Shown: in pieces, positions 1 to 53,368 of the stretch | How positions within the stretch are numbered: the first letter of the stretch is position 1 | How the letters are laid out: every line of letters begins with the position of its first letter | From: Myxococcales bacterium | Lineage (GTDB): Bacteria; Myxococcota; Myxococcia; Myxococcales; 40CM-4-68-19 | DNA length: 53,368 bases | Assembly (NCBI GenBank): GCA_036488495.1 | Contig: DASXHM010000350.1 | Coordinates: forward strand, 1 to 53,368 | Direction of reading: 5' to 3' | Position numbers and translations under genes: made by a program | The notes under the pieces: model-generated | The model's database searches: none | Seen by the model: the letters and a program-made list of their open reading frames with translations, nothing else | What the model was told of the DNA's origin: nothing

Positions 1-219
1 GCCGTGGAAGAGCGCGTCTCGCTCAGCCCGGACGCGCTCACCGGCATGGAGCAGAACTACCGCTTCGCCGGCCCCGAGACGCTGGCTTCGAAAATCTTCG
101 GCCGCCTGTCGGCCTGGCAGAACTGGATCTTCATCCGCCCCAACGCGACCGGCGAGCGCGGCGCGTTGACCATGTACGGCAAGCCCGAGCGGCCGCAGTT
201 CGACACCCGGAGGACGTAA
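1..219 (+). CDS. 3' end of a gene running off the left edge; by position possibly boxC (2,3-epoxybenzoyl-CoA dihydrolase), partial
   Basis: Frame is open from base 1. TAA at 217-219 lies 3 nt before the boxB ATG. Identity rests only on the usual boxC-boxB adjacency; the ~72 C-terminal residues carry no motif I can name. Confidence 0.3.
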   Translation, partial: AVEERVSLSPDALTGMEQNYRFAGPETLASKIFGRLSAWQNWIFIRPNATGERGALTMYGKPERPQFDTRRT

Positions 220-222
220 AGC

Positions 223-1635
223 ATGGCGCAGTCTCTCGAGAGCATCCCCAACAACGTCGACCTCTCCTCGGACCGGCGCCTCCAGCGCGCGCTCGAGCAG
301 TGGCAGCCGAACTTCCTCTCCTGGTGGAAGGAAGTGGGCCCGGACGGATTTCAAGCCCATCAGGTTTATTTGCGGACCGCCATCAGTGTGGAAGCCAATG
401 GCTGGGCGCACTTCGACTACGTGCGCATGCCCGACTACCGCTGGGGCATCTTTCTCGAGCCGCACGACGGCGAGCGCAAGATCGGCTTCGGCGACGTGAT
501 GGGCGAGCCGGTCTGGACCGACGTGCCCGGCGAGCATCGCAACGCGCTCCGCCGCATCATCGTCACCCAGGCGGACACCGAGCCCGCCTCCGTCGAGCAG
601 CAGCGGCTCCTCGGCAAGACCTGCCCCTCGATGTACGACCTGCGCAATCTCTTCCAGGTCAACGTCGAAGAAGGCCGCCACCTCTGGGCCATGGTCTACC
701 TGCTCCACCGGTTCTTCGGCCGCGACGGCCGCGAGGAAGCCGACGAGCTGCTCCAGCGCCGTTCCGGCTCTTCCGACAAGCCGCGCATCCTCAATGCGTT
801 CAACGAGCCCATCGACGACTGGCTCTCGTTCTTCATGTTCGCGATGTTCACCGACCGCGACGGCAAGTACCAGCTCGCGGCGTTGGCGCAGTCGGGCTTC
901 GATCCGCTGGCGCGCACGACGCGCTTCATGCTCACCGAAGAGGCGCACCACCTCTTCGTCGGCGAAACCGGCGTTGACCGCGTGGTGCAAAGGACCGCGG
1001 AACTGATGGCCAAAGGCTCGGATCCGCGGACCGAGCTCGCGGTTCCGTTCGCGATGATCCAGAAGTACATCAATCTCTGGTTCACGCTCTCGCTCGATCT
1101 CTTCGGCGGCGAAGTGTCGTCGAACGCGGCCGACTTCTTCGCCGCCGGCCTGAAGGGCCGCTTCCGCGAGGACACCCTCGATGAGCACAAGGCGATGGGC
1201 CAGAGCTACAAGCTGGAAGTCCCGGAGAACGGCAAGCTGGTCGAGCAGGAAGTGCCGCTGCGCAACGCGATGAACGAGGTGCTGCGCGACGAGTACGTCA
1301 AGGATTGCCAGCGCGCGGTCGAGCGCTGGAACAAGACACTGCAGAAGGCGGGCGTCACCGGCATGAGCTTCCGGCTGCCGAACCGCCGCTTCCACCGCGG
1401 CGTCGGCCCCAATGCCGGCTTCTTCTTCGATCCCGACGGCCGCTGGCTCTTGGAGGCAGAGTTCAAGGCCCGCGAAAGCGACTGGCTGCCGACGCAGGAA
1501 GACCGGGTCTACGTGAAGTCGCTCATGCATCCGGTCATCGAGCGGGGGAAGTTCGCCTCGTGGATCGCGCCGCCTTCGAAGGGGATTGACGGCAAGCCGA
1601 TCGACTTCGAGTACGTCAAGCCACCGCAGGCCTGA
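223..1635 (+). CDS. boxB: benzoyl-CoA oxygenase (2,3-epoxidase) component B, di-iron protein
   Basis: 470-aa ORF with high GC3. Two ExxH di-iron motifs ('VEEGRHLWAM', 'LTEEAHHLFVG'). Overall sequence matches BoxB as I recall it. Confidence 0.88.
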   Translation: MAQSLESIPNNVDLSSDRRLQRALEQWQPNFLSWWKEVGPDGFQAHQVYLRTAISVEANGWAHFDYVRMPDYRWGIFLEPHDGERKIGFGDVMGEPVWTDVPGEHRNALRRIIVTQADTEPASVEQQRLLGKTCPSMYDLRNLFQVNVEEGRHLWAMVYLLHRFFGRDGREEADELLQRRSGSSDKPRILNAFNEPIDDWLSFFMFAMFTDRDGKYQLAALAQSGFDPLARTTRFMLTEEAHHLFVGETGVDRVVQRTAELMAKGSDPRTELAVPFAMIQKYINLWFTLSLDLFGGEVSSNAADFFAAGLKGRFREDTLDEHKAMGQSYKLEVPENGKLVEQEVPLRNAMNEVLRDEYVKDCQRAVERWNKTLQKAGVTGMSFRLPNRRFHRGVGPNAGFFFDPDGRWLLEAEFKARESDWLPTQEDRVYVKSLMHPVIERGKFASWIAPPSKGIDGKPIDFEYVKPPQA

Positions 1636-1684
1636 GAACGCAGCGCGGTAGCGCCGCCGCAGACGATCGCCGCAACCTCGCCGA

Positions 1685-1849
1685 TCATTTCGTCTTCGCG
1701 GCTCGCGCGATGACAGAAGCGGGATCGCCCGTCGCGACCACATCGCGCAGGAATTGACGCACCATCTCTTGCAAGGTCGACCGCCGACGGACCGCTTCGC
1801 GGCGCGCGCGCCGCAGAACCTCCGCTTTGATCCGGACCGTGATCTTCAC
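1685..1849 (-). CDS. small ribbon-helix-helix (VapB/CopG-like) antitoxin-type protein, 54 aa, no toxin partner
   Basis: Not in the ORF track because it is under 60 aa. Own translation: VKITVRIKAEVLRRARREAVRRRSTLQEMVRQFLRDVVATGDPASVIARAAKTK*. This is the typical beta-strand plus two-helix RHH N-terminus. GTG start with no obvious SD. Confidence 0.4.
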   Translation of the reverse strand: MKITVRIKAEVLRRARREAVRRRSTLQEMVRQFLRDVVATGDPASVIARAAKTK

Positions 1850-1926
1850 GACGGGGATGTTACGAGATCATCGCGGCGCGTTTCAATCGTCTCGATATCG
1901 TATTGGCGGGTTCCCGAGCGGCCGGA

Positions 1927-2421
1927 CTAGCGGTGGCAGCCGGTGCCGAAGGCCAGCGCGACTCCGCCGCCCGGCCGCACGTGCACCGGATCGCTCGCCA
2001 GCGGCTCGATCCAATCCGGCCCGATCAGCGCCTCGTAGCCGCAAGGCCCGTCGTGGAACAGCAGCCGCAGTTGCGCGCGTGCGATGAACAGCGCCGCGCC
2101 GCGGGACTGGCCGTCGAAGTCCGACGAGACCACCAGCGCCACAGGCTTCGAGAACAGCCACGCGCCGAGGAGCCCGCCGCCGCCCAAGATCGAGGCGACC
2201 CGCGTGCCGCGCGGCGTCTGCCCGGCCCAACTGACGCCGAGCTGCAGCGAAAAGCCGGCTCGGAGCTGCTTGCCGAACTCGGCGCTGAACTGCGCCTGCG
2301 TCGTCTCGAAGCGGTCGGTCACGAGCCACACGTCGCCGCCGACGTCGCGGAAGTTCGGACGGTGCAGGCCTCCGTCGTCGGCGCGCGCGGCAAAGGCGAT
2401 CGCGAGGATGGCGCAGCACAT
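1927..2421 (-). CDS. secreted hypothetical protein
   Basis: Track ORF 1927..2496, with the internal ATG at 2421 chosen. It gives the signal peptide 'MCCAILAIAFAARADD' and has GGTGGA 9 nt upstream. The mature part alternates hydrophobic and polar residues (beta-rich). Confidence 0.55.
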   Translation of the reverse strand: MCCAILAIAFAARADDGGLHRPNFRDVGGDVWLVTDRFETTQAQFSAEFGKQLRAGFSLQLGVSWAGQTPRGTRVASILGGGGLLGAWLFSKPVALVVSSDFDGQSRGAALFIARAQLRLLFHDGPCGYEALIGPDWIEPLASDPVHVRPGGGVALAFGTGCHR

Positions 2422-2560
2422 CCGGATTTTCCACCGGCAGACCCGTACCGGCTGCGACGGCCTCGCGCGACAATCCATCGAATGCACCTCGGCCACCTAC
2501 CACGCTGCGCGGAACGTCGCTTGACGCCGTCGCCGCGCGCGTGGCACGTCGCGCTCGCGC

Positions 2561-4285
2561 ATGGCGGAGACCCACGACAACGTCGGCCGCTTCGCGCTGA
2601 TGCGCGCGATTCCGCGCAGGGTCTCCTGGCTCGACCTCGCCGTCCTCTCCTTTCTCGGGCTCTGCGCCTACGGCGTGGCGCGGCTCGCGGGCGAATGGCG
2701 CGCGCCCCTGCGCGAAGCGGTGGTCATCGACCAGAGCCTTCGCTCGCTGCCGCTCTACACCTTCTTCTCGCTCTGCCGAGGCCTGGCCGCCTTCGCGCTG
2801 AGCTTCTTCTTCACCCTCGTGTACGGCTACGTCGCGGCGCGGGTCCGCCTCGCCGACCGGGTGCTTTTGCCGCTACTCGATATCCTACAATCAATACCGG
2901 TTCTCGGCTTCATGCCCGGCGTCGTCCTGGCCATGGCGGCGCTCTTCCCGCATTCAAACGCCGGGCTCGAGCTGGCCGCCATCCTGATGATCTTCACCGG
3001 CCAAGTCTGGAACATGACCTTCAGCTTTTATCACTCGCTCCGCGCCATTCCGCCGGAGCTGATGGAGGCCGCGTCCATCTACCGCTTCGGCTGGTGGCGA
3101 AGATTCACCCGCATCGAATTGCCCTACTCCACCGTCGGCCTGGTCTGGAACGGCATGATGAGCATGGCCGGCGGCTGGTTCTTCCTCACCATCAACGAAG
3201 CCTTCCGGTTGGGCGACCGCGACTTCCGCCTCCCCGGCGTCGGCGCGTACATGAGCGTCGCCATCGATTCGGGCAACGGAAAGGCGCAGTTCGCGGCTGT
3301 GGTGGCGATGATCGTGATGATCGTCGTCGTCGATCAGCTCTTCTGGCGGCCGCTCGTGGCCTGGAGCGAGAAGTTCAAGTTCGAGGACGTGGGCGGCGGC
3401 GAGCCGGCGTCGTCGTGGGTGCTGGATCTGCTCCGGCGGTCGGAGTTGTTTCGCGGGTTCGGACGGTGGCTCGCGGGGCTGTTCAAGCGCGCCCCGAAGC
3501 CGGCCATGAGAGCCAGCGCACCGGCCAGCGCTCGAAAGACCTCGCCCGGTTTCTTCGTCGTCGCAGGCGTGCTCGGCATCGCCTGCGTTTGGGGCACCTT
3601 GCGGCTCGTCGAATTGCTCTCACACCTGCATGCATCCGCATGGCGGGACATCGCCACCGCCTCGGGCCTGACGCTCGTGCGCACCAGCGCCGCGGTGGTG
3701 CTCGGCTCCATCTGGACCATCCCCGCCGGCATCTACATCGGCACCCATCCCAAGGCGAGCCGCTTGCTGCAGCCCATCGTCCAGATCGCTGCTTCATTCC
3801 CCGCGCCGATGCTCTTTCCGGTCGTGCTCGCGGGCCTCGCGGCGCTGCGCGTCTCGCTCGGATTCGGGTCCATCGCGCTGATGGTGCTGGGCACGCAGTG
3901 GTACATCCTCTTCAACGTCATCGCCGGAGCCATGTCCATCCCGCACGACCTCGTCGAGGCCGCGCAGATCTTCCGCTACGGCCGGCCGCAGCGCTGGCGC
4001 CTGTTGATGTTGCCGGGCGTGTTTCCCACCCTCGTCACCGGCTGGGTGACGGCCGCCGGCGGCGCTTGGAACGCGAGCATCGTCGCCGAGTACGTCCATG
4101 AAGGGTCGCACGTCCTCAAGACGCACGGGCTGGGCGCGCTCATCTCCACCGCCGCGGAACAAGGCGACCTGCCGCTGCTCGCCGCGGGCGTGTTGGCGAT
4201 GGCCGGCCTCGTCGTCCTGGTCAATCGGCTTTTTTGGAAACAGCTTTATACGCTCGCGGAGCGGAAGTATTCGCTCGGGCGATAG
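2561..4285 (+). CDS. ABC transporter permease, fused double permease (nitrate/sulfonate/bicarbonate-type)
   Basis: 574 aa with about 12 hydrophobic segments arranged as two repeated halves, each with a binding-protein-dependent transport inner-membrane signature. An ABC ATPase follows directly. Confidence 0.85.
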   Translation: MAETHDNVGRFALMRAIPRRVSWLDLAVLSFLGLCAYGVARLAGEWRAPLREAVVIDQSLRSLPLYTFFSLCRGLAAFALSFFFTLVYGYVAARVRLADRVLLPLLDILQSIPVLGFMPGVVLAMAALFPHSNAGLELAAILMIFTGQVWNMTFSFYHSLRAIPPELMEAASIYRFGWWRRFTRIELPYSTVGLVWNGMMSMAGGWFFLTINEAFRLGDRDFRLPGVGAYMSVAIDSGNGKAQFAAVVAMIVMIVVVDQLFWRPLVAWSEKFKFEDVGGGEPASSWVLDLLRRSELFRGFGRWLAGLFKRAPKPAMRASAPASARKTSPGFFVVAGVLGIACVWGTLRLVELLSHLHASAWRDIATASGLTLVRTSAAVVLGSIWTIPAGIYIGTHPKASRLLQPIVQIAASFPAPMLFPVVLAGLAALRVSLGFGSIALMVLGTQWYILFNVIAGAMSIPHDLVEAAQIFRYGRPQRWRLLMLPGVFPTLVTGWVTAAGGAWNASIVAEYVHEGSHVLKTHGLGALISTAAEQGDLPLLAAGVLAMAGLVVLVNRLFWKQLYTLAERKYSLGR

Positions 4286-4294
4286 GAGACTCTC

Positions 4295-5575
4295 GTGGAC
4301 GTCATCTGCGACCTGCAAAAGATCGACAAAGATTTCGCGCTGCCGAGCGGCGGGACGGTGCGGGTCTTGGAGAACGTCTCGTTGGAAGTGCGCGACCGCG
4401 AGCTAATCGCGGTGCTCGGCCCGTCCGGCTGCGGCAAGAGCACGCTGATGCGCATCCTCGCCGGGCTCATCCATCCCGACGGCGGTGAGGTGCAGTACCG
4501 CGGAACGAAGCTGGACGGCATCAACCCCGGCGTCGCCATCGTCTTCCAAGGCGCTGCTCTTTATCCCTGGCTGACCGTTCGGCAGAACATCGTCGAGCCG
4601 TTGAAAGCGCGCGGGCTCGAGGAGGCGAAGGCCCAGGAAACGGCCATGCGCGTCATTCGAGTCGTCGGCCTGGCGGGTTTCGAGGAAGCCTTCCCGCGCG
4701 AATTGTCCGGCGGAATGAAGCAGCGGGTGGGCATCGCGCGCGCGCTCGCGGTGGAGCCGGAGATCCTCTGCATGGACGAGCCGTTCAGCCAGGTGGACGC
4801 GCTCACCGCCGAGACCTTGCGCAGTGAAGTGGTGCGCTTCTGGGACAACAAGGATTCCAATCCGAAGACCATCTTCATGGTCAGCCACGACGTGAAGGAA
4901 GTGGTGTTCATGGCGACGCGCATCGTGGTGCTGGCGGCGCGTCCGGGGCGCATCCGGCGGATTTTCGAAAACAAGCTTCCTTATCCGCGCGATTATCGAT
5001 CGCCGGCGTTCGGACGGCTGGTCGATCAAATCCACGCGGTCATCACCGAAACCGAGATTCCCGACCTGCCGGAGACTGCCGCTGCCGCTACCGCCTGGGA
5101 GCCGCTTCCGCCGGTTTCATTCACCGAAGTGATCGGCCTTCTGGAAATGCTCGACAACCGCGGCGGCCGCGAGAACGTGTTCGGGCTGGCCGAGGATCTC
5201 GGCCGCGAGTTCGGGCACGTCCTCGGTGTCGTGAAAGCCGCCGAATTGATCGACCTTGTCGACACGCCCAAGCAGGAAGTGGTCATCACCGACATCGGCC
5301 GCGCTCTGTTGAAAGCGAGCGTCGCCGACCGGAAGACGATGTTCCGCGAGCGCGCGCTGCAGCTTCGGATCATCGCGGAAGTGTACGAGCAGATCCACCG
5401 CGCCGACGGCAAGCTGGACGAGGACGTGGTGCTCTCCACGGCCGCGCTCCGGCTGCCGTACGAAGATCCGGAACGGCTCTTGAAGACCCTGGTCGGCTGG
5501 GCCCGCAACGCCGACTTGTTCGACTACGACCCCGAACGCCACCTGCTGTTCATCGATCAGCCCGCTGCGCAATAG
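4295..5575 (+). CDS. ABC transporter ATP-binding protein (NitT/TauT type) with C-terminal AAA-associated domain
   Basis: Walker A 'GPSGCGKST', signature 'LSGGMKQR', Walker B 'ILCMDEPFS'. A ~170-aa C-terminal extension is typical of this subfamily. Confidence 0.9.
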   Translation: MDVICDLQKIDKDFALPSGGTVRVLENVSLEVRDRELIAVLGPSGCGKSTLMRILAGLIHPDGGEVQYRGTKLDGINPGVAIVFQGAALYPWLTVRQNIVEPLKARGLEEAKAQETAMRVIRVVGLAGFEEAFPRELSGGMKQRVGIARALAVEPEILCMDEPFSQVDALTAETLRSEVVRFWDNKDSNPKTIFMVSHDVKEVVFMATRIVVLAARPGRIRRIFENKLPYPRDYRSPAFGRLVDQIHAVITETEIPDLPETAAAATAWEPLPPVSFTEVIGLLEMLDNRGGRENVFGLAEDLGREFGHVLGVVKAAELIDLVDTPKQEVVITDIGRALLKASVADRKTMFRERALQLRIIAEVYEQIHRADGKLDEDVVLSTAALRLPYEDPERLLKTLVGWARNADLFDYDPERHLLFIDQPAAQ

Positions 5576-5776
5576 CGCGGCCGTCCCGCCGGCGGGATAT
5601 GGTCAATCAGGAACGGGGCGCAGATGACGACAAACACGAGCGGCGTCCGCAACCACACGCGCGCCGTCGCGACGAAGAGGTCGTTGAGAAACAGGTGACT
5701 GCGGTGTGCCTCGGCCTATCTTCTTATTGTCGTTCCGGGCATTCTCCTGCATCTGCGTTGGTGGGTCGTCGGGCCG

Positions 5777-6043
5777 GTGGCGGTCGAAGAAAATCGGGCG
5801 GGGTCGCGAGATCGAAGCCGCGCACTGACCGAAGGTCAGCTCGGCACGCTCTTCGTTTTCATCGTCCTCACGAGTGTGGCGTACATCCTCGTTCAACGCA
5901 CGTTTCCCAGCTACGGCGCAAGGTTCGTGGCGGCGACGGTCGTCGTTTCCTTCCAGAGCATCGCCATGTGCGTCGCGTACCAGCGCTTGCGCCCCGCGGA
6001 GCTCTCGGTCGGGTTGACGCCAGCGCCCGCTACCCTTCCCTGA
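5777..6043 (+). CDS. small hypothetical membrane protein (two predicted TM helices)
   Basis: 88-aa GTG ORF. GC3 is high across 'GTLFVFIVLTSVAYILV' and 'FVAATVVVSFQSIAMCVAY'. The start is uncertain. The 3' end overlaps the thyX stop by 14 nt (convergent). Confidence 0.35.
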   Translation: MAVEENRAGSRDRSRALTEGQLGTLFVFIVLTSVAYILVQRTFPSYGARFVAATVVVSFQSIAMCVAYQRLRPAELSVGLTPAPATLP

Positions 6044-6857
6044 AGCTCTCCGCGGCGATGAAGTCTTCCTCGTTCAAGTCGCGCATCGGCTTCCCCGCCT
6101 CGTTCCGCACCCGCTTGAACACCTCGATCACCTGCAGCTTGTGCGGCCGAGAGTTCGACAGCGGGCACGCTTCGTACGCCTTCACTTCCTCGTCGCAGTA
6201 CCCCATGCGCTTCTCGCCGCACTTCGGCTGGAGAAACCGCGCCAGCTCCGGGACGGCCCGCATCAATTCCGCGCGCATCTTGGCGATCATCTGGCGGATC
6301 TCCCACTGCGCCCGGGTGCACAACCGCAAGTCCGCGATGTGCAGGAGCTCGGCGAAGTTCACCATGATCTGGAAGTTCGTCGGCGCCGCGTTGGGCAGGA
6401 CGAAGCGCGCGTCCTCGGCGGGAATGCCCGCCGCCACCGCCTCGCGGTAGACGCGGGTGATCTCCTCCATCAGCTTCTCGAAGCGGTCCGCCTGGCCGTG
6501 GTCCTTCCACGACTCAGGCATCACGTACTCGAGGCGCTCCTCGTTCTTGCCGGTGAAGCGCACGTACCTCTGCGACTGCTGCTCGAAGGAAATTCCAATC
6601 CGATGGCGGACGAACTGGTGGCTCAAAGAGCGCGAGACGCCCGAGATGCCGAACCAGAACACCACCTGCTCGAGCGGCGAGACGTGGCCGGTCTTGAGCC
6701 GCTCCTCGACGAACTGGGCGATCTTCTCCCGGCTGACGGTGCCGCCCGCGATGTCGTCCCACACTTCGCGCGGCGTCTTGGGGGTGTAGCAGGTCCGGTA
6801 AGCGCCGTAGAGCTTGACCAGCGGATCGCTTGCCATGTCGATGAGGACGACGTCCAT
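6030..6857 (-). CDS. thyX: FAD-dependent thymidylate synthase
   Basis: ThyX motif 'RHRIGISFEQQSQRY' and family-typical length (275 aa). Confidence 0.92.
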   Translation of the reverse strand: MDVVLIDMASDPLVKLYGAYRTCYTPKTPREVWDDIAGGTVSREKIAQFVEERLKTGHVSPLEQVVFWFGISGVSRSLSHQFVRHRIGISFEQQSQRYVRFTGKNEERLEYVMPESWKDHGQADRFEKLMEEITRVYREAVAAGIPAEDARFVLPNAAPTNFQIMVNFAELLHIADLRLCTRAQWEIRQMIAKMRAELMRAVPELARFLQPKCGEKRMGYCDEEVKAYEACPLSNSRPHKLQVIEVFKRVRNEAGKPMRDLNEEDFIAAESFREG

Positions 6858-6907
6858 CCGCGCTTTGTACCTTGTTTTCCGCCCGCCGATGTGGACAACA
6901 AACGAGG

Positions 6908-7984
6908 ATGCTCTACGTCCTCTCCGACCTGCACCTGGACGAGCGCGGCGAGCCGCGGATGTTCGCCGACGAGCGGCAGGGACGCGCGCTCAAGGCGCTC
7001 TGTGAGCGCATCGCCAACGACGAAGAGGGAGAGCTCGTCCTCTTGGGCGACACCTTCGACTTCACCTCGATGGTCCCGCCGGACTACGGCCTCGAGCGCT
7101 TCTTCCGCCGCCTCGACGTGCCGCTCGAGCCCAAGCCCAAGCGCACCCTCTTCGAGCTGCTCCACGCAGTTCAGGAGAGCAATCCCGTCACCTTCGATGC
7201 CCTGCAGACGCTGGGGAAGAAGCGCAAGATCACCATCGTCGCCGGCAACCACGACCACCAGATTCGCCAGGTCCGCGACGTAGGCTTCCAGGCCGAGATC
7301 GTCGAGTCCTGCGAGCGGACCATCGGCGAAAAGCGGCTGGTCCTGCAGCACGGCCACGAGCAGGACCCGGGCAACCGCGAACCGGGCGGCTCAGGCGAGC
7401 AGATGACCCGCTGCGTGCACCAGGGCGTGATTCCGTACCTCCTCCACCACGGCGCCCGCCGCAACGTCCGCATGGACGTGGGCCGCATCGTCGCGCTGCG
7501 GCCGGAGGAGGCGACCATCTCGGTCCTGCAGCGGTGGCTGGACGAGCCGACGTTCAAGAAGTTCTTCCGCGCCTTCGTCGATCTGCTGGCGGACAACGGC
7601 TATCTGCCGAAGCCCGTCACCTTCCTCGCCAAGATGATCAGCGTGAACCGGGTGCGCGCGGCGGTGGCCAAGGCGGATCTGACCTGGGAGCACACCGGCT
7701 CCTTTGCCATCGAGCTCTTGCAGGGAAAGCGCAAGCTGCCGCACGGCGCGCGCAATCCGGATGTGCTCGTCTTCGGCCACACCCACGTGCTCGACTGGGC
7801 GGCCGAGGACGACAAGCTCTACGTGAACCTCGGCACCTGGACCGAGCGCGCGCTCGACGGGAACTCGCCGCAGGACCGGACGCTGCCGCTCCTCACCTTT
7901 TCCGCGCCGGAAGGGCGACTGCAGGCGAAGCTGGACGATCTGGAGAGCGGCCTCGAGCTGCAGCGGTACAACCAGCCCGGTTAG
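6908..7984 (+). CDS. metallophosphoesterase (calcineurin-like), paralogue A
   Basis: Motifs 'SDLHLDE', 'LLGDTFD', 'AGNHDH', 'QHGH', 'FGHTHV'. The internal ATG at 6908 gives the family-typical N-terminus 'MLYVLSDLHL'. Confidence 0.8.
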   Translation: MLYVLSDLHLDERGEPRMFADERQGRALKALCERIANDEEGELVLLGDTFDFTSMVPPDYGLERFFRRLDVPLEPKPKRTLFELLHAVQESNPVTFDALQTLGKKRKITIVAGNHDHQIRQVRDVGFQAEIVESCERTIGEKRLVLQHGHEQDPGNREPGGSGEQMTRCVHQGVIPYLLHHGARRNVRMDVGRIVALRPEEATISVLQRWLDEPTFKKFFRAFVDLLADNGYLPKPVTFLAKMISVNRVRAAVAKADLTWEHTGSFAIELLQGKRKLPHGARNPDVLVFGHTHVLDWAAEDDKLYVNLGTWTERALDGNSPQDRTLPLLTFSAPEGRLQAKLDDLESGLELQRYNQPG

Positions 7985-8787
7985 GCGGAGGTCAGCGCGT
8001 ACCCGACCAGGTGCCAGTTGCCGTCCTTGCCGAGCATCTCCGAAACCACTTCCTCGGCGTGCGCCTTGCTCATGTACTTCGAGTGGAAGCGGTTGATGAT
8101 GAACTTGCCTTTGGGCCCGCCGGTGATGGCGGTCGTCTGCACCACCGCGAACTGCTGCCGGCTTTCCAGCGACCCGAAAGAAGAGCGCTGATCGGCGATC
8201 TTCTTCGTCCACTCCTCGCGGGTGACCGACTTCTTCACCGCCGGATCGAGCTCGTCGTAGGTCTTGTCGATTTTCCCGCTGTCGAGCAGGGCGAGGAAGT
8301 CCTTCACGTTCTGAGCCACTTCCTTCTGCGCAGCGAGATCGCGCTCGTCCACGTCCTTCTGCTCGGTCAGCTTGGGGAACGGCGCATCGTCGTTCTCGTG
8401 CAGCCGCGTCCAGGTGCCGTCTTCGCCGCGCGTATAGACGAGGTTCCAGTCGGTGGACTGGCTCACCTTCTGCGAGGGGTCGTAGCCGAGCTTCGCCAAG
8501 ACCGCCTCCAGCTTGTCGTTGCTCGCCTCTGCCTGCGCGCGGGCGAATTCGAACAGCTCGTCGGCGGCAGCGGTCAGCGTGGGAAAGTCGCGCGCGTAGC
8601 TGATGTACGAGACGCCCAGCCCCGCCGGTTTGCCCTTCTCGAAGATGGGCCCGATCTGCAGGACTTTGTAGGTGTGACCGGACTGCACGGTCACGAGCGA
8701 ATACTGGTCGGGCCATTTCACCGCCGGCGCCTTCTTCTTGCAGCCGAAGGCAACCGCGAGCAACGCGACGAGCACGAGCCGTTTCAT
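7981..8787 (-). CDS. lipoprotein of unknown function
   Basis: Internal ATG at 8787 gives 'MKRLVLVALLAVAFGC' (signal peptide plus lipobox). High GC3. Its stop overlaps the end of the convergent phosphoesterase gene. Confidence 0.7.
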   Translation of the reverse strand: MKRLVLVALLAVAFGCKKKAPAVKWPDQYSLVTVQSGHTYKVLQIGPIFEKGKPAGLGVSYISYARDFPTLTAAADELFEFARAQAEASNDKLEAVLAKLGYDPSQKVSQSTDWNLVYTRGEDGTWTRLHENDDAPFPKLTEQKDVDERDLAAQKEVAQNVKDFLALLDSGKIDKTYDELDPAVKKSVTREEWTKKIADQRSSFGSLESRQQFAVVQTTAITGGPKGKFIINRFHSKYMSKAHAEEVVSEMLGKDGNWHLVGYALTSA

Positions 8788-8852
8788 GGGTCGCCACTCT
8801 ATGCGAGGCGCGCCCGCCTTTAAAAGTGTCTTTCTGCTACCTTCGCAAAGGA

Positions 8853-9218
8853 ATGGTGCCCATCGTCCTCGTGGCCACAGGCGGCGCCCTCGGAGCCGTC
8901 GCACGGTACCTGGTGGGAACGGTGCTGAACCGCGGGAGCTGGCCGGTCGGAACCCTGGTCATCAACGCCAGCGGTTGCTTCTTGATCGCGCTGTTTCTCA
9001 CCCTCGCGAGCGAGCGCGCTCCTTGGCTTGCGGGCGGGTTTCGTTACTTCTTCCCCATCGGCTTCGTCGGCGCGTACACCACCTTTTCGACGTACGAATA
9101 CGAGCTGTGGCGGATGGTGTCGCTCGGGGAGATGGCGGCTGCGTTCGGATACTTCGTCGCCTCGAACGTGCTCGGGTTCGGCGGAATCCTGCTCGGCGCG
9201 TGGGTGGCGCGCAGATGA
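8853..9218 (+). CDS. crcB: fluoride ion channel CrcB/FluC
   Basis: Four TM segments with 'GGALGAVARY' and 'GFVGAYTTFSTY' motifs typical of CrcB. ATG 8853 chosen to give 'MVPIVLVATGG'. Confidence 0.88.
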   Translation: MVPIVLVATGGALGAVARYLVGTVLNRGSWPVGTLVINASGCFLIALFLTLASERAPWLAGGFRYFFPIGFVGAYTTFSTYEYELWRMVSLGEMAAAFGYFVASNVLGFGGILLGAWVARR

Positions 9219-9571
9219 GAGCCGCGCTGTCCCGGATGAGCTTCACCAAGCGCGTGGAGTACGAGATCTTTCGCATTCCGCGGGGGACCACCCGGTCGTA
9301 CGGCGAGATCGCGCTGCGGGCGGGGAAGCCGGGGGCGCCGCGGGCGGTAGTGGCGGCGCTGCGCGTGCTCTTGGACGTGCCGTGGTGGCGGGTCGCCCGC
9401 AAGGACGGGACGTTCGCGCCGCAGGTGGCCCGCGAGCAGGAGCAGCTCTTGCGGCAGGAAGGCTGGAAGCCGCCTCGCAAGCCCCGCCGCAAGGCTGCGC
9501 GCAAGCCGCCGTCAAAGCGCGGCCCCAAGGCTGAGCGCAAGCCGCGCCGCAAGCCCGCGCGGAAGGTCTGA
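9215..9571 (+). CDS. alkyltransferase-like (ATL) protein: MGMT DNA-binding domain without the catalytic Cys, plus a basic Lys/Pro/Arg tail
   Basis: 'RIPRGTTRSYGEIA' helix-turn-helix region. 'VPWWRV' sits where MGMT has 'PCHRV'. The tail is 'KPPRKPRRKAARKPPSKRGPKAERKPRRKPARKV'. The ATG overlaps the crcB stop (ATGA at 9215-9218). Confidence 0.75.
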   Translation: MRAALSRMSFTKRVEYEIFRIPRGTTRSYGEIALRAGKPGAPRAVVAALRVLLDVPWWRVARKDGTFAPQVAREQEQLLRQEGWKPPRKPRRKAARKPPSKRGPKAERKPRRKPARKV

Positions 9572-9650
9572 GGGCGGCGCGCCCTGATGTGCGTGGAGAG
9601 GCGACTTTCCCCGCGCGGCGCAGCCCGCCCGCCTCCGCTAGACTTCGCCC

Positions 9651-10763
9651 GTGCCGCTCTACGTGGTCAGCGATCTACACCTGGGCGACACCTCGCTCGC
9701 GACGATGTTCCGCGACTCGGACCAGGGTTTCCGCTTCGCCGACATCTGCTCCGGCATCGCGCGAAACACCGGCAGCGAGCTGGTCTTGCTCGGCGACATC
9801 TTCGACCTCACCGCTACCCAGCCGCCGCCGAAGGGGCTCGCGCAGTTCGGCCGCGCCCTCGACGTGCCGCTCGAGGACAAGCCCACCCGGTCGATCGCCC
9901 AGGTGATGAAGGACATCCGCGAGACCAACGCCGTCGCACTGGACGCGCTGGAGGCGCTCTCCAACGAGGCGGAAGTCACCCTCGTCCCCGGCAACCACGA
10001 CCGGCACCTCGCCGAAGAAGGCGGCCGCGAAGCGCTCGATGCGGCGGGCCTGGCGAAAGTGAAGATCGAGCCGATGGCGGTGCGGCGGGTGATGGACAAG
10101 ATCGTCGTCCTCCAACACGGCCACACCTGGGACCCGGCGAATGCCACCGCCAAAGGCGGCGGCGAGACCATGACGGCGGTCATCCACCACGCCATCGTGC
10201 CCTTCCTGCGGCACTTGAAGCCGCGCTCGAACGTGCGCATCGACCCCGACCGGATCGTCGCGCTGCGCCCGGAGGAGCGGGTGGTGCCGGTGTTGGAGCG
10301 GTGGCTCAAGCCGGGTGTCTACGAGCGCTTCATCGACGCGTTTTTGGAGTTGCTGGTCGCCAACGACTATCTCTCGCGGCCCTTGGCCTGGCTGACGACG
10401 CCGTCGATCATCCGCTCGCGGCTCAAAGCCGACGACGACCTCTGGGAGCGCGCAGGGCATGCCGCGCTGTCGGCGCTGGAAGGAGCGCGGCCCTTGCCGG
10501 GAAAGCCGCCGCCGCCGGACGTGCTCGTCTTGGGGCATACGCATGTCGTGGACTGGGCGGTCGCGGAGGGAGCGCGGCCCGGAATCGAGCGGCTGTATGT
10601 GAATTTGGGAACGTGGAGCGCCCGCGCATCCGACGCGGCGGGGCCGATGGATGCGACGATGCCGCTCCTGCGCATCGATGCGGACGACCGCGTCCTTCGC
10701 GCGCAGCTCTTCGACGTATCCAGCAAGTGGCGAAACCTGCAGCGGTTCGAGGTGAAGCGATGA
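9651..10763 (+). CDS. metallophosphoesterase (calcineurin-like), paralogue B
   Basis: Colinear with 6908..7984: 'VSDLHLGD', 'LLGDIFD', 'PGNHDR', 'LQHGH', 'LGHTHV', 'LYVNLGTW'. GTG start. Confidence 0.8.
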   Translation: MPLYVVSDLHLGDTSLATMFRDSDQGFRFADICSGIARNTGSELVLLGDIFDLTATQPPPKGLAQFGRALDVPLEDKPTRSIAQVMKDIRETNAVALDALEALSNEAEVTLVPGNHDRHLAEEGGREALDAAGLAKVKIEPMAVRRVMDKIVVLQHGHTWDPANATAKGGGETMTAVIHHAIVPFLRHLKPRSNVRIDPDRIVALRPEERVVPVLERWLKPGVYERFIDAFLELLVANDYLSRPLAWLTTPSIIRSRLKADDDLWERAGHAALSALEGARPLPGKPPPPDVLVLGHTHVVDWAVAEGARPGIERLYVNLGTWSARASDAAGPMDATMPLLRIDADDRVLRAQLFDVSSKWRNLQRFEVKR

Positions 10764-11251
10764 AGACGCCTGCGGCCAGCCGGGTGGTGATGACCGAGAC
10801 GGTGCTGCCGGGGGACGGCAACGCGCTGGGCACCGCCTTCGGCGGCAAGATCGCGCAGTGGATCGACGTCGCCGCCGCCATCGCCTGCCAACGGCACTGC
10901 CGGCACCGGGTGGTGACGGCCTCGATGGACGACCTGCACTTCTTGATGCCCATCAAGGTGGGGATGATCGTGGAGTTGCGGGCGCAGGTGAATGCCGCGT
11001 TCCGCACCTCGATGGAGGCGGGCGTGCGGATCGAGAGCGAGGATCCTCTGTCCGGTGAGCGCCGCCATGCCTGCACTGCGTTTCTCACTTTCGTCGCGCA
11101 GGACGAGGATGGCCGGCCGGTGCAGGTGCCGGAGCTGGTCTTGGAGAGCGAAGAAGACCGCAGGCGCCACCAGGACGCGAACGACCGCCGCACCATCCGG
11201 CTTGCGCATGCGAAGGTGCGCAAGGAGCGGCTGCTCGCGGAGCGCAAGTGA
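10760..11251 (+). CDS. acyl-CoA thioesterase (hotdog fold, YciA/BFIT-like)
   Basis: 'NALGTAFGGKIAQWIDVAA...VTASMDDLHFLMPIKVG' is the typical hotdog thioesterase core. ATGA overlap with the preceding gene (10760-10763). Confidence 0.85.
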   Translation: MKTPAASRVVMTETVLPGDGNALGTAFGGKIAQWIDVAAAIACQRHCRHRVVTASMDDLHFLMPIKVGMIVELRAQVNAAFRTSMEAGVRIESEDPLSGERRHACTAFLTFVAQDEDGRPVQVPELVLESEEDRRRHQDANDRRTIRLAHAKVRKERLLAERK

Positions 11252-12276
11252 GGGAGGCGTTCTTCCGCGGCGCATTCGGGCTGCCCGGCCGGGCGGCGGT
11301 CCTCGCGGCCGTTACCGGCGTGGCTTTGGTCGCGCTACCAGCATTGGCTGCGCGCAAGCACGTCAAGGCCCCGGCCGCCGCGCGCCCGGAAGACGACCTG
11401 CGGCTCAAGGGCGATGCCAAGGCGTTCGACCGCGCGGCGGTGTCGTTCAAGCTGCCGGAGGATCAAGCCGAGCTTTCAGCGGAAGAGCCGGTGCGGATTG
11501 AATTCCAGCTCGTCGGGTACGCGATCGGCGCAGTCAAGCCTGCGGGAACGCTCGCGCACGCGCTCGGCGCAACCAAGGCGGCCGGGCCTGTTCCGCATCT
11601 GCATCTGATCGTCGACAACGAGCCGGCCTTCGAAGTGGACGACGCAGCGACGCCGCTCCTCTTGCGCGGCCTTGCGCGCGGTCCGCACATGCTCCGGCTC
11701 GTGTTGTGCCGTCCGTGGCACGAAGTGGTGAAGGCGCCGCACGCGTTCGCGCTGACGCGGTTCTGGGTGGGCCCCAAGTTGGAAGGCAAGTCGGGGCACG
11801 CGGCCGAGTTCGTCGCCTGGCCCGACCCGCACAAGCCGCTCGTCACTTACGTGCTGCCTGCCGGCGACCCGCCGCACGACCTGCGGCTCGATCCGGTTTT
11901 GACGTACGAGACCATGCCGGACCCGAGCGTCGCCACTCCGGGCGAAGGCTCGGACGACGAGGCGCGCGAGGATGACTCGAACGCTGCGAAGGGGGCGAAA
12001 GGGTCGCCGGGCGCGAGCCATGCGCAGACGCAGCGCCGCGAAAAGCCCGTCCTCGACTTCTACCTCTCGAACGTGAAGCTCGGCCGCCGCGGCGACAAGC
12101 TGCGCGTCGTCCTCGACAAGCGCGAGTTGCCGCTCGTCACTGAGTGGAAGCCGCAGCACCTGCGCCGCGCGCGGCCGGGGCCGCACAAGATCACCATCGA
12201 TCTGCTCAATCGAAGAGGTCTGAAGGTGAAGAACGCGTTCAACCGGACCGACCGCGCCTTCGTCTCCGGAGGGTGA
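11248..12276 (+). CDS. secreted hypothetical protein
   Basis: GTGA overlap with the thioesterase stop. N-terminal signal 'AAVLAAVTGVALVALPALAARK'. High GC3 throughout. No family recognised. Confidence 0.65.
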   Translation: MREAFFRGAFGLPGRAAVLAAVTGVALVALPALAARKHVKAPAAARPEDDLRLKGDAKAFDRAAVSFKLPEDQAELSAEEPVRIEFQLVGYAIGAVKPAGTLAHALGATKAAGPVPHLHLIVDNEPAFEVDDAATPLLLRGLARGPHMLRLVLCRPWHEVVKAPHAFALTRFWVGPKLEGKSGHAAEFVAWPDPHKPLVTYVLPAGDPPHDLRLDPVLTYETMPDPSVATPGEGSDDEAREDDSNAAKGAKGSPGASHAQTQRREKPVLDFYLSNVKLGRRGDKLRVVLDKRELPLVTEWKPQHLRRARPGPHKITIDLLNRRGLKVKNAFNRTDRAFVSGG

Positions 12277-12382
12277 CGAACGGCCCGGCATCACGAGGCG
12301 CGTTCGCGAACGACACTCCATTGGCGTCGAAGTTGCCTTTGCGCTCCGCGTCTTGATTCAATGCTGTTCTCCTGGGGGCAAC

Positions 12383-13084
12383 ATGAAGCGCATTCTCGCA
12401 GCCAGCTCGATCCTTCTCGCCAGCGCTTGCAGCGGAGGAGGAGGCAGCGGTGGTGCCATCTCCGCCGCGACCACCGAAACGGCTGTCCCGGTGCCGGCCG
12501 GGATGCATCGCCTGACGCTGCACACCGCAGGCCGCGCCGCATTCCTCTCTGTTCCCGAAGGCCTCCATTGCCCCGGCGCGTGTTTCGCGGATTTCCGCGC
12601 GGGCGAAGAAGTTCGCGTCGATTTGTCCTTGGCGCAGGGGCAATGCGCCCAAAGCATCGATTCCGATCCCGTCGGGTGCCTCAACGCGAGCAACTGCAGC
12701 GTTGTGATGGACCAGGACCGGGAAATCACCTGGCGCACCCAGGACTGCGTCGGCTTTGGAGAGCCGGGCTCGGACGCGGGAAATTCGGTGGCTGAGGACG
12801 CGGGGCCGCCTGCCGTCGGGAAGCACCGGCTTTCCGTTGCCGTCAGCGGCCCGTTCGACGGCGTGCTCTTCTCGTCGCCCGGCGGGATCGCCTGCCCCGG
12901 TCAGTGCGCGGCGGATTACGACGACGACACCGTCGTGCGGCTCGACCTGCGGTTCCTCGACCAGGGCGACGGCGCGTGCATCCCGCCGGACGGGGTTCAG
13001 GGCTGCCAGAACGCGAGCAACTGCACGGTCAAGATGGACGCCGATCACGACGTGTCGTGGACGTTCACGTACTGCCCGTTCTGA
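12383..13084 (+). CDS. lipoprotein with two tandem Cys-patterned repeat domains (InlB B-repeat-like)
   Basis: 'MKRILAASSILLASAC' signal plus lipobox. Two ~85-aa repeats share G.HRL...S.P.G..CPG.C.AD...VR.DL...GC.NASNC.V.MD.D...W...C. Confidence 0.7.
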   Translation: MKRILAASSILLASACSGGGGSGGAISAATTETAVPVPAGMHRLTLHTAGRAAFLSVPEGLHCPGACFADFRAGEEVRVDLSLAQGQCAQSIDSDPVGCLNASNCSVVMDQDREITWRTQDCVGFGEPGSDAGNSVAEDAGPPAVGKHRLSVAVSGPFDGVLFSSPGGIACPGQCAADYDDDTVVRLDLRFLDQGDGACIPPDGVQGCQNASNCTVKMDADHDVSWTFTYCPF

Positions 13085-13124
13085 TCGGGCGCCACGCTCG
13101 CCGCGCGCCTGCTACGATGAGCGC

Positions 13125-13739
13125 ATGAAACTCTATTACGCGATGGCCACCTGCTCCCACGCGCCGCACATCGCGCTGCGCGAGGCGGGCCTCAAGTTCG
13201 ATCTTTGCCGCTTCGACATGAAAGAGCGGACGCTCGACACCGGCGGCAAGCTCGACGAAGTGAACGACAAGGGCTACGTGCCGGTCCTCGAGCTCGACGA
13301 CGGCCAGCGGCTGACCGAAGTCGCGGTGCTCTTGCAGTACATCGCCGACCAGGCGCCTTCGAGCGGCCTCGCGCCGAAGGCGGGCACGATGGAGCGCTAT
13401 CGGCTGATGGAGTGGCTGAACTTCATCGCGACGGAAGTGCACAAGCCCTACTGGCCGCTCTTCCACGAGGGGGCGGAGGTGGAGAACCAGAAGGCTCACG
13501 AAAAGCTCGGAAAGAGCTTTTCGTTGATTCAAAGGCGCCTCGGCAACGGGCCGTATTTGATGGGCGAGCAGTTCACGGTGGCCGATGCGTACCTCGTCAC
13601 GGTGCTCAACTGGACGCGCGCGGCGGGCATCGATCTCGGGAAGTGGCCGGCACTGAAGGAGTACCGCGACAGGGTTCGCAAGCGGCCGGCGGTGATGGCG
13701 GCGATGGAAGCTGAGGGGATGATCCGCAAGGCGAGCTAG
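13125..13739 (+). CDS. gstA: glutathione S-transferase (beta class, GstA-like)
   Basis: 'MKLYYAMATCSHAPHIALREAGLKF...KGYVPVLELDDGQRLTEVAVLLQYIAD' parallels E. coli GstA almost position by position. Confidence 0.88.
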   Translation: MKLYYAMATCSHAPHIALREAGLKFDLCRFDMKERTLDTGGKLDEVNDKGYVPVLELDDGQRLTEVAVLLQYIADQAPSSGLAPKAGTMERYRLMEWLNFIATEVHKPYWPLFHEGAEVENQKAHEKLGKSFSLIQRRLGNGPYLMGEQFTVADAYLVTVLNWTRAAGIDLGKWPALKEYRDRVRKRPAVMAAMEAEGMIRKAS

Positions 13740-13758
13740 CATCTCGCCGGGTTGCAAG

Positions 13759-13933
13759 GGGTCGCCCGTGGGGGGCACGCGCGCGTGCCGCTCATGCACA
13801 ACGGGTCGCCGGTGGGGGGCGCGCGCGCGTGGCACTCCTGGCAAGGGCTCGCCCCTCACGATCTGTGCGGACTATCGCGGAGCTGCGGGCGATCCCTCGA
13901 AGTCGCGCCGCCGCACACGCGCCCCCCACCGGC
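13759..13933. repeat. cluster of GC-rich REP-like intergenic repeats (2 direct copies, 1 inverted)
   Basis: 'gggtcgcccgtggggggcacgcgcgcgtgcc' (13759-13789) and 'gggtcgccggtggggggcgcgcgcgcgtggc' (13803-13833) are direct copies. The inverted copy is 'gccgccgcacacgcgccccccaccggc' (13907-13933). A partial fourth copy 'ccccacgggacg' lies near 14084. Confidence 0.5.
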
Positions 13934-14112
13934 TCTCACGCGCTTACGAGCTGTCTCTATGCTTCCCACGAGCGCGCGGGCGGACCTGGCTGTCTTCTGC
14001 CGTGCTGGCCATCGCTGACTTCGTCCCAGGCACAACGCGGGTGCCGCACGCGCCGCATCGAACACCGATTAGTCCCGTTTCATCCCCACGGGACGTCCGC
14101 TGCGACTGCATG

Positions 14113-14745
14113 TCACCACAGTCCCGGGACGGAGCCCTTCGGATTCGGGATCAGGCTACCTGCGCAAGGTCCACCGCACTTGGCGGCGCTGTCTTGGAGC
14201 GCGGTCGTCAGCTCCTCTGCGAAGGTTGTCTGGAGGTATTCCTTGCGCAGGGCATCGGGAAAGTCGCTTTCGGTGTCGGCCACGCAGAGACAGCCCGGTT
14301 CCCCTTCCACGGGCCGCATTTGCGAGCCGAAAAGCTGCTTATGACCGATGCTGACGAGATACCGGTCGATCGTCAGCGCCACCAATTGTTTGGCGAATGC
14401 GTCGCCCATCTCGGTAGCGCGGCGGGCCCACAGATAGGCTTGAAAGAAATGCTCGGGCGCCTCGCCATGCTGAAAGATCATCGCGGCGGCGCGGAAATCC
14501 GCGGCGGTCGTCAGGCAATGGTCCGCCATCAACCCCGCGATGCGAAGGCGTCGCGCGCGGTCCCGATCGGCGGAGATCGATCTGCGCTCGCGATCGCGCT
14601 GATCTGCTGCGAACAGCTCCCGGGCCTCGCTCGATGCCGCCTCGCGCAGGCTCTCATTGGTTTCGCAGGTGGCGACGTGCTTCTGGCAACCGGCCGACGA
14701 CGCGATCGCGACGAGACACGTCAAGAGTCGCGTCGCAGCGTTCAC
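14113..14745 (-). CDS. lipoprotein of unknown function
   Basis: GTG at 14745, 8 nt after the trxC stop, gives 'VNAATRLLTCLVAIASSAGC' (lipobox). The conserved-looking core is 'AAMIFQHGEAPEHF...LTIDRYLVSIGHKQLFGSQ'. Confidence 0.6.
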   Translation of the reverse strand: MNAATRLLTCLVAIASSAGCQKHVATCETNESLREAASSEARELFAADQRDRERRSISADRDRARRLRIAGLMADHCLTTAADFRAAAMIFQHGEAPEHFFQAYLWARRATEMGDAFAKQLVALTIDRYLVSIGHKQLFGSQMRPVEGEPGCLCVADTESDFPDALRKEYLQTTFAEELTTALQDSAAKCGGPCAGSLIPNPKGSVPGLW

Positions 14746-14755
14746 GAGACAGGTT

Positions 14756-15196
14756 CTACACGTACCGGTCGAGCCAGGCGTCGAGCATCCCCTTCGGCAC
14801 CGCGCCGAGCTGTTTGTCGAGGAAGAGCGGGCCGCGCTGAAGCTGCAGCATCGGGATCGACTGCACGCCAAACCGCGCCGCCAGCCGCTGGTTCTGGTCG
14901 ACGTTGACCTTCACCACTTTCAGCTTCCCCTTCCGCTCGCGCGCCACCTGCTCCAAGACCGGCGCCACCGACCGGCAGGGCCCGCACCACTCCGCCCAGA
15001 AATCGACCAGCACCGGCAGCGGGCTATCCTCGACGTCGCGCTTCCAAGTCGCCTCGCTCACCGCGACCGGTCCTTCCGGAAACACGCTGCCTTTGCAGCG
15101 CCCGCACCGCGGATTGTCTTTCAGCCGCGCCCTAGGAATGCGATTGACCGCGCCGCAGCCCACGCACGGAGTCTCGACTTTGTCGTCATCCAGCAT
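14756..15196 (-). CDS. trxC: thioredoxin 2 type (N-terminal zinc finger plus Trx domain)
   Basis: 'CVGCGAVNRIP...CGRCK' zinc finger followed by the 'WAEWCGPC' active site. Colinear with E. coli TrxC. Confidence 0.88.
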   Translation of the reverse strand: MLDDDKVETPCVGCGAVNRIPRARLKDNPRCGRCKGSVFPEGPVAVSEATWKRDVEDSPLPVLVDFWAEWCGPCRSVAPVLEQVARERKGKLKVVKVNVDQNQRLAARFGVQSIPMLQLQRGPLFLDKQLGAVPKGMLDAWLDRYV

Positions 15197-15280
15197 GGCG
15201 GAAACCTAAGACGACAAACGCGGCCGTCAAATCGCGTAGAAGCTCCGCTGCGGCACGCGATCGATACGTTCTGTCCGAAA

Positions 15281-15874
15281 ATGAACGTTCCAACTGCGAG
15301 GTGCATGGAAACCGATCGCTCAGCAACCATCGCTAATGCCGTGGTCGCTCCGGGCAAATCATTTCAAAGCATGCACGGCTCGCATGCGCAACGCATCGTC
15401 GTGATCGCGCAGAGGGTCCTAGGCAGCCACGACGACGCCGAGGACGTGTCACAGGACGTACTGCTCGACGTGTGGCGGCGGGGCGACGACTTCGATCCGG
15501 AGCGCGGCAGCGTGTCCGCGTGGGTGAGCAGTATCGCACGCCACCGCGCCATCGATCGGCTGCGGCAGCGCGAGCGGGACAAGAGCCTGGCAGAGGACGC
15601 CGCACGGGACGCGCTGACGACCACGAATGCTCCGGGCGTCGAACCGAACTGCGACCGGGGCAGCATACGCCGCGCCATGGCGGCTCTTCCCGCCCCGCTC
15701 TGCCAGGCGCTAGAGCTTGCCTACTTCGAAGGCCTCACACACCGCGAGATCGCCACGCGCACATGCACACCGCTCGGCACGGTGAAGACGCGCCTTCGCA
15801 TGGCGTTGGCGCGCCTGCAGGAAGCCCTGGGGCCGCCCGCGGTCACGAGCGAGCACGTGGAAGACGAATCGTGA
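15281..15874 (+). CDS. ECF-type RNA polymerase sigma-70 factor
   Basis: Region 2 'DAEDVSQDVLLDVWRR...SAWVSSIARHRAIDRLR'. Region 4 'LELAYFEGLTHREIATRTCTPLGTVKTRLRMA'. The start could instead be the ATG at 15305. Confidence 0.75.
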   Translation: MNVPTARCMETDRSATIANAVVAPGKSFQSMHGSHAQRIVVIAQRVLGSHDDAEDVSQDVLLDVWRRGDDFDPERGSVSAWVSSIARHRAIDRLRQRERDKSLAEDAARDALTTTNAPGVEPNCDRGSIRRAMAALPAPLCQALELAYFEGLTHREIATRTCTPLGTVKTRLRMALARLQEALGPPAVTSEHVEDES

Positions 15875-16925
15875 ACACCGAGTCTCCACCTACGCGCTGA
15901 TACTCGATGGTTCCGCCCTGTCGCAACATCAGCTCGCGCGCGAGATGAATGCGTACAGCCACGGGCTCCTCGAGCCCAGCCGTCAGCGTGATCGTCAACT
16001 TGACGAAGTCATCGGCAGCGCACGTGACATGCACGCGGACGCGTGCGTCGCGGCTGGTCTCCGCGCGATCGCGCGCTTCTTCGAAAATCAACGCGGCGGC
16101 CCGGAACAGGCGGTCACGTTCCCAGAAGCCCGTGCACTCTCCCTCCACCGCGAATTCGAAGCGCACGCCCACCCCGGCTGCCAGCTCGGCCAGTATGCCT
16201 TCGCACAGCGCGCGCAGATCGAGCTTCTCGCGGCGCGGCGCGGTTTCGGCACCCAGCGTGAGCTCGGCCAGCTCTCGCAGCGCATCGAGCTGCCCGTCGA
16301 GACGCTCGACCCCGGCTAGGATTCGGACCGCACCCCTCGATTCGCGCGTGCGCAACTCGGCGGCTGCTGCCGAGCGCAAGCTGTCGACGCTGTCGGAGAT
16401 TTCGCCTTCCAATGCGGAGAGGATGAAACCGCGCACCAGCCGCAACCGGCGCTCCTCGAGAAGGCACATCGCGCGGCGCCCCAGCTCCTCGAGCACTTCG
16501 CCTTCGCCGCGGGCAAGCGAGCGCCGCCGCACGTCGAAAACGCCAAGAGCTCCGATGACGGCACCCCCAGGCGCAATCAGCGGAGCTCCCGCGACGAACC
16601 GCGCCCGCCGATTGCCGATTCGCGCCAGCGCGAGACCGGATGGAACGGTCATGGACGAAACCCTGCGGCGCGCCATGGCCCATGCCGCGAACGAACCCTC
16701 GCGTGGAGTTTCATGCCGGCGGATCCCGATCGCGGCCTTGAGGAATTGACGATTGCGATCCACGATGCCGAGGGCCGCCGCCGGCGCGCGCAGCGCACCG
16801 GCAGCGATGCGCACCAGCCGATCGAAATCGGGCTCTCGCGGTGTATCGAGCACGGCGTAGCGCTCGACCGCACGCAGGCGCGCTTCTTCGCTCAACAGTG
16901 ATTTTCGCATTTCTCCGTCTGACAT
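15843..16925 (-). CDS. GAF domain protein with a degenerate histidine-kinase-like C-terminus (no phospho-acceptor His)
   Basis: 'EEARLRAVERYAVLDTPREPDFDRLVRIAA' is a typical GAF N-terminus. The DHp-like segment 'FILSALEGEISDSV' has no His. The catalytic-like domain lacks N-box and G-box residues. The start is ambiguous (16925 or 16985). Confidence 0.68.
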   Translation of the reverse strand: MSDGEMRKSLLSEEARLRAVERYAVLDTPREPDFDRLVRIAAGALRAPAAALGIVDRNRQFLKAAIGIRRHETPREGSFAAWAMARRRVSSMTVPSGLALARIGNRRARFVAGAPLIAPGGAVIGALGVFDVRRRSLARGEGEVLEELGRRAMCLLEERRLRLVRGFILSALEGEISDSVDSLRSAAAAELRTRESRGAVRILAGVERLDGQLDALRELAELTLGAETAPRREKLDLRALCEGILAELAAGVGVRFEFAVEGECTGFWERDRLFRAAALIFEEARDRAETSRDARVRVHVTCAADDFVKLTITLTAGLEEPVAVRIHLARELMLRQGGTIEYQRVGGDSVFTIRLPRARS

Positions 16926-17073
16926 CTTAGGGTGGTACGATCGCCGCGCAGACTCGGTTTTCGCCCGTTTCTCGCTTTGTCGCATGACCGCCAATGCTGC
17001 TCGAGGTGGTCCGGCCGGAAGTCGACATTTCAAGCCGACCTCGCACAATTCCTGACCAGGCCAGCGCCGAAGA

Positions 17074-19146
17074 TCAGTAGGTCAGCATCGCGGCGAGTCG
17101 GAAGCTGCGACGCGCGGCCGGATGAATGTGGACATCGTCGACCGCGGACGGCTCACCCCGCAGGCGGCTCGCATAGAAATAAGCAATGTCGTCGACGTGG
17201 GCATCGAAGAGGTTGAAGACGTCAGCGGTCAGCCGAGCCCAGCTCGTCAAACGATAACTCGCCTGCGCGTCGAAGCTCGTCGAGGCGCTGGAGCGGACGC
17301 TGTTGTCCTCGACCAGGGGCCGCGGCCCGAAGTAGCGCGCGAAGAGGCTCGCTGAAAACGGGCCGAGTCCGCGAGCGGTTGCTCCGGCCGAAAGCACGGT
17401 CTCGATCGAGCCGGGGATGTGCGTGCCGAGCACCGCTCGGTCTGGATCGGGCGAGGTGAAGCGGGAGCTCGATAACGCCAGATCGAAGTCCAGCATCAAC
17501 CACCGCATCGGCCGGATGAGCGAGCTCACTTCGAGCCCTTGCCGTCGCGAAGCGCGGGACGGCTCGGTGCTGCCGGCGTCGCCGCTGAAGACCAGCTCGG
17601 AGTCGAGATCGAGCCGCCACAGCGACACCGACAGCTCGGTGGCGGGCACGATCTGGGTGCGAACGCCGACTTCCGCGCCGCGGGTCGCGACCAGCGGGGT
17701 GACCGGCTTGACCAGCGCGCCGGTCTTCGGGTCGACGGTGGTGAGCACGCCGCGGGCATCGTTGGAATGGAAGCCGAAACCCGCGTCGACGAAGAGCTCC
17801 GTTCGCTGCCAGGGGCCAAGGATCAAGGAACCTTTTGGCGAGGCACGCCCGGCGGCGGCATTCCCGGTGTTGGCGCTGTTGTCGCTATCGACCGCGAAAA
17901 AGTAATGGTCGTAGCGCACGCCGGCGATCGCTCGAACCCAGCGCAGCGGGCGCGCCTCGGCCTCGGCGAACAAGGCGCCGGAGGTCTCGCGCACGAAATC
18001 TTGGCGCACGGTGGCGAAGCGCGAACGCGCCTGCGTATCGTAGAGGCCGATCGGATCGATGCGATCGTGACGAGCTTCCCAGCCGACCGACGCGCGCAGC
18101 TTGTCGCTGTCCCAGTCGTAGCGCCCGCTGGTTCCGAAGATCCATCGATCATCGGCCTGCTCAAACTGGTCGCCGTGAATCGGGTCGTCCAAAAAGTAAG
18201 TGAAATCGGAAAACAGCGTCAGCTTGTAGCGGATGCCGTACACGCTCGCAGTCAGGACCCCACCGCCGAGCTCGCGCTGGATGTCGCCGGAGAGGCTGTA
18301 GCGCCAGCTCTTTCCACCGTCGGTGGGATCGACGGCGCCGAAGCGACCGATGGCGTCGATCGCGCGCAATGGAATCTGGTCGGTTGAATTCCACTCGCCC
18401 GAATAACCCATGGCCGTCAGCGAGAGGTCGTTCAGGCCGACACGACGCGAATAGCGCAGGACCGCATTGAGCTTGCGGTAGTCGTCGGGGTTCTGCCATG
18501 GGCCATCGTCGTGGAACAACTCGAGTCCGTATAGCAGGTGTCCGTCGCCGATGGACGGCCAGCCGGCCGCGAGCAACCGGCCATAGCCGTCGTTTCCACG
18601 CGAGAGCAATGCCATCGACGAAGGGAGCCGGGTTGCGTAGCTGATGTCGGCGGCGCCCGCCGACGCGAAGTCGCCCTTCGACGCGAAATACGGCCCCTTG
18701 AAATAGTCGATGTGCTGGATGAGCTCCGGAATGACGAAATTGAGATCCGTATATCCCTGGCCGTGTGCGTGGGTCCGCATGTTGACCGGCATCCCGTCGA
18801 CAGTGGTGGCGAAGTCCGTGCCGTGATCGAGGTTGAACCCGCGTAGAAAATACTGGTTCGCCTTGCCGGCACCGCTGTGCTGCGTGACGATCAGGCCGGG
18901 CACGAGCTCGAGAACCGCGCCCGGACGGAGCAGCGGGCGGTCTTCGATCGACTGGCGGGAAGCCTTCCCTTCGCTGGCGGCATCCGAAGTACCCGCGCTG
19001 CCGTCGTAGTCTCCGCTGACGGCAATACTCTCTCCGAAAGGGGTGCCGTCCGCGCTGTTCGCGGCGTGAGCGAGCGGGGCAAAGCCGATCCCGAAGATGA
19101 GCACGCCGAGCCATGCGGCACGGTCATTGCCGCGGTCAGCTCGCAT
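17074..19146 (-). CDS. TonB-dependent outer-membrane receptor
   Basis: Signal peptide 'AAWLGVLIFGIGFAPLAHA'. Plug domain 'VLELVPGLIVTQHSGAGKANQYFLRGF...VDGMPVN'. Long beta-barrel ending in an aromatic residue ('AAMLTY'). ATG 19146 has GAGGA upstream. Confidence 0.88.
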   Translation of the reverse strand: MRADRGNDRAAWLGVLIFGIGFAPLAHAANSADGTPFGESIAVSGDYDGSAGTSDAASEGKASRQSIEDRPLLRPGAVLELVPGLIVTQHSGAGKANQYFLRGFNLDHGTDFATTVDGMPVNMRTHAHGQGYTDLNFVIPELIQHIDYFKGPYFASKGDFASAGAADISYATRLPSSMALLSRGNDGYGRLLAAGWPSIGDGHLLYGLELFHDDGPWQNPDDYRKLNAVLRYSRRVGLNDLSLTAMGYSGEWNSTDQIPLRAIDAIGRFGAVDPTDGGKSWRYSLSGDIQRELGGGVLTASVYGIRYKLTLFSDFTYFLDDPIHGDQFEQADDRWIFGTSGRYDWDSDKLRASVGWEARHDRIDPIGLYDTQARSRFATVRQDFVRETSGALFAEAEARPLRWVRAIAGVRYDHYFFAVDSDNSANTGNAAAGRASPKGSLILGPWQRTELFVDAGFGFHSNDARGVLTTVDPKTGALVKPVTPLVATRGAEVGVRTQIVPATELSVSLWRLDLDSELVFSGDAGSTEPSRASRRQGLEVSSLIRPMRWLMLDFDLALSSSRFTSPDPDRAVLGTHIPGSIETVLSAGATARGLGPFSASLFARYFGPRPLVEDNSVRSSASTSFDAQASYRLTSWARLTADVFNLFDAHVDDIAYFYASRLRGEPSAVDDVHIHPAARRSFRLAAMLTY

Positions 19147-19259
19147 CCTGATCCATCCTCGTTCTACGAACGATATCCTGATCTGGATTCGGCGATTCCC
19201 CCGCAGCATCTCGACCGGTCGGCTTTGCGGTCGGGCCGCACAAGGCTTACATCGGCATC

Positions 19260-20138
19260 ATGCACGTCCGTCTGGCGGCTGCACTGCTGCTCGCCTTCTC
19301 CTGGGGTTGCCACAAGGCGTCGGCTCCTGCGTTTGCGGTCCCCGACGCCGGTGAGGACGACGAGGTACGACCGGTGTACTCGGCGGCCGCCACCGTTCCG
19401 GACGCGCGGCGTCTCTGCGAAGTGCTTTACCAGCTTCCGCTGGACCGGCGCGCGGCCTGTTGCTCGGCGAGGCCTTCCGCAACCTTCGCGCTTTCGCAAT
19501 GCACGCTGACGCTGTCTGCCGCGGTGGACTCGGGCGCCGTCATCCTGGACGCCAAAGCGGTGACGGCATGCGCGGCTGCACAAGCAGATGAATTGACCGG
19601 CTGCGACTGGGTGGGGCCGAACCCTCCGGCTCTCCCTCCGGTCTGCCGCGACCTCTTGCGCGGCACGCGAAAGGCGGGAGACGTATGCCGGTCCTCGCTC
19701 GAATGCGCGGACGGAGCCTACTGCCGGGGTGCCGGCCCGACGCAGACAGGCCGCTGCGGCCCGCCCAAGCAAGACGGCCAGGCTTGCCGGCTGGGAGTAG
19801 ACGCGCTTGCGGGATACGTGCGCGAGGACGAGGGGCTGCATCATCCGGAATGCGCTGGCTTCTGCGGTCACTATCGGTGCGCGCCACGGGCTTCCCCCGG
19901 CGGTGCTTGCCGCATGAGCGGCGAATGCCCGGCAGGCGAGCGCTGCAACGGAACGAAATGCGTTGCAGGCGTGGCTGCGCAAGCCGGCGAGGCTTGCGGC
20001 GGCGGTTGCGCCGAGGGATTGCGTTGCGTGAATGGGCGCTGCCAGGCGCCGTTCGCCGCGGGCGCAGGCTGCGCCTTGGATGCCGAATGCAAGGCCGGCT
20101 GCCTTCCCACGCACGTATGCGGGCTGCGCTGCGATTGA
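19260..20138 (+). CDS. cysteine-rich secreted/lipoprotein
   Basis: 'MHVRLAAALLLAFSWGC' N-terminus. More than 30 Cys in repeated G..C....EC..G..C...C modules. Confidence 0.7.
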   Translation: MHVRLAAALLLAFSWGCHKASAPAFAVPDAGEDDEVRPVYSAAATVPDARRLCEVLYQLPLDRRAACCSARPSATFALSQCTLTLSAAVDSGAVILDAKAVTACAAAQADELTGCDWVGPNPPALPPVCRDLLRGTRKAGDVCRSSLECADGAYCRGAGPTQTGRCGPPKQDGQACRLGVDALAGYVREDEGLHHPECAGFCGHYRCAPRASPGGACRMSGECPAGERCNGTKCVAGVAAQAGEACGGGCAEGLRCVNGRCQAPFAAGAGCALDAECKAGCLPTHVCGLRCD

Positions 20139-20166
20139 GCTCAGCTCGGATTGTCTTGCGAGAAGC

Positions 20167-21447
20167 CTAAAGGCCAGCCCTGCCGATCAGCGTCCGCACC
20201 TCGATGGCGCCGGTGTAATCGAAGTGCGGGTTGAGCGCCAACGCCCGTTCGATCAGCCGCCGGCCCGATCGATCGCCGTTGGCGAGGCGGATGGCCCCGG
20301 CGTGGTACCAAAGCTGCGCGTCGCGCGTTCCGAGCTTCACCGCCCGGTTCGCCGCCGCAAGCGCCTCGGACAGCCGGCCCGCGCGGTAGAGCGCCCAGGC
20401 CGCTGTATCCTCGGTGTATTCATCGTCGCGGGTGCCGCGTTCGGCCAAGGCGAGCTCGAGCGCTCGTCTGGTATTCAAATTCTTGGTAGCGAGGAATAGG
20501 GCGAGCGTGCGCGGATCGGCGCCGCCTTTCTTCTCGATCTCCGCCCGGATTCTGGACGCGCCCTCGAGATCGCCCGCGATCTCGCGCGCATCGCCCAAGA
20601 GCCAGCCCGTTTGAATCAATGGGTTGGCCCGATAGGCGCGTGCGAGCAATGGCTCCGCGGACTTGCCGTCGCCGCGGCCAATCAATACCCGCCCTTTCCC
20701 GACCAGGGCCGGCGGGAAATCCGGCAGTTCGCGTAGCGCCTGCTCGAATCCCGCGAGCGCTCCTTCGGCGTCGCCTTCGTTCCAGAAGATCATCGCCGCC
20801 TGCACGAGCACCCAGGCACGCGGCTCGCGATCGAGCGACCCATTGCCCGCGTCGATGGCGAGCCGCAAGGTGTCTTCGGCGGCCTTCACGTCGCCTTGCA
20901 GCCATTGCAGATGGGCCGCGCGGCTGTACGAAGGAAGGTTAGGCTTCAGATCCATCATGCGCTGCGCGGCTTCGATCGCCTCGCCGGTCCGGCCCAATTC
21001 GAGGAGCGCATCCGAGAGCGTGCCCCACGCGCCGGGCCGCTCGGGGGCTGCGTCGACCACCGCGCGCATCGTTTTCGCTGCGTCTGCGAAGCGATGGTCG
21101 TTCATCAACACCAGGCCCCGCAATTCGAGCGCGCTGCGGTTCGATGGCTCGAGCGCGAGCGCGCGCGACGCACAGGCACCTGCGCTGGCATACAACGTGG
21201 GTTTTGCCACGTCGCGCGACTTGCGGATCCACGCCTCGCCCAACTCGATCCAGGCCTGCACGGCTTCGGGCCGCTGCGCCACCGCGGCCTGCAGCTTGCG
21301 GACGGCCTCGTCGGCCTTGGCGTGTCCACCCGGATCGAGGTTGGCGAGGATCAGGTCGCGCCCTTCCTCCGACAAGATCTCGGGTGCCCGCTTCCTCTCT
21401 TGCGAGCACGCGAGAACAAAGAGCAGGCCGATTGCGATGCGGCGCAT
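20167..21447 (-). CDS. tetratricopeptide-repeat lipoprotein
   Basis: 'MRRIAIGLLFVLAC' signal plus lipobox. Repeated A..W..LG/A..Y..A TPR helices along the whole length. The start abuts the DUF4331 stop with no gap. Confidence 0.8.
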   Translation of the reverse strand: MRRIAIGLLFVLACSQERKRAPEILSEEGRDLILANLDPGGHAKADEAVRKLQAAVAQRPEAVQAWIELGEAWIRKSRDVAKPTLYASAGACASRALALEPSNRSALELRGLVLMNDHRFADAAKTMRAVVDAAPERPGAWGTLSDALLELGRTGEAIEAAQRMMDLKPNLPSYSRAAHLQWLQGDVKAAEDTLRLAIDAGNGSLDREPRAWVLVQAAMIFWNEGDAEGALAGFEQALRELPDFPPALVGKGRVLIGRGDGKSAEPLLARAYRANPLIQTGWLLGDAREIAGDLEGASRIRAEIEKKGGADPRTLALFLATKNLNTRRALELALAERGTRDDEYTEDTAAWALYRAGRLSEALAAANRAVKLGTRDAQLWYHAGAIRLANGDRSGRRLIERALALNPHFDYTGAIEVRTLIGRAGL

Positions 21448-22917
21448 CTACGGGGTCGGCTTGCCGTGACCTTCGGAGAAACCTTCCCAAGGCAGGGCCA
21501 GCCACGGAAACTGGGTGAGGAACGGCTTGTCGTTGTAGTCGACGCCATCCTGGATCAGCGGCGTACCCCCGGGTCCTGCGGTGAGCGCCGCGGGCTTACC
21601 GAGGAGCAGGCTGAGCTCGACGTCGGTCACGTCCACCTGCTCCTTCGCCGCCGCGTTCGTTCCTGTGCCGCCCGGGATCGAGCGGCCATTCGGGAATTGC
21701 GTCGGCAGATTCAGATCGATGCGCAGAACGTCGCCGACGGCGGTGATGTTGTGCCCTGAGGCCTTCAGGTTGATCACGTCGAGGATGTCGGTCCGGTTGT
21801 GCCTGAAGGTGTCGTCGACGGTGATCCCGAGCGCGGAATAGATGCCGACCGCCTCCGCATCCGGGACGATGACCGGGTTCAGGAAATAGGCGCCGAAATT
21901 CGCCACGTCGTCCTTGGGCTGGGTGCGATTGTACTTGTCCTTGTCCTGGTAGCCGATGACGGCTTCGTTGATCAGCGGGAGGCCGAGTCGCGAAACCTGG
22001 ACGAAAGGTCCGTACCCGGAAACCTTTCCATTGCTCCTTTGGATGGTGACCTTCTGCCGGCTCGACGAGGCCCAGATGCCGAGCGTGTTCGCGTCGCTGG
22101 CGGTCGTCCCTGGTGCGGCGCCATCGGCGGTCAACTGCGTGGTGGGGATCTCGAGGGCGATGGAATGCACGTTGTACCCGGCGAGCCCGTCCTGCGCGGT
22201 CCCCTTCGGGCGAAGGTTCGCGAGGTCGAAAACACCGCCCAAGTCGACGTAGAAACCATCGTCGCGAGGACCGGCAAAGACGCGAGTTGCGTTGTCGGTC
22301 GCCGTCTTGATGAAGGTCGCGGCGTACGCGTCGTCGTAGGTGGCGGACGTCACCAGCGCCGGGGCGAGCGCGTGCAGCGTAGCCTGCGTGCGCGGACCGA
22401 TGCGCCACGGCGCCGCAATCGCACCCGAGACGATGACGCTGGCGCTGGTGCTGGTGGTCTTGGTGACGGTATAGGTTTGGATGATCGCCCCACCGCTGGT
22501 CGGGATGTTGCCGGTGAGCTGGGAGAAGAACTCCTTGCCGCCGCCGACGCAGGCGGCAGTTCCGGGCGTGGGGCATACGGCCGCCGGGTCCTTCGTTGGT
22601 GGAACCTGGCTCGTGAAACGGAACGTGTAGGTGACGACGTCGGCCAAGGACGAAGGGCCCCGCGTGACGTGGATCTGGTAGAGCACATCATCGGAGAACT
22701 TGAAGAAGTTGGGGCCCGATGCCGGCTCCTCGAAGGGGATCCAATTCGCGACGATGTTGAGCGTGTCGTTGGCGCCGTTCTTCGACGTCACGAATGCGTA
22801 CACATCCGTGTTGTCCGCGGCGGGATCGTTGGCGATGGCCGGTGCTTCGCGATGTGACGACGCGAGGGCAGGACCGGAGAGGAGCAACGCGACCGCGACG
22901 ACTCGATACGTTTTCAT
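21448..22917 (-). CDS. DUF4331 family secreted protein
   Basis: Signal peptide, then the family hallmark 'SSHREAPAIANDPAADNTDVYAF'. Confidence 0.85.
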   Translation of the reverse strand: MKTYRVVAVALLLSGPALASSHREAPAIANDPAADNTDVYAFVTSKNGANDTLNIVANWIPFEEPASGPNFFKFSDDVLYQIHVTRGPSSLADVVTYTFRFTSQVPPTKDPAAVCPTPGTAACVGGGKEFFSQLTGNIPTSGGAIIQTYTVTKTTSTSASVIVSGAIAAPWRIGPRTQATLHALAPALVTSATYDDAYAATFIKTATDNATRVFAGPRDDGFYVDLGGVFDLANLRPKGTAQDGLAGYNVHSIALEIPTTQLTADGAAPGTTASDANTLGIWASSSRQKVTIQRSNGKVSGYGPFVQVSRLGLPLINEAVIGYQDKDKYNRTQPKDDVANFGAYFLNPVIVPDAEAVGIYSALGITVDDTFRHNRTDILDVINLKASGHNITAVGDVLRIDLNLPTQFPNGRSIPGGTGTNAAAKEQVDVTDVELSLLLGKPAALTAGPGGTPLIQDGVDYNDKPFLTQFPWLALPWEGFSEGHGKPTP

Positions 22918-22933
22918 GGATGGTTCTCCGGCA

Positions 22934-23950
22934 CTACTTGAGTAGGTAGACGGTGCCGCTGTTGCCTGCGCCCGTGTCGACGAAGCCGTAGGTGTCCGCG
23001 TTGGCCGCGCGATGGAGACCGCCCGGCTCGCCGCCAGCTAGCGGCGGCGTGAGGACGAGTTGGGTCACCGCGCCCGTTGCGATGTCCACGCGGGCGATCG
23101 ACTCGTTGCCGGTGGCCGGGTCGAATCCCGAAACGAGCAGGGCCGATTGGTCGTGCGAGAGGTCCATGCCCGAAGGGAACGACACATCGAGGTGCTGCGA
23201 CGCGCCCGCGAGCGCGGTCGCCGAGGTTCCCCCCGGCGCAACCCGCGCGATGGAACCAGCCTGGTCGAGGATGTAGATCGTCCCGTCGTTGGCCACCGCG
23301 ATGGACGACGGGTTGTTGCCTGCGACGACGGAAGTGACCTGGCCGCTCACGTCCTTGAAGACGCCGTCCGCACCGGACGTCTTGTCGGTGCCGATGAAGA
23401 CGATCTCGTCGGAACCGCCGACCTTCGACACCGCCACCGCTCTCGGCGCGAAGTCAACCGTCTCAGGTAGCAAGCTCGGGGCGCCTCCCGCGGCGGACTC
23501 CGCGAAGATGGCGCCTTGATCGGTGGCGGTCTGGGCCGCGGGATCGGCGAGGAAGATCGTGTTGCCGTCGGTAGAAACCGCGAGCGCGAGCGGAGACCCG
23601 AGGCTGCCGCCGGAGGTGATCAGAGTGGGCGTGCTGTTCGCCGCCGCAGCGGTCTTGAAGACGCCCGGGCCATTGGCAGGATCCACGGCGAGGAAATAGA
23701 TGGTGTTGCCATCCGGGCTGGGTGCCGCATCGAGCGCCAGAGAGAAGACCAGCTTGTCGTTGTCGGCGGCGGCGGCCGTCGAGGTGGTCAAGCTGCCATT
23801 GCCCGCGTCCGCGCTACCTCCGTCGGGATTCGAGGCGACCCCACCGCCATCTGGCGTCCCGGCGCCGGGTTGGTTGTTGTTGTTGCTGCAAGCTGCTGCG
23901 AGCCCGAGCAACGCCGCAGCGACGGTCACCGCACCCCTGCTTGTGGTCAT
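22934..23950 (-). CDS. beta-propeller-type lipoprotein
   Basis: ATG 23950 gives 'MTTSRGAVTVAAALLGLAAAC'. About six repeats of the type 'DGNTIYFLA.DP', 'DGTIYILDQAG', 'GTVYLLK'. Confidence 0.7.
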   Translation of the reverse strand: MTTSRGAVTVAAALLGLAAACSNNNNQPGAGTPDGGGVASNPDGGSADAGNGSLTTSTAAAADNDKLVFSLALDAAPSPDGNTIYFLAVDPANGPGVFKTAAAANSTPTLITSGGSLGSPLALAVSTDGNTIFLADPAAQTATDQGAIFAESAAGGAPSLLPETVDFAPRAVAVSKVGGSDEIVFIGTDKTSGADGVFKDVSGQVTSVVAGNNPSSIAVANDGTIYILDQAGSIARVAPGGTSATALAGASQHLDVSFPSGMDLSHDQSALLVSGFDPATGNESIARVDIATGAVTQLVLTPPLAGGEPGGLHRAANADTYGFVDTGAGNSGTVYLLK

Positions 23951-24059
23951 GCGCACTCCAGCCGATCGCGGACCCGACGCGAGCCCCGTCTGGATCAACT
24001 ACGTTTGGGGGCGACTTTTGGATGTTGGTTCGCGCGGCTGGGGCTGGAATACGAGCGAT

Positions 24060-25565
24060 TCAGTCGGGTGGAGACTGCCGCTCCAATGGCAGCGTCACGA
24101 CGAAGGTCGATCCTTTTCCGATCTCGCTGTCGACGCGGATGTCGCCGCCGTGCGCTTGGACGATTCGGAGCGCGATGTACAGCCCGAGTCCAAGGCCTCC
24201 ATAACTCGTCGCCGGCACTGCGCGCTCGAACCGCTCGAAGATCCGCGATCTGTCCTGCGGCAAGATGCCGATCCCATGATCGATGATTGCGAGACGTGCG
24301 AATGCCTGATCGCCTGACAGCGACACGCTCACCGGCTTCCCGGCGCCGTACTTGAACGCGTTCATCAGCAGATTCGTCACGACCTGGTCGACCCGCATGC
24401 GATCCCAACAGCCGATGACGCTCACGGTTTCGATGGACAACTCGCAGTAAGACGTCTCCGCCTCGGCACGGTGACGTTCCGACACGCCTCGGACGATTTC
24501 GGCGAAGTCCACCTCTTCGCGCTCGAGCCTCATCGTTCCGCTCGTGATCCGCGAGACGTCGAGCAACCCGCCAATGAGCCGGCCAAGCCGCTCAGTCTGA
24601 CGAAAAGCTTTTTCGATGCTCTTCGCGACCTGGGCCGGCAAATCCGGGGCGATGCGCAACATTCTTTGGAGCTCAAGCTGCAGCGTCGTAACTGGCGTTC
24701 TCAGCTCATGCGATGCGATGGACAGGAACTCTTCGCGCAGCACTACTGCGGCGTGCTCCTTGTGTCTCGCGCGGACCTGCGTCGTCACTTCGAACCCATG
24801 AATCAAGACGCCCTCGATGGCGCCGGTTGAATCGCGGATCGACTGCAGGGTGACGTTGAAGAACCGCGCTTCATTCGTCCCCTCCGCAGCGGCCGGGTCG
24901 CGGAGCTCGAGCTCGGTGGCGATGAACGGATCGCCAGATCGAAAAACGTCATCGAAAGCGCTGAGCAACCTTCCGCCGGCAAACTCTGAAAGGAGTTCGG
25001 CCGCCCGGCGTCCAAGCGCATCGCGCCCAGCAACGAATTCCCGGAAGCGATCGTTCACGAACTCGAAGATGTGCTGGGGCTCACGAGTGATTGCAATCGC
25101 TGCCGGCGCCTGCATGAGCGCAGCGTACAGGCGGCGCCGCTCCGCTTTGGTGTTGGCGTGAAGCGCGGCCATGGTGCGCGATTCACGACGGCGATGCAGA
25201 TCGAGCTGGGCGGCGACCTTCGCTCGCAGAACATCCGCATCGACCGGCTTGACAAGGAAGTCGACCGCGCCCAGCGAGTACCCTCGGAGAACGGCGGCCA
25301 TGTCGGTGGTCGTCGCGCTCATGAAGATGATCGGAATGTGTTCGCTCCCGGAGCGTTGCCGGGCGAGCTCGGCCGTCTTCATGCCTCCGAGACCAGGCAT
25401 CTGTACGTCGAGCACAATCAGGTCGAAGACTTGCGTGTCCAGGAGGCGGAGCGCCTCCTCGCCGGAACGCGCCCGTACGATCTTGTGACCCAGCGTCTCG
25501 AGCGCCGCCTCGAGCGCAATCAAGTTCGGGGCGTAGTCGTCAACGATCAGAATCCCGGGTGACAC
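24060..25565 (-). CDS. hybrid sensor: N-terminal receiver, PAS, HisKA, HATPase_c
   Basis: Receiver 'ILIVDDYAPN...DLIVLDVQMPGLGG'. H-box 'SIASHELRTPVTTL'. G-boxes 'IDHGIGI' and 'GGLGLGLYI'. Confidence 0.88.
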   Translation of the reverse strand: MSPGILIVDDYAPNLIALEAALETLGHKIVRARSGEEALRLLDTQVFDLIVLDVQMPGLGGMKTAELARQRSGSEHIPIIFMSATTTDMAAVLRGYSLGAVDFLVKPVDADVLRAKVAAQLDLHRRRESRTMAALHANTKAERRRLYAALMQAPAAIAITREPQHIFEFVNDRFREFVAGRDALGRRAAELLSEFAGGRLLSAFDDVFRSGDPFIATELELRDPAAAEGTNEARFFNVTLQSIRDSTGAIEGVLIHGFEVTTQVRARHKEHAAVVLREEFLSIASHELRTPVTTLQLELQRMLRIAPDLPAQVAKSIEKAFRQTERLGRLIGGLLDVSRITSGTMRLEREEVDFAEIVRGVSERHRAEAETSYCELSIETVSVIGCWDRMRVDQVVTNLLMNAFKYGAGKPVSVSLSGDQAFARLAIIDHGIGILPQDRSRIFERFERAVPATSYGGLGLGLYIALRIVQAHGGDIRVDSEIGKGSTFVVTLPLERQSPPD

Positions 25566-25658
25566 GACGCCCTCCGACCGGCTTCATGTCACGGCCGTGC
25601 ATGGGTCCACAAGATCAAGGCGCCGCGGGATCGTCGATGGCGATGCGGCGCGTAGCGC

Positions 25659-25689
25659 GGAAACGAAAGCCGGGCGGGTCCCCGGCCTT
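25659..25689 (-). terminator. candidate intrinsic terminator downstream of the rhodanese gene
   Basis: Minus-strand RNA reads AAGGCCGGG-GACCCG-CCCGGCUUU followed by CGUUUCC. The GC-rich stem starts 27 nt after the TAA at 25716-25718. Confidence 0.45.
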
Positions 25690-25715
25690 CGGCAATTACG
25701 CTGCGTTCGCAGAAC

Positions 25716-26105
25716 TTACGTGCCCTTCTCCATCGGCTTCCCGGCCTTCTCCCACCCGGCGCTGCCCGCGGGCATGACGAAGACCTTGGTGTAGCCGTAC
25801 TTGACCGCCGCACGGGCGGCCTCATGGCAGGCCATTCAATGCTCGTTGTGGCAATAGAAGACGAGCTCGCGGCCTTTGTCCTGGGGAAGGTCAGTGGCCT
25901 TCACGCCGTTGAACTGCACCCATTTGGCGGTAGGGACGTGGCCGTGCTGCCAGTCGTCCTTGCTGTTGTTGTCGAAGATGTCGGCGGCGTGGGTTTTGAC
26001 GAGCTGGTCGACTTGATCGACCGTCAGCTCCCCAAACCCCTCGTTCGCCCGCGCGGTGCCGCCCGCAAAGAGCAGGAGCCCGGCGAGAACCAAGGCTGTT
26101 TTCAT
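25716..26105 (-). CDS. secreted single-domain rhodanese with one in-frame TGA (25836-25838): selenocysteine candidate, or a disrupted gene
   Basis: The track ORF 25836..26105 ends '...ELVFYCHNEH*'. Reading through the TGA continues in frame as 'MACHEAARAAVKYGYTKVFVMPAGSAGWEKAGKPMEKGT*', the missing C-terminal half of a rhodanese fold. Total is 129 codons with the signal peptide 'MKTALVLAGLLLFAGGTARA'. Confidence 0.6.
25803..25821 (-). promoter_or_regulatory. candidate bacterial SECIS hairpin
   Basis: Minus-strand RNA GGCCGCC-CGUGC-GGCGGUC: a 7-bp stem and a 5-nt loop with G at loop position 2. The stem starts 14 nt after the UGA and the loop lies about 21 nt from it. Confidence 0.3.
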
Positions 26106-26120
26106 CCGAGGAAGACCTCC

Positions 26121-26147
26121 GAAAAGCGCCGCCTGAAGGGCGCGGCG
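26121..26147 (-). terminator. candidate intrinsic terminator between the GNAT and rhodanese genes
   Basis: Minus-strand RNA CGCCGC-GCCCUUCAG-GCGGCG followed by CUUUUC. A GGAGG SD for the rhodanese ATG follows. Confidence 0.35.
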
Positions 26148-26169
26148 GGAAGCCCTTCATCTAGTCAGC

Positions 26170-26676
26170 CTACGCCTGCTTGTCCATGCGGATGTGCGGG
26201 ATGCGTGCGTCGTCGAAGACGTCTCCCACCGCGGCGTACCCCGCCTTCTCGTAGAACGGCCGGGCCTGCACCTGCGCGCCGAGAGTAAAGCTGCGGGCGC
26301 CGCGTTTGCGCGCCTCGGCTTCCAAGAAGTGCAAGAGCGCGCGCCCGATGCCCTGGCCGCGCACGTCGTCCACCACCGCCATGCGCTGGATCTTGGCCCG
26401 TCCCGGCTCCTCGAAGATGAAGCGGCCGGTGCCGCAGGGGACTCCGTCCATCAAGGCCAGCGCGTGGACGGCGTCGGTGCGGTCGTGCTCATCCACTTCC
26501 TCGCTGGGACGGACGCCCTGCTCTTCGACGTACACCGTCCAGCGCAGGCGCAGGCAGGTCTCGATGGCCTCTTGCGTGCGCGCTGCCCGGACCTCGATGA
26601 CGGGTCCCTTCGCAGCCTCGGCGGCCCGCGCCGCAGTGCGCACAGGGCCGACGTCGCCAGAGCCGGGCGACGTCAT
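26170..26676 (-). CDS. GNAT family N-acetyltransferase
   Basis: Last 168 codons of track ORF 26170..28242. 'IQRMAVVDDVRGQGIGRALLHFLEAEARKRG' is the acetyl-CoA binding motif. The ATG overlaps the OPT stop (ATGA at 26673-26676). Confidence 0.85.
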   Translation of the reverse strand: MTSPGSGDVGPVRTAARAAEAAKGPVIEVRAARTQEAIETCLRLRWTVYVEEQGVRPSEEVDEHDRTDAVHALALMDGVPCGTGRFIFEEPGRAKIQRMAVVDDVRGQGIGRALLHFLEAEARKRGARSFTLGAQVQARPFYEKAGYAAVGDVFDDARIPHIRMDKQA

Positions 26677-28940
26677 GCCGGCGTCTTCTCGCCGAGCCAG
26701 CGATCGGTGGCGACCAGCCAGAGCACTCCTGCGAGCCCGAGGAAGAGCACGAGAGACACCAGATCGCTGTTCGCGAAGCCGGGGATGCGCGTGCTCATGT
26801 TCACCGAATCGAGCCAGGCCCGCGAGGTTTCGGAGAGCTGCAGGAACGCGAGGATGGTGCCTATGACGGAAGCGCCGGCGATCAGGCCGCTCGAGAAGAG
26901 CACGCCCGGGCCGCTCTCCGCTTCCGCGTCGGAAAGCCTGCGCTTGCCGGTCTTGTCCGAGATGTAGCGGACGATGCCGCCCACCATGATCGGGGTCGAA
27001 GTGGACAACGGCAGATAGACGCCGACCGCGAACGCCAGAGAGGAAATGCCGGACAGCTCGAGCACGATGCTGATGAAGACGCCGATGAGGACGAGTCCCC
27101 AGGGCAGCTTCTGCGTCATGATCCCTTCGATGATGAACGACATCAGGACCGGCTTCGGCGCCGAGAATTTCGCGCTGACCTTCTCGCCGTTGTCGCGGTG
27201 GTCGAGCTTGCCGTTGATGCCGGGATCTTCGAGGTACTTCACGTGGCCGGTGGTGTCGATCAGGTACTTGCCGGTCGGGACGTCGCCGCGCGGTTCTTTC
27301 AGCCAGACCACGTCGTATTCGCCGGAGTCGCGCGAGGCGTCCGGGCCGCGGAGGTGCTCGCGCGGGCCGGTGAAGTCCGCCTTCGAGAAGGTGACGTCCG
27401 GGTAATTGCGCTTCGCGAAGATGGTGCCGGCGTCGTTCAGCTTGAGGATGACGAAGCCGAGAACGAGCGCGCTCGCAAACGAGCCGACCAGGATTGCAAT
27501 CTGCTGCCGCGAGGGCGTCGCGCCAATCAGATAGCCGGTCTTCAAATCTTGGGAAGTGGTGCCGCCGTTGGAGATGGCGATGCAGACCACGGCAGCGATG
27601 CTCAGCGCGGCCACCTTGTACGGCGCCGACACCCAACCGAGCGCGAGGAACGTCAGAGACGTGATGAGGAGGGTCGCGACCGTCATGCCGGAGATCGGGT
27701 TCGAAGAGCTGCCCACTTCGCCGGTGAGCCGCGAGCTCACGGTGGTGAAGAGGAAGCCGAGGATGAGCACGAGCAGCGCGCCCAGCACGTTGATCTTGAA
27801 CGACGGCACGAGCGCGCAGACGACGACGATCAGGAGCGACCCAGCACCGACGACCCACAACGGAATGTCCTTGTCGGTGCGCAAGGGACCGGATGCGCCT
27901 GTCGAACCCGAGAGCGACTTCATGCCGCGCATCGCGCCGCCGATGATGGTGGGGAGTGACTTTGCGAGCGAGATGATGCCGCCCGCGGCCACCGCGCCCG
28001 CTCCGATATACAGAATGTATTGATGCCAGACGGCGTCGGTGTCCATGTCGCGGATCAGCGTCGTCGCCGGATAGATGGGCGTATTGGAAGTGCTGCCGAA
28101 CAGCTTGATGGCCGGCATCAAGACGAGGCTCGAGAGGATGCCGCCCGCGCCCATGATCATCGCGATGCGGGTGCCGATGATGTAGCCGACGCCCAACAGC
28201 TCGGGCCCGACTTCGAGCGAGAGGTTTCCCCCGTCGTACCACTTGCCGAAGATCCTCTCCGGCACGTCCTTGAAGAGCGCGAAGCCCTTGTAGCCGAGCG
28301 CGAACAACCCGCCGACGCCCAGGCCCGCGAAGACCGTCTTGGCGGTGGCCCCGCCCGCCTCACCCGAGATGAGCACCTCGGCGCAGGCGGTCCCTTCCGG
28401 ATAGACGAGCGTCTTCGCTTCCTTGACGATGAGCGCCCGCCTGAGCGGAATCATCATCAGGATTCCGAGCAGGCCGCCCAAGATGCTGACCAGGATGACC
28501 TGGGAGATCTCCAGGTTGTAGCCGAGGATCAGCAAGGCCGGCATGGTGACGCCGACGCCGAAGGCGATGCTCTCGCCCGCGCTGCCGGTCGTCTGGGTGA
28601 TGTTGTTCTCGAGGATGGTCGCCTTGCGGATGCCGAACACGCGCGAGAACCCGCGGAAGATGGTGATGGAGAGGACCGCGACCGGAATCGACGCGCTCAC
28701 CGTCAGGCCGACCTTCAGCACGAGGTACATGCTGGAGGCGCCGAAGAGGATGCCGAGGAGCGCGCCGACGATCAGCGGCACCGGCGTCAATTCGGGGATG
28801 TCCTGGTCCGCCGGGATGTACGGCTGGTGGACCGACTCCTCGGCCGCGACGGGAACACGGTCGACAGTGGCCTTGCCGGGCGCCTTGGATTCAGGGGCGG
28901 GTGAGACCGCGGGCATCGACATGGTCGCCGTAGGTAACAT
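26673..28940 (-). CDS. OPT family oligopeptide transporter
   Basis: About 16 TM segments. 'ELTPVPLIVGALLGILFGASSMYLVLKVGLTVSASIPVAVLS' and 'NITQTTGSAGESIA' are typical OPT blocks. Start set at ATG 28940 because 29015 would leave only 8 nt to the divergent gene. Confidence 0.86.
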   Translation of the reverse strand: MLPTATMSMPAVSPAPESKAPGKATVDRVPVAAEESVHQPYIPADQDIPELTPVPLIVGALLGILFGASSMYLVLKVGLTVSASIPVAVLSITIFRGFSRVFGIRKATILENNITQTTGSAGESIAFGVGVTMPALLILGYNLEISQVILVSILGGLLGILMMIPLRRALIVKEAKTLVYPEGTACAEVLISGEAGGATAKTVFAGLGVGGLFALGYKGFALFKDVPERIFGKWYDGGNLSLEVGPELLGVGYIIGTRIAMIMGAGGILSSLVLMPAIKLFGSTSNTPIYPATTLIRDMDTDAVWHQYILYIGAGAVAAGGIISLAKSLPTIIGGAMRGMKSLSGSTGASGPLRTDKDIPLWVVGAGSLLIVVVCALVPSFKINVLGALLVLILGFLFTTVSSRLTGEVGSSSNPISGMTVATLLITSLTFLALGWVSAPYKVAALSIAAVVCIAISNGGTTSQDLKTGYLIGATPSRQQIAILVGSFASALVLGFVILKLNDAGTIFAKRNYPDVTFSKADFTGPREHLRGPDASRDSGEYDVVWLKEPRGDVPTGKYLIDTTGHVKYLEDPGINGKLDHRDNGEKVSAKFSAPKPVLMSFIIEGIMTQKLPWGLVLIGVFISIVLELSGISSLAFAVGVYLPLSTSTPIMVGGIVRYISDKTGKRRLSDAEAESGPGVLFSSGLIAGASVIGTILAFLQLSETSRAWLDSVNMSTRIPGFANSDLVSLVLFLGLAGVLWLVATDRWLGEKTPA

Positions 28941-29010
28941 GGAGTCGCGCCGCGGGTCGAACGGGAGGCGAGCGTCCGATCGAATGCGCGCAATCGGAGC
29001 CCGGGCGGCG

Positions 29011-29016
29011 TACAAT
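29011..29016 (+). promoter_or_regulatory. candidate -10 box (TACAAT) for 29024..30415; would give a near-leaderless mRNA
   Basis: Near-consensus TACAAT in a GC-rich spacer, 7 nt before the GTG start. No convincing -35. Confidence 0.3.
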
Positions 29017-29023
29017 TTCGTCC

Positions 29024-30415
29024 GTGTTCAGCTTGAAGATCGTGGCGCGGCCGGACCCGCGCATGGTGGAGGTGCCGCTCGAGATCGTGGCCGAGCTGCC
29101 GCGTGAATTCGACGGCGCCGCCGTGCTCGCCTCGAGTGGATTGCCGCGGAAGGTGAAGCTGAAGGCGCCCAAGGACGCGCTCAAGCTGTCCACGGCGTAC
29201 CGGGCGGATCAGCTCCTCGCCGACGTGGTGCGCACGTCCTTTCGCGGGACGGCTTCCGACGTGCAGCGGGTGCGGGACGCGGTGACGCGGTTCGTGCGCA
29301 ACGTGCGCGAGCGCCGGCAGGACGGCGCGACCTTGACGGTGAGCGCGAACGGCAGCGGCAGCATCGACGTGGCCGAGCACGCCCCGAACGCGCGCGCGGC
29401 GCCTCGGCCCACGCCACCCCCCGCGCGAGTCGCCTCGCCGCCGCCTCCCGATCGCCGCGCTGCCGACCTGCAAGCCGCCCTCACTCGGATGGCGCGGATG
29501 AACGAACGGCTGGAACAGTTGGAACAACAGATGACCGGCCTGGGAGCGCAGCTCACGCACCTGACCGCCGTGGCCGAGCTGACCGGTCCGGGAATGCAGG
29601 AGCGGCCGCGCGCCACCGCAGGCCAGCGCGACGGAACGCCTCGCCGGGCGACCGCCGTCGAAGCCTATGCCGAAGGGCTGCGCGCCGAGCTGCGGGTGCG
29701 GGCTGAAGCAGGCGTTCTGCGGGGGCAGAAGCAGCAGGAGCTCTGCGACAAGGCGGCGGCATTGGCGGCCGAGGCGGAGGTGCTGGGAGCACCCGCGGAT
29801 GGGACGGCGCCACGGCTGCAGGAGCTGTCGGCCCAGGGCGCCGCGCGGCTGTCGGCGCTGCAGCGGTTCCTGGAGGAGATTGACCTGTATGCGACGGCGG
29901 AATTGCCGGTCGCGAAGCAGCTCCTGGAGCGGCTGGAAGACGGCGAGGCCATGCCCGATCCGGCGGCGGCGCTCGAGCCACTGGCGCGCGCGCTGCGGGC
30001 GAAAGGGGGCGGCGCGGACGAGTGGCTGTCGCGAGCCGCTGCCGTGTGCAGGTGGCCCGTGGACGCGCTTGGCGGCGAGGCAAACGAGAGCGCGATGGGT
30101 GCGGCCCCGGACGCTGCCGCGTCGAGCGAAGTGGAGATGGCGGCCGAGGCGGAAGCGCAAGGGCTGACGGCGGTGCCCAGCGAGCAACAAGAGCACGACG
30201 AAGTGGAGAGTGTTCTCGCCGCCTTCGACGCCGCGCGCCCCATCCCCTTGCCCGCGCCGACCGCGGCGAGCATCGACCCGACCGAAAAGCCCTTCGGCGC
30301 CCTGCCGGCCGTCAAGGCCGTCGAAGTGAACGACGACGAGCTCGTACACGGCGAAGACGAGGTCATCGAGCTGAAGGAGCTTCCGCCCGACGATCCCCCG
30401 AGCAGCGACACCTGA
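29024..30415 (+). CDS. hypothetical protein with coiled-coil middle region and acidic C-terminus
   Basis: 463-aa GTG ORF with consistently high GC3. 'LQAALTRMARMNERLEQLEQQMTGLGAQLTHL' is a heptad-like region. C-terminus 'DDELVHGEDEVIELKELPPDDPPSSDT'. No family recognised. Confidence 0.6.
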   Translation: MFSLKIVARPDPRMVEVPLEIVAELPREFDGAAVLASSGLPRKVKLKAPKDALKLSTAYRADQLLADVVRTSFRGTASDVQRVRDAVTRFVRNVRERRQDGATLTVSANGSGSIDVAEHAPNARAAPRPTPPPARVASPPPPDRRAADLQAALTRMARMNERLEQLEQQMTGLGAQLTHLTAVAELTGPGMQERPRATAGQRDGTPRRATAVEAYAEGLRAELRVRAEAGVLRGQKQQELCDKAAALAAEAEVLGAPADGTAPRLQELSAQGAARLSALQRFLEEIDLYATAELPVAKQLLERLEDGEAMPDPAAALEPLARALRAKGGGADEWLSRAAAVCRWPVDALGGEANESAMGAAPDAAASSEVEMAAEAEAQGLTAVPSEQQEHDEVESVLAAFDAARPIPLPAPTAASIDPTEKPFGALPAVKAVEVNDDELVHGEDEVIELKELPPDDPPSSDT

Positions 30416-30418
30416 CGG

Positions 30419-31684
30419 CTACCGTCTCCGGGCTCTCGCGACCCAAGCCTCGACGTCCTCCAGCTTGCGCGGAAACGCAGCGGTCAGGAGGCGATACTTC
30501 CCGTCCGGCAGGATCTCGATTTCGTCCTCGATGCGGACGCCGAAGTTCCGTTCCGGCAGGTAGATGCCCGGCTCGACCGTGATCACCGCGCCCGGCAGGA
30601 TGGGCAGTTCGCGCAGGCCGACGTCGTGCACGTCCAGCCCGACGTAGTGCCCGAAGCCGTGGATGAACTTGTCGAGATACCCCGAGCGCTTCAATGAAGC
30701 CTCCGCGACCCGCTGCAGATCGGCCATGGTCACGCCGGGCTTGATGGCCGCGAAGATGTCCTCCTGCGCCTGGTAGACGGCGCGGTAGACCTTGGCCTGC
30801 TCCTCGTCGAACTTGCCGCTGACGGGATAGGTGCGGGTGACGTCGGCCGCATAGCGGCCGTACTCCGCCGCCGCGTCGATGACCACCAGATCGCCGTCGC
30901 GCAAGAGCCGCGAATTGTCCACCCAGTGCAGGACCGCGCCGTTGACTCCGCTGCCGACGATGGTGCCGTAGGAGAGCCCGGTCGCGCCGTTCTCGTAGAA
31001 GGCGGTCTCGATCTGCGTCTGCACGTCTCGCTCGGAGACGCCGGGCACCGTCGCGCGCGCCGCCGCCTCGTGGCCCGCGCGGGTGATGTCGACCGCCTTC
31101 TGCAAGAGCGCAATCTCCTCCGGCCCGTGCGCCTGCCGGAGCTGCTCGAGGAGCTGCCGCTTGTACTTCACGTTCACGCCCAGGGCGCGCGCGGCTGCGT
31201 GGATGGCGGCCACGTCGCTGCGCTCGTCCTTGAGATCGCCCACGCGCGAAATGATGGCGAGGCAGTCGTGCAAGGGTGCGGTGGAGAGAAGCCGGGGGCC
31301 GCCGTTGCCGCGCCGCACCTCGTCCACCCCCAGCTTCTGCTTGAACGCGGGCGAGAGCGCATCGCGCGGGCCGGTCCAACGCTCCGACTCCGGATCGCGC
31401 GCCCGCAGGTAAAGGATGGTCCGCATGGTCTTCGATTTCGGCTGGAGAACGAGCCAGGCGTCGGTCTCGCTGATGCCGGTCAGCCAGTAGAAGTCGTCGT
31501 CGCCCCGGCCCGTGCCGGTCGTGCCTGCGGCGGCCTTGGTCTGCGCGGAGATGGCGGTGGCGCAACCGTCCAGGGCCTGCAGTACCTTTTCCCGCCGCGC
31601 CTGGTAGACGGCGGCCGGCAGCTCGGGCGGCGGCTGTGGATTGGGATGGACGAACGGCGCCGCGACCAACAGGGCGATGAGCAT
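30419..31684 (-). CDS. Xaa-Pro aminopeptidase (M24B, aminopeptidase P family), secreted
   Basis: Metal ligand blocks 'VVIDAAAEYGRYAADVTRT', 'HGFGHYVGLDVHD', 'EPGIY', 'GVRIEDEI'. N-terminal hydrophobic signal. Confidence 0.88.
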   Translation of the reverse strand: MLIALLVAAPFVHPNPQPPPELPAAVYQARREKVLQALDGCATAISAQTKAAAGTTGTGRGDDDFYWLTGISETDAWLVLQPKSKTMRTILYLRARDPESERWTGPRDALSPAFKQKLGVDEVRRGNGGPRLLSTAPLHDCLAIISRVGDLKDERSDVAAIHAAARALGVNVKYKRQLLEQLRQAHGPEEIALLQKAVDITRAGHEAAARATVPGVSERDVQTQIETAFYENGATGLSYGTIVGSGVNGAVLHWVDNSRLLRDGDLVVIDAAAEYGRYAADVTRTYPVSGKFDEEQAKVYRAVYQAQEDIFAAIKPGVTMADLQRVAEASLKRSGYLDKFIHGFGHYVGLDVHDVGLRELPILPGAVITVEPGIYLPERNFGVRIEDEIEILPDGKYRLLTAAFPRKLEDVEAWVARARRR

Positions 31685-31717
31685 GGGTGGCTCGAACCCT
31701 ACCCGAAGCCGCGCGTG

Positions 31718-31746
31718 TTGACTTCACCCTGGTGCTGGTCTATCCA
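31718..31746 (+). promoter_or_regulatory. candidate sigma-70 promoter: TTGACT-N17-TATCCA
   Basis: -35 TTGACT (31718-31723), a 17-nt spacer, -10 TATCCA (31741-31746). It lies 32 nt upstream of the GTG at 31778, which has a GGAAGGGGA SD. Confidence 0.4.
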
Positions 31747-31777
31747 GCCGCGCCGGCTCTCCCGGAAGGGGACATAC

Positions 31778-32032
31778 GTGGCGCGCGATCTAGGTACCAA
31801 ATACGTCTGCTACAAATGTGGCACGCGGTTCTACGATCTGAAGAAGCCCGTCCCCGCTTGCCCGAAGTGCGGCGCCGACCAGCGCGAGCAGCCGGTGGCG
31901 AAGCCTGCCTCGACGCGAGCTCCGCGGACGCCCAAGCCGGTCGAACCCGAGGAGCCCGAAGTCCCAGCCGTCGAGGCGGCGGAGGGCGAAGAGGCGGAAG
32001 AGGAAGTCGAAGAAGACGACGACGAGGACTGA
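31778..32032 (+). CDS. TIGR02300 'FYDLN_acid' family zinc-ribbon protein with acidic tail
   Basis: 'MARDLGTKYVCYKCGTRFYDLKKPVPACPKCG' followed by 'EAAEGEEAEEEVEEDDDED'. Confidence 0.8.
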   Translation: MARDLGTKYVCYKCGTRFYDLKKPVPACPKCGADQREQPVAKPASTRAPRTPKPVEPEEPEVPAVEAAEGEEAEEEVEEDDDED

Positions 32033-32035
32033 GCG

Positions 32036-33295
32036 TCAGAGCGCGCTGAGGCGCTTTGGCAGGTCGACCGGCAAGTCGTCGCTGACGACTTCCAGCGCCT
32101 CGGCCGTCGCCATCTCGTGCGTGCCGTTGAGCCGCGAAAGCACGTCCGCCGGGCACCCGCGCTCCGACGCAAGCTGGTTCAAGACATCGAGGTTGTCGCT
32201 CACCGACGCCCCGCGAAGGCTCTTCGTGACCGCGACCGCCTCGACCAGCGCAGTGCAGGGCGCAACCGCGCAGCTCATCGCCTTCCGCAGCGTCGCCGCA
32301 TCCACCCCCGGATAGCCGAAGTCGAGCGCCGCGAAGCCGAGCTCGCGCTGGCGCTGCAGATCGTCGAGATCGGGCGCGATCCAGCGCGAGACGTCCTGAC
32401 CGGCAGCGGCCGCGGCCTGACGGGCAGGAACGTCGAAGCGGTAGATGTGGATGGCCACCATCTCGCCGATCAGGATGCCCTGCGAGCGGATCAGATCGGC
32501 CAGGTGGCGCACTTCCAACGACGCCGCAGCCGCGTCGCCCTGTCGAAGCGCGAGCGCATAGCGAAGCTTCGCCCAACCGACGAGGCTCGAATAATTCGGG
32601 ATGGGCCCGTGCAAGACGTCGTTGTCGGCGTAGTCGCGCAGCCGGCCGGCGCCCAAGAGCGACCAGTGGTCGAACTTCCCGAGCGCCGCCATCCAGGAGA
32701 AATCGCGGCCCGCCAGATCCGCGTCGGTGACCTTGGAGATCCAGTCGGCCGCGCGGAGGCGCGTGCGCAGCTCTTCCGGCAGGTAGAGCGAGCCGTGGGG
32801 AAGATCGAGCGGCTTTTCGTAATCGACGCGACCGGCCATGAAGGGAGCCGCGTCCGCTGAGGCGCCGGCAGGCGGCATCGTGGGCTTCGCGCGCAGCTTC
32901 TCGGCCTCGGAGCAGAACTTGTCGACGTACTTCTCGGCGTTGGCGGCATTCTTCGCCAGGGCTTCGCCGAGCGTCAGCTTCTGCCCCATCGCGACCAATC
33001 CCGAAGCCAGCGCCGCATCTCCCCCATCGCGCGGACCGGCTGTAGCAGCGGCGGTTTCCTGCCTCGCCACGCGGAGCGCCGGCGCCCGAGGTGCGGAAGC
33101 GAAAGGCGGCGCTGCGGGGACGACGGACGCAGCCGAAACCCGCAGCGGGCCCTCGACCCCGGCCGGCGCGGACGCAGCCACGCGCGGCCTCAGCCACAGC
33201 AGGAAGGCCGCGGCGAGAAGCAAAACAGAGGCGAAGAGAAGCTTGCGCGACTTCACGGTGCGGAACGCTACCGCGAGAGCACGGTAGTCAATCAA
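32036..33295 (-). CDS. membrane-anchored hypothetical protein
   Basis: 419 aa with a single N-terminal TM 'LLFASVLLLAAAFLLWL' and high GC3. It starts 12 nt after the ferredoxin stop. No family recognised. Confidence 0.65.
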   Translation of the reverse strand: MIDYRALAVAFRTVKSRKLLFASVLLLAAAFLLWLRPRVAASAPAGVEGPLRVSAASVVPAAPPFASAPRAPALRVARQETAAATAGPRDGGDAALASGLVAMGQKLTLGEALAKNAANAEKYVDKFCSEAEKLRAKPTMPPAGASADAAPFMAGRVDYEKPLDLPHGSLYLPEELRTRLRAADWISKVTDADLAGRDFSWMAALGKFDHWSLLGAGRLRDYADNDVLHGPIPNYSSLVGWAKLRYALALRQGDAAAASLEVRHLADLIRSQGILIGEMVAIHIYRFDVPARQAAAAAGQDVSRWIAPDLDDLQRQRELGFAALDFGYPGVDAATLRKAMSCAVAPCTALVEAVAVTKSLRGASVSDNLDVLNQLASERGCPADVLSRLNGTHEMATAEALEVVSDDLPVDLPKRLSAL

Positions 33296-33307
33296 ACCAC
33301 TTCAGGC

Positions 33308-33769
33308 TTACGCGGCGCGCTCGACCTTGCTGTTCTTCAGCCACTCCGGAACGCGGTCCTTCCGGTAGATGAAGATCGCGTCGTACGGGCAAGCCTTCTC
33401 GCACTCGCGGCAGCCGACGCAGTTCTTCTCGATCACCGAGACGATGCCCAAGAAGCTGTTCGGGTCTTTCACCGGCACCATCTCCAGCGCCTCGAACGGG
33501 CAGCGCTCCACGCACTTCTCGCAGCCGGTGCACGCCTGCTCGTGGACGAAAGCGAGCGGGCGCTCGTTCTTCTTGAGCAGCGTCTGGACGTTCCCGTACT
33601 GGTCGAGAATGGCGTCGGTCGGGCAGACGACGCCGCAGGCTCCGCAGTCGATGCAGAGCGCCGGGTCGATGATGTGGAGCACCTTGCGGTCGCCGGTGAT
33701 GGCGTCGGTCGGGCAGCGCTTCACGCACGCCGTGCAGCCGATGCAGGTCTCGATGATGCGAAAGGCCAT
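33308..33769 (-). CDS. 4Fe-4S ferredoxin-type protein with four Cys clusters
   Basis: Four CxxCxxCxxxCP motifs: 'CIGCTACVKRCP', 'CIDCGACGVVCP', 'CTGCEKCVERCP', 'CVGCRECEKACP'. Internal ATG 33769 gives 'MAFRIIETC'. Confidence 0.88.
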   Translation of the reverse strand: MAFRIIETCIGCTACVKRCPTDAITGDRKVLHIIDPALCIDCGACGVVCPTDAILDQYGNVQTLLKKNERPLAFVHEQACTGCEKCVERCPFEALEMVPVKDPNSFLGIVSVIEKNCVGCRECEKACPYDAIFIYRKDRVPEWLKNSKVERAA

Positions 33770-33795
33770 GACGGAGAATGAAGTAACACGGCCGG

Positions 33796-34224
33796 CTAGG
33801 CCATCCAACCCTGTAATCGGTAAAGCATCACATAGACCACGACCCCGGTGACCGAGACGTAGGCCCAGACGGGAAAGGTCCAGACGGCGATGCGCGCATG
33901 TGCGGCAAAACGCCGCTTCACCGCAGAAAGCCACATCGTCCGCAGGATCAACGGCAGCACGACCACCGCGAGCAGGCTGTGGGTCGCGAGCAGCACCAGG
34001 TAGAAGCTGCGGAAGGGGCCCTGGTAGTGGTGCGCCCCGGTCAGCGCCATCCGGGTGATGTAGCCGGCAAGGAAGATGGTGGAGGCCGCGAAGGCCGTCG
34101 CCATGCACTTCCAGTGCAGTTGAATCCTGCGGGTGCGGATGGCCCAGAAGCCGGTGAAGAGGGCAGCCGCGCTGGTGGCGTTCATCGCTGCGTTCAGCGA
34201 AGGCAACAGCTCCGCGAACGTCAT
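33796..34224 (-). CDS. DUF420 family membrane protein
   Basis: Four TM segments, with 'LNAAMNATSAAALFTGFWAIRTRRIQLHWKCM' typical of DUF420. ATGA overlap with the SCO1 stop (34221-34224). Confidence 0.78.
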   Translation of the reverse strand: MTFAELLPSLNAAMNATSAAALFTGFWAIRTRRIQLHWKCMATAFAASTIFLAGYITRMALTGAHHYQGPFRSFYLVLLATHSLLAVVVLPLILRTMWLSAVKRRFAAHARIAVWTFPVWAYVSVTGVVVYVMLYRLQGWMA

Positions 34225-34904
34225 CCACGGCCCCCGGCGGTCAGCGCCCGCGCATCGCGCAGGATCGCGTCGGCGTCGTCGGCGTCGTAGAAGCCGCGGA
34301 TGCGTCCCATCCGGTCCACCAGCACGAACTGTTGCCCGTGCATGATGTCGAACGCCTCGAGGTGCGGATCGCTCGCGCCTTCGCGGCCGTCCGCGCCGGC
34401 GGTTCCGCTCGGCAGCTTCGCCATCGCGATGTGGAAGCCCTTCACGACCGTGCGCTCGACCTCGCGCTGATCGCCGGTCAGGTAGCGCCACTCCCCTTTG
34501 CGCTGGCCGAACGCCTTCGCGTACTGGCGGAGCCGTTCCGGAGTATCGCGCTCCGGATCCACGCTCACCGACAAAAGCCCGACGCTGCCGCCCTGGCTCG
34601 CCGGGGTCAGCCGCTCCTGCAAGGACTTCATCTTCGCCTGCATCCGCGGACAGGCATCGGCGCAGGAGGTGAACACGAAGTCCGCGATCCACACCTTGCC
34701 GAGCAGATCGTCGCGGTGGACGGCTTTCCCGTCCTCGTCGACCAGCGAGAACTGGGGAAGCTCGGCCAGGACGGGCGGCTCCTTGCGCAGCGCCGGCCGC
34801 AGCAAGAGCACGCTCATCGGCACCGCCAGGGCCAGCGCGGCAAAGACGAGCCAGGCGGGGTGGAGGACGAGCTTCTTCGGCGCATGGGTCACAGCGGCCT
34901 GCAT
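34221..34904 (-). CDS. SCO1/SenC copper chaperone (thioredoxin fold)
   Basis: TM anchor, then 'VWIADFVFTSCADACP' (CxxxC) and the downstream His in 'DIMHGQQFVLVD'. Internal ATG 34904 chosen. Confidence 0.86.
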   Translation of the reverse strand: MQAAVTHAPKKLVLHPAWLVFAALALAVPMSVLLLRPALRKEPPVLAELPQFSLVDEDGKAVHRDDLLGKVWIADFVFTSCADACPRMQAKMKSLQERLTPASQGGSVGLLSVSVDPERDTPERLRQYAKAFGQRKGEWRYLTGDQREVERTVVKGFHIAMAKLPSGTAGADGREGASDPHLEAFDIMHGQQFVLVDRMGRIRGFYDADDADAILRDARALTAGGRG

Positions 34905-35004
34905 GGCGGCGTCATAATGCAGAAGGCGGCCTTCGCGCCAGCCTGCGAACCGCCGCCGCAGTGTGGCCTCGACGCTGTCCGGGCTGCGCGGTAGAAGCCG
35001 CTGC

Positions 35005-36549
35005 ATGGCGAACCAGGCGGATGTGGTCGTCGTCGGCGCGGGGCACAACGGCCTCGTCGCAGCCCTCCTCTTGGCGCGGAGCGGCCTCGACGTGGTGGTG
35101 GTGGAAGAGAAGGACGTGGTCGGCGGCGCCGCCCGGACCGAAAAGCCCTTCTCGAAGGTGCCGGGCCTCGCGACTTCGACCGGCGCATACCTGCTCGGGC
35201 TGATGCCGCCGGAATTGATGCGCAAGCTCGGCGTCGAGATGCCGGTCTTGCGGCGCGACCCGCATTATTTCTTGCCCACCACCGGCAAGCGCTACCTGCT
35301 CTTCGGCTCCGATCAAGCCGCGATGAAGCAGCAGTTCGAGAGCTTCTTCTCCGCTCAGGACTTCAAGGCGAACCAGGCGCTGCAGGACGAAATCGGCGCG
35401 CTGCGCGACGACGTCCACAGCACCTGGCTGGAAGAGCCGCTCAGCATCGAGGACACCGCGGAAAAGTACGTCCGGCCGGCGCTGCGGCAGATCTTCATCG
35501 ATCTCTGCCGCAAACCGGTTGGCCAGTATCTTGACCGATTCGGCTTCAAATCAGACCTGCTCAAGGCGATGTACGCCGTGACCGACGGCTTCTCCGGATT
35601 GACCGGCGATTGGGATACGCCGGGCACTGGAATGAACTTCCTCGTCCACAACATGTGCCGGCTGCCCGGCGCCGACGGCACCTGGATGATCGTCAAGGGC
35701 GGCATGGGAACAGTCACGCGGCGTCTCGCCGAGGCCGCCCAAGCAGCCGGAGCGCGCATCGAGACCGGCCGGCGGGTGACGAGCGTGGTCACCGGCAACG
35801 GGGCCGCGCGCGGCGTCGCCTTCCAGGACGGCAGCGAGCTCAAGGCGAAGACGGTGGTCGTCAACGCCGATCCCTTCCAGCTCCGCAAGCTGGTCGGCGA
35901 CGATCGGCTGCCGGCTGCTTACAAGACGCGGCTCGACGGCTACCGCCGCGACGGCACCACCCTGAAGGTGAATCTGGCCTTGAAAGAGCTGCCCCGCTTC
36001 ACCTGCCTGCCCGACGACCGGGGGCAGTTCGGGTCCACCATGCACCTGTTGCCGGACGAGCCGGAAGTGATGGGCGCCATGCACGAGGCGTTCGCGGACG
36101 TGAAGGCCGGCAGGCTGCCCAAGTTCCCCACCATCGAATGGTACGTGCACACGACCGTCGATCCGTCCATGCGCGACGAGCACGGACACCACAACTCGGC
36201 GCTCTTCGTTCAATGGGTGCCCTACGAGCTGAAAGGGACCAGTTGGGCGGCCGAAGAGGCCTCCTACGTCCGCCACCTGCTCGGCATCTGCGACCGATTC
36301 GCGCCCGGCACCTCTTCCTTGGTGGCCGACGTCTTCCCGCTCTCGCCGCCGAAGATTGAAGAGCACTTCGGCATTTCCCGCGGGCATATCCATCACGTCG
36401 ACAATTCATTCGGCTTTGCCGATCGCTTGCCGTACGCCACTCCCGTGCAGGGCCTGTACTCGTGCAGCGCAGGCTGCCATCCGGCCGGTTCGGTCATCGG
36501 TGCGGCAGGCCACAATGCCGCCGAGCGAGTGCTGCGCGATCTCGTTTGA
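35005..36549 (+). CDS. FAD/NAD(P)-dependent oxidoreductase, phytoene desaturase (CrtI-like) family
   Basis: 'DVVVVGAGHNGLVAALLLARSGLDVVVVEEKDVVGGAA' dinucleotide-binding fold. Family-typical length. Confidence 0.85.
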   Translation: MANQADVVVVGAGHNGLVAALLLARSGLDVVVVEEKDVVGGAARTEKPFSKVPGLATSTGAYLLGLMPPELMRKLGVEMPVLRRDPHYFLPTTGKRYLLFGSDQAAMKQQFESFFSAQDFKANQALQDEIGALRDDVHSTWLEEPLSIEDTAEKYVRPALRQIFIDLCRKPVGQYLDRFGFKSDLLKAMYAVTDGFSGLTGDWDTPGTGMNFLVHNMCRLPGADGTWMIVKGGMGTVTRRLAEAAQAAGARIETGRRVTSVVTGNGAARGVAFQDGSELKAKTVVVNADPFQLRKLVGDDRLPAAYKTRLDGYRRDGTTLKVNLALKELPRFTCLPDDRGQFGSTMHLLPDEPEVMGAMHEAFADVKAGRLPKFPTIEWYVHTTVDPSMRDEHGHHNSALFVQWVPYELKGTSWAAEEASYVRHLLGICDRFAPGTSSLVADVFPLSPPKIEEHFGISRGHIHHVDNSFGFADRLPYATPVQGLYSCSAGCHPAGSVIGAAGHNAAERVLRDLV

Positions 36550-36606
36550 CGCGTTCTTGGCACGGCACTACCGAAAGCCACGCAGCAGACACAATTTTTA
36601 ACCACC

Positions 36607-38043
36607 GTGAGCTTCGAGCATTGGGCCCAAACAACGCGAGGGGCGGCGCTGGCTATTATCAGAGGCAATGCCGTCGTAGACGCGAACGATCGGTTTCGCG
36701 AGCTCGAAGGCGGGCCTTGGCGCTGGACCTCCGGCCCTCACGCGAAAATCCGGTACCAGACCTTGACCGAGCTGGTCGTCGGCGAAGCAGACGGGCATGC
36801 CACGGCCCCCTCGCGCTTCGAGCGGCCGGGCGTGACGCTCGAGCTGCGGCTCGAACGCATGGGCGGCGAGGTTGTGGCCATGCTCCTCGACGTCACCCAG
36901 GAGATCGCCCGCCAGCGCGTCCTCCAGCAAGAGCGCGAAGCGTTCTTCCACGAGGAGCGCATGCACGCCATGGGCAGGCTCGCCTCCGGCGTGGCGCACG
37001 ACTTGAACCACGCGCTCAACATCGTCGCGCTCCGGGTGGCGACGTTGCGCGCGGACCCGGCGCTCGACCGATCGAAGCGGACGTTGGATTCCTTGGGCCG
37101 GATGGTCTCCGAGGCGGCGCGGGTGGTGGCCCGGCTGCAGGACCTCGCGCGCAAGCGCCGCGACAAGCCTTTGGAGCCGCTCGATCTCTCCGCAGTGCTG
37201 ACCGGCGCGGTGGAGATGGCGCGCAGCGAGGCGGATCGGGCGGACGTGCGCATCGAGGCGGACGTGCCCCCATTGCCGCTCGTGCGTGGAACCGCCGCGG
37301 AGATCCTGCACGTCTTCGGCAGCCTGCTCGCCCACGCACGGGAGCAGATGCCGGAAGGCGGCGTCATCCGGGTGCGCGCGCGCGAGGATCACGGGCGCGT
37401 CTTGGTGACCATTCGCGACAGCGGCCCCGGCGTCGAGCAGGAAGATCTCGCGCGCCTGTTCGATCCGTTCTCCGGCGTGGCGAAGGAATCCGCGCTCGGC
37501 CTCTCCGTCGCCTGGGGCGTGATGCAGCGGCTCGGCGGACAGATCTCCGCCAGCAGCCAACCCGGAGCGGGCACTTCCTTCAGCCTCATCTTCCCGCTCG
37601 CCGCTCCGCTCCCCCGCCGCGAGCAGCCGGCGCCGAGGCCGACGCAGCGGGTTCGCAAGCGCATCCTCCTGGTCGACGACGAAACCGACAACCTGGACGT
37701 GCTCCGCGAAGTCCTCCAGCTCGAAGGCCACGACGTGGAAGTGGCGCGAAGCGGGCCGGAAGCTCTGGCGCGCATCGATCGCGGCGAGCGCTACGACCTG
37801 ATGCTCTGCGACGTGGGCATGCCGGAGATGAGCGGCTGGCAGGTGGCGCGCGAGCTCGAGGGGCGCAAGCCGCGCACGCCGATCTGGATGCTGACCGGGT
37901 GGGCGAACGAGATTGGCGAATCCGATCCCAGGCTCCGGATGGTGCGCGGCGTGCTCGCGAAGCCGCTCGATCTGGACCGGCTGCGATCGCTGCTCGCGAC
38001 TCCGCAGCCGCAGGACGCACCACCCGAGCCGGTCACCGCCTGA
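36607..38043 (+). CDS. hybrid sensor histidine kinase with C-terminal receiver
   Basis: H-box 'LASGVAHDLNHALN'. 'DSGPGV' and 'LGLSVAWG' G-boxes. Receiver 'ILLVDDETDN...DLMLCDVGMPEMSG'. GTG start. Confidence 0.88.
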   Translation: MSFEHWAQTTRGAALAIIRGNAVVDANDRFRELEGGPWRWTSGPHAKIRYQTLTELVVGEADGHATAPSRFERPGVTLELRLERMGGEVVAMLLDVTQEIARQRVLQQEREAFFHEERMHAMGRLASGVAHDLNHALNIVALRVATLRADPALDRSKRTLDSLGRMVSEAARVVARLQDLARKRRDKPLEPLDLSAVLTGAVEMARSEADRADVRIEADVPPLPLVRGTAAEILHVFGSLLAHAREQMPEGGVIRVRAREDHGRVLVTIRDSGPGVEQEDLARLFDPFSGVAKESALGLSVAWGVMQRLGGQISASSQPGAGTSFSLIFPLAAPLPRREQPAPRPTQRVRKRILLVDDETDNLDVLREVLQLEGHDVEVARSGPEALARIDRGERYDLMLCDVGMPEMSGWQVARELEGRKPRTPIWMLTGWANEIGESDPRLRMVRGVLAKPLDLDRLRSLLATPQPQDAPPEPVTA

Positions 38044-38050
38044 CGACGGC

Positions 38051-38320
38051 CTAAGGGTCGATCTGCGCCGTCTCGACCAGGTATTCGGCGCCCAACCGAT
38101 CGAGCACCGGAACCAGCCTGCGCTCGTGCGCCGACGCCGCCACGATGATGTCGCCGCGGCCCTTCCTGCAGAGCAGGAAGACATGACCTTGCGCCAGCGC
38201 TTCCTTCTCGACCTCGATCTTGATGCGGATGCCGCGGCGAGGAGCGCGCTGCACGGCGCGGCGCTCGCCGTCCACCGAGACGATCCAGAGCTTGCAGGAG
38301 CCGAGGGAATCCAAAAGCAC
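38051..38320 (-). CDS. small hypothetical protein (89 aa)
   Basis: High GC3 over the whole ORF. It lies 93 nt downstream of lipoprotein 38414..39328 on the same strand. No family recognised. Confidence 0.5.
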   Translation of the reverse strand: MLLDSLGSCKLWIVSVDGERRAVQRAPRRGIRIKIEVEKEALAQGHVFLLCRKGRGDIIVAASAHERRLVPVLDRLGAEYLVETAQIDP

Positions 38321-38413
38321 GCATTCACCACTGTGCCGGAGGAATGTGTCAGCCAGATTGCGCCGGTTCGCGGCGGATTGCTACCCCCGGGGGCGGTCGC
38401 GTCGTGCGCGCGA

Positions 38414-39328
38414 TCACAACCCCGGGCACGAGGCTGCATTCCCGAGCAGGCAAGGCTTCACCCCGTTGCAGGCCGCGGTCGCCGCCAACGGATCGTCGAT
38501 GAAGGAGAGGCATGCGTTCGCATCCCAGCACTGGTGCGCCTCGGCGCTGACGAAGGGGCCGCAGCGCACGTGGAAGGAATCCTTGCCTGCGCCGGCAGCC
38601 GTGAACTGGGTGGTCACCTCGGTCGTGCAGCCGTTGCCTCCGGCCACCGCGAACGCGAACTGGCCATGCCCGTCGAGGAAGCCTTCGTAGCTGTAGTCGA
38701 AGCTGGGGACTCCGAACCCCTCGCCCTCCGTCAGGTCGAGCGAGATGGTCCGCGGGTCGTCGCCGAGGTCGTAGAAGATCCGCATGGGGAACTTCGGATC
38801 GGTGGCCTTGGCGATGCCGAGCTGCACCGACCGCTCGAAGTGGAGCGTGATCCGGCCGGTTCCGCTCTTCGCCTGGGCGCCGAAGAAGGTGCCTTCCACC
38901 ACCGCGAGAAAGGCCCCGCCGGGCGGCGCTTCCGAGATGCTGTAGTCCCAGCGCCAGGGCGTTCCGGTCGCGTCCACCTGGCGGACCATCTGCACCTGCG
39001 TCTGAAATCCGGGGTGGCTCTGATCGGGGAACGGGCCCCAGGTGCGCGAGTCGGTGTCGCGCGCGGTGGGCGGCTGCGCGCGGATGGTGTCGACGAGCTC
39101 GAGCAGCCCGCTCACGCCTTGGTTGATGTCGTCGCCGGTCTGCTTCGCGCTCTGGAAGAACGCTGCCGGACCGAGCGCGCACGACGGCTGCGCGGTCAAC
39201 GCGCTGTTCGGCACCTGCACCTGCAGCGCTTCCTTCTGCGGAATGGCCTCGAGGAAGGCGACGTCCTCGTTGGAGAGGTTGCCGCAGGCGCACAGGGCGA
39301 CGAAAAGAAAGAGCGCGCTAGAACGCAT
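38414..39328 (-). CDS. lipoprotein, paralogue of 42138..43112
   Basis: 'MRSSALFLFVALCAC' signal plus lipobox. It shares colinear blocks with the other lipoprotein (FF..., S.TWGP, W.W, G.AF..V..G, G.G..T..F, FAV, CW). The start overlaps the caspase-like gene by 11 nt. Confidence 0.72.
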   Translation of the reverse strand: MRSSALFLFVALCACGNLSNEDVAFLEAIPQKEALQVQVPNSALTAQPSCALGPAAFFQSAKQTGDDINQGVSGLLELVDTIRAQPPTARDTDSRTWGPFPDQSHPGFQTQVQMVRQVDATGTPWRWDYSISEAPPGGAFLAVVEGTFFGAQAKSGTGRITLHFERSVQLGIAKATDPKFPMRIFYDLGDDPRTISLDLTEGEGFGVPSFDYSYEGFLDGHGQFAFAVAGGNGCTTEVTTQFTAAGAGKDSFHVRCGPFVSAEAHQCWDANACLSFIDDPLAATAACNGVKPCLLGNAASCPGL

Positions 39329-40889
39329 ATTCGACTCCGGCGGCGAATTCGGCGTAGCCCAGGTTCTGCGCGCCGTCGACGTTGTAGAAGAGGTAGTTCA
39401 GCCGGCCGCGCACGAGCGCCGAAAACCGATTCGAAAACTGCCAGCTCAACATCGCCTGCAGCCCGGGCGTGAAGGTGAAGAAGTTCTGATTCTGCAACTC
39501 CGAGCGGTCGGGGAAGCTGCGCGCGAGGTAGATGAAGGCGACCCGCGCCCCGACCGACGCGGTGAAAGTGTCGGTCAGGTCGAAATCGCGCCACAAGGAC
39601 GCGCCGCCGCTCACCTCGAAGAAGCGCTCGTCGATGGGGGCGACGCCCGGCAGACGCAGCGTGGCCGAGCCGCCGCCAAGCGAAAGATCGAGACCCCAGG
39701 CGAGCGAATGCCCCAGGTCGTCGCGCGCGGCCGTCTCCAGACCCGCGAGCGCTGCCGGCGGAAACAAGCCGTTCCGCGCCGCGCTGTCGAAGAAGAATTG
39801 ACCGCCGCCGGAGAGCCGCAGGCTGTAGCGGGGGCCGGTCACACCCTTCTGCGGATCGTCGCTGAGCGGCCGCCGCACCAGCCGATTGTCGGCGACCTCG
39901 ACCGGCTGCTCGTCGACGGTGAAGCTGCCGATCAAGAGGCCGTCGCCGTCGCGCTTCTTGACCGTGTAGTCGCCGCGGGCGAGCGCGATGCGCCGCGAGC
40001 CGCCCCTCGCCTTGGCCACCTCCGCCACCGCCCGCCGCGAGTTGTCGAGCACGACGTAGACGCCTTCGTCGGAGGCGGGAAAGAGGAGCACGCCGCGCGG
40101 CGACAGATCGGTCAGCACCACGTCGCCCGCGCCGCCCAGGTCGTAGAGGTAGACGGGATGCTGCGCGCCGGCGCGCGTCTCCGCGGTTTCGCCGACCGTC
40201 CGCGCGTACGCGTAGGCATAGGCTTCCGCCAAGGTGACCTTGCCGTCGCCGCTCGCGTCCGCGTCGCCCAACAGCCCGCTCGCGAGATAATGGGTGAAGA
40301 ACGACGCGGAGAGCTCGTCCGACTCCTGCGACTCCTCGTCGGCGCTGGAAGAAGCGATCAGCACCAGGCCGCGCGGGCGGGTGGCCGCGGCCTGCGCCTT
40401 CTGCACGTCGAACGCCGGGGCGGTGCGAACGCCTTTGGCGCGAACGATGGCGCCCGATTGGCAGCTATCGATGAGGCCGATGCGCACGTCCGCAGGCGCG
40501 TCCTTGAGCAGATCGCGCAGCTCGGTCATGGGCAGGAGCGTGTCGCCCAGGCGCAGCTCGCCGTCCTTGGCGTGGCCGGAGTAGTAGACGATCAGCACCG
40601 TCTCTTCGCCGTTGGCTTTGGCCGCCGCGATGGGCGCTTTCAGCGAGGCCAGGGCCGCCAGCACCTCGTCGGCGGAAGCGCCGGTCAAGAGGCGCGCGTC
40701 CTCGGGGCGCACGCCTCCCAGCCTGACCAGGATGGAATGGATCCGCCGCGCGTCGCGCTCGGCATAGCGCAACGGGCGCGTCCCCACTCCGCCCTTGGCG
40801 TCGCCGACGATGAGCGCGAAGCGCCGCTCCGCCAGCGCGGGAAACGCGGCCATCATCGCCGCGACGCAGAGGGCGAAGCCGGTCTTCAC
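39318..40889 (-). CDS. exported caspase-family (Peptidase_C14) protein with C-terminal outer-membrane beta-barrel-like domain
   Basis: GTG 40889 gives the signal peptide 'VKTGFALCVAAMMAAFPALA'. Catalytic His is in 'LIVYYSGHAKDG' and Cys in 'GLIDSCQSGAIV'. The C-terminal ~190 aa show alternating-hydrophobic beta strands ending 'AAGVEYAF'. Confidence 0.8.
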   Translation of the reverse strand: MKTGFALCVAAMMAAFPALAERRFALIVGDAKGGVGTRPLRYAERDARRIHSILVRLGGVRPEDARLLTGASADEVLAALASLKAPIAAAKANGEETVLIVYYSGHAKDGELRLGDTLLPMTELRDLLKDAPADVRIGLIDSCQSGAIVRAKGVRTAPAFDVQKAQAAATRPRGLVLIASSSADEESQESDELSASFFTHYLASGLLGDADASGDGKVTLAEAYAYAYARTVGETAETRAGAQHPVYLYDLGGAGDVVLTDLSPRGVLLFPASDEGVYVVLDNSRRAVAEVAKARGGSRRIALARGDYTVKKRDGDGLLIGSFTVDEQPVEVADNRLVRRPLSDDPQKGVTGPRYSLRLSGGGQFFFDSAARNGLFPPAALAGLETAARDDLGHSLAWGLDLSLGGGSATLRLPGVAPIDERFFEVSGGASLWRDFDLTDTFTASVGARVAFIYLARSFPDRSELQNQNFFTFTPGLQAMLSWQFSNRFSALVRGRLNYLFYNVDGAQNLGYAEFAAGVEYAF

Positions 40890-41566
40890 CTGCGCAGCAC
40901 GAGCTCGCTGACGTCCGCATCGCGAGGCGCGTCGCTCGCGGCGTGCAGCTTTTCGGCGTCGACCTGTTCGTCGCTCAAGACCACCAGCACGCGCGCTTCG
41001 CGCGCGGCGCCGGTCCATTCGAACGCCTGCGGCAAGGGACCGTCCACCGCCGGACCGTCGTAGAGCACGCTCGATTCGGAAGGCTCGAGCAGCACCGCGG
41101 CCGCGTACTTTCTGCCGCCCGGGTGCAAGGACAGCCGCAGCTTTGCGTCCTGCGCGATCGGCTCGCCGGCGGAGAGCGCTCGGGTACCGCTCGCGTCGTT
41201 GACGAAGATCTGCGCCGGAGCGCCGCCCTTCGAGCGCAGGCCCATGTCGCGGCTCGAAGGCCGGAGCACGAAGGCGCCTGCCACCACCAAGATTGCCGCG
41301 GCGGCAGCGAGGCCGCTCGTCCAGGGCGCGAACCTCGGCCGCTGCCTTCGGGCCGCGAGCTTCTCCGCCACCCCGGCCGCGAACGCCGCGAACGGCACCT
41401 CGCGCGCGAGCGCTTCGCGCTCACCCTGCAGCTCTTGGACGGTGCGCTGACACCGGCCGCAAGCTTCCAGATGCGCCTCTAGCTGCGCCCGTTCATCGGC
41501 CTCGAGCTCTCCGGCGAAGAAGCGCCGCACCCGCATCGAAGAACAACCCTCCGCGGGCACGGTCAT
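40886..41566 (-). CDS. anti-sigma factor (zf-HC2, single TM, periplasmic domain)
   Basis: 'HLEACGRCQRTVQEL' zinc-binding motif. TM 'LAAAAAILVVAGAFVL'. ATGA overlap with the sigma stop (41563-41566) and GTGA overlap with the next gene (40886-40889). Confidence 0.8.
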   Translation of the reverse strand: MTVPAEGCSSMRVRRFFAGELEADERAQLEAHLEACGRCQRTVQELQGEREALAREVPFAAFAAGVAEKLAARRQRPRFAPWTSGLAAAAAILVVAGAFVLRPSSRDMGLRSKGGAPAQIFVNDASGTRALSAGEPIAQDAKLRLSLHPGGRKYAAAVLLEPSESSVLYDGPAVDGPLPQAFEWTGAAREARVLVVLSDEQVDAEKLHAASDAPRDADVSELVLRR

Positions 41567-42141
41567 GGCTCGTCTCCTTCCGGCAGCGAGAGCTCCGGCA
41601 ACGCCGCGCGGAGCGCGCCCCGCGAGCAGGCGAGAAACTCGCGCAGCCGCTTGCGCACCGTCGGCAAGCTGCGCCCGAGCGCAACGCCGATCTCGGCCTG
41701 GGAGAGCTCGTCGACGAAATACAGCACGGCAACCTCCTGGGCTTCTTCCGGCGCCGACGAGAGCAGCGCGCGCACCAATTCCCGCTTGTCCGGCGGTTCG
41801 AACGAGGGCTTGCGAACCTTCGCGGTCTGCACCGCCTCGTCCCGCCACTTCGCCCGGCCCGACCTGAGCAGGTTCAAACAGTGGTGGGTGGCGATGCGCA
41901 GGATCCAGGTGCTGGGCGAAGCCTGCGCGCGAAACGTCGGGATTGCTTCCAACACCTTCACGAAGACGTCCTGCAGGGCATCCTTGGCTTCCGCGTCGTC
42001 GCGCAAGAGGTAGCGGCAGCGGGCGTACACCGCCGCCGCGTACTTCTCGTACAGCTCTGCGAGGAGGCTTTCGGGGAGGCCCGGCATCTCTTGCCGGGCG
42101 CTCCTCCCTCCTTGCAGGACGCGGAGGCCGCTGCCGGTCAC
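41563..42141 (-). CDS. ECF-type RNA polymerase sigma-70 factor
   Basis: Region 2 'DAEAKDALQDVFVKVLE...STWILRIATHHCLNLLR'. Region 4 'VLYFVDELSQAEIGVALGRSLPTVRKRL'. The GTG start overlaps the upstream lipoprotein stop (GTGA at 42138-42141). Confidence 0.88.
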   Translation of the reverse strand: MTGSGLRVLQGGRSARQEMPGLPESLLAELYEKYAAAVYARCRYLLRDDAEAKDALQDVFVKVLEAIPTFRAQASPSTWILRIATHHCLNLLRSGRAKWRDEAVQTAKVRKPSFEPPDKRELVRALLSSAPEEAQEVAVLYFVDELSQAEIGVALGRSLPTVRKRLREFLACSRGALRAALPELSLPEGDEP

Positions 42142-43112
42142 TGAACGGTGAGCGTGCTGAAGACGGCGGTCGAGAACGCGCAGGACGTGACCGACCCGGT
42201 GGTGGCGCCGCCGAACGGAGGCGGTGCGGCAAGCGCGTTGCTGGTGAAGTAGACCTGCGCGAACGGCGCCGGTCCCCAGCAGTCGGAGTCCTGCAGGCTG
42301 AAGGCAGAGGCGGTGCCCTGTACGTCGGCGCGACCGCTGCCGTCGTTCTTCCAGCGCGAGTGGACCGAGACGTCGTTGCCGGTGGTGGTGTTGTGGACCG
42401 CGAACTCCAGATCGCCGCCGCCGGTCGTGTCGTCCGCGAACTTGTAGGCGATGTTGTCGAGCTGGGTGCTGACGGTTCCGTCCTTCGCGCCGGTGTAGGT
42501 GACGGCGAGCTGCGAAGGGCCCACGTTCGAGTACGAAGTGACGTTCAGCTTGCCGGTCGCGTCGTGCGTGCCGTCCAAGCTCTGGGCAGCGTCAAAGTCC
42601 ATGGTGAAGCTGCCCGAGCCGTGGTGCGGGGTCCCCGACGGCTTGGCGACGCCGGAAGCCACCGTCACGAACGCGCTCCCCGGCCGCGACTTCGCCTGCG
42701 CCGACAGCGTCCAGTCGAAGCTTTCGCCGTCCGCGTCGCGGCTGACCACCAGCTCGTAGGTGTTGAAGTCGAGCGCGGAAGAGCCCGGGCCCCAGGTGCA
42801 GCTCGTCTCGGTGCAACTGGTCGGCTCGTTCGAGGCGACGTCGGCAAGCACGTCGAGGAAGATCTTCACCGGCGCGTTGAAGGTCGCGGCGACCGAGACG
42901 GTGAGGGCGAAGAACGGGTCGGACGAAGTGGCGTCGGGCGCTGCGGCGAGCGCCTTCGAGGGAGCGTTGGCCGCGGTCGCGGAGCCGTCAGGGCTGTTCA
43001 TGCCGACGGTGCTCTTGTTGGGAAGCGAATCGCGCGCCTGGTCCTTGAACGCGGCGGACGATCCGCCGCAGGCGGCCATCAAAGTCATTGCGGCAAGAAG
43101 TAGCTTCTTCAC
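42138..43112 (-). CDS. lipoprotein, paralogue of 38414..39328; first gene of the ECF/caspase operon
   Basis: GTG 43112 is preceded by AAGGAGAAGACC. 'VKKLLLAAMTLMAAC' signal plus lipobox. Colinear similarity to 38414..39328. Confidence 0.72.
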   Translation of the reverse strand: MKKLLLAAMTLMAACGGSSAAFKDQARDSLPNKSTVGMNSPDGSATAANAPSKALAAAPDATSSDPFFALTVSVAATFNAPVKIFLDVLADVASNEPTSCTETSCTWGPGSSALDFNTYELVVSRDADGESFDWTLSAQAKSRPGSAFVTVASGVAKPSGTPHHGSGSFTMDFDAAQSLDGTHDATGKLNVTSYSNVGPSQLAVTYTGAKDGTVSTQLDNIAYKFADDTTGGGDLEFAVHNTTTGNDVSVHSRWKNDGSGRADVQGTASAFSLQDSDCWGPAPFAQVYFTSNALAAPPPFGGATTGSVTSCAFSTAVFSTLTVQ

Positions 43113-43256
43113 GGTCTTCTCCTTGGCGGGAGCCGGGTTGCTCCCGAAGAGTTCGTGCGATCTGGACACAGCCCCGGCCGAAACTTGGAAACAGGAAGAA
43201 AACGCCCGCTGTTCCCGCGCAGTTGAGCGGTCCTTTGTGCGACACTCGCCTTCACT

Positions 43257-43673
43257 GTGAGTTGCCTGTTTTGCGCCATCGCCGAGGGAACCGAGCCCGC
43301 GTCCATCGTGCACCGGGACCCTCGCTTCTGCGCTTTTCTCGACGTCCGGCCGGTCTTCAAAGGCCACGTGCTGGTCGTCCCCCGCGCACACACGCCCGAC
43401 TTTGCCTCGCTACCCCAGGCGTCGATCGGGCCCTTGTTTTCGCTCGCGCAGCAGGTGTCGGATGCGGTGCAGGAGGCGCTCTCTGCGCAGGGCGCGTTCA
43501 TCGCGGTGAACGAAAAGGTCTCGCAGAGCCAGCCGCACCTGCACGTCCACGTGGTCCCGCGCACGAAAGGCGACGGGCTGCGCGGTTTCTTCTGGCCGCG
43601 GACGAGGTACGAGAGCGTGGAAGAACGGGACGGCTACGCGGCACGCATCGGGGAAGCTCTCCGCAGTCCGTAA
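43257..43673 (+). CDS. HIT (histidine triad) family hydrolase
   Basis: 'CLFCAI' N-terminus and the histidine triad 'QSQPHLHVHVVPR'. Confidence 0.88.
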   Translation: MSCLFCAIAEGTEPASIVHRDPRFCAFLDVRPVFKGHVLVVPRAHTPDFASLPQASIGPLFSLAQQVSDAVQEALSAQGAFIAVNEKVSQSQPHLHVHVVPRTKGDGLRGFFWPRTRYESVEERDGYAARIGEALRSP

Positions 43674-43683
43674 TGCTGCGGAG
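43659..43683 (+). terminator. candidate terminator hairpin spanning the HIT stop codon
   Basis: CUCCGCAG-UCCGUAAUG-CUGCGGAG (8-bp stem) followed by GGUUUCC. The U tract is weak. Confidence 0.35.
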
Positions 43684-43925
43684 GGTTTCCGCAGTCCGTA
43701 AGAAAGAAAGCCCCGCTACATGACAGTCCTGTCAGGGTTGCGGTTGCAGCGCGTGTTGGGCAGCCGACGCCCCGCGAGCTGACCGAAAGCATTTCAACCA
43801 CTTGCGAAAACGGCCGAAGCTGGCTCCGCGCTTGCAGATGATCGCGCGCATGAGCGTCCTTCGAACCATGAGCTTGATCGCCGGCGGAGCCCTGGTGGCT
43901 CTCGGCGGCAGCGCACTCGCGCTGT

Positions 43926-45248
43926 TCATCTAGTCGCGACGGCCGGCGCCCTCGCGGCGCGCGACACGTAGGCGACAGCGCCGAGCGTCAGTGACGACGC
44001 GGCGGCGAGCAGCATGAGCGCCTGGAACACGGCGCCCCAACCGAAATGCTTGGAAACGCCCGCGACGAGCGCGCCCTGCGCGACCGCGCCCACCGAGCCG
44101 CAGCCGTTGATGAACCCCGCCACCGTCCCGGCGGAGCCCGGGCCGCCGAGGTCCTGGGCGGCCACTCCCGAGATGAGCGCATCCGGGCCGAACAGGCAAA
44201 ACCCCACCAGCGCGATGGCGGCGAAGTTCATCGCCATCCCCATCGGGGCGACCCTGCCGTAAAGGAGCAGCGCGAGCGCCAGTGCGATGGTGCACAGGGC
44301 AGCGATGGCCCCACGGCGACCCGGAAAGAGCTTGTCGGAGATCCACCCGACGGCGATGGCGCCGAAGATTCCCCCGAACTGGAAGCCGGTCGAAACGTAG
44401 GCGGCGGTGTCGCGGGCGTAGCCGAGGTTGCGCTCTAGATAGTACGGCAGCCAGAAGTCCAGGCAGTAGCGGATGAGCTTCATCCCGAAGTAGGCGACCC
44501 CAAGCAGCCACACCACCGGATTGCGCAGAATTTCCCCAGCCTTGGCCTCGCCACCGCCGCCACACATCTCAGACGATTTCTCACCACACATCTCAGACGA
44601 TTTCCCACCACACATCTCAGACGATTTCGAAGCGCCGTCCCGACCCCGACACATCTCAGACGATTTCGGACCGGCATCGGCCGGCTCCCCCCCCGGTCCC
44701 TCGCGCAAGAACGCGAGCACGAGCACCCCGACCAGCGCCACCCACACCGCCGGCAAGAAAAACGACGACCGCCACCCATGGTGCGCAAGGAGCCACGCGC
44801 ACAGCGCCGTCGCCAAAAGCGGGCCGACCTGGAAGCACGTCGACCAGAAGCCCATCACCGCGCCTCGTTCGCGCGGCCCGTACCAGCCGGCCATCGCCTT
44901 GACGTTCCCAGGCCACCCCGTCGCCTGCACGAAGCCGTTCAACCCGAAGAAGAGCGCGAACAGCCCGGCGCTCGACGACCCGCCAAAGGCCGCGATCAGA
45001 AGAGCCGAGGCGATCATCCCCAACCCGACCAGCCGCCGCGAGCCGATCCGGTCCGCGAGCCACCCGCCCGCGAACTGCCCCACCGCGTAGGTGGCGAGAA
45101 ACCCGGTGTCGATGGCGGCAAGACCGGCCGTCCCGATGCCGAGCTCGCGCTCGAGGGTGGCCTTGACCACCGGGAAGTTCTTCCTGCCGAAGTAGTAGGT
45201 TGCGTACGAGAGCCAGGTGAGTCCGAAGGCGCGGACCCTCGGCTTCAC
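43926..45248 (-). CDS. MFS transporter (organophosphate:Pi antiporter / GlpT-UhpC-like) with a repeat insertion in the central loop
   Basis: 12 TM segments. 'FGLTWLSYATYYFGRKNF' N-terminus and 'GWLADRIGSRR' loop motif. The GTG start overlaps the DUF1223 stop (GTGA at 45245-45248). Confidence 0.88.
   Translation of the reverse strand: MKPRVRAFGLTWLSYATYYFGRKNFPVVKATLERELGIGTAGLAAIDTGFLATYAVGQFAGGWLADRIGSRRLVGLGMIASALLIAAFGGSSSAGLFALFFGLNGFVQATGWPGNVKAMAGWYGPRERGAVMGFWSTCFQVGPLLATALCAWLLAHHGWRSSFFLPAVWVALVGVLVLAFLREGPGGEPADAGPKSSEMCRGRDGASKSSEMCGGKSSEMCGEKSSEMCGGGGEAKAGEILRNPVVWLLGVAYFGMKLIRYCLDFWLPYYLERNLGYARDTAAYVSTGFQFGGIFGAIAVGWISDKLFPGRRGAIAALCTIALALALLLYGRVAPMGMAMNFAAIALVGFCLFGPDALISGVAAQDLGGPGSAGTVAGFINGCGSVGAVAQGALVAGVSKHFGWGAVFQALMLLAAASSLTLGAVAYVSRAARAPAVATR
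44561..44667 (-). repeat. four copies of a ~20-nt repeat (core AAATCGTCTGAGA on the minus strand); three are tandem with a 24-nt period, all in frame within the MFS gene
   Basis: The plus strand shows 'cacacatctcagacgatttc' at 44561, 44585 and 44609, and 'acacatctcagacgatttc' at 44649. These encode 'KSSEMCGG'-type octapeptides. Confidence 0.85.
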
Positions 45249-45898
45249 GGCGCCCCTGCAGCGAGCACGCGCGCGGTGTCGCGATCCTGCACGAAGACCA
45301 CCACCCGCGGGTCCTTCCAGGCAGCGTCCTTGGCGACCCGGCCCTCGCCGTGAAAGCTGATCTCATTCGGGCCGATGGAGCCGATCTGCGTCAGCTTCCG
45401 CACCACCGCCGCGTGCGGCAGCGTGCGGCCAGCGTTCTCGCCCTTCTCGACCTTGCTGACGAGGCCGTCTTCGACGACCGCGAGGTACACCTGCGCAGGT
45501 CCGTGCTTCGGCAGCGCCGTCACCGCGACCCGAACCGTGTCGCCCTGCCGCGCGACCGCGATGGCGCCGTGCGCTTCAGCAGCGGCGGATTTCGCGGCCC
45601 GCTCGATGCCGCCCTGGTCCGAACCGAGCACATCGAGGTGCCCGTCGACCATCGCCTGCGGCGTGTAGATGCGCGAACCGTAGCGCTCCTGCCGTTCGGT
45701 GAAGAGGTGCTGGCTGAAGGGATCGCGCCAGCCGAGGTTGTCCCAATAGTCGACGTGCTCGGCGAGCACGAGGAGCCGCACCTCCGGCACCGGCTGCGCC
45801 TCATTCAGCCGCGCCAGCACGGCGTCGGCGGGCGGACAGCTCGAGCAACCTTCGCTCGTGAACAGCTCGACGAGGATGGGCAGCGCGGCAAGGAGCAT
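45245..45898 (-). CDS. DUF1223 family protein (thioredoxin-like CxxC)
   Basis: 'LVELFTSEGCSSCPPAD...EHVDYWDNLGWRDPFS' is the family hallmark. The start is 45898, or 45961 if the Arg-rich leader is translated. Confidence 0.82.
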   Translation of the reverse strand: MLLAALPILVELFTSEGCSSCPPADAVLARLNEAQPVPEVRLLVLAEHVDYWDNLGWRDPFSQHLFTERQERYGSRIYTPQAMVDGHLDVLGSDQGGIERAAKSAAAEAHGAIAVARQGDTVRVAVTALPKHGPAQVYLAVVEDGLVSKVEKGENAGRTLPHAAVVRKLTQIGSIGPNEISFHGEGRVAKDAAWKDPRVVVFVQDRDTARVLAAGAP

Positions 45899-46001
45899 GC
45901 GCCATCTTACCGGCAGCGGTTCATCTCGGCGCGCTTGTCGAATCCGGCGTCGTTCCGGCATACTGAACGGATTGTCAGACCCCCCTGGCAGACTCTTGGG
46001 C

Positions 46002-47048
46002 ATGACTGAGCAGAGCTTGTCCCTTCCCTTCGCAGCGCCCCTCGCCGAAGGTGAAGGCCGGGTGGTGGTGGAGGACGCGTTCCATCTCCTCGCGAGCCTG
46101 CCGCCCGAATCGGTGGACCTGGTCGTCACCGACCCGCCGTACGAATCGGTGCAGCTCCACCGCGCCCGCGGCACCACCACGCGGCTGACCACCAACTGGT
46201 TCGTCACCGTCCCCGACGCGAAGCTGCCGGAGCTGCTCCGGCTCGTGTACCGGGTCCTGCGCCCGGACCGGCACTTCTATCTCTTCTGCGACGAAGTCAC
46301 CGCCGACGTCATCAAGCAGCAGCAGAACATCGGCGGCCGCAGGGAACCGAACGGCGCTCGCCGCGCCTTGTGCGGGCTCACCTATTGGAAAGAGATCGTC
46401 TGGGCGAAGACCACCAACGACGGCGCACGCATCCGCGGCGGCACCGGCTACCACTACCGCGCCGCCAACGAGCGCATCCTCTTCTTCGAGAAGGGGAAGC
46501 GCGCCCTGCGCGATCTCGGCATTCCCGACGTGCTGATGGCGGCGCGGTCCGAGGTGGTCGGGCCGGCAGTGAAGCCAGGCGCGGTGGTGCGAACGCTGGT
46601 CGCGCAGAGCAGCGTCGAAGGCGAGCTGGTCGTCGATCCATTCTGCGGCTCCGGCGTCGTCGGCGTGGAAGCGCGCGCGCTGCAGCGGCGCTTTTTGCTC
46701 GGAGACATCGACCTCGCCTATCTGGATCCGTCGCTGGCCGCGCTCGCGCCGGAAGGCGCGGTGGTGGCGCGGTCCACCTCCCAGGCTGCAGAGCCGCGCG
46801 AGCCGCCGCCGCTCGAGCTGTTCGTCACCGGGGAAGCGGACTTGACCCACATCGAGGCGGCGCGCGCCTGCGGCTGGCTCGACGAGGACGAAGCGCCCAC
46901 CGAGACGTTGTCGGCCTTTTTGTCGCTTCGGCCTGTGGAGCGCGAGGCGGCTGTGCGAAGATCGTTGCGGGTGGAGCGCGAACGGCCGGGAGAGCCTGAC
47001 CTGCTCCGCTCCTGGCGCGCTTGGGCCTTGGGAGGCAGACGAAGATGA
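46002..47048 (+). CDS. DNA methyltransferase, beta-class (N6-adenine/N4-cytosine type) with a ~110-aa C-terminal extension
   Basis: Motif IV '[10 protein letters not shown]' comes before motif I '[12 protein letters not shown]', which is the circularly permuted beta order. Internal ATG 46002 chosen. Confidence 0.85.
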
Positions 47049-47587
47049 CCGATCAGGTGCTGCAGCTCGTCTCGCCTCCGCGCGGCGTTCCGGAAGTGCT
47101 TTCGGCGCTGCGGGCGTGGGATCCCGGCGGCATCGACCGTTGGGTGCTGGGCGGCAAAGCGCCCTTGCCCATCACCTTCGAAGAGGCGCGGCTTCTGTCG
47201 CAAAAGATCGACGCGTTGGAGCTGACCTCGATGGAGTTCGAACGGCTGATCGCGCTGGTCGGCGTCTCGCTCGGGCTCGATTACCGGCGACGGCTCAACG
47301 TGGGCAAGACCATCTACGGCAAGGACCGCGAGGTGGACGTGCTCTTCCGCGACGCCCGCAACGGCAACCGGCTCGCGGTGGAGGCCAAATACCAGCGCGT
47401 CACCGGCACTGCCGACGAGAAGCTGCCCTACGCGGTCTTGAACCTCGCGACGCTGCCGTTGCCGGGTGTCATCGTCTACGGCGGAGGCGGGTTCCATCTC
47501 GGCGCGCTGCACTGGCTGTGCGCGAACACCAAGGCCACCGACATCGCCCACCTCGCCGACTGGCTGACGGTCTTCTTCGCGCTATGA
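47045..47587 (+). CDS. PD-(D/E)xK nuclease-like protein (putative restriction endonuclease partner)
   Basis: '[37 protein letters not shown]' fits D...(D/E)xK spacing. The ATG overlaps the methyltransferase stop (ATGA at 47045-47048). The assignment is motif-level only. Confidence 0.55.
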
Positions 47588-48102
47588 GCACGGTCCTCGA
47601 TGCGCTCGCGCCGGAGCCGGCCGGGCGAACGCCGCAACGTGAGAAGCCCCTGGTGGAGATCCATTGCGACGGCGCGTGCTCGCCCAATCCGGGGGTCGGC
47701 GGCTGGGGAGCAATCCTCAAGTTCGGCGACCGCGAGCGGGAGCTGAGCGGCGGCCAGGTCGAGACCACCAACAACCGGATGGAGCTCACCTCTGCCATCC
47801 GCGCGCTGGCGGCGTTGAACAAGCCCTGCGCCGTGCGGCTGCACACCGATTCGCTCTACGTGCTCAATCCCTTCAAGAAGGGTTGGCTTGCGAAGTGGCG
47901 GCGGAACGGCTGGCAGACGGCGGAGAAGAAGGCGGTGTTGAACGTCGACCTCTGGCAGGAGCTGTTCACGCTGACCGAGCAGCACGAGGTGGAATGGATC
48001 TGGGTGAAGGGCCACGCCGAGAACGCAGGAAACAACCGCGCGGATGCGCTCGCGGTGCTGGCGCGGGAGGAGCTGGCGAAGTCGCTCGCGAAGAAGGGTT
48101 AG
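47584..48102 (+). CDS. rnhA: ribonuclease HI
   Basis: '[17 protein letters not shown]', 'TNNRMELTS', 'LHTDSLYV' and '[20 protein letters not shown]' match the canonical DEDD RNase H blocks. The ATG overlaps the preceding stop (ATGA at 47584-47587). Confidence 0.9.
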
Positions 48103-48812
48103 GCCCCGCTGCCGTCTTGCACAGCTCGTGCGGAGGACTTCGCGACCGGACCTTTGCGGGTTCGCTTGCGACGCGAGGCCTGGCGCGGTTGTCTCGCCGA
48201 GGCGGGCGGCGCGGCGCGGCGTTGCTTGCGGGCGGCGTCGTGGAGGGTGGCGAGCGTCGCGTCGCCCAGGGCCTGCAACGCGCCACGGTCGATCGCGTAG
48301 GCGATGGGCGCGCCGAGGAGCGGCCAGAGCTTCATCGCCCGCGGCACCCAGCCCATGCCCAGCCGCGCGAGGATGGCCTTGACGAGCTTCGGGTTCAGCC
48401 GCCGGATGACGCGGCCTGGGAGCGACCCGCGCAAGACGCTGCCGATCGCGCGCGCACCGGCGCGCAGGCCGACACTCTTCGCCGCGTCGGCGAAACCCGC
48501 GCCCGCCCAGAGCGCGAGCAGCTTCGCTTTGCCGGCCTCGCCCGCGGTCTCGACGCCGTGCAGCTCGCAGAGCGCGAAGATGAGCTCGGCCTCGTGCAGG
48601 AGCGAGGCTGCCACTCCCGCCGGAAGCCCGACCGGCAGCGTCAAGAGCGAGAGCGCGCCGGTGGCCGCACCGGTCCAACCCGCGCGTCGGGCCGCGGAGG
48701 TGACGAGCCGCCGCCCGAGCGCGACTTCGTCGTCGCCGGGATGTGCGGCGCCGAGTGCGGCGACTCGTGCCACGGCGCGCTCGCGGGCGCGTTCGATGAC
48801 CTGCTCCAGCAT
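48099..48812 (-). CDS. EcsC-like family protein with basic C-terminal tail
   Basis: 237 aa with high GC3. The Gly/Ala-rich hydrophobic core '[39 protein letters not shown]' resembles EcsC proteins. The family call is from memory. Confidence 0.55.
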
Positions 48813-48868
48813 GACAACAGTTATACGCGTAGCGCGGCCGGAACTTTCATCCGGAGTACAATGCGGCC

Positions 48869-50137
48869 GTGGACGACCTCTTGCGCAGCCTCACCCGCGC
48901 GCGCGACGCACTCGCGAAGGAGGCGGTCGGCGCGCGCAGCCAGATCTCGGCGAACTCCGGCGATGCCACGGAGGCGGCGAGCCTGCCCGCCTGGGCGGTA
49001 ACCGCGATTGGCACGGTGGCGCTGCTGCTCATCGTCCTCGGAGTCGTCTTCCACAATCACGGCGCCCTCAAGCTCGGCATCGTGCTCGCAGCGGTCGGCG
49101 GCGGCCTCTTCGTCACAGGTCAGCTCAAGTCGCGCGGTTCGACGCCGGGCATCAGCATGGGCGCGTCCGTCGGCCGCGGCGCCGAGGTCGATCCGACAGC
49201 GGCCATCGAGATCGGCGCGGCGGTCGGATCCCGCGCTCGGGTGGGGCCGGGCGCTGTCGTCCGCGTCGGTGCGAACGTCGGAAGCGAGGCGGTGGTGGAG
49301 GCGAGCGCGGTGATTTCGTACGGAGCGAGCATCGGCAGAGGTGCGATCGTCGGCGAAGGCGCCGTCGTCGGAGCAGGTTCCGATGTGGCGAGGGGCGCCC
49401 ACGTCCCGGCCGGAATGGTGTTGCGACCCGGATCCAGCTTCAAGGGTGGAGGCGACGAGCCGACGCGGTTTCCGAGAGAGCCGCGACATGGCACACGATC
49501 GCGCGACGTCCAGGAGGCGTGCGTCGGACCAGGACAGCGGTCACCGGAGCCCGCGAAGGCCGAGCCGGACCCGCGCGCCGTCCGCGTCGGAGCCGCCTGC
49601 GCGCGTCTCGACGAAGGCCTGCGCGATTCGCCACAAGCTGTGCGCGACCTGCTCGGATCGAGCGGCTTCGCCACCGTCAAAGCCCTTCGCCGCACCTGCG
49701 AAGATCTCCTCGTCCGCGAAGCGGCGCTGCGCCGCGAAGCCGAGTTTGGGCAGCTCCCGGCCGAGCGCCTCGCCATCGAGCAGCGGATCGAGCGGGAAGC
49801 AGACGGGCAGATCCGTGAGTCGCTTCGCGGCGCGCTCGCGGCCATCGACGGTCAGGTGAAGGAGCGCGAGCGTCTGCGCCTCGCGGCCGATCGCATCGCA
49901 GCGGAACACATGCGGCTGCTCTATACGCTCGAAGAGCTGGCGGCGCAGCTTGCGCGGCTGCGCTCCGCCGGCGATGGCGCGCGGCAGGCGGCGGCGGAAG
50001 TGCCGGTGGGAGTCGCGCAGCTTCGGACCGAGCTCGAAGCCATCGCCGATGCGCTCGAGTCCGTGTCGGCGCCCGCAGCTCGACCCGACGACGAGCGGGC
50101 CGATCCGGCCGCGCCGCCGCCCATCCGCGTGCGTTAG
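48869..50137 (+). CDS. membrane protein with hexapeptide-like beta-helix repeats and C-terminal coiled coil
   Basis: Two TM segments ('AVTAIGTVALLLIVLGVVF', 'LGIVLAAVGGGLFVTG'). About 90 aa of [GA].V.[GA]-type repeats ('GASVGRGAEV...GAVVRVGANVGSEAVV...GASIGRGAIVGEGAVVGAGSDV'). A long helical Arg/Glu/Leu-rich tail follows. Confidence 0.62.
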   Translation: MDDLLRSLTRARDALAKEAVGARSQISANSGDATEAASLPAWAVTAIGTVALLLIVLGVVFHNHGALKLGIVLAAVGGGLFVTGQLKSRGSTPGISMGASVGRGAEVDPTAAIEIGAAVGSRARVGPGAVVRVGANVGSEAVVEASAVISYGASIGRGAIVGEGAVVGAGSDVARGAHVPAGMVLRPGSSFKGGGDEPTRFPREPRHGTRSRDVQEACVGPGQRSPEPAKAEPDPRAVRVGAACARLDEGLRDSPQAVRDLLGSSGFATVKALRRTCEDLLVREAALRREAEFGQLPAERLAIEQRIEREADGQIRESLRGALAAIDGQVKERERLRLAADRIAAEHMRLLYTLEELAAQLARLRSAGDGARQAAAEVPVGVAQLRTELEAIADALESVSAPAARPDDERADPAAPPPIRVR

Positions 50138-50194
50138 TCACGGACGGCGAAGGCTGCGCGCTAACCTCTCCTTGGCGCGACTGCCGAATGCGGG

Positions 50195-50617
50195 CTAGAC
50201 CATCCCGCGCGCGCCAAGCAGCCGCCGCTCCGCCCGCTGCATGCGCTGCGCGTCGCGCGGCGTTTCGTGGTCATGACCGGCGCAGTGCAAGAGGCCGTGC
50301 GCAAGCAGCCGGCGAAGCTCCACCGATAGAGGCCAGCCGCCCTCCGCAGCCTGCCTGCGCGCGGTGTCGAGCGAAATGACCACATCCCCGAGATGGCGGC
50401 GGCCTTCCTGCAACGGAAAGGAGAGCACGTCGGTGGGCTTGTCCTTGCCGCGAAAGCGCCGGTTGAGCTGCCGCATCTCCCCGTCCGGCACGATCGACAG
50501 CGACACCTCGCCGTAGCCAAGCGTGCGAAGCCACTCTTGCGCTGCGGCGCGCACCACCCGGACCGCGTAGTCGCCGCGCGCGGCCGAAAGCCGCACCTCC
50601 ACCACGGGCTTCGCCAT
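50195..50617 (-). CDS. ybeY: rRNA maturation endoribonuclease YbeY
   Basis: 'TDVLSFP' and the zinc motif 'HGLLHCAGHDHE'. Internal ATG 50617 chosen. Confidence 0.85.
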   Translation of the reverse strand: MAKPVVEVRLSAARGDYAVRVVRAAAQEWLRTLGYGEVSLSIVPDGEMRQLNRRFRGKDKPTDVLSFPLQEGRRHLGDVVISLDTARRQAAEGGWPLSVELRRLLAHGLLHCAGHDHETPRDAQRMQRAERRLLGARGMV

Positions 50618-50648
50618 GCAGAGCCGCGGTAGCAGGACGCGAGCAAAG

Positions 50649-50738
50649 CCGTCAACCAAGCCGTCGGCAGGCGCTCCTGAACCGTGAACTCAGCAGTCGG
50701 GAACGGCACTTAGAACCGTCAACCGGGCCGTCGCCAGG
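50649..50738. repeat. two ~23-nt direct repeats in the ybeY / response-regulator divergent spacer
   Basis: 'ccgtcaaccaagccgtcggcagg' (50649-50671) and 'ccgtcaaccgggccgtcgccagg' (50716-50738). 20 of 23 positions are identical. Confidence 0.45.
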
Positions 50739-50821
50739 CCGGATCCCGACCCGGTTCAAGATCGGGCAAGCAAGCGGCCGCCCCCTTCCGTTTGGGTGTC
50801 CTCGTCGCTAAATCAGTAGGC

Positions 50822-51241
50822 GTGCGACGGTGGCCCTACATCCTGGTGGTCGACGACGACGAAGATTTCCGGCTCGGGCTTCGGACCGCGCTGGAGATCA
50901 AGGGTTACCAGGTCGAAGAGGCGCAGAACGGTGAGGAAGCGCTGGCGCTGCTCATCGAGAAGCCGCCGCTCCTGGTCCTTCTCGACCTGCAAATGCCGGT
51001 GATGAACGGCCGCGAGATGCTGCAGCGCATGCGCGCGACCGCGGAGCTGAAGGACGTGCCGGTCGTGATCATCAGCGGTTTTGGCTTCGAGTGGGAAGCC
51101 GAGCTGATGGGCGCGCAGGGGTACATCGGAAAGCCGTTCGAGCCGCAGGAGCTCGAGAAGACCATCGCCGGGCTGCTCCGGCCGAAGCTCGTCAGCGTGT
51201 CGAAGCCGCCGGAGAAGCCGGCTGCGAAGAGCGGCCAGTAA
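50822..51241 (+). CDS. single-domain response regulator (CheY-like receiver)
   Basis: 'ILVVDDDEDFR...LLVLLDLQMPVMNG...PVVIISG...KPF'. The track ORF starts at TTG 50792; I prefer GTG 50822. Confidence 0.85.
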   Translation: MRRWPYILVVDDDEDFRLGLRTALEIKGYQVEEAQNGEEALALLIEKPPLLVLLDLQMPVMNGREMLQRMRATAELKDVPVVIISGFGFEWEAELMGAQGYIGKPFEPQELEKTIAGLLRPKLVSVSKPPEKPAAKSGQ

Positions 51242-51272
51242 TTCAGCGGCTGCGACGCGCAGTCCGTCCCGC

Positions 51273-51330
51273 AAAAATCGTCTGAGAACTGTCGGACTGT
51301 CGGACCGCAAAAATCGTCTGAGACGTGTCG
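51273..51330 (+). repeat. two copies of the AAATCGTCTGAGA-core repeat, filling most of a convergent intergenic spacer
   Basis: 'aaaaatcgtctgagaactgtcgg' (51273-51295) and 'aaaaatcgtctgagacgtgtcg' (51309-51330). The core is the same as the four copies inside the MFS gene, in opposite orientation. Confidence 0.75.
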
Positions 51331-51334
51331 CGCG

Positions 51335-52093
51335 TTACCTGGGGAGCGCGGCGCGGATGTGCTTCTCCTCTTCGCCCAGCTTGGCGATGTGCTCGTTGAA
51401 GAGGTCCGCGCATCGCTTGTAGTGCGAGAGTCGAAGCTCGCCTTCCGGCTCGGGCAGCGGAATCGGCTCGCCGAAGACCACCACGATGGGGTTCTTCGAG
51501 CGCAATTCCCCGAGCACGCTGTTGCCCATGCCGTTGATGAACGCCGGCACGACCGTCGGCCGCGCCTTCAAGGCGAGCTCGCCCACCCCCGGCTTCGCTG
51601 GCAGGAGCTGGTACGGATCGTCTCCCGTGCCGCGCGTGCCTTCGGGATGGAAGCCAACGAGCTGCCCCGGCTTCTGCAAGAGCTCGATCAAATGCTGCAG
51701 CATCTCCTTGTTGGCGGCCTTCTTTTCCGCGGCGCGAAAGAACGGCGGATACATCGAGCCGCCCGACATCACGAGGCACACCGCGAGCCCGGCAGGGTTC
51801 TCGTAGAAAAAATTCGCGCGCACGGGAAAGCTCACGCTCTGCTTGAGCCCGCGCTTCTCGAGCAGGATCCAGCCGAGCGCGAACAGGTCGAAGAAGGTGC
51901 GGTGGTTGGCGACCAGCAGGATGCGCTCGCCGGGTCCGTTCGGGACGCGGTCGAGGCCGTGCACCGTCGTCCTTCGCCGCAAGACGCCGCCGACGAACCG
52001 CAGAAGGACCTGCCGCTGCCAGAGCGCCGTCGGCCGCGCGACGTTGGCCTCGCGCATGACCCGCACCGCGAATCGCTCGAAAGGCGAGAGCAC
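51335..52093 (-). CDS. lysophospholipid / 1-acyl-sn-glycerol-3-phosphate acyltransferase family (PlsC-like)
   Basis: Last 252 codons of track ORF 51335..53020. HxxxxD box 'VANHRTFFD' and 'FHPEGTRG'. GTG 52093 is preceded by GAGGGAGGC. Confidence 0.84.
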   Translation of the reverse strand: MLSPFERFAVRVMREANVARPTALWQRQVLLRFVGGVLRRRTTVHGLDRVPNGPGERILLVANHRTFFDLFALGWILLEKRGLKQSVSFPVRANFFYENPAGLAVCLVMSGGSMYPPFFRAAEKKAANKEMLQHLIELLQKPGQLVGFHPEGTRGTGDDPYQLLPAKPGVGELALKARPTVVPAFINGMGNSVLGELRSKNPIVVVFGEPIPLPEPEGELRLSHYKRCADLFNEHIAKLGEEEKHIRAALPR

Positions 52094-52104
52094 GCCTCCC
52101 TCTA

Positions 52105-53250
52105 TCAGAACCCAGGCACGAGCTTGGCGATGATCTCCTTCATGATCTCGCTGGTGCCGCCGCCGATGGTGAGGAGCCGCGCATCGCGGAAGCTGCGGGC
52201 GATGGGGGTCTCCACGACGTAGCCCATTCCGCCGTGGAATTGCTGGCAGTCGTAGACCACCTTCTGCATCAGCTCCGACGAGAAGAGCTTCGCCATGCTG
52301 ATCTCTTTGACGGCCGGCTGCTTCTTGTCGAAGAGATCGGTCGCGCGGTAGGTGAGCCAGCGGGCCGCTTCGATGGCCGTCAGGTGCTCGGCAAACTTGT
52401 GCCGCCAGACCTGGAACTTGCCGAGCGGCTTTCCGAACGCGCTGCGCTCGCTGCCGTAGCGGAGCGCGTCCTCGATCATGAGCTGCATTCCGGCCACCGC
52501 TCCCAGCGCAGCCACTAGCCGCTCGCCCTGGAAGTTGGTCATCACGTAATAGAAGCCGTGGTTCTCCTCGCCGAGCAGGTAGCGCGCTGGCACCTTGCAG
52601 TCCTCGAAGAAGAGCAGGCCGGTGTCCGAGGAGAGATTGCCCACCTTGTCGAGCTTCTTCGATACTGAATATCCTTTGACGTCGGTGGGGAAGGTCATCA
52701 GCGAAACCCCGCCGTAGCCTTCGCCGCCGGTGCGGACCGCGAGGGTGATGAAGTCGGCGCGGGTGCCGTTCGTGATCCACATCTTGGCGCCGTTGACGAC
52801 GTAGTCGGAGCCGACTTTGCGCGCGGTGGTCTTGAGGTTCGCGACGTCGCTGCCGGCGTCGGGCTCGCTGATGCCGAGCGCTGCGATCTTTTCCCCTGCG
52901 AGAGCGGGAGCGAGGAATTCCTTCTTCTGCTCGTCGGTGCCGATCTCCTGGATGATGGGTGTCGCCATCTGCGACTGCACGAGGAGCGCCATGTTCACGC
53001 CCGCGTTGCGGCTCCGGCACAGCTCTTCGGCGAGGACCGCCACGTGCCAGTAGTCACCGCCCGCGCCGCCCACCTCCTCCGGGTAGTTGATGCCGAGGGC
53101 GCCGAGCTCGGCCATCTGGGTGAAGACCTCGCGCGGGAAGATGCCGGCCTCGTCCCATTCGAGCGCGTGCGGCAAGAGCTCTTTTTCGACGTACGCGCGG
53201 AGGTTCTGGCGGAAGAGATCGTGCTCGGGGCTGAAGGGCGCTTCGATCAA
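52105..53250 (-). CDS. acyl-CoA dehydrogenase
   Basis: 381 aa. '[11 protein letters not shown]', 'KMWITNG' and 'QFHGGMGY...[15 protein letters not shown]' are canonical ACAD blocks. Confidence 0.9.
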
Positions 53251-53276
53251 CGCACGCCTCCTGAATGAGTGCTCAT

Positions 53277-53368
53277 TCAGAAGCGTAGCACGGCGCCCAG
53301 CACCGTGCCCGCGGTGAGCGCGGACCAGGTCACCGACGACACCAACGGACGCTCCATCTCGCCTGTCG
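53277..53368 (-). CDS. 3' end of a gene entering from the right edge (hydrophobic C-terminus), partial
   Basis: Own translation of the minus strand: ...[29 protein letters not shown], with TGA at 53277-53279, 26 nt upstream of the ACAD start. Too short to classify. Confidence 0.25.

Follow-up and report, generated by a model that had tools for sequence, protein, structure and literature searches.

Rhodanese-like selenoproteins and the closest described systems

Rhodanese-like selenoproteins and bacterial SECIS elements are already well known, and the principle is not new. A 2026 review recognises five rhodanese-like selenoprotein forms, namely one with the motif UxxS, two with UxxG, one with CxU (NF041203) and TsoB, with UxxxxU (NF045694). 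The first form is represented by WP_010941598.1 of Geobacter sulfurreducens (PMC13188914, PMC9312934). An exported, single-domain form with the motif C-x4-U-x2-C-H is absent from these five. Here we describe a gene for such a protein, which lies on the minus strand of a 53,368-nt stretch of DNA (the window, by which we mean the whole stretch analysed), and compare it with its relatives.

Like the catalogued forms, the window protein combines a rhodanese fold with a predicted Sec in or beside the active-site loop, but it scores under the cut-off of every NCBIfam model. Its best match is TsoB, with residues 60-127 aligned to profile positions 92-158. The two have in common reactive positions that are five residues apart, UxxxxU in TsoB and C85-U90 in the window protein, and a predicted role as selenoproteins acting outside the cytoplasm. 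TsoB is, however, about 572 aa long, with a DsbD-like membrane domain and two Sec residues, whereas the window protein has 129 aa and one predicted Sec (C-x4-U), carries an additional C93-H94 and is encoded outside any Tso operon. Membership of TsoB was rejected (46.8 bits against a cut-off of 805), as there is one TGA and no second domain. The rhodanese_LYCAU family (NF041203, the third form, CxU) likewise consists of small rhodaneses with Sec near the catalytic Cys and matches weakly over residues 19-127. Membership was again rejected (36.9 bits against a cut-off of 115), the predicted Sec being located five residues after C85 rather than two. A third candidate, TIGR03865 (PQQ_CXXCW), was set aside at 39.8 bits against a cut-off of 128, the corresponding motif in the window protein being U-M-A-C-H. 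The first form of the review, which we compared by motif description only, is also a single-domain rhodanese selenoprotein, with UxxS where the window gene has UxxC. Since four relatives of the window gene (L045, L047, L050 and L104) carry UxxS in the same column as its predicted Sec, the position of Sec is probably shared with that form.

An exhaustive profile search of the wider family returned 1808 cluster representatives at E <= 1e-10. The nearest family members are exported FYC-x4-C-x-A-S-H rhodaneses, some of which occur as long tandem arrays. These proteins and the TIGR03865 protein resemble the window protein in fold, signal peptide, the FYC-x4-C loop and the helix that follows it, but differ in being all-Cys, with Ser at +8 or Trp at +9, and in having no SECIS. 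No truncated form was present among the 41 proteins matched in a search with a member of the CxASH type (P0147), which implies that Sec is used chiefly in the branch whose members have Cys at +8. Among solved structures, those nearest in sequence are E. coli YgaP and GlpE (PDB 2moi, 5hbl and 1gmx), which have the fold and the position of the catalytic Cys in common with the window protein but contain the standard C-x-x-G-x-R-[ST] loop.

A single TGA divides an otherwise complete rhodanese gene

An 89-codon open reading frame (26105-25839, minus strand) ends in ...LVFYCHNEH, directly followed by TGA, and beyond this codon the same frame continues for 39 further codons, MACHEAARAAVKYGYTKVFVMPAGSAGWEKAGKPMEKGT, up to a TAA (Table 1). 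Apart from this single TGA the Rhodanese domain is complete, as the 129-aa read-through product is a full match to Pfam Rhodanese (PF00581) over residues 28-120 (51.4 bits, cut-off 22.2; 1.6e-13). These observations agree with an earlier note on this DNA, which had recognised the continuing frame and had proposed that the two parts together form a rhodanese of ~129 aa. The active-site loop of the window protein reads C85-H-N-E-H-U90-M-A-C93-H94, and that of the subfamily C85-x4-[U/C]90-x2-C93-H94. Taken with the comparative evidence below, the locus is very probably a single intact gene whose product is a small single-domain rhodanese that is exported, with the UGA at codon 90 decoded as selenocysteine.

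Table 1. Features of the rhodanese gene and its flanks, in window coordinates
Feature	Position	Strand	Remarks
Complete rhodanese selenoprotein gene (predicted)	25716..26105	-	129 codons + TAA; translated with TGA=U
ATG start codon	26103-26105	-	
TAA stop codon	25716-25718	-	
In-frame TGA, codon 90, predicted selenocysteine U90	25836..25838	-	Aligns with Cys in full-length homologues
Cys85 codon, canonical rhodanese catalytic cysteine	25851..25853	-	Aligns with YgaP catalytic Cys
Cys93 + His94 codons, completing the U-x-x-C-H motif	25824..25829	-	N-terminus of helix 92-102 (model)
Predicted Sec-type signal peptide MKTALVLAGLLLFAGGTARA	26046..26105	-	Inferred by reading the sequence
GGAGG ribosome-binding site, 10 nt upstream of ATG	26116..26120	-	Direct reading
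bSECIS-type hairpin GGCCGCC-CGUGC-GGCGGUC	25803..25821	-	7 bp stem, 5-nt loop
Terminator-like hairpin, 11-bp stem, then U-rich sequence	~25664..25691	-	25 nt after TAA

Codon 90 is either TGA or a cysteine codon in relatives

A search of 5.8 billion proteins recovered dozens of database proteins of 88-96 aa that stop at the same point as the window ORF, in ...YC[HA][ND].H, together with homologues of 134-158 aa that read through the site, with LVFYCGNEHCGACH or ...CMACH, the Cys forms having the loop YCGNEHCGACH. For analysis at the DNA level we assembled 56 loci from species-representative genomes, nearly all of them Myxococcota MAGs and Polyangium isolates with one Acidobacteriota MAG, and added 80 metagenome loci to give 136 in total, 126 of which contain the motif. 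The isolates with TGA forms include Polyangium sp. 15x6, 6x1 and y55x31 (loci L030, L033 and L039). Codon 90 is TGA in 113 of these 126 loci and TGC in the remaining 13 (94 and 12, respectively, when distinct sequences are counted), and no third codon, including the Trp codon TGG, was found at this position in the 126 loci. The Sec forms outnumber the Cys forms by ~8 to 1 (~90% TGA). The column is established as solely Cys or TGA, and the suggestion that the TGA occupies the place of the second Cys of the loop is borne out both by the Cys forms and by the FYC-x4-C-x-A-S-H loop of the wider family.

C85, C/U90, C93 and H94 are invariant in an alignment of 57 sequences. The U-x-A-C-H (UxxC) motif is present in the window gene and in about 96% of the TGA forms, while Ser replaces Cys93 in the four relatives named above, giving FYC-x4-U-x-A-S. 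A maximum-likelihood tree places the Cys forms at scattered points between Sec forms, with 5-7 changes needed to account for their distribution, which suggests that Sec and Cys may have been exchanged repeatedly within the family.

Fold, predicted export and active-site chemistry

An AlphaFold2 model calculated from the 57-sequence alignment has a mean pLDDT of 88.5, with residues 1-18 below 50, and matches solved rhodaneses (Foldseek E = 1e-7, TM about 0.7). The segment downstream of the TGA completes the rhodanese fold in this model. The N-terminal segment MKTALVLAGLLLFAGGTARA is a probable Sec-type signal peptide with an A-x-A site and predicted cleavage after ARA, and comparable hydrophobic N-termini are present in all relatives, from which we infer that the protein is exported. 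In the active-site loop, which was also aligned to a Francisella rhodanese, C85 matches the active-site Cys of E. coli YgaP (FHCQAGKR), and U90, the fifth residue after C85, occupies the column that holds Arg in standard C-x-x-G-x-R-[ST] loops; C93 is one helical turn beyond U90. The loop comparison found the C-x4-[C/U]-x2-C arrangement in no solved structure. A Cdc25/Acr2-type phosphatase or arsenate reductase was also considered and rejected, as these enzymes need C-X5-R and the sixth residue after C85 is Met91, with no Arg in the loop.

C85 is the canonical persulfide-carrying cysteine of rhodaneses, and the protein would operate a periplasmic thiol/selenol relay, probably Cys-Sec(-Cys). 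Sulfur or selenium carried on C85 would be attacked by the U90 selenolate to form an S-Se bond, which in most family members C93 could then resolve as a U-x-x-C selenenylsulfide, to be re-reduced by an external reductant. This proposal draws on the geometry of the rhodanese loop, on the frequency of UxxC motifs among selenoproteins and on the fusion of TsoB to a DsbD-like electron-transfer module. The four U-x-A-S relatives imply that the chemistry does not require C93 in every member.

An alternative that concerns function only is that the exported [U/C]-x-x-C-H segment serves for c-type haem attachment or as a soft-metal (Cu, Hg, As) site on a rhodanese scaffold, with no redox relay. CXXCH is formally the haem c motif, and the invariance of C90, C93 and H94 in the 57 sequences of a protein with a predicted signal peptide would suit such a role. 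Against this, the wider family is overwhelmingly C-x-A-S-H (73 CxxSH domain instances and 14 CxxCH), the related NCBIfam family has CXXCW, and four Sec forms have U-x-A-S-[H/F], so that the second Cys is dispensable and the His is retained without Cys93. No conserved distal ligand and no cytochrome-maturation neighbour was seen. The existence of CxxSH, UxxSH and UxxSF relatives argues against haem attachment and weakens the idea of a haem or metal site, which we consider unlikely; a thiol/selenol relay appears the better account of the loop.

A conserved hairpin follows the TGA codon

In the window, the stem of the hairpin starts 14 nt past the UGA and the loop 21 nt past it, with G at loop position 2 and an MFE of -11.8 kcal/mol. 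When folded alone, this hairpin does not stand out from shuffled GC-rich sequence (z about -0.9), and a 44-nt fold of the region favours a different pairing. As a lone fold cannot be told from shuffles, it is solely the comparison with relatives that lends the hairpin significance. Each of the 94 distinct TGA forms contains a fully paired stem of 5-8 bp, which is 7 bp long in 80 cases. Counted from the U of the UGA, the stem begins at +17 to +19, the hairpin being 20-22 nt from this codon, and the apical loops contain G (CGUGC, CGUGA, CGGGC, CGGGA, GGUC, GGUCG and similar). The GGUC loops of some members match the apical loop of E. coli fdhF. By resampling synonymous codons, 13.1 hairpins of at least 7 bp were expected among the 94 TGA forms, compared with 85 observed, and 0.7 among the 12 Cys forms, compared with one observed. 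The MFE of a 36-nt segment shows a modest effect in the same kind of resampling (z = -0.8), the position-specific hairpin test being far more discriminating.

The published bSECIS model has four constraints (loop of 3-9 nt, stem of 4-16 bp, G in the first two loop positions and spacing of 16-37 nt, with MFE <= -7.5 kcal/mol; PMC13188914). All 94 distinct TGA forms, including that of the window, conform to it, compared with 2 of the 12 Cys forms. Stems differ between clades while pairing is kept, as in GGCCGCC/GGCGGUC, GGGCGCC/GGCGCUC, AGGGCGC/GCGCCCU, CCGCUGC/GCAGCGG and GCGGCCC/GGGCCGC. In an alignment of 15 sequences, 97% of cells are paired and compensatory changes occur in 3 pairs, a covariation score that was reached by none of 500 shuffles, and registers slid along the alignment pair at 34-63%. 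In one compensatory pair (columns 20 and 34) both changes alter the amino acid (Ala96/Val101 versus Gly96/Leu101), which implies that the RNA structure shapes the protein sequence of the helix. The earlier note had picked out this hairpin, its distance from the UGA and its loop G, and had judged the spacing to be that of a bacterial SECIS; on all of these points it was right, and the comparison with homologues establishes that the element is conserved, covaries and is largely lost in the Cys forms.

The hairpin, which is located within the coding sequence for helix E95-V101, would act as a bacterial SECIS by the standard route, recruiting SelB with Sec-tRNA(Sec) to a ribosome paused at the UGA. 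Decoding of the UGA would allow the 39 C-terminal residues to be made and the rhodanese fold to be completed. Cultured members of the Myxococcota are listed as Sec users, including Anaeromyxobacter (10-12 selenoproteins), Plesiocystis (6), Haliangium, Corallococcus and Myxococcus (2-3 each) and Stigmatella (PMC5029168 supplement; PMC1794560), which makes Sec decoding plausible in the organism from which the window derives.

The UGA might instead be read through without a Sec system, by a near-cognate Cys-tRNA or Trp-tRNA, with the hairpin merely stimulating read-through. Hairpins 3' of stop codons can promote read-through, and scans of the 53,368 nt of the window gave no tRNA gene and no Rfam match. 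What speaks for selenocysteine is that codon 90 is solely Cys or TGA, the classical Cys/Sec signature, with no Trp (TGG) form among the 126 loci, that the geometry and G[G/U] loops of the hairpin fit the SelB-type bSECIS model and that the Sec trait is present in cultured Myxococcota. Sec-independent read-through is accordingly given a low probability, and we infer SelB-dependent decoding of codon 90.

The reading frame downstream of the TGA is conserved

In the 126 loci, 33-40 open codons follow every TGA and the end point is the same as in the Cys forms. Pairwise differences at the three codon positions past the TGA are 0.219, 0.179 and 0.369, compared with 0.279, 0.247 and 0.380 in the 50 codons upstream, so the part past the TGA is at least as constrained as that before it. 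Single-base codon differences comprise 29515 synonymous and 19063 non-synonymous changes. By these comparisons, purifying selection evidently maintains the frame downstream of the TGA.

TGA is the commonest true stop codon in the window (22 of 44 predicted genes) and the terminal stop in 43 of the 64 rhodanese-family genes with a readable stop. The recoding at codon 90 must therefore be local, and the code has not been reassigned. A search for other TGA-interrupted genes in the window and the 136 loci yielded only ordinary gene junctions.

An alternative is that the UGA acts as a true stop and that translation restarts at the adjacent AUG, the two products, of 89 and 39 residues, then assembling into a split rhodanese. 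An ATG does directly follow the TGA in the window and its closest clade. Other clades have CAC, ACG, CCC, AGC or CTG here, which are not start codons, yet their downstream frame is equally conserved. Moreover, the Cys forms are single polypeptides and the break would lie within the active-site loop. A split protein is thus very improbable, and translation through codon 90 as selenocysteine remains the preferred reading.

Although a lone in-frame stop in one metagenome-assembled sequence normally points to a pseudogene or to a sequencing or assembly error for TGC or TGG, here this explanation is effectively refuted by the comparative data, and we assign it next to no probability, since the same TGA recurs across species and samples (113 of 126 independent loci), is kept in contigs of three other studies, precedes an open frame under purifying selection and is accompanied by a conserved, covarying hairpin. 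The contigs in question, from three other soil-metagenome studies, are 90-95% identical to the window, with positions 25836-25838 unchanged and many nearby positions different. Two metatranscriptome contigs (X25 and X28) span the codon and the hairpin, both unchanged, and provide weak evidence that close relatives are transcribed. The possibility of a sequencing error, raised when the TGA was first noticed, is answered by these independent metagenome and metatranscriptome contigs.

Annotation of the family and its significance

Members of the family are named in NCBI and JGI records as 'rhodanese-like domain-containing' or 'hypothetical' proteins of ~88-99 aa. As the form is outside the list of the 2026 review, reaches no NCBIfam selenoprotein model and is recorded as short proteins, more than 100 genes in genomes and metagenomes of soil Myxococcota stand in public annotation as fragments with an incomplete active site. 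The window gene is very probably a true selenoprotein gene of a general kind already known, and its motif variant is uncatalogued and systematically mis-annotated.

The Sec forms originate mostly in soil metagenomes and in Myxococcota of soil type. This origin, and the ~8 to 1 excess of Sec over Cys, point to a real dependence on selenium in a group that is not usually counted as selenoprotein-rich. The family also offers a natural experiment, with Sec at a second reactive position beside the catalytic Cys; as Sec, Cys, UxxC and UxxS variants all exist, the role of the second reactive residue can be tested directly. More tentatively, the C-x4-U-x2-C-H rhodaneses could constitute a distinct, uncatalogued, predominantly Sec-dependent exported family of soil Myxococcota, in which a three-residue Cys-Sec-Cys relay carries out a reaction foreign to ordinary rhodaneses, such as the reduction, in the periplasm, of persulfides, polysulfides or selenite with release of sulfide or selenide, and in which the SECIS dictates the sequence of the active-site helix. 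We regard this combined proposal as possible rather than probable.

Surroundings of the locus

The earlier note had also described the gene as an isolated unit bounded on both sides by terminators, which is half supported. The downstream hairpin (about 25664-25691) folds at -29.7 kcal/mol with z = -1.9 and, with the U-rich sequence that follows, is a plausible terminator. The upstream hairpin (26121-26147) is no better than shuffled sequences (z = -0.3), and a strict terminator scan listed neither of the two. A comparison of neighbourhoods across related loci revealed no conserved neighbour that hints at a substrate, partner or reductant. The order OPT transporter, GNAT acetyltransferase, rhodanese is kept only in the closest clade. 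A hybrid histidine kinase is encoded downstream of the rhodanese gene.

Coupled changes in the putative SECIS stem and active-site helix

Comparison of the 15 sequences in alignment A3, which covers the hairpin columns downstream of the UGA, revealed a compensatory base pair between columns 20 and 34 that is CG in nine sequences and GC in six. This change is non-synonymous at both partners, and codons 96 and 101 alternate between two states, Ala96/Val101 (GCC...GUC) versus Gly96/Leu101 (GGC...CUC). On this covariation, the amino acid changes in the predicted active-site helix are coupled, being forced by the putative SECIS stem.

Variation around the in-frame UGA

The codon directly 3' of the predicted Sec-UGA is ATG in the clade of the window, an arrangement (UGA-AUG) that could permit reinitiation under selenium shortage. 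Other clades do not conserve it and have CAC, ACG, CCC or AGC instead. Four relatives (L045, L047, L050 and L104) keep the in-frame TGA, but the residue three positions on is Ser rather than Cys (U-x-A-S-H/F), which is the same as the UxxS motif of form 1, the rhodanese-like selenoprotein class of the literature. A 7-bp hairpin is retained in L050, with the loop CGUGA.

Three giant proteins, P0129 (2327 aa), P0156 (1654 aa) and P0142 (1197 aa), rank among the best matches of the rhodanese-family profile search; each carries 8-15 tandem rhodanese-like domains with the loop IVVVCYTGHTASQT.

Gene neighbourhood and transcription

In about 20 related genomes (loci L001-L021 and L026), the genes immediately 5' of the rhodanese gene encode an OPT-family oligopeptide transporter and a small GNAT acetyltransferase. 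Between the GNAT gene and the ribosome-binding site of the rhodanese there is a hairpin. Among the related loci compared, Polyangium and other clades have the rhodanese without these upstream genes. Since contigs from soil and rhizosphere metatranscriptomes (runs X25 and X28; 91-97% identity) cover both the UGA and the hairpin, they suggest in situ transcription of close relatives, albeit at low depth and with DNA carry-over possible.

Elsewhere in the window, two metallophosphoesterase-like genes are similar to the gene that, in related genomes, follows the rhodanese on its 3' side, and a DUF4331 protein (310 bits) that carries a signal peptide adjoins a TPR protein. Two further in-frame TGAs have coding-like composition on either side and resemble ordinary junctions between two genes in the same frame (...KRLSAL* then RSVLVVVFF...).

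Coordinates of the features described
Feature	Sequence	Position (strand)
Codons 96 and 101, stem	window	25803-25823
Codon after UGA	window	25833-25835 (-)
Metatranscriptome coverage	window	25765-25886
OPT transporter and GNAT	window	26170-29015 (-)
DUF4331 protein	window	21448-22917 (-)
TPR protein	window	20167-21447 (-)
Metallophosphoesterase-like gene	window	6872-7984
Metallophosphoesterase-like gene	window	9651-10763
In-frame TGA	window	32038 (-)
In-frame TGA	window	11478 (-)
UxxS relative	L045	2914-3400
UxxS relative	L047	1562-2010
UxxS relative	L050	around 3219
UxxS relative	L104	1400-1900

Follow-up and report, generated by a model that had tools for sequence, protein, structure and literature searches.

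A conserved ECF sigma factor operon of a Myxococcales bacterium encoding a caspase-fold protease predicted to be tethered to the outer membrane

Introduction

In the regulated proteolysis of RseA, the periplasmic protease DegS makes the site-1 cut and RseP follows with an intramembrane cut, freeing the ECF sigma factor. The locus described here, on a 53,368-nucleotide contig of a soil Myxococcales bacterium (the whole stretch is called the window below), encodes an exported caspase-fold protease in one operon with an ECF sigma factor and its anti-sigma factor. It raises the question whether this protease sets off the sigma switch or is one of its products. The reading preferred here, tentatively and at somewhat less than an even chance for the whole of it, is that the protease is dedicated to making the site-1 cut in the anti-sigma factor, within an autoregulated envelope operon.

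Results and discussion

Operon layout and domain assignment

The five coupled minus-strand genes and the overlaps claimed for them in the preliminary description of this DNA are all present in the sequence. In order of transcription they encode a lipoprotein, an ECF sigma factor, a zinc-finger anti-sigma factor, a caspase with a signal peptide and a second lipoprotein, and the junctions read GTGA (42138-42141), ATGA (41563-41566), GTGA (40886-40889) and an 11-nt overlap (39318-39328).

42138..43112, minus strand: lipoprotein 1, 324 aa, first gene of the operon, GTG start, lipobox Cys15
41563..42141, minus strand: ECF (group 4) sigma factor, 192 aa (Sigma70_r2, Sigma70_r4_2, TIGR02937)
40886..41566, minus strand: single-pass zinc-binding (ZAS) anti-sigma factor, 226 aa (zf-HC2, NF052375)
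39318..40889, minus strand: exported caspase-fold protease, 523 aa (Peptidase_C14, AlphaFold2, Foldseek)
38414..39328, minus strand: lipoprotein 2, 304 aa, lipobox Cys15, conserved WGP, GAGR and ECWD motifs
38051..38320, minus strand: 89-aa ORF, probably a real gene, lineage-specific, outside the conserved module

Profile searches matched the sigma, zinc-finger and caspase domains that had been proposed. The sigma factor was recognized by Sigma70_r2 (3.2e-17), Sigma70_r4_2 (1.5e-6) and TIGR02937 (76 bits, cut-off 43), the anti-sigma factor by zf-HC2 (8.8e-7) and the anti-sigma family NF052375 (1e-10), and the protease by Peptidase_C14 (1.5e-11; 44.8 bits, cut-off 21.4). The cytoplasmic zinc motif of the anti-sigma factor, C8-x23-H32-x3-C36-x2-C39, is visible in the translation, and a transmembrane helix at about aa 84-101 is indicated by hydropathy and by an alignment of 54 non-redundant homologues. 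The periplasmic domain (about aa 115-226) is DUF4384-like; distant anti-sigma homologues match DUF4384 at 3e-5 to 9e-4, below the Pfam threshold, and the Pfam search of the window anti-sigma factor itself gave no DUF4384 match.

Conservation of the gene neighbourhood

The genes for sigma factor, anti-sigma factor and caspase are contiguous in all of the approximately 110 related loci with enough flanking sequence, including those whose caspases are as little as about 35-40% identical. A start codon that overlaps the preceding gene is available at 83 of the 89 junctions between sigma and anti-sigma genes and at 74 of the 89 between anti-sigma and caspase genes. The complete five-gene block occurs in the cultured Melittangium boletus and Vitiosangium, where the flanks are unrelated to those of the window, so that the conservation of gene order in relatives, on which the preliminary description had made its case depend, extends to loci in other surroundings. 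Among more distant caspases, four have a sigma gene and a gene of anti-sigma size directly upstream, three of these four with different C-termini; the sigma gene of a fifth is divergently transcribed. Comparison of these sequences indicates that the arrangement is kept far beyond chance and that the module is widespread.

Mere adjacency of genes with no functional link was also considered. Close relatives share the flanking genes too, and part of the conservation is therefore plain synteny. This explanation is effectively refuted, and its probability is negligible, as the block is kept with different flanks, at 35-47% protein identity and in most cases with start and stop codons that overlap.

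Predicted structure and active site of the caspase-fold protease

The AlphaFold2 model of the protease (pLDDT 91.4) and the associated alignments gave the following features.

aa 1-20: signal peptide
aa 21-242, nt 40164-40829, minus strand: C14 domain
aa 246-341, nt 39867-40154, minus strand: beta-sandwich
aa 354-523, nt 39321-39830, minus strand: 8-stranded OmpA-like barrel
40572..40574, minus strand: codon of catalytic His106 (YYSGH)
40461..40463, minus strand: codon of catalytic Cys143 (DSCQSG)
40431..40442, minus strand: caspase loop motif R150-A-K-G153, candidate autoprocessing site

Foldseek matched the protein to caspase-6, MALT1 and metacaspase-9, and its C-terminus to the barrels of OmpA, NspA and OmpX (TM about 0.75). 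The C-terminus first described as beta-barrel-like is thus modelled as a barrel of eight strands. Both ends of OmpA-like barrels face the periplasm by general topology, and the protease would therefore be expected in the periplasm, held by the outer membrane. From the model and this analogy we infer that the protease and its beta-sandwich spacer are suspended from the inner face of that membrane into the periplasm.

The His/Cys dyad aligns with the catalytic residues of C14 peptidases. In an alignment of 151 sequences (the window protein and 150 representatives), His106 is present in 148 of 148 and Cys143 in 147 of 149 non-gap sequences, and both are invariant in alignment A1. Asp46 and Asp141 are invariant as well and sit in N-D-A and D-S-C, positions that in metacaspase structures border the S1 pocket, which takes basic residues. 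Asp46 is aligned with the INDA motif of Metacaspase-1 (PDB 7qp0), and orthocaspases cleave after Arg or Lys (PMC6426788). The protein is accordingly predicted to be a catalytically intact cysteine protease of the metacaspase/orthocaspase type.

The motif R150-A-K-G153, which reads more fully T-R-x-K-G-G and in that form is nearly invariant, lies 7-10 residues past the catalytic Cys, at the start of a disordered inter-subunit loop (aa 152-168) with pLDDT below 50 in the AlphaFold2 model. R150 is conserved in 113, K152 in 145 and G153 in 146 of 149 representatives. A post-cysteine loop is the usual place of caspase autoprocessing.

Candidate promoter and probable autoregulation

One candidate promoter of the ECF type precedes the operon, at a distance of about 75 to 100 nt from the start of lipoprotein 1.

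43187..43215, minus strand: ECF-type promoter candidate GGAAC-N17-TGTTTCC (-35 box 43215-43211, -10 box 43193-43187)

It is the single match of the pattern in the 53-kb window with up to one mismatch allowed. Uniqueness in the window alone is weak evidence, because chance would give about 0.35 matches, and at least one was present in 27 of 100 shuffles. Among the related loci, 17 carry the exact pattern once each, always on the operon strand and some 100 nt before the first lipoprotein gene begins, with no further match elsewhere in the approximately 0.9 Mb of locus sequence compared. The boxes are kept while the spacer varies, giving the consensus GGAAC-N17-YGTTTCC. A search for separate promoters that would split the genes found no sigma-70-type promoter-like site inside the cluster, and the three terminator-like sites there are no excess over the approximately 3.2 expected by chance. 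The operon is probably a self-contained, autoregulated envelope signalling unit.

The same promoter bears on a different reading, in which the protease is the output of the switch rather than its trigger, and the DUF4384-like domain lets the anti-sigma factor respond to an envelope signal of another kind. Once free, the sigma factor would induce the outer-membrane-tethered caspase and the lipoproteins to remodel or degrade periplasmic or outer-membrane proteins, whether for quality control, for lysis during development or for turnover of the cell surface. A single ECF-type promoter appears to serve all five genes, as is typical for members of a regulon, so the protease would be co-induced with the sigma factor; the variable C-termini of the distant homologues would also suit effectors with different targets. 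In their 2012 survey (PMC3501461), Asplund-Samuelsson et al. speculated that myxobacterial metacaspases act in developmental cell death. This reading nevertheless leaves unexplained why the three genes stay contiguous, mostly with overlapping start codons, amid changing surroundings, and why the anti-sigma linker and the protease loop have a basic motif in common (next section). It is considered rather unlikely, if still a serious alternative.

Proposed cleavage of the anti-sigma factor

The motif in question lies in the juxtamembrane linker of the anti-sigma factor.

41222..41236, minus strand: juxtamembrane motif R111-S-K-G-G115, candidate site-1 cleavage site

R-x-K-G is found 7-27 residues past the transmembrane helix in 47 of the 54 non-redundant anti-sigma homologues, and the other seven retain x-K-G/S/A. 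R-x-K-G-G is thus common to the anti-sigma linker and the protease loop. If the protease is the site-1 enzyme, it would, on a signal, cut the anti-sigma factor in the exposed membrane-adjacent linker, at or near R-x-K-G-G, and might process itself at the R-x-K-G-G of its own post-cysteine loop. An RseP-type site-2 protease would then complete the breakdown of the anti-sigma factor, and the freed sigma factor would transcribe its own operon from GGAAC-N17-YGTTTCC. The order of cuts, periplasmic and then intramembrane, would be that known for RseA. As compared to RseA and DegS, the proposed site-1 enzyme is a caspase-fold cysteine protease, anchored in the outer membrane and encoded in the sigma operon itself.

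An unbiased profile comparison picked the two motifs, with a match that is not significant (P 0.025, probability 2%). Arg is missing from the protease motif in one locus only (L119), whose anti-sigma factor also has no Arg; as scored, Arg is missing from the anti-sigma factor alone in eight distinct motif pairs (ten loci), some of them pattern-match artefacts. The anti-sigma motif adjoins the first strand of the periplasmic domain and may for this reason be structural. The genes of known site-1 proteases, DegS and Prc among them, usually lie outside the sigma operon, which counts against the proposal. The DUF4384 matches below threshold, the non-core position of the lipoproteins and the derivation of the barrel orientation from general topology also weigh against it. 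The stretch common to both proteins spans just four to five residues.

Relation to known systems

The 2012 survey had already reported C14 caspase homologues paired with a sigma-70-family (ECF) gene in one predicted operon. Of the five metacaspases of M. xanthus four show this pairing, and it was also recorded in Anaeromyxobacter, Haliangium, Sorangium, Ralstonia and Fibrobacter (PMC3501461). The window locus fits that description, the likeness being one of gene pairing and not of established orthology with the M. xanthus copies. The survey deals with co-occurrence only, and term searches of the main text returned no anti-sigma factor, export signal, barrel, lipoprotein paralogues, promoter or mechanism.

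Closer in function is DdvA/DdvS, in which the ECF sigma factor is likewise held by a single-pass zinc-binding anti-sigma factor, and a periplasmic caspase-fold His-Cys domain is proposed to cleave itself ahead of RseP (PMC11506125). The caspase-fold part of DdvA is, however, a TPR-CHAT domain of about 900 residues, fused to the anti-sigma factor and acting in a dimer (PMC11506125), whereas only about 125 residues of the window anti-sigma factor are periplasmic and its operon encodes the C14 protease as a separate protein, predicted to be outer-membrane-tethered. DdvS controls a CBASS/CRISPR island (PMC11506125), whereas no defence genes are visible at the window locus. In craspase, an ECF sigma factor is bound by Csx30, and the caspase-fold protease Csx29 cuts this binding partner in a flexible linker (bioRxiv 10.1101/2022.08.17.504292; PMC10028731); some Csx30 proteins form a group whose C-terminal domain is DUF4384 (bioRxiv 10.1101/2022.08.17.504292), the family that the periplasmic domain of the window anti-sigma factor resembles. 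Craspase is, unlike the window system, cytoplasmic, RNA-guided, CRISPR-linked and of the TPR-CHAT type. On the parts in common, both systems are regarded as functional analogues of the window module.

Such precedents (DdvA/DdvS, the type III-E craspase and the EACC2-caspase systems) lend some plausibility to an anti-phage or abortive-infection role, in which phage damage to the envelope would activate the caspase and defensive transcription. PADLOC nevertheless returned no match for any of the five proteins, and the neighbours in the window (HIT, MFS, DUF1223, a hybrid kinase and an oxidoreductase) include no defence gene. The locus is moreover syntenic and vertically conserved in a soil myxobacterial family, while defence islands are patchy, and in the window the promoter motif is limited to the operon's own promoter. 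A defence role is therefore judged quite improbable.

The module had been put forward as both uncharacterised and without a described counterpart. The first part stands, as the searchable literature yielded no functional characterisation of this gene set; the second does not, given the 2012 operons (PMC3501461) and DdvA/DdvS (PMC11506125). Because of these and of craspase, the locus belongs to a class that has been noted but is uncharacterised, and it is not categorically new. What is new are the lipoprotein paralogy with no Pfam or PDB match, the DUF4384-like anti-sigma domain, R-x-K-G-G in both proteins, and the promoter.

The two lipoproteins and the 89-aa ORF

The bracketing proteins, as expected for lipoproteins, each have a signal peptide and a lipobox Cys (MAAC/G and LCAC/G). 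They align with each other by BLASTP (2e-10, 24% over 286 aa) and are, as far as sequence comparison tells, ancient paralogues of unassigned fold. Neither has a Pfam match, nor lipoprotein 1 an NCBIfam match, and the AlphaFold2 model of lipoprotein 2 (pLDDT 86) has no significant match among PDB folds (best E 0.08). Cys267 and Cys301 of lipoprotein 2 are conserved in the alignments. By position, lipoprotein 1 is orthologous to the lipoprotein encoded upstream in Melittangium, and the positions of the paralogues have been kept since before the split from Archangiaceae.

Outer-membrane lipoproteins are known to steer periplasmic proteases, as NlpI does with Prc and LbcA with CtpA. Like such adaptors, the window lipoproteins probably relay or gate the signal, a speculative role drawn by analogy; they differ from NlpI and LbcA in belonging to an unassigned family. 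They could instead be substrates or pro-forms, one or both being matured or released by the caspase, with the sigma/anti-sigma pair only timing it. Consistent with this, a lipoprotein of the family comes after the caspase gene in all sampled loci except L035 (counted over loci that extend far enough, with caspase identity of at least 38%), both paralogues were in place before the Archangiaceae split, and each carries a long, weakly conserved N-terminal tether past the lipid-modified Cys. The lipoprotein alignments, however, contain no conserved basic motif comparable to R-x-K-G-G, and the more distant modules that retain the sigma/anti-sigma/caspase triad have no lipoproteins; their role is therefore not core, and the substrate explanation is improbable.

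The possible sixth gene at 38051-38320 has a homologue only in the closest relative, L036 (67% amino-acid identity, full length). Its absence from all other related loci makes it a lineage-specific add-on, so that its suggested membership of the conserved unit falls away. It is probably coding, the GC1/2/3 values of 0.71/0.42/0.87 resembling those of real genes.

Operon structure and promoter

Reading of the window sequence bore out five consecutive minus-strand genes at the positions proposed in the preliminary description. These genes, the promoter candidate upstream and a sixth open reading frame downstream are as follows.

43187-43215, minus strand: ECF-type promoter candidate GGAAC-N17-TGTTTCC, about 75 to 100 nt upstream of the lipoprotein-1 gene
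42138-43112, minus strand: lipoprotein 1
41563-42141, minus strand: ECF sigma factor
40886-41566, minus strand: anti-sigma factor
39318-40889, minus strand: caspase-like protease
38414-39328, minus strand: lipoprotein 2
38051-38320, minus strand: sixth open reading frame (89 aa), with a codon-position GC pattern like that of real genes (GC3 0.87)

The coupled junctions were also read from the sequence, namely GTGA at 42138-42141, ATGA at 41563-41566, GTGA at 40886-40889 and an 11-nt overlap at 39318-39328. The genes do not appear to be split by separate promoters, as evident from the absence of sigma-70-type promoter-like sites inside the gene cluster and from intrinsic terminators that are there in no excess over chance.

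ECF promoters usually carry AAC in the -35 and CGT in the -10 element, a shape which the boxes of the promoter candidate fit. The motif has no other match within the window. In 17 related loci the exact pattern was found a single time each, invariably on the strand of the operon and equally far from the first gene, and the remainder of about 0.9 Mb of related-locus sequence lacks it; with one or two mismatches it is found in about 27 of 44 distinct upstream regions, among which the boxes are kept and the spacer varies. Upstream of the sigma gene in distant loci lacking the upstream lipoprotein, no motif scored above shuffled background, as is expected if promoter specificity has diverged. These observations suggest that the operon is autoregulated from the GGAAC-N17-TGTTTCC promoter candidate.

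The sixth open reading frame was first set aside as not being a gene, having no match in 34 loci, a view dropped on account of its coding-like GC3 and of a full-length counterpart, 67% identical in amino acids and in the same place, in the closest relative only (locus L036, 3999-4262). It lies in about 300 bp, absent from other relatives, between the lipoprotein-2 gene and a convergent kinase gene, and its product has no match in Pfam, NCBIfam or other families. The frame is probably a real, lineage-specific small gene; the earlier suggestion of a sixth gene thus probably holds as to its being a gene, but not as to its belonging to the conserved module.

Sigma factor and anti-sigma factor

Profile searches upheld the sigma, zf-HC2 and Peptidase_C14 domain assignments of the preliminary description. 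The sigma factor (192 aa) scores 62.5 bits for Sigma70_r2 (cut-off 24, E 3.2e-17), 28.2 bits for Sigma70_r4_2 (cut-off 25.7) and 76.4 bits for TIGR02937, the NCBIfam ECF superfamily model (cut-off 42.9), and it contains sigma-2 and sigma-4 regions only, which places it among ECF (group 4) factors. None of the NCBIfam ECF subfamilies reaches its cut-off, and the main text of the ECF reclassification (PMC7826278) makes no mention of caspase neighbours of ECF groups.

The anti-sigma factor matches zf-HC2 with 29.4 bits (cut-off 22.2, E 8.8e-7). Its translation displays the zinc motif C8-x23-H32-x3-C36-x2-C39 and one hydrophobic segment, the transmembrane helix at residues 84-101; the H-x3-C-x2-C domain and the single helix indicate, at the level of sequence, a class I zinc-binding (ZAS) anti-sigma factor. 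The helix is followed by a variable acidic or proline-rich linker, an R-x-K-G(-G) motif (R111-S-K-G-G115) and a domain of about 110 residues. This anti-sigma has no match to Pfam DUF4384 (PF14326) at E up to 1. Of eight anti-sigmas scanned from related loci, five match DUF4384 over nearly its full length with scores of 13-24.5 bits, which fall short of the 27-bit gathering threshold; their E-values span 3e-5 to 0.09, those of distant homologues being 3e-5 to 9e-4. The periplasmic domain of the window protein is homologous to theirs by alignment. The domain is termed DUF4384-like here.

The caspase-like protease and its outer-membrane barrel

The protease scores 44.8 bits for Peptidase_C14 (PF00656) against a gathering threshold of 21.4 (E 1.5e-11). 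An AlphaFold2 model built on 41 diverse homologues, with a mean pLDDT of 91.4, is divided along the chain into the following segments.

N-terminus: signal-peptide helix
Residues 21-242: caspase domain
Residues 246-341: beta-sandwich
Residues 354-522: eight long antiparallel strands, pLDDT above 90

Foldseek comparison of the N-terminal part with the PDB gave caspase-6, MALT1 and metacaspase-9 with a probability of 1.0, and this predicted caspase-haemoglobinase fold together with the profile score assigns the protein to Peptidase C14. The C-terminal part matched the OmpA transmembrane domain, NspA, OmpX, Ail and OmpW, with target-normalised TM scores of 0.64-0.77, the best being about 0.75 for the OmpA transmembrane domain and 0.77 for NspA. 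The chain ends in ...EYAF, and the terminal residue is F, L, W, I or V in 28 of 40 homologues. The beta-barrel-like C-terminus noted earlier is thus predicted to be an eight-stranded outer-membrane barrel of the OmpA/OmpX kind.

The proposed His/Cys dyad aligned with the C14 catalytic residues and is essentially invariant in an alignment of 151 sequences (the window protein and 150 cluster representatives): His106 is kept in all 148 non-gap sequences, in an SGH motif, and Cys143 in 147 of 149, in a D[SA]CxSG motif. Asp46 and Asp141 are invariant as well, and they are candidates for the S1-pocket residues that select Arg or Lys in metacaspase structures. Asp46 aligns with the N-D-A motif of Metacaspase-1 (PDB 7qp0). 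Cleavage after basic residues is among the properties described for orthocaspases (PMC6426788). With 61.1 bits against NCBIfam NF047832 (caspase, EACC1-associated type), the protease falls short of the curated 140-bit cut-off, and its gene has no EACC1 partner nearby.

In an eight-stranded barrel the N- and C-terminal ends both face the periplasm, and it is on this face that the model has its short turns. From this general barrel topology, the caspase domain would be held in the periplasm, attached to the outer membrane at its inner face.

Lipoproteins

Both flanking proteins are lipoproteins, as had been proposed, each with a signal peptide ending in a lipobox (...LMAAC/GG and ...ALCAC/GN), of which Cys15 is invariant or nearly so in alignments of 43 and 39 sequences. 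They have no family match in Pfam or NCBIfam, and no name for the family was found in the sources searched. The two are paralogues (BLASTP E 2e-10, 24% identity over 286 residues) of a family with a common lipid-modified Cys, WGP, GAGR and ECWD motifs and conserved Cys267 and Cys301. Each is nearer to its positional counterpart in Melittangium than to its own paralogue, which indicates that the duplication is old and the positions are fixed. The AlphaFold2 model of lipoprotein 2 (pLDDT 86) consists of one long helix and then about 14 strands, and Foldseek returned nothing significant for it from the PDB (best E 0.08, TM up to 0.26).

Conservation of the gene neighbourhood

More than 1,600 close homologues of the protease were found in soil Myxococcales metagenome-assembled genomes, and its family comprises 2,348 representative clusters (50% identity) at E up to 1e-30, all representatives having been searched. 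The loci compared came from 34 species-level genomes and 80 metagenome contigs, in which the five genes were located with profiles of the window proteins. The scan of genome contigs was queried with one protein and hence covers mainly close relatives (with one 46% and one weak 24% match); the gene context of distant members comes from the metagenome scan and single look-ups.

The neighbourhood, whose recurrence the preliminary description proposed to check, was found to be conserved. Sigma, anti-sigma and caspase genes follow in that order in every locus reaching far enough, down to 38% caspase identity; in all such loci except L035 the caspase gene is immediately followed by one for a lipoprotein of the module family, and the upstream lipoprotein is retained down to about 41-48% identity. 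Flanking HIT, MFS, hybrid kinase and oxidoreductase genes are common to the close relatives, which by themselves prove little, and it is the distant loci that are decisive. All five genes occur with different flanks in two cultured organisms, Melittangium boletus DSM 14713 and Vitiosangium sp., where the sigma/anti-sigma and anti-sigma/caspase junctions again have 4-nt overlaps; the Melittangium locus lies in CP022163, region 7085797-7100777. Counted over 89 non-redundant loci, 83 sigma/anti-sigma and 74 anti-sigma/caspase junctions offer an overlapping start codon.

Sigma linkage extends to five still more distant caspases, of which three have unrelated C-terminal halves. A sigma gene and a gene of anti-sigma size lie directly upstream of four of the five, and the fifth has a divergent sigma gene. 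Linkage to a sigma gene was seen in all seven distant members looked up individually and in all of the roughly 18 distant metagenome loci reaching far enough upstream. Persistence of the triad of sigma, anti-sigma and caspase through the distant loci marks it as the conserved core. The lipoproteins are a clade-level addition to it, and the notion that they are the substrates of the protease appears improbable. A role of the locus in defence is more improbable still: a PADLOC-DB 2.0 search at E up to 0.01 gave no match for any of the five proteins, the genes around the operon have ordinary housekeeping functions, and inheritance of the locus is vertical, with synteny kept.

A few loci deserve separate mention. 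Among distant modules, the gene next downstream of the caspase encodes a fragment of a Ser/Thr protein kinase in L118 (7431-7943) and a 591-aa protein with weak DUF1838/DUF6087 matches in L119 (6608-8383), neither being a lipoprotein of the module family. L100 (Ga0272442_10000249) and L035 (ERZ27252234 k141_1377012) are apparently the same genome region of about 90.8 kb obtained from two sources. It carries two paralogous sigma/anti-sigma/caspase-barrel modules, of the P0133 and P0137 types, one accompanied by lipoproteins and the other followed by large MopE/HYDIN-Ig repeat proteins; the pairing fits the multiple copies reported in M. xanthus.

A basic motif shared by anti-sigma and protease

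Of 54 non-redundant anti-sigma homologues, 47 have the R-x-K-G motif 7-27 residues past the helix, and the others retain x-K-G/S/A. A near-invariant T-R-x-K-G-G (R in 113, K in 145 and G in 146 of 149 sequences) is present in the protease, where the R-x-K-G motif (R150-A-K-G153) is found 7-10 residues past the catalytic Cys and opens the only disordered loop of the model (152-168). The loop after the catalytic Cys is where caspases and metacaspases usually self-process. The anti-sigma periplasmic profile was compared with each of three segments of the caspase protein; its sole alignment to the catalytic domain set the anti-sigma motif against protease residues 148-155, with a P value of 0.025 over a stretch too short for significance. 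Among the anti-sigma and caspase pairs compared, the protease Arg is absent in one locus only, L119, which has A-L-K-G-G (homologue P0233), and the anti-sigma of that locus (4219-5004) is likewise without Arg, reading G-I-K-G; this one matched change is suggestive.

A common origin of the anti-sigma periplasmic domain and the caspase-protein beta-sandwich would have hinted at homotypic docking; it was considered and rejected, the profile-profile probability being 2%.

Proposed mechanism

The best-supported reading of the locus, which we hold tentatively and at somewhat less than an even chance, is a switch based on regulated proteolysis. Cleavage would begin in the periplasm, where the outer-membrane-tethered protease would cut the anti-sigma at R-x-K-G-G or close to it; degradation would be completed by an RseP-type enzyme, and the sigma factor would then drive its own operon. 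This reading draws on the strict contiguity of the triad despite large sequence divergence and changing surroundings, on an active site that is intact and probably prefers basic residues, on the motif common to anti-sigma and protease, and on two precedents, DdvA and the type III-E pair Csx29/Csx30. Its main rival makes the protease a mere member of the regulon, acting as an envelope effector, so that the locus would be an ordinary ECF regulon with an unusual protease. The apparent co-transcription of the protease with the sigma gene favours such an arrangement, which leaves the contiguity of the triad and the shared motif unexplained and is considered rather unlikely.

A more specific form of the proteolytic switch would be an unrecognised trans-envelope pathway, in which an orthocaspase, anchored in the outer membrane and facing the periplasm, is the dedicated site-1 protease of a DUF4384-type anti-sigma, cuts at R-x-K-G-G and is gated by an ancient pair of outer-membrane lipoproteins of new fold; taken as a whole, this proposal is doubtful. 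Were it true, the cutting of sigma-factor inhibitors by caspase-fold proteases would be a principle of bacteria in general, with periplasmic (the present module), fused (DdvA) and cytoplasmic (craspase) versions and with DUF4384 as a recurring caspase-recognition module, and the multiple sigma-linked metacaspases of myxobacteria would be given a function.

Relation to described systems

A survey of 2012 (PMC3501461) noted metacaspase genes sharing an operon with sigma-70-family genes, in M. xanthus for four of its five metacaspases and likewise in several other genera. The searched text of that survey gives no mechanism and no mention of an anti-sigma, a barrel or lipoproteins. The present locus, with its overlapping junctions and an arrangement kept across loci, conforms to the class as described in that text. 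A literature search of incomplete coverage found no experimental work on the five-gene set. The earlier remark that no described system with this gene set could be named thus stands as regards experimental study, but the operon class itself had been noted, and the locus is a new member of a noted, uncharacterised class. The observation in the preliminary description is confirmed and its interpretation supported, with the claim of novelty toned down.

The general idea already has published analogues. In DdvA of M. xanthus, a zinc-binding anti-sigma is fused to a caspase-fold domain in the periplasm, and this domain is proposed to self-cleave before RseP acts (PMC11506125). Unlike the anti-sigma of DdvS/DdvA-type pairs, with its fused periplasmic TPR-CHAT domain, the window anti-sigma (226 aa) has no CHAT/TPR match and a periplasmic part of about 125 aa. 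In type III-E CRISPR, Csx30 binds an ECF sigma factor and is cut by Csx29, a protease of the caspase fold, and one group of Csx30 C-terminal domains is DUF4384 (bioRxiv 10.1101/2022.08.17.504292). Other caspase-ECF associations are ECF54 with CHAT proteins (PMC8999054) and the EACC2-caspase systems (PMC8195603). The present analysis contributes the predicted anchoring in the outer membrane, the sensor domain resembling DUF4384, the basic motif in both proteins, the lipoprotein paralogues without a fold match, the promoter and the extent of conservation.

The protease family is large, conserved and unstudied, and the hypothesis is sharp and cheaply testable. Bacterial caspase homologues are abundant, and to our knowledge almost none has a known substrate outside the CRISPR and gasdermin contexts. 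The locus supplies a candidate substrate in the adjacent anti-sigma, a candidate cleavage motif and a candidate reporter promoter, and Melittangium boletus DSM 14713 and Vitiosangium offer cultured hosts. If the switch operates as proposed, an outer-membrane-anchored cysteine protease would join the short list of ECF site-1 proteases, and DdvA, craspase and the sigma-caspase operons would be linked as one theme.

Neighbouring genes

Three further genes of the window were noted.

15338-15871, plus strand: second ECF sigma factor (Sigma70_r2 1e-18, Sigma70_r4_2 8e-12)
36607-38043, plus strand: hybrid histidine kinase/response regulator, converging on the operon
43926-45248, minus strand: MFS transporter (MFS_1)

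No caspase or module-family lipoprotein lies near the second sigma gene. The hybrid kinase gene is syntenic in most close relatives and absent from the L015 lineage, which places it outside the module. The MFS gene contains a 24-nt tandem repeat (44560-44628; 2.9 copies, 97% match) encoding KSSEMCG(G/E) peptide repeats in a central loop, an unusual cysteine-containing insertion.
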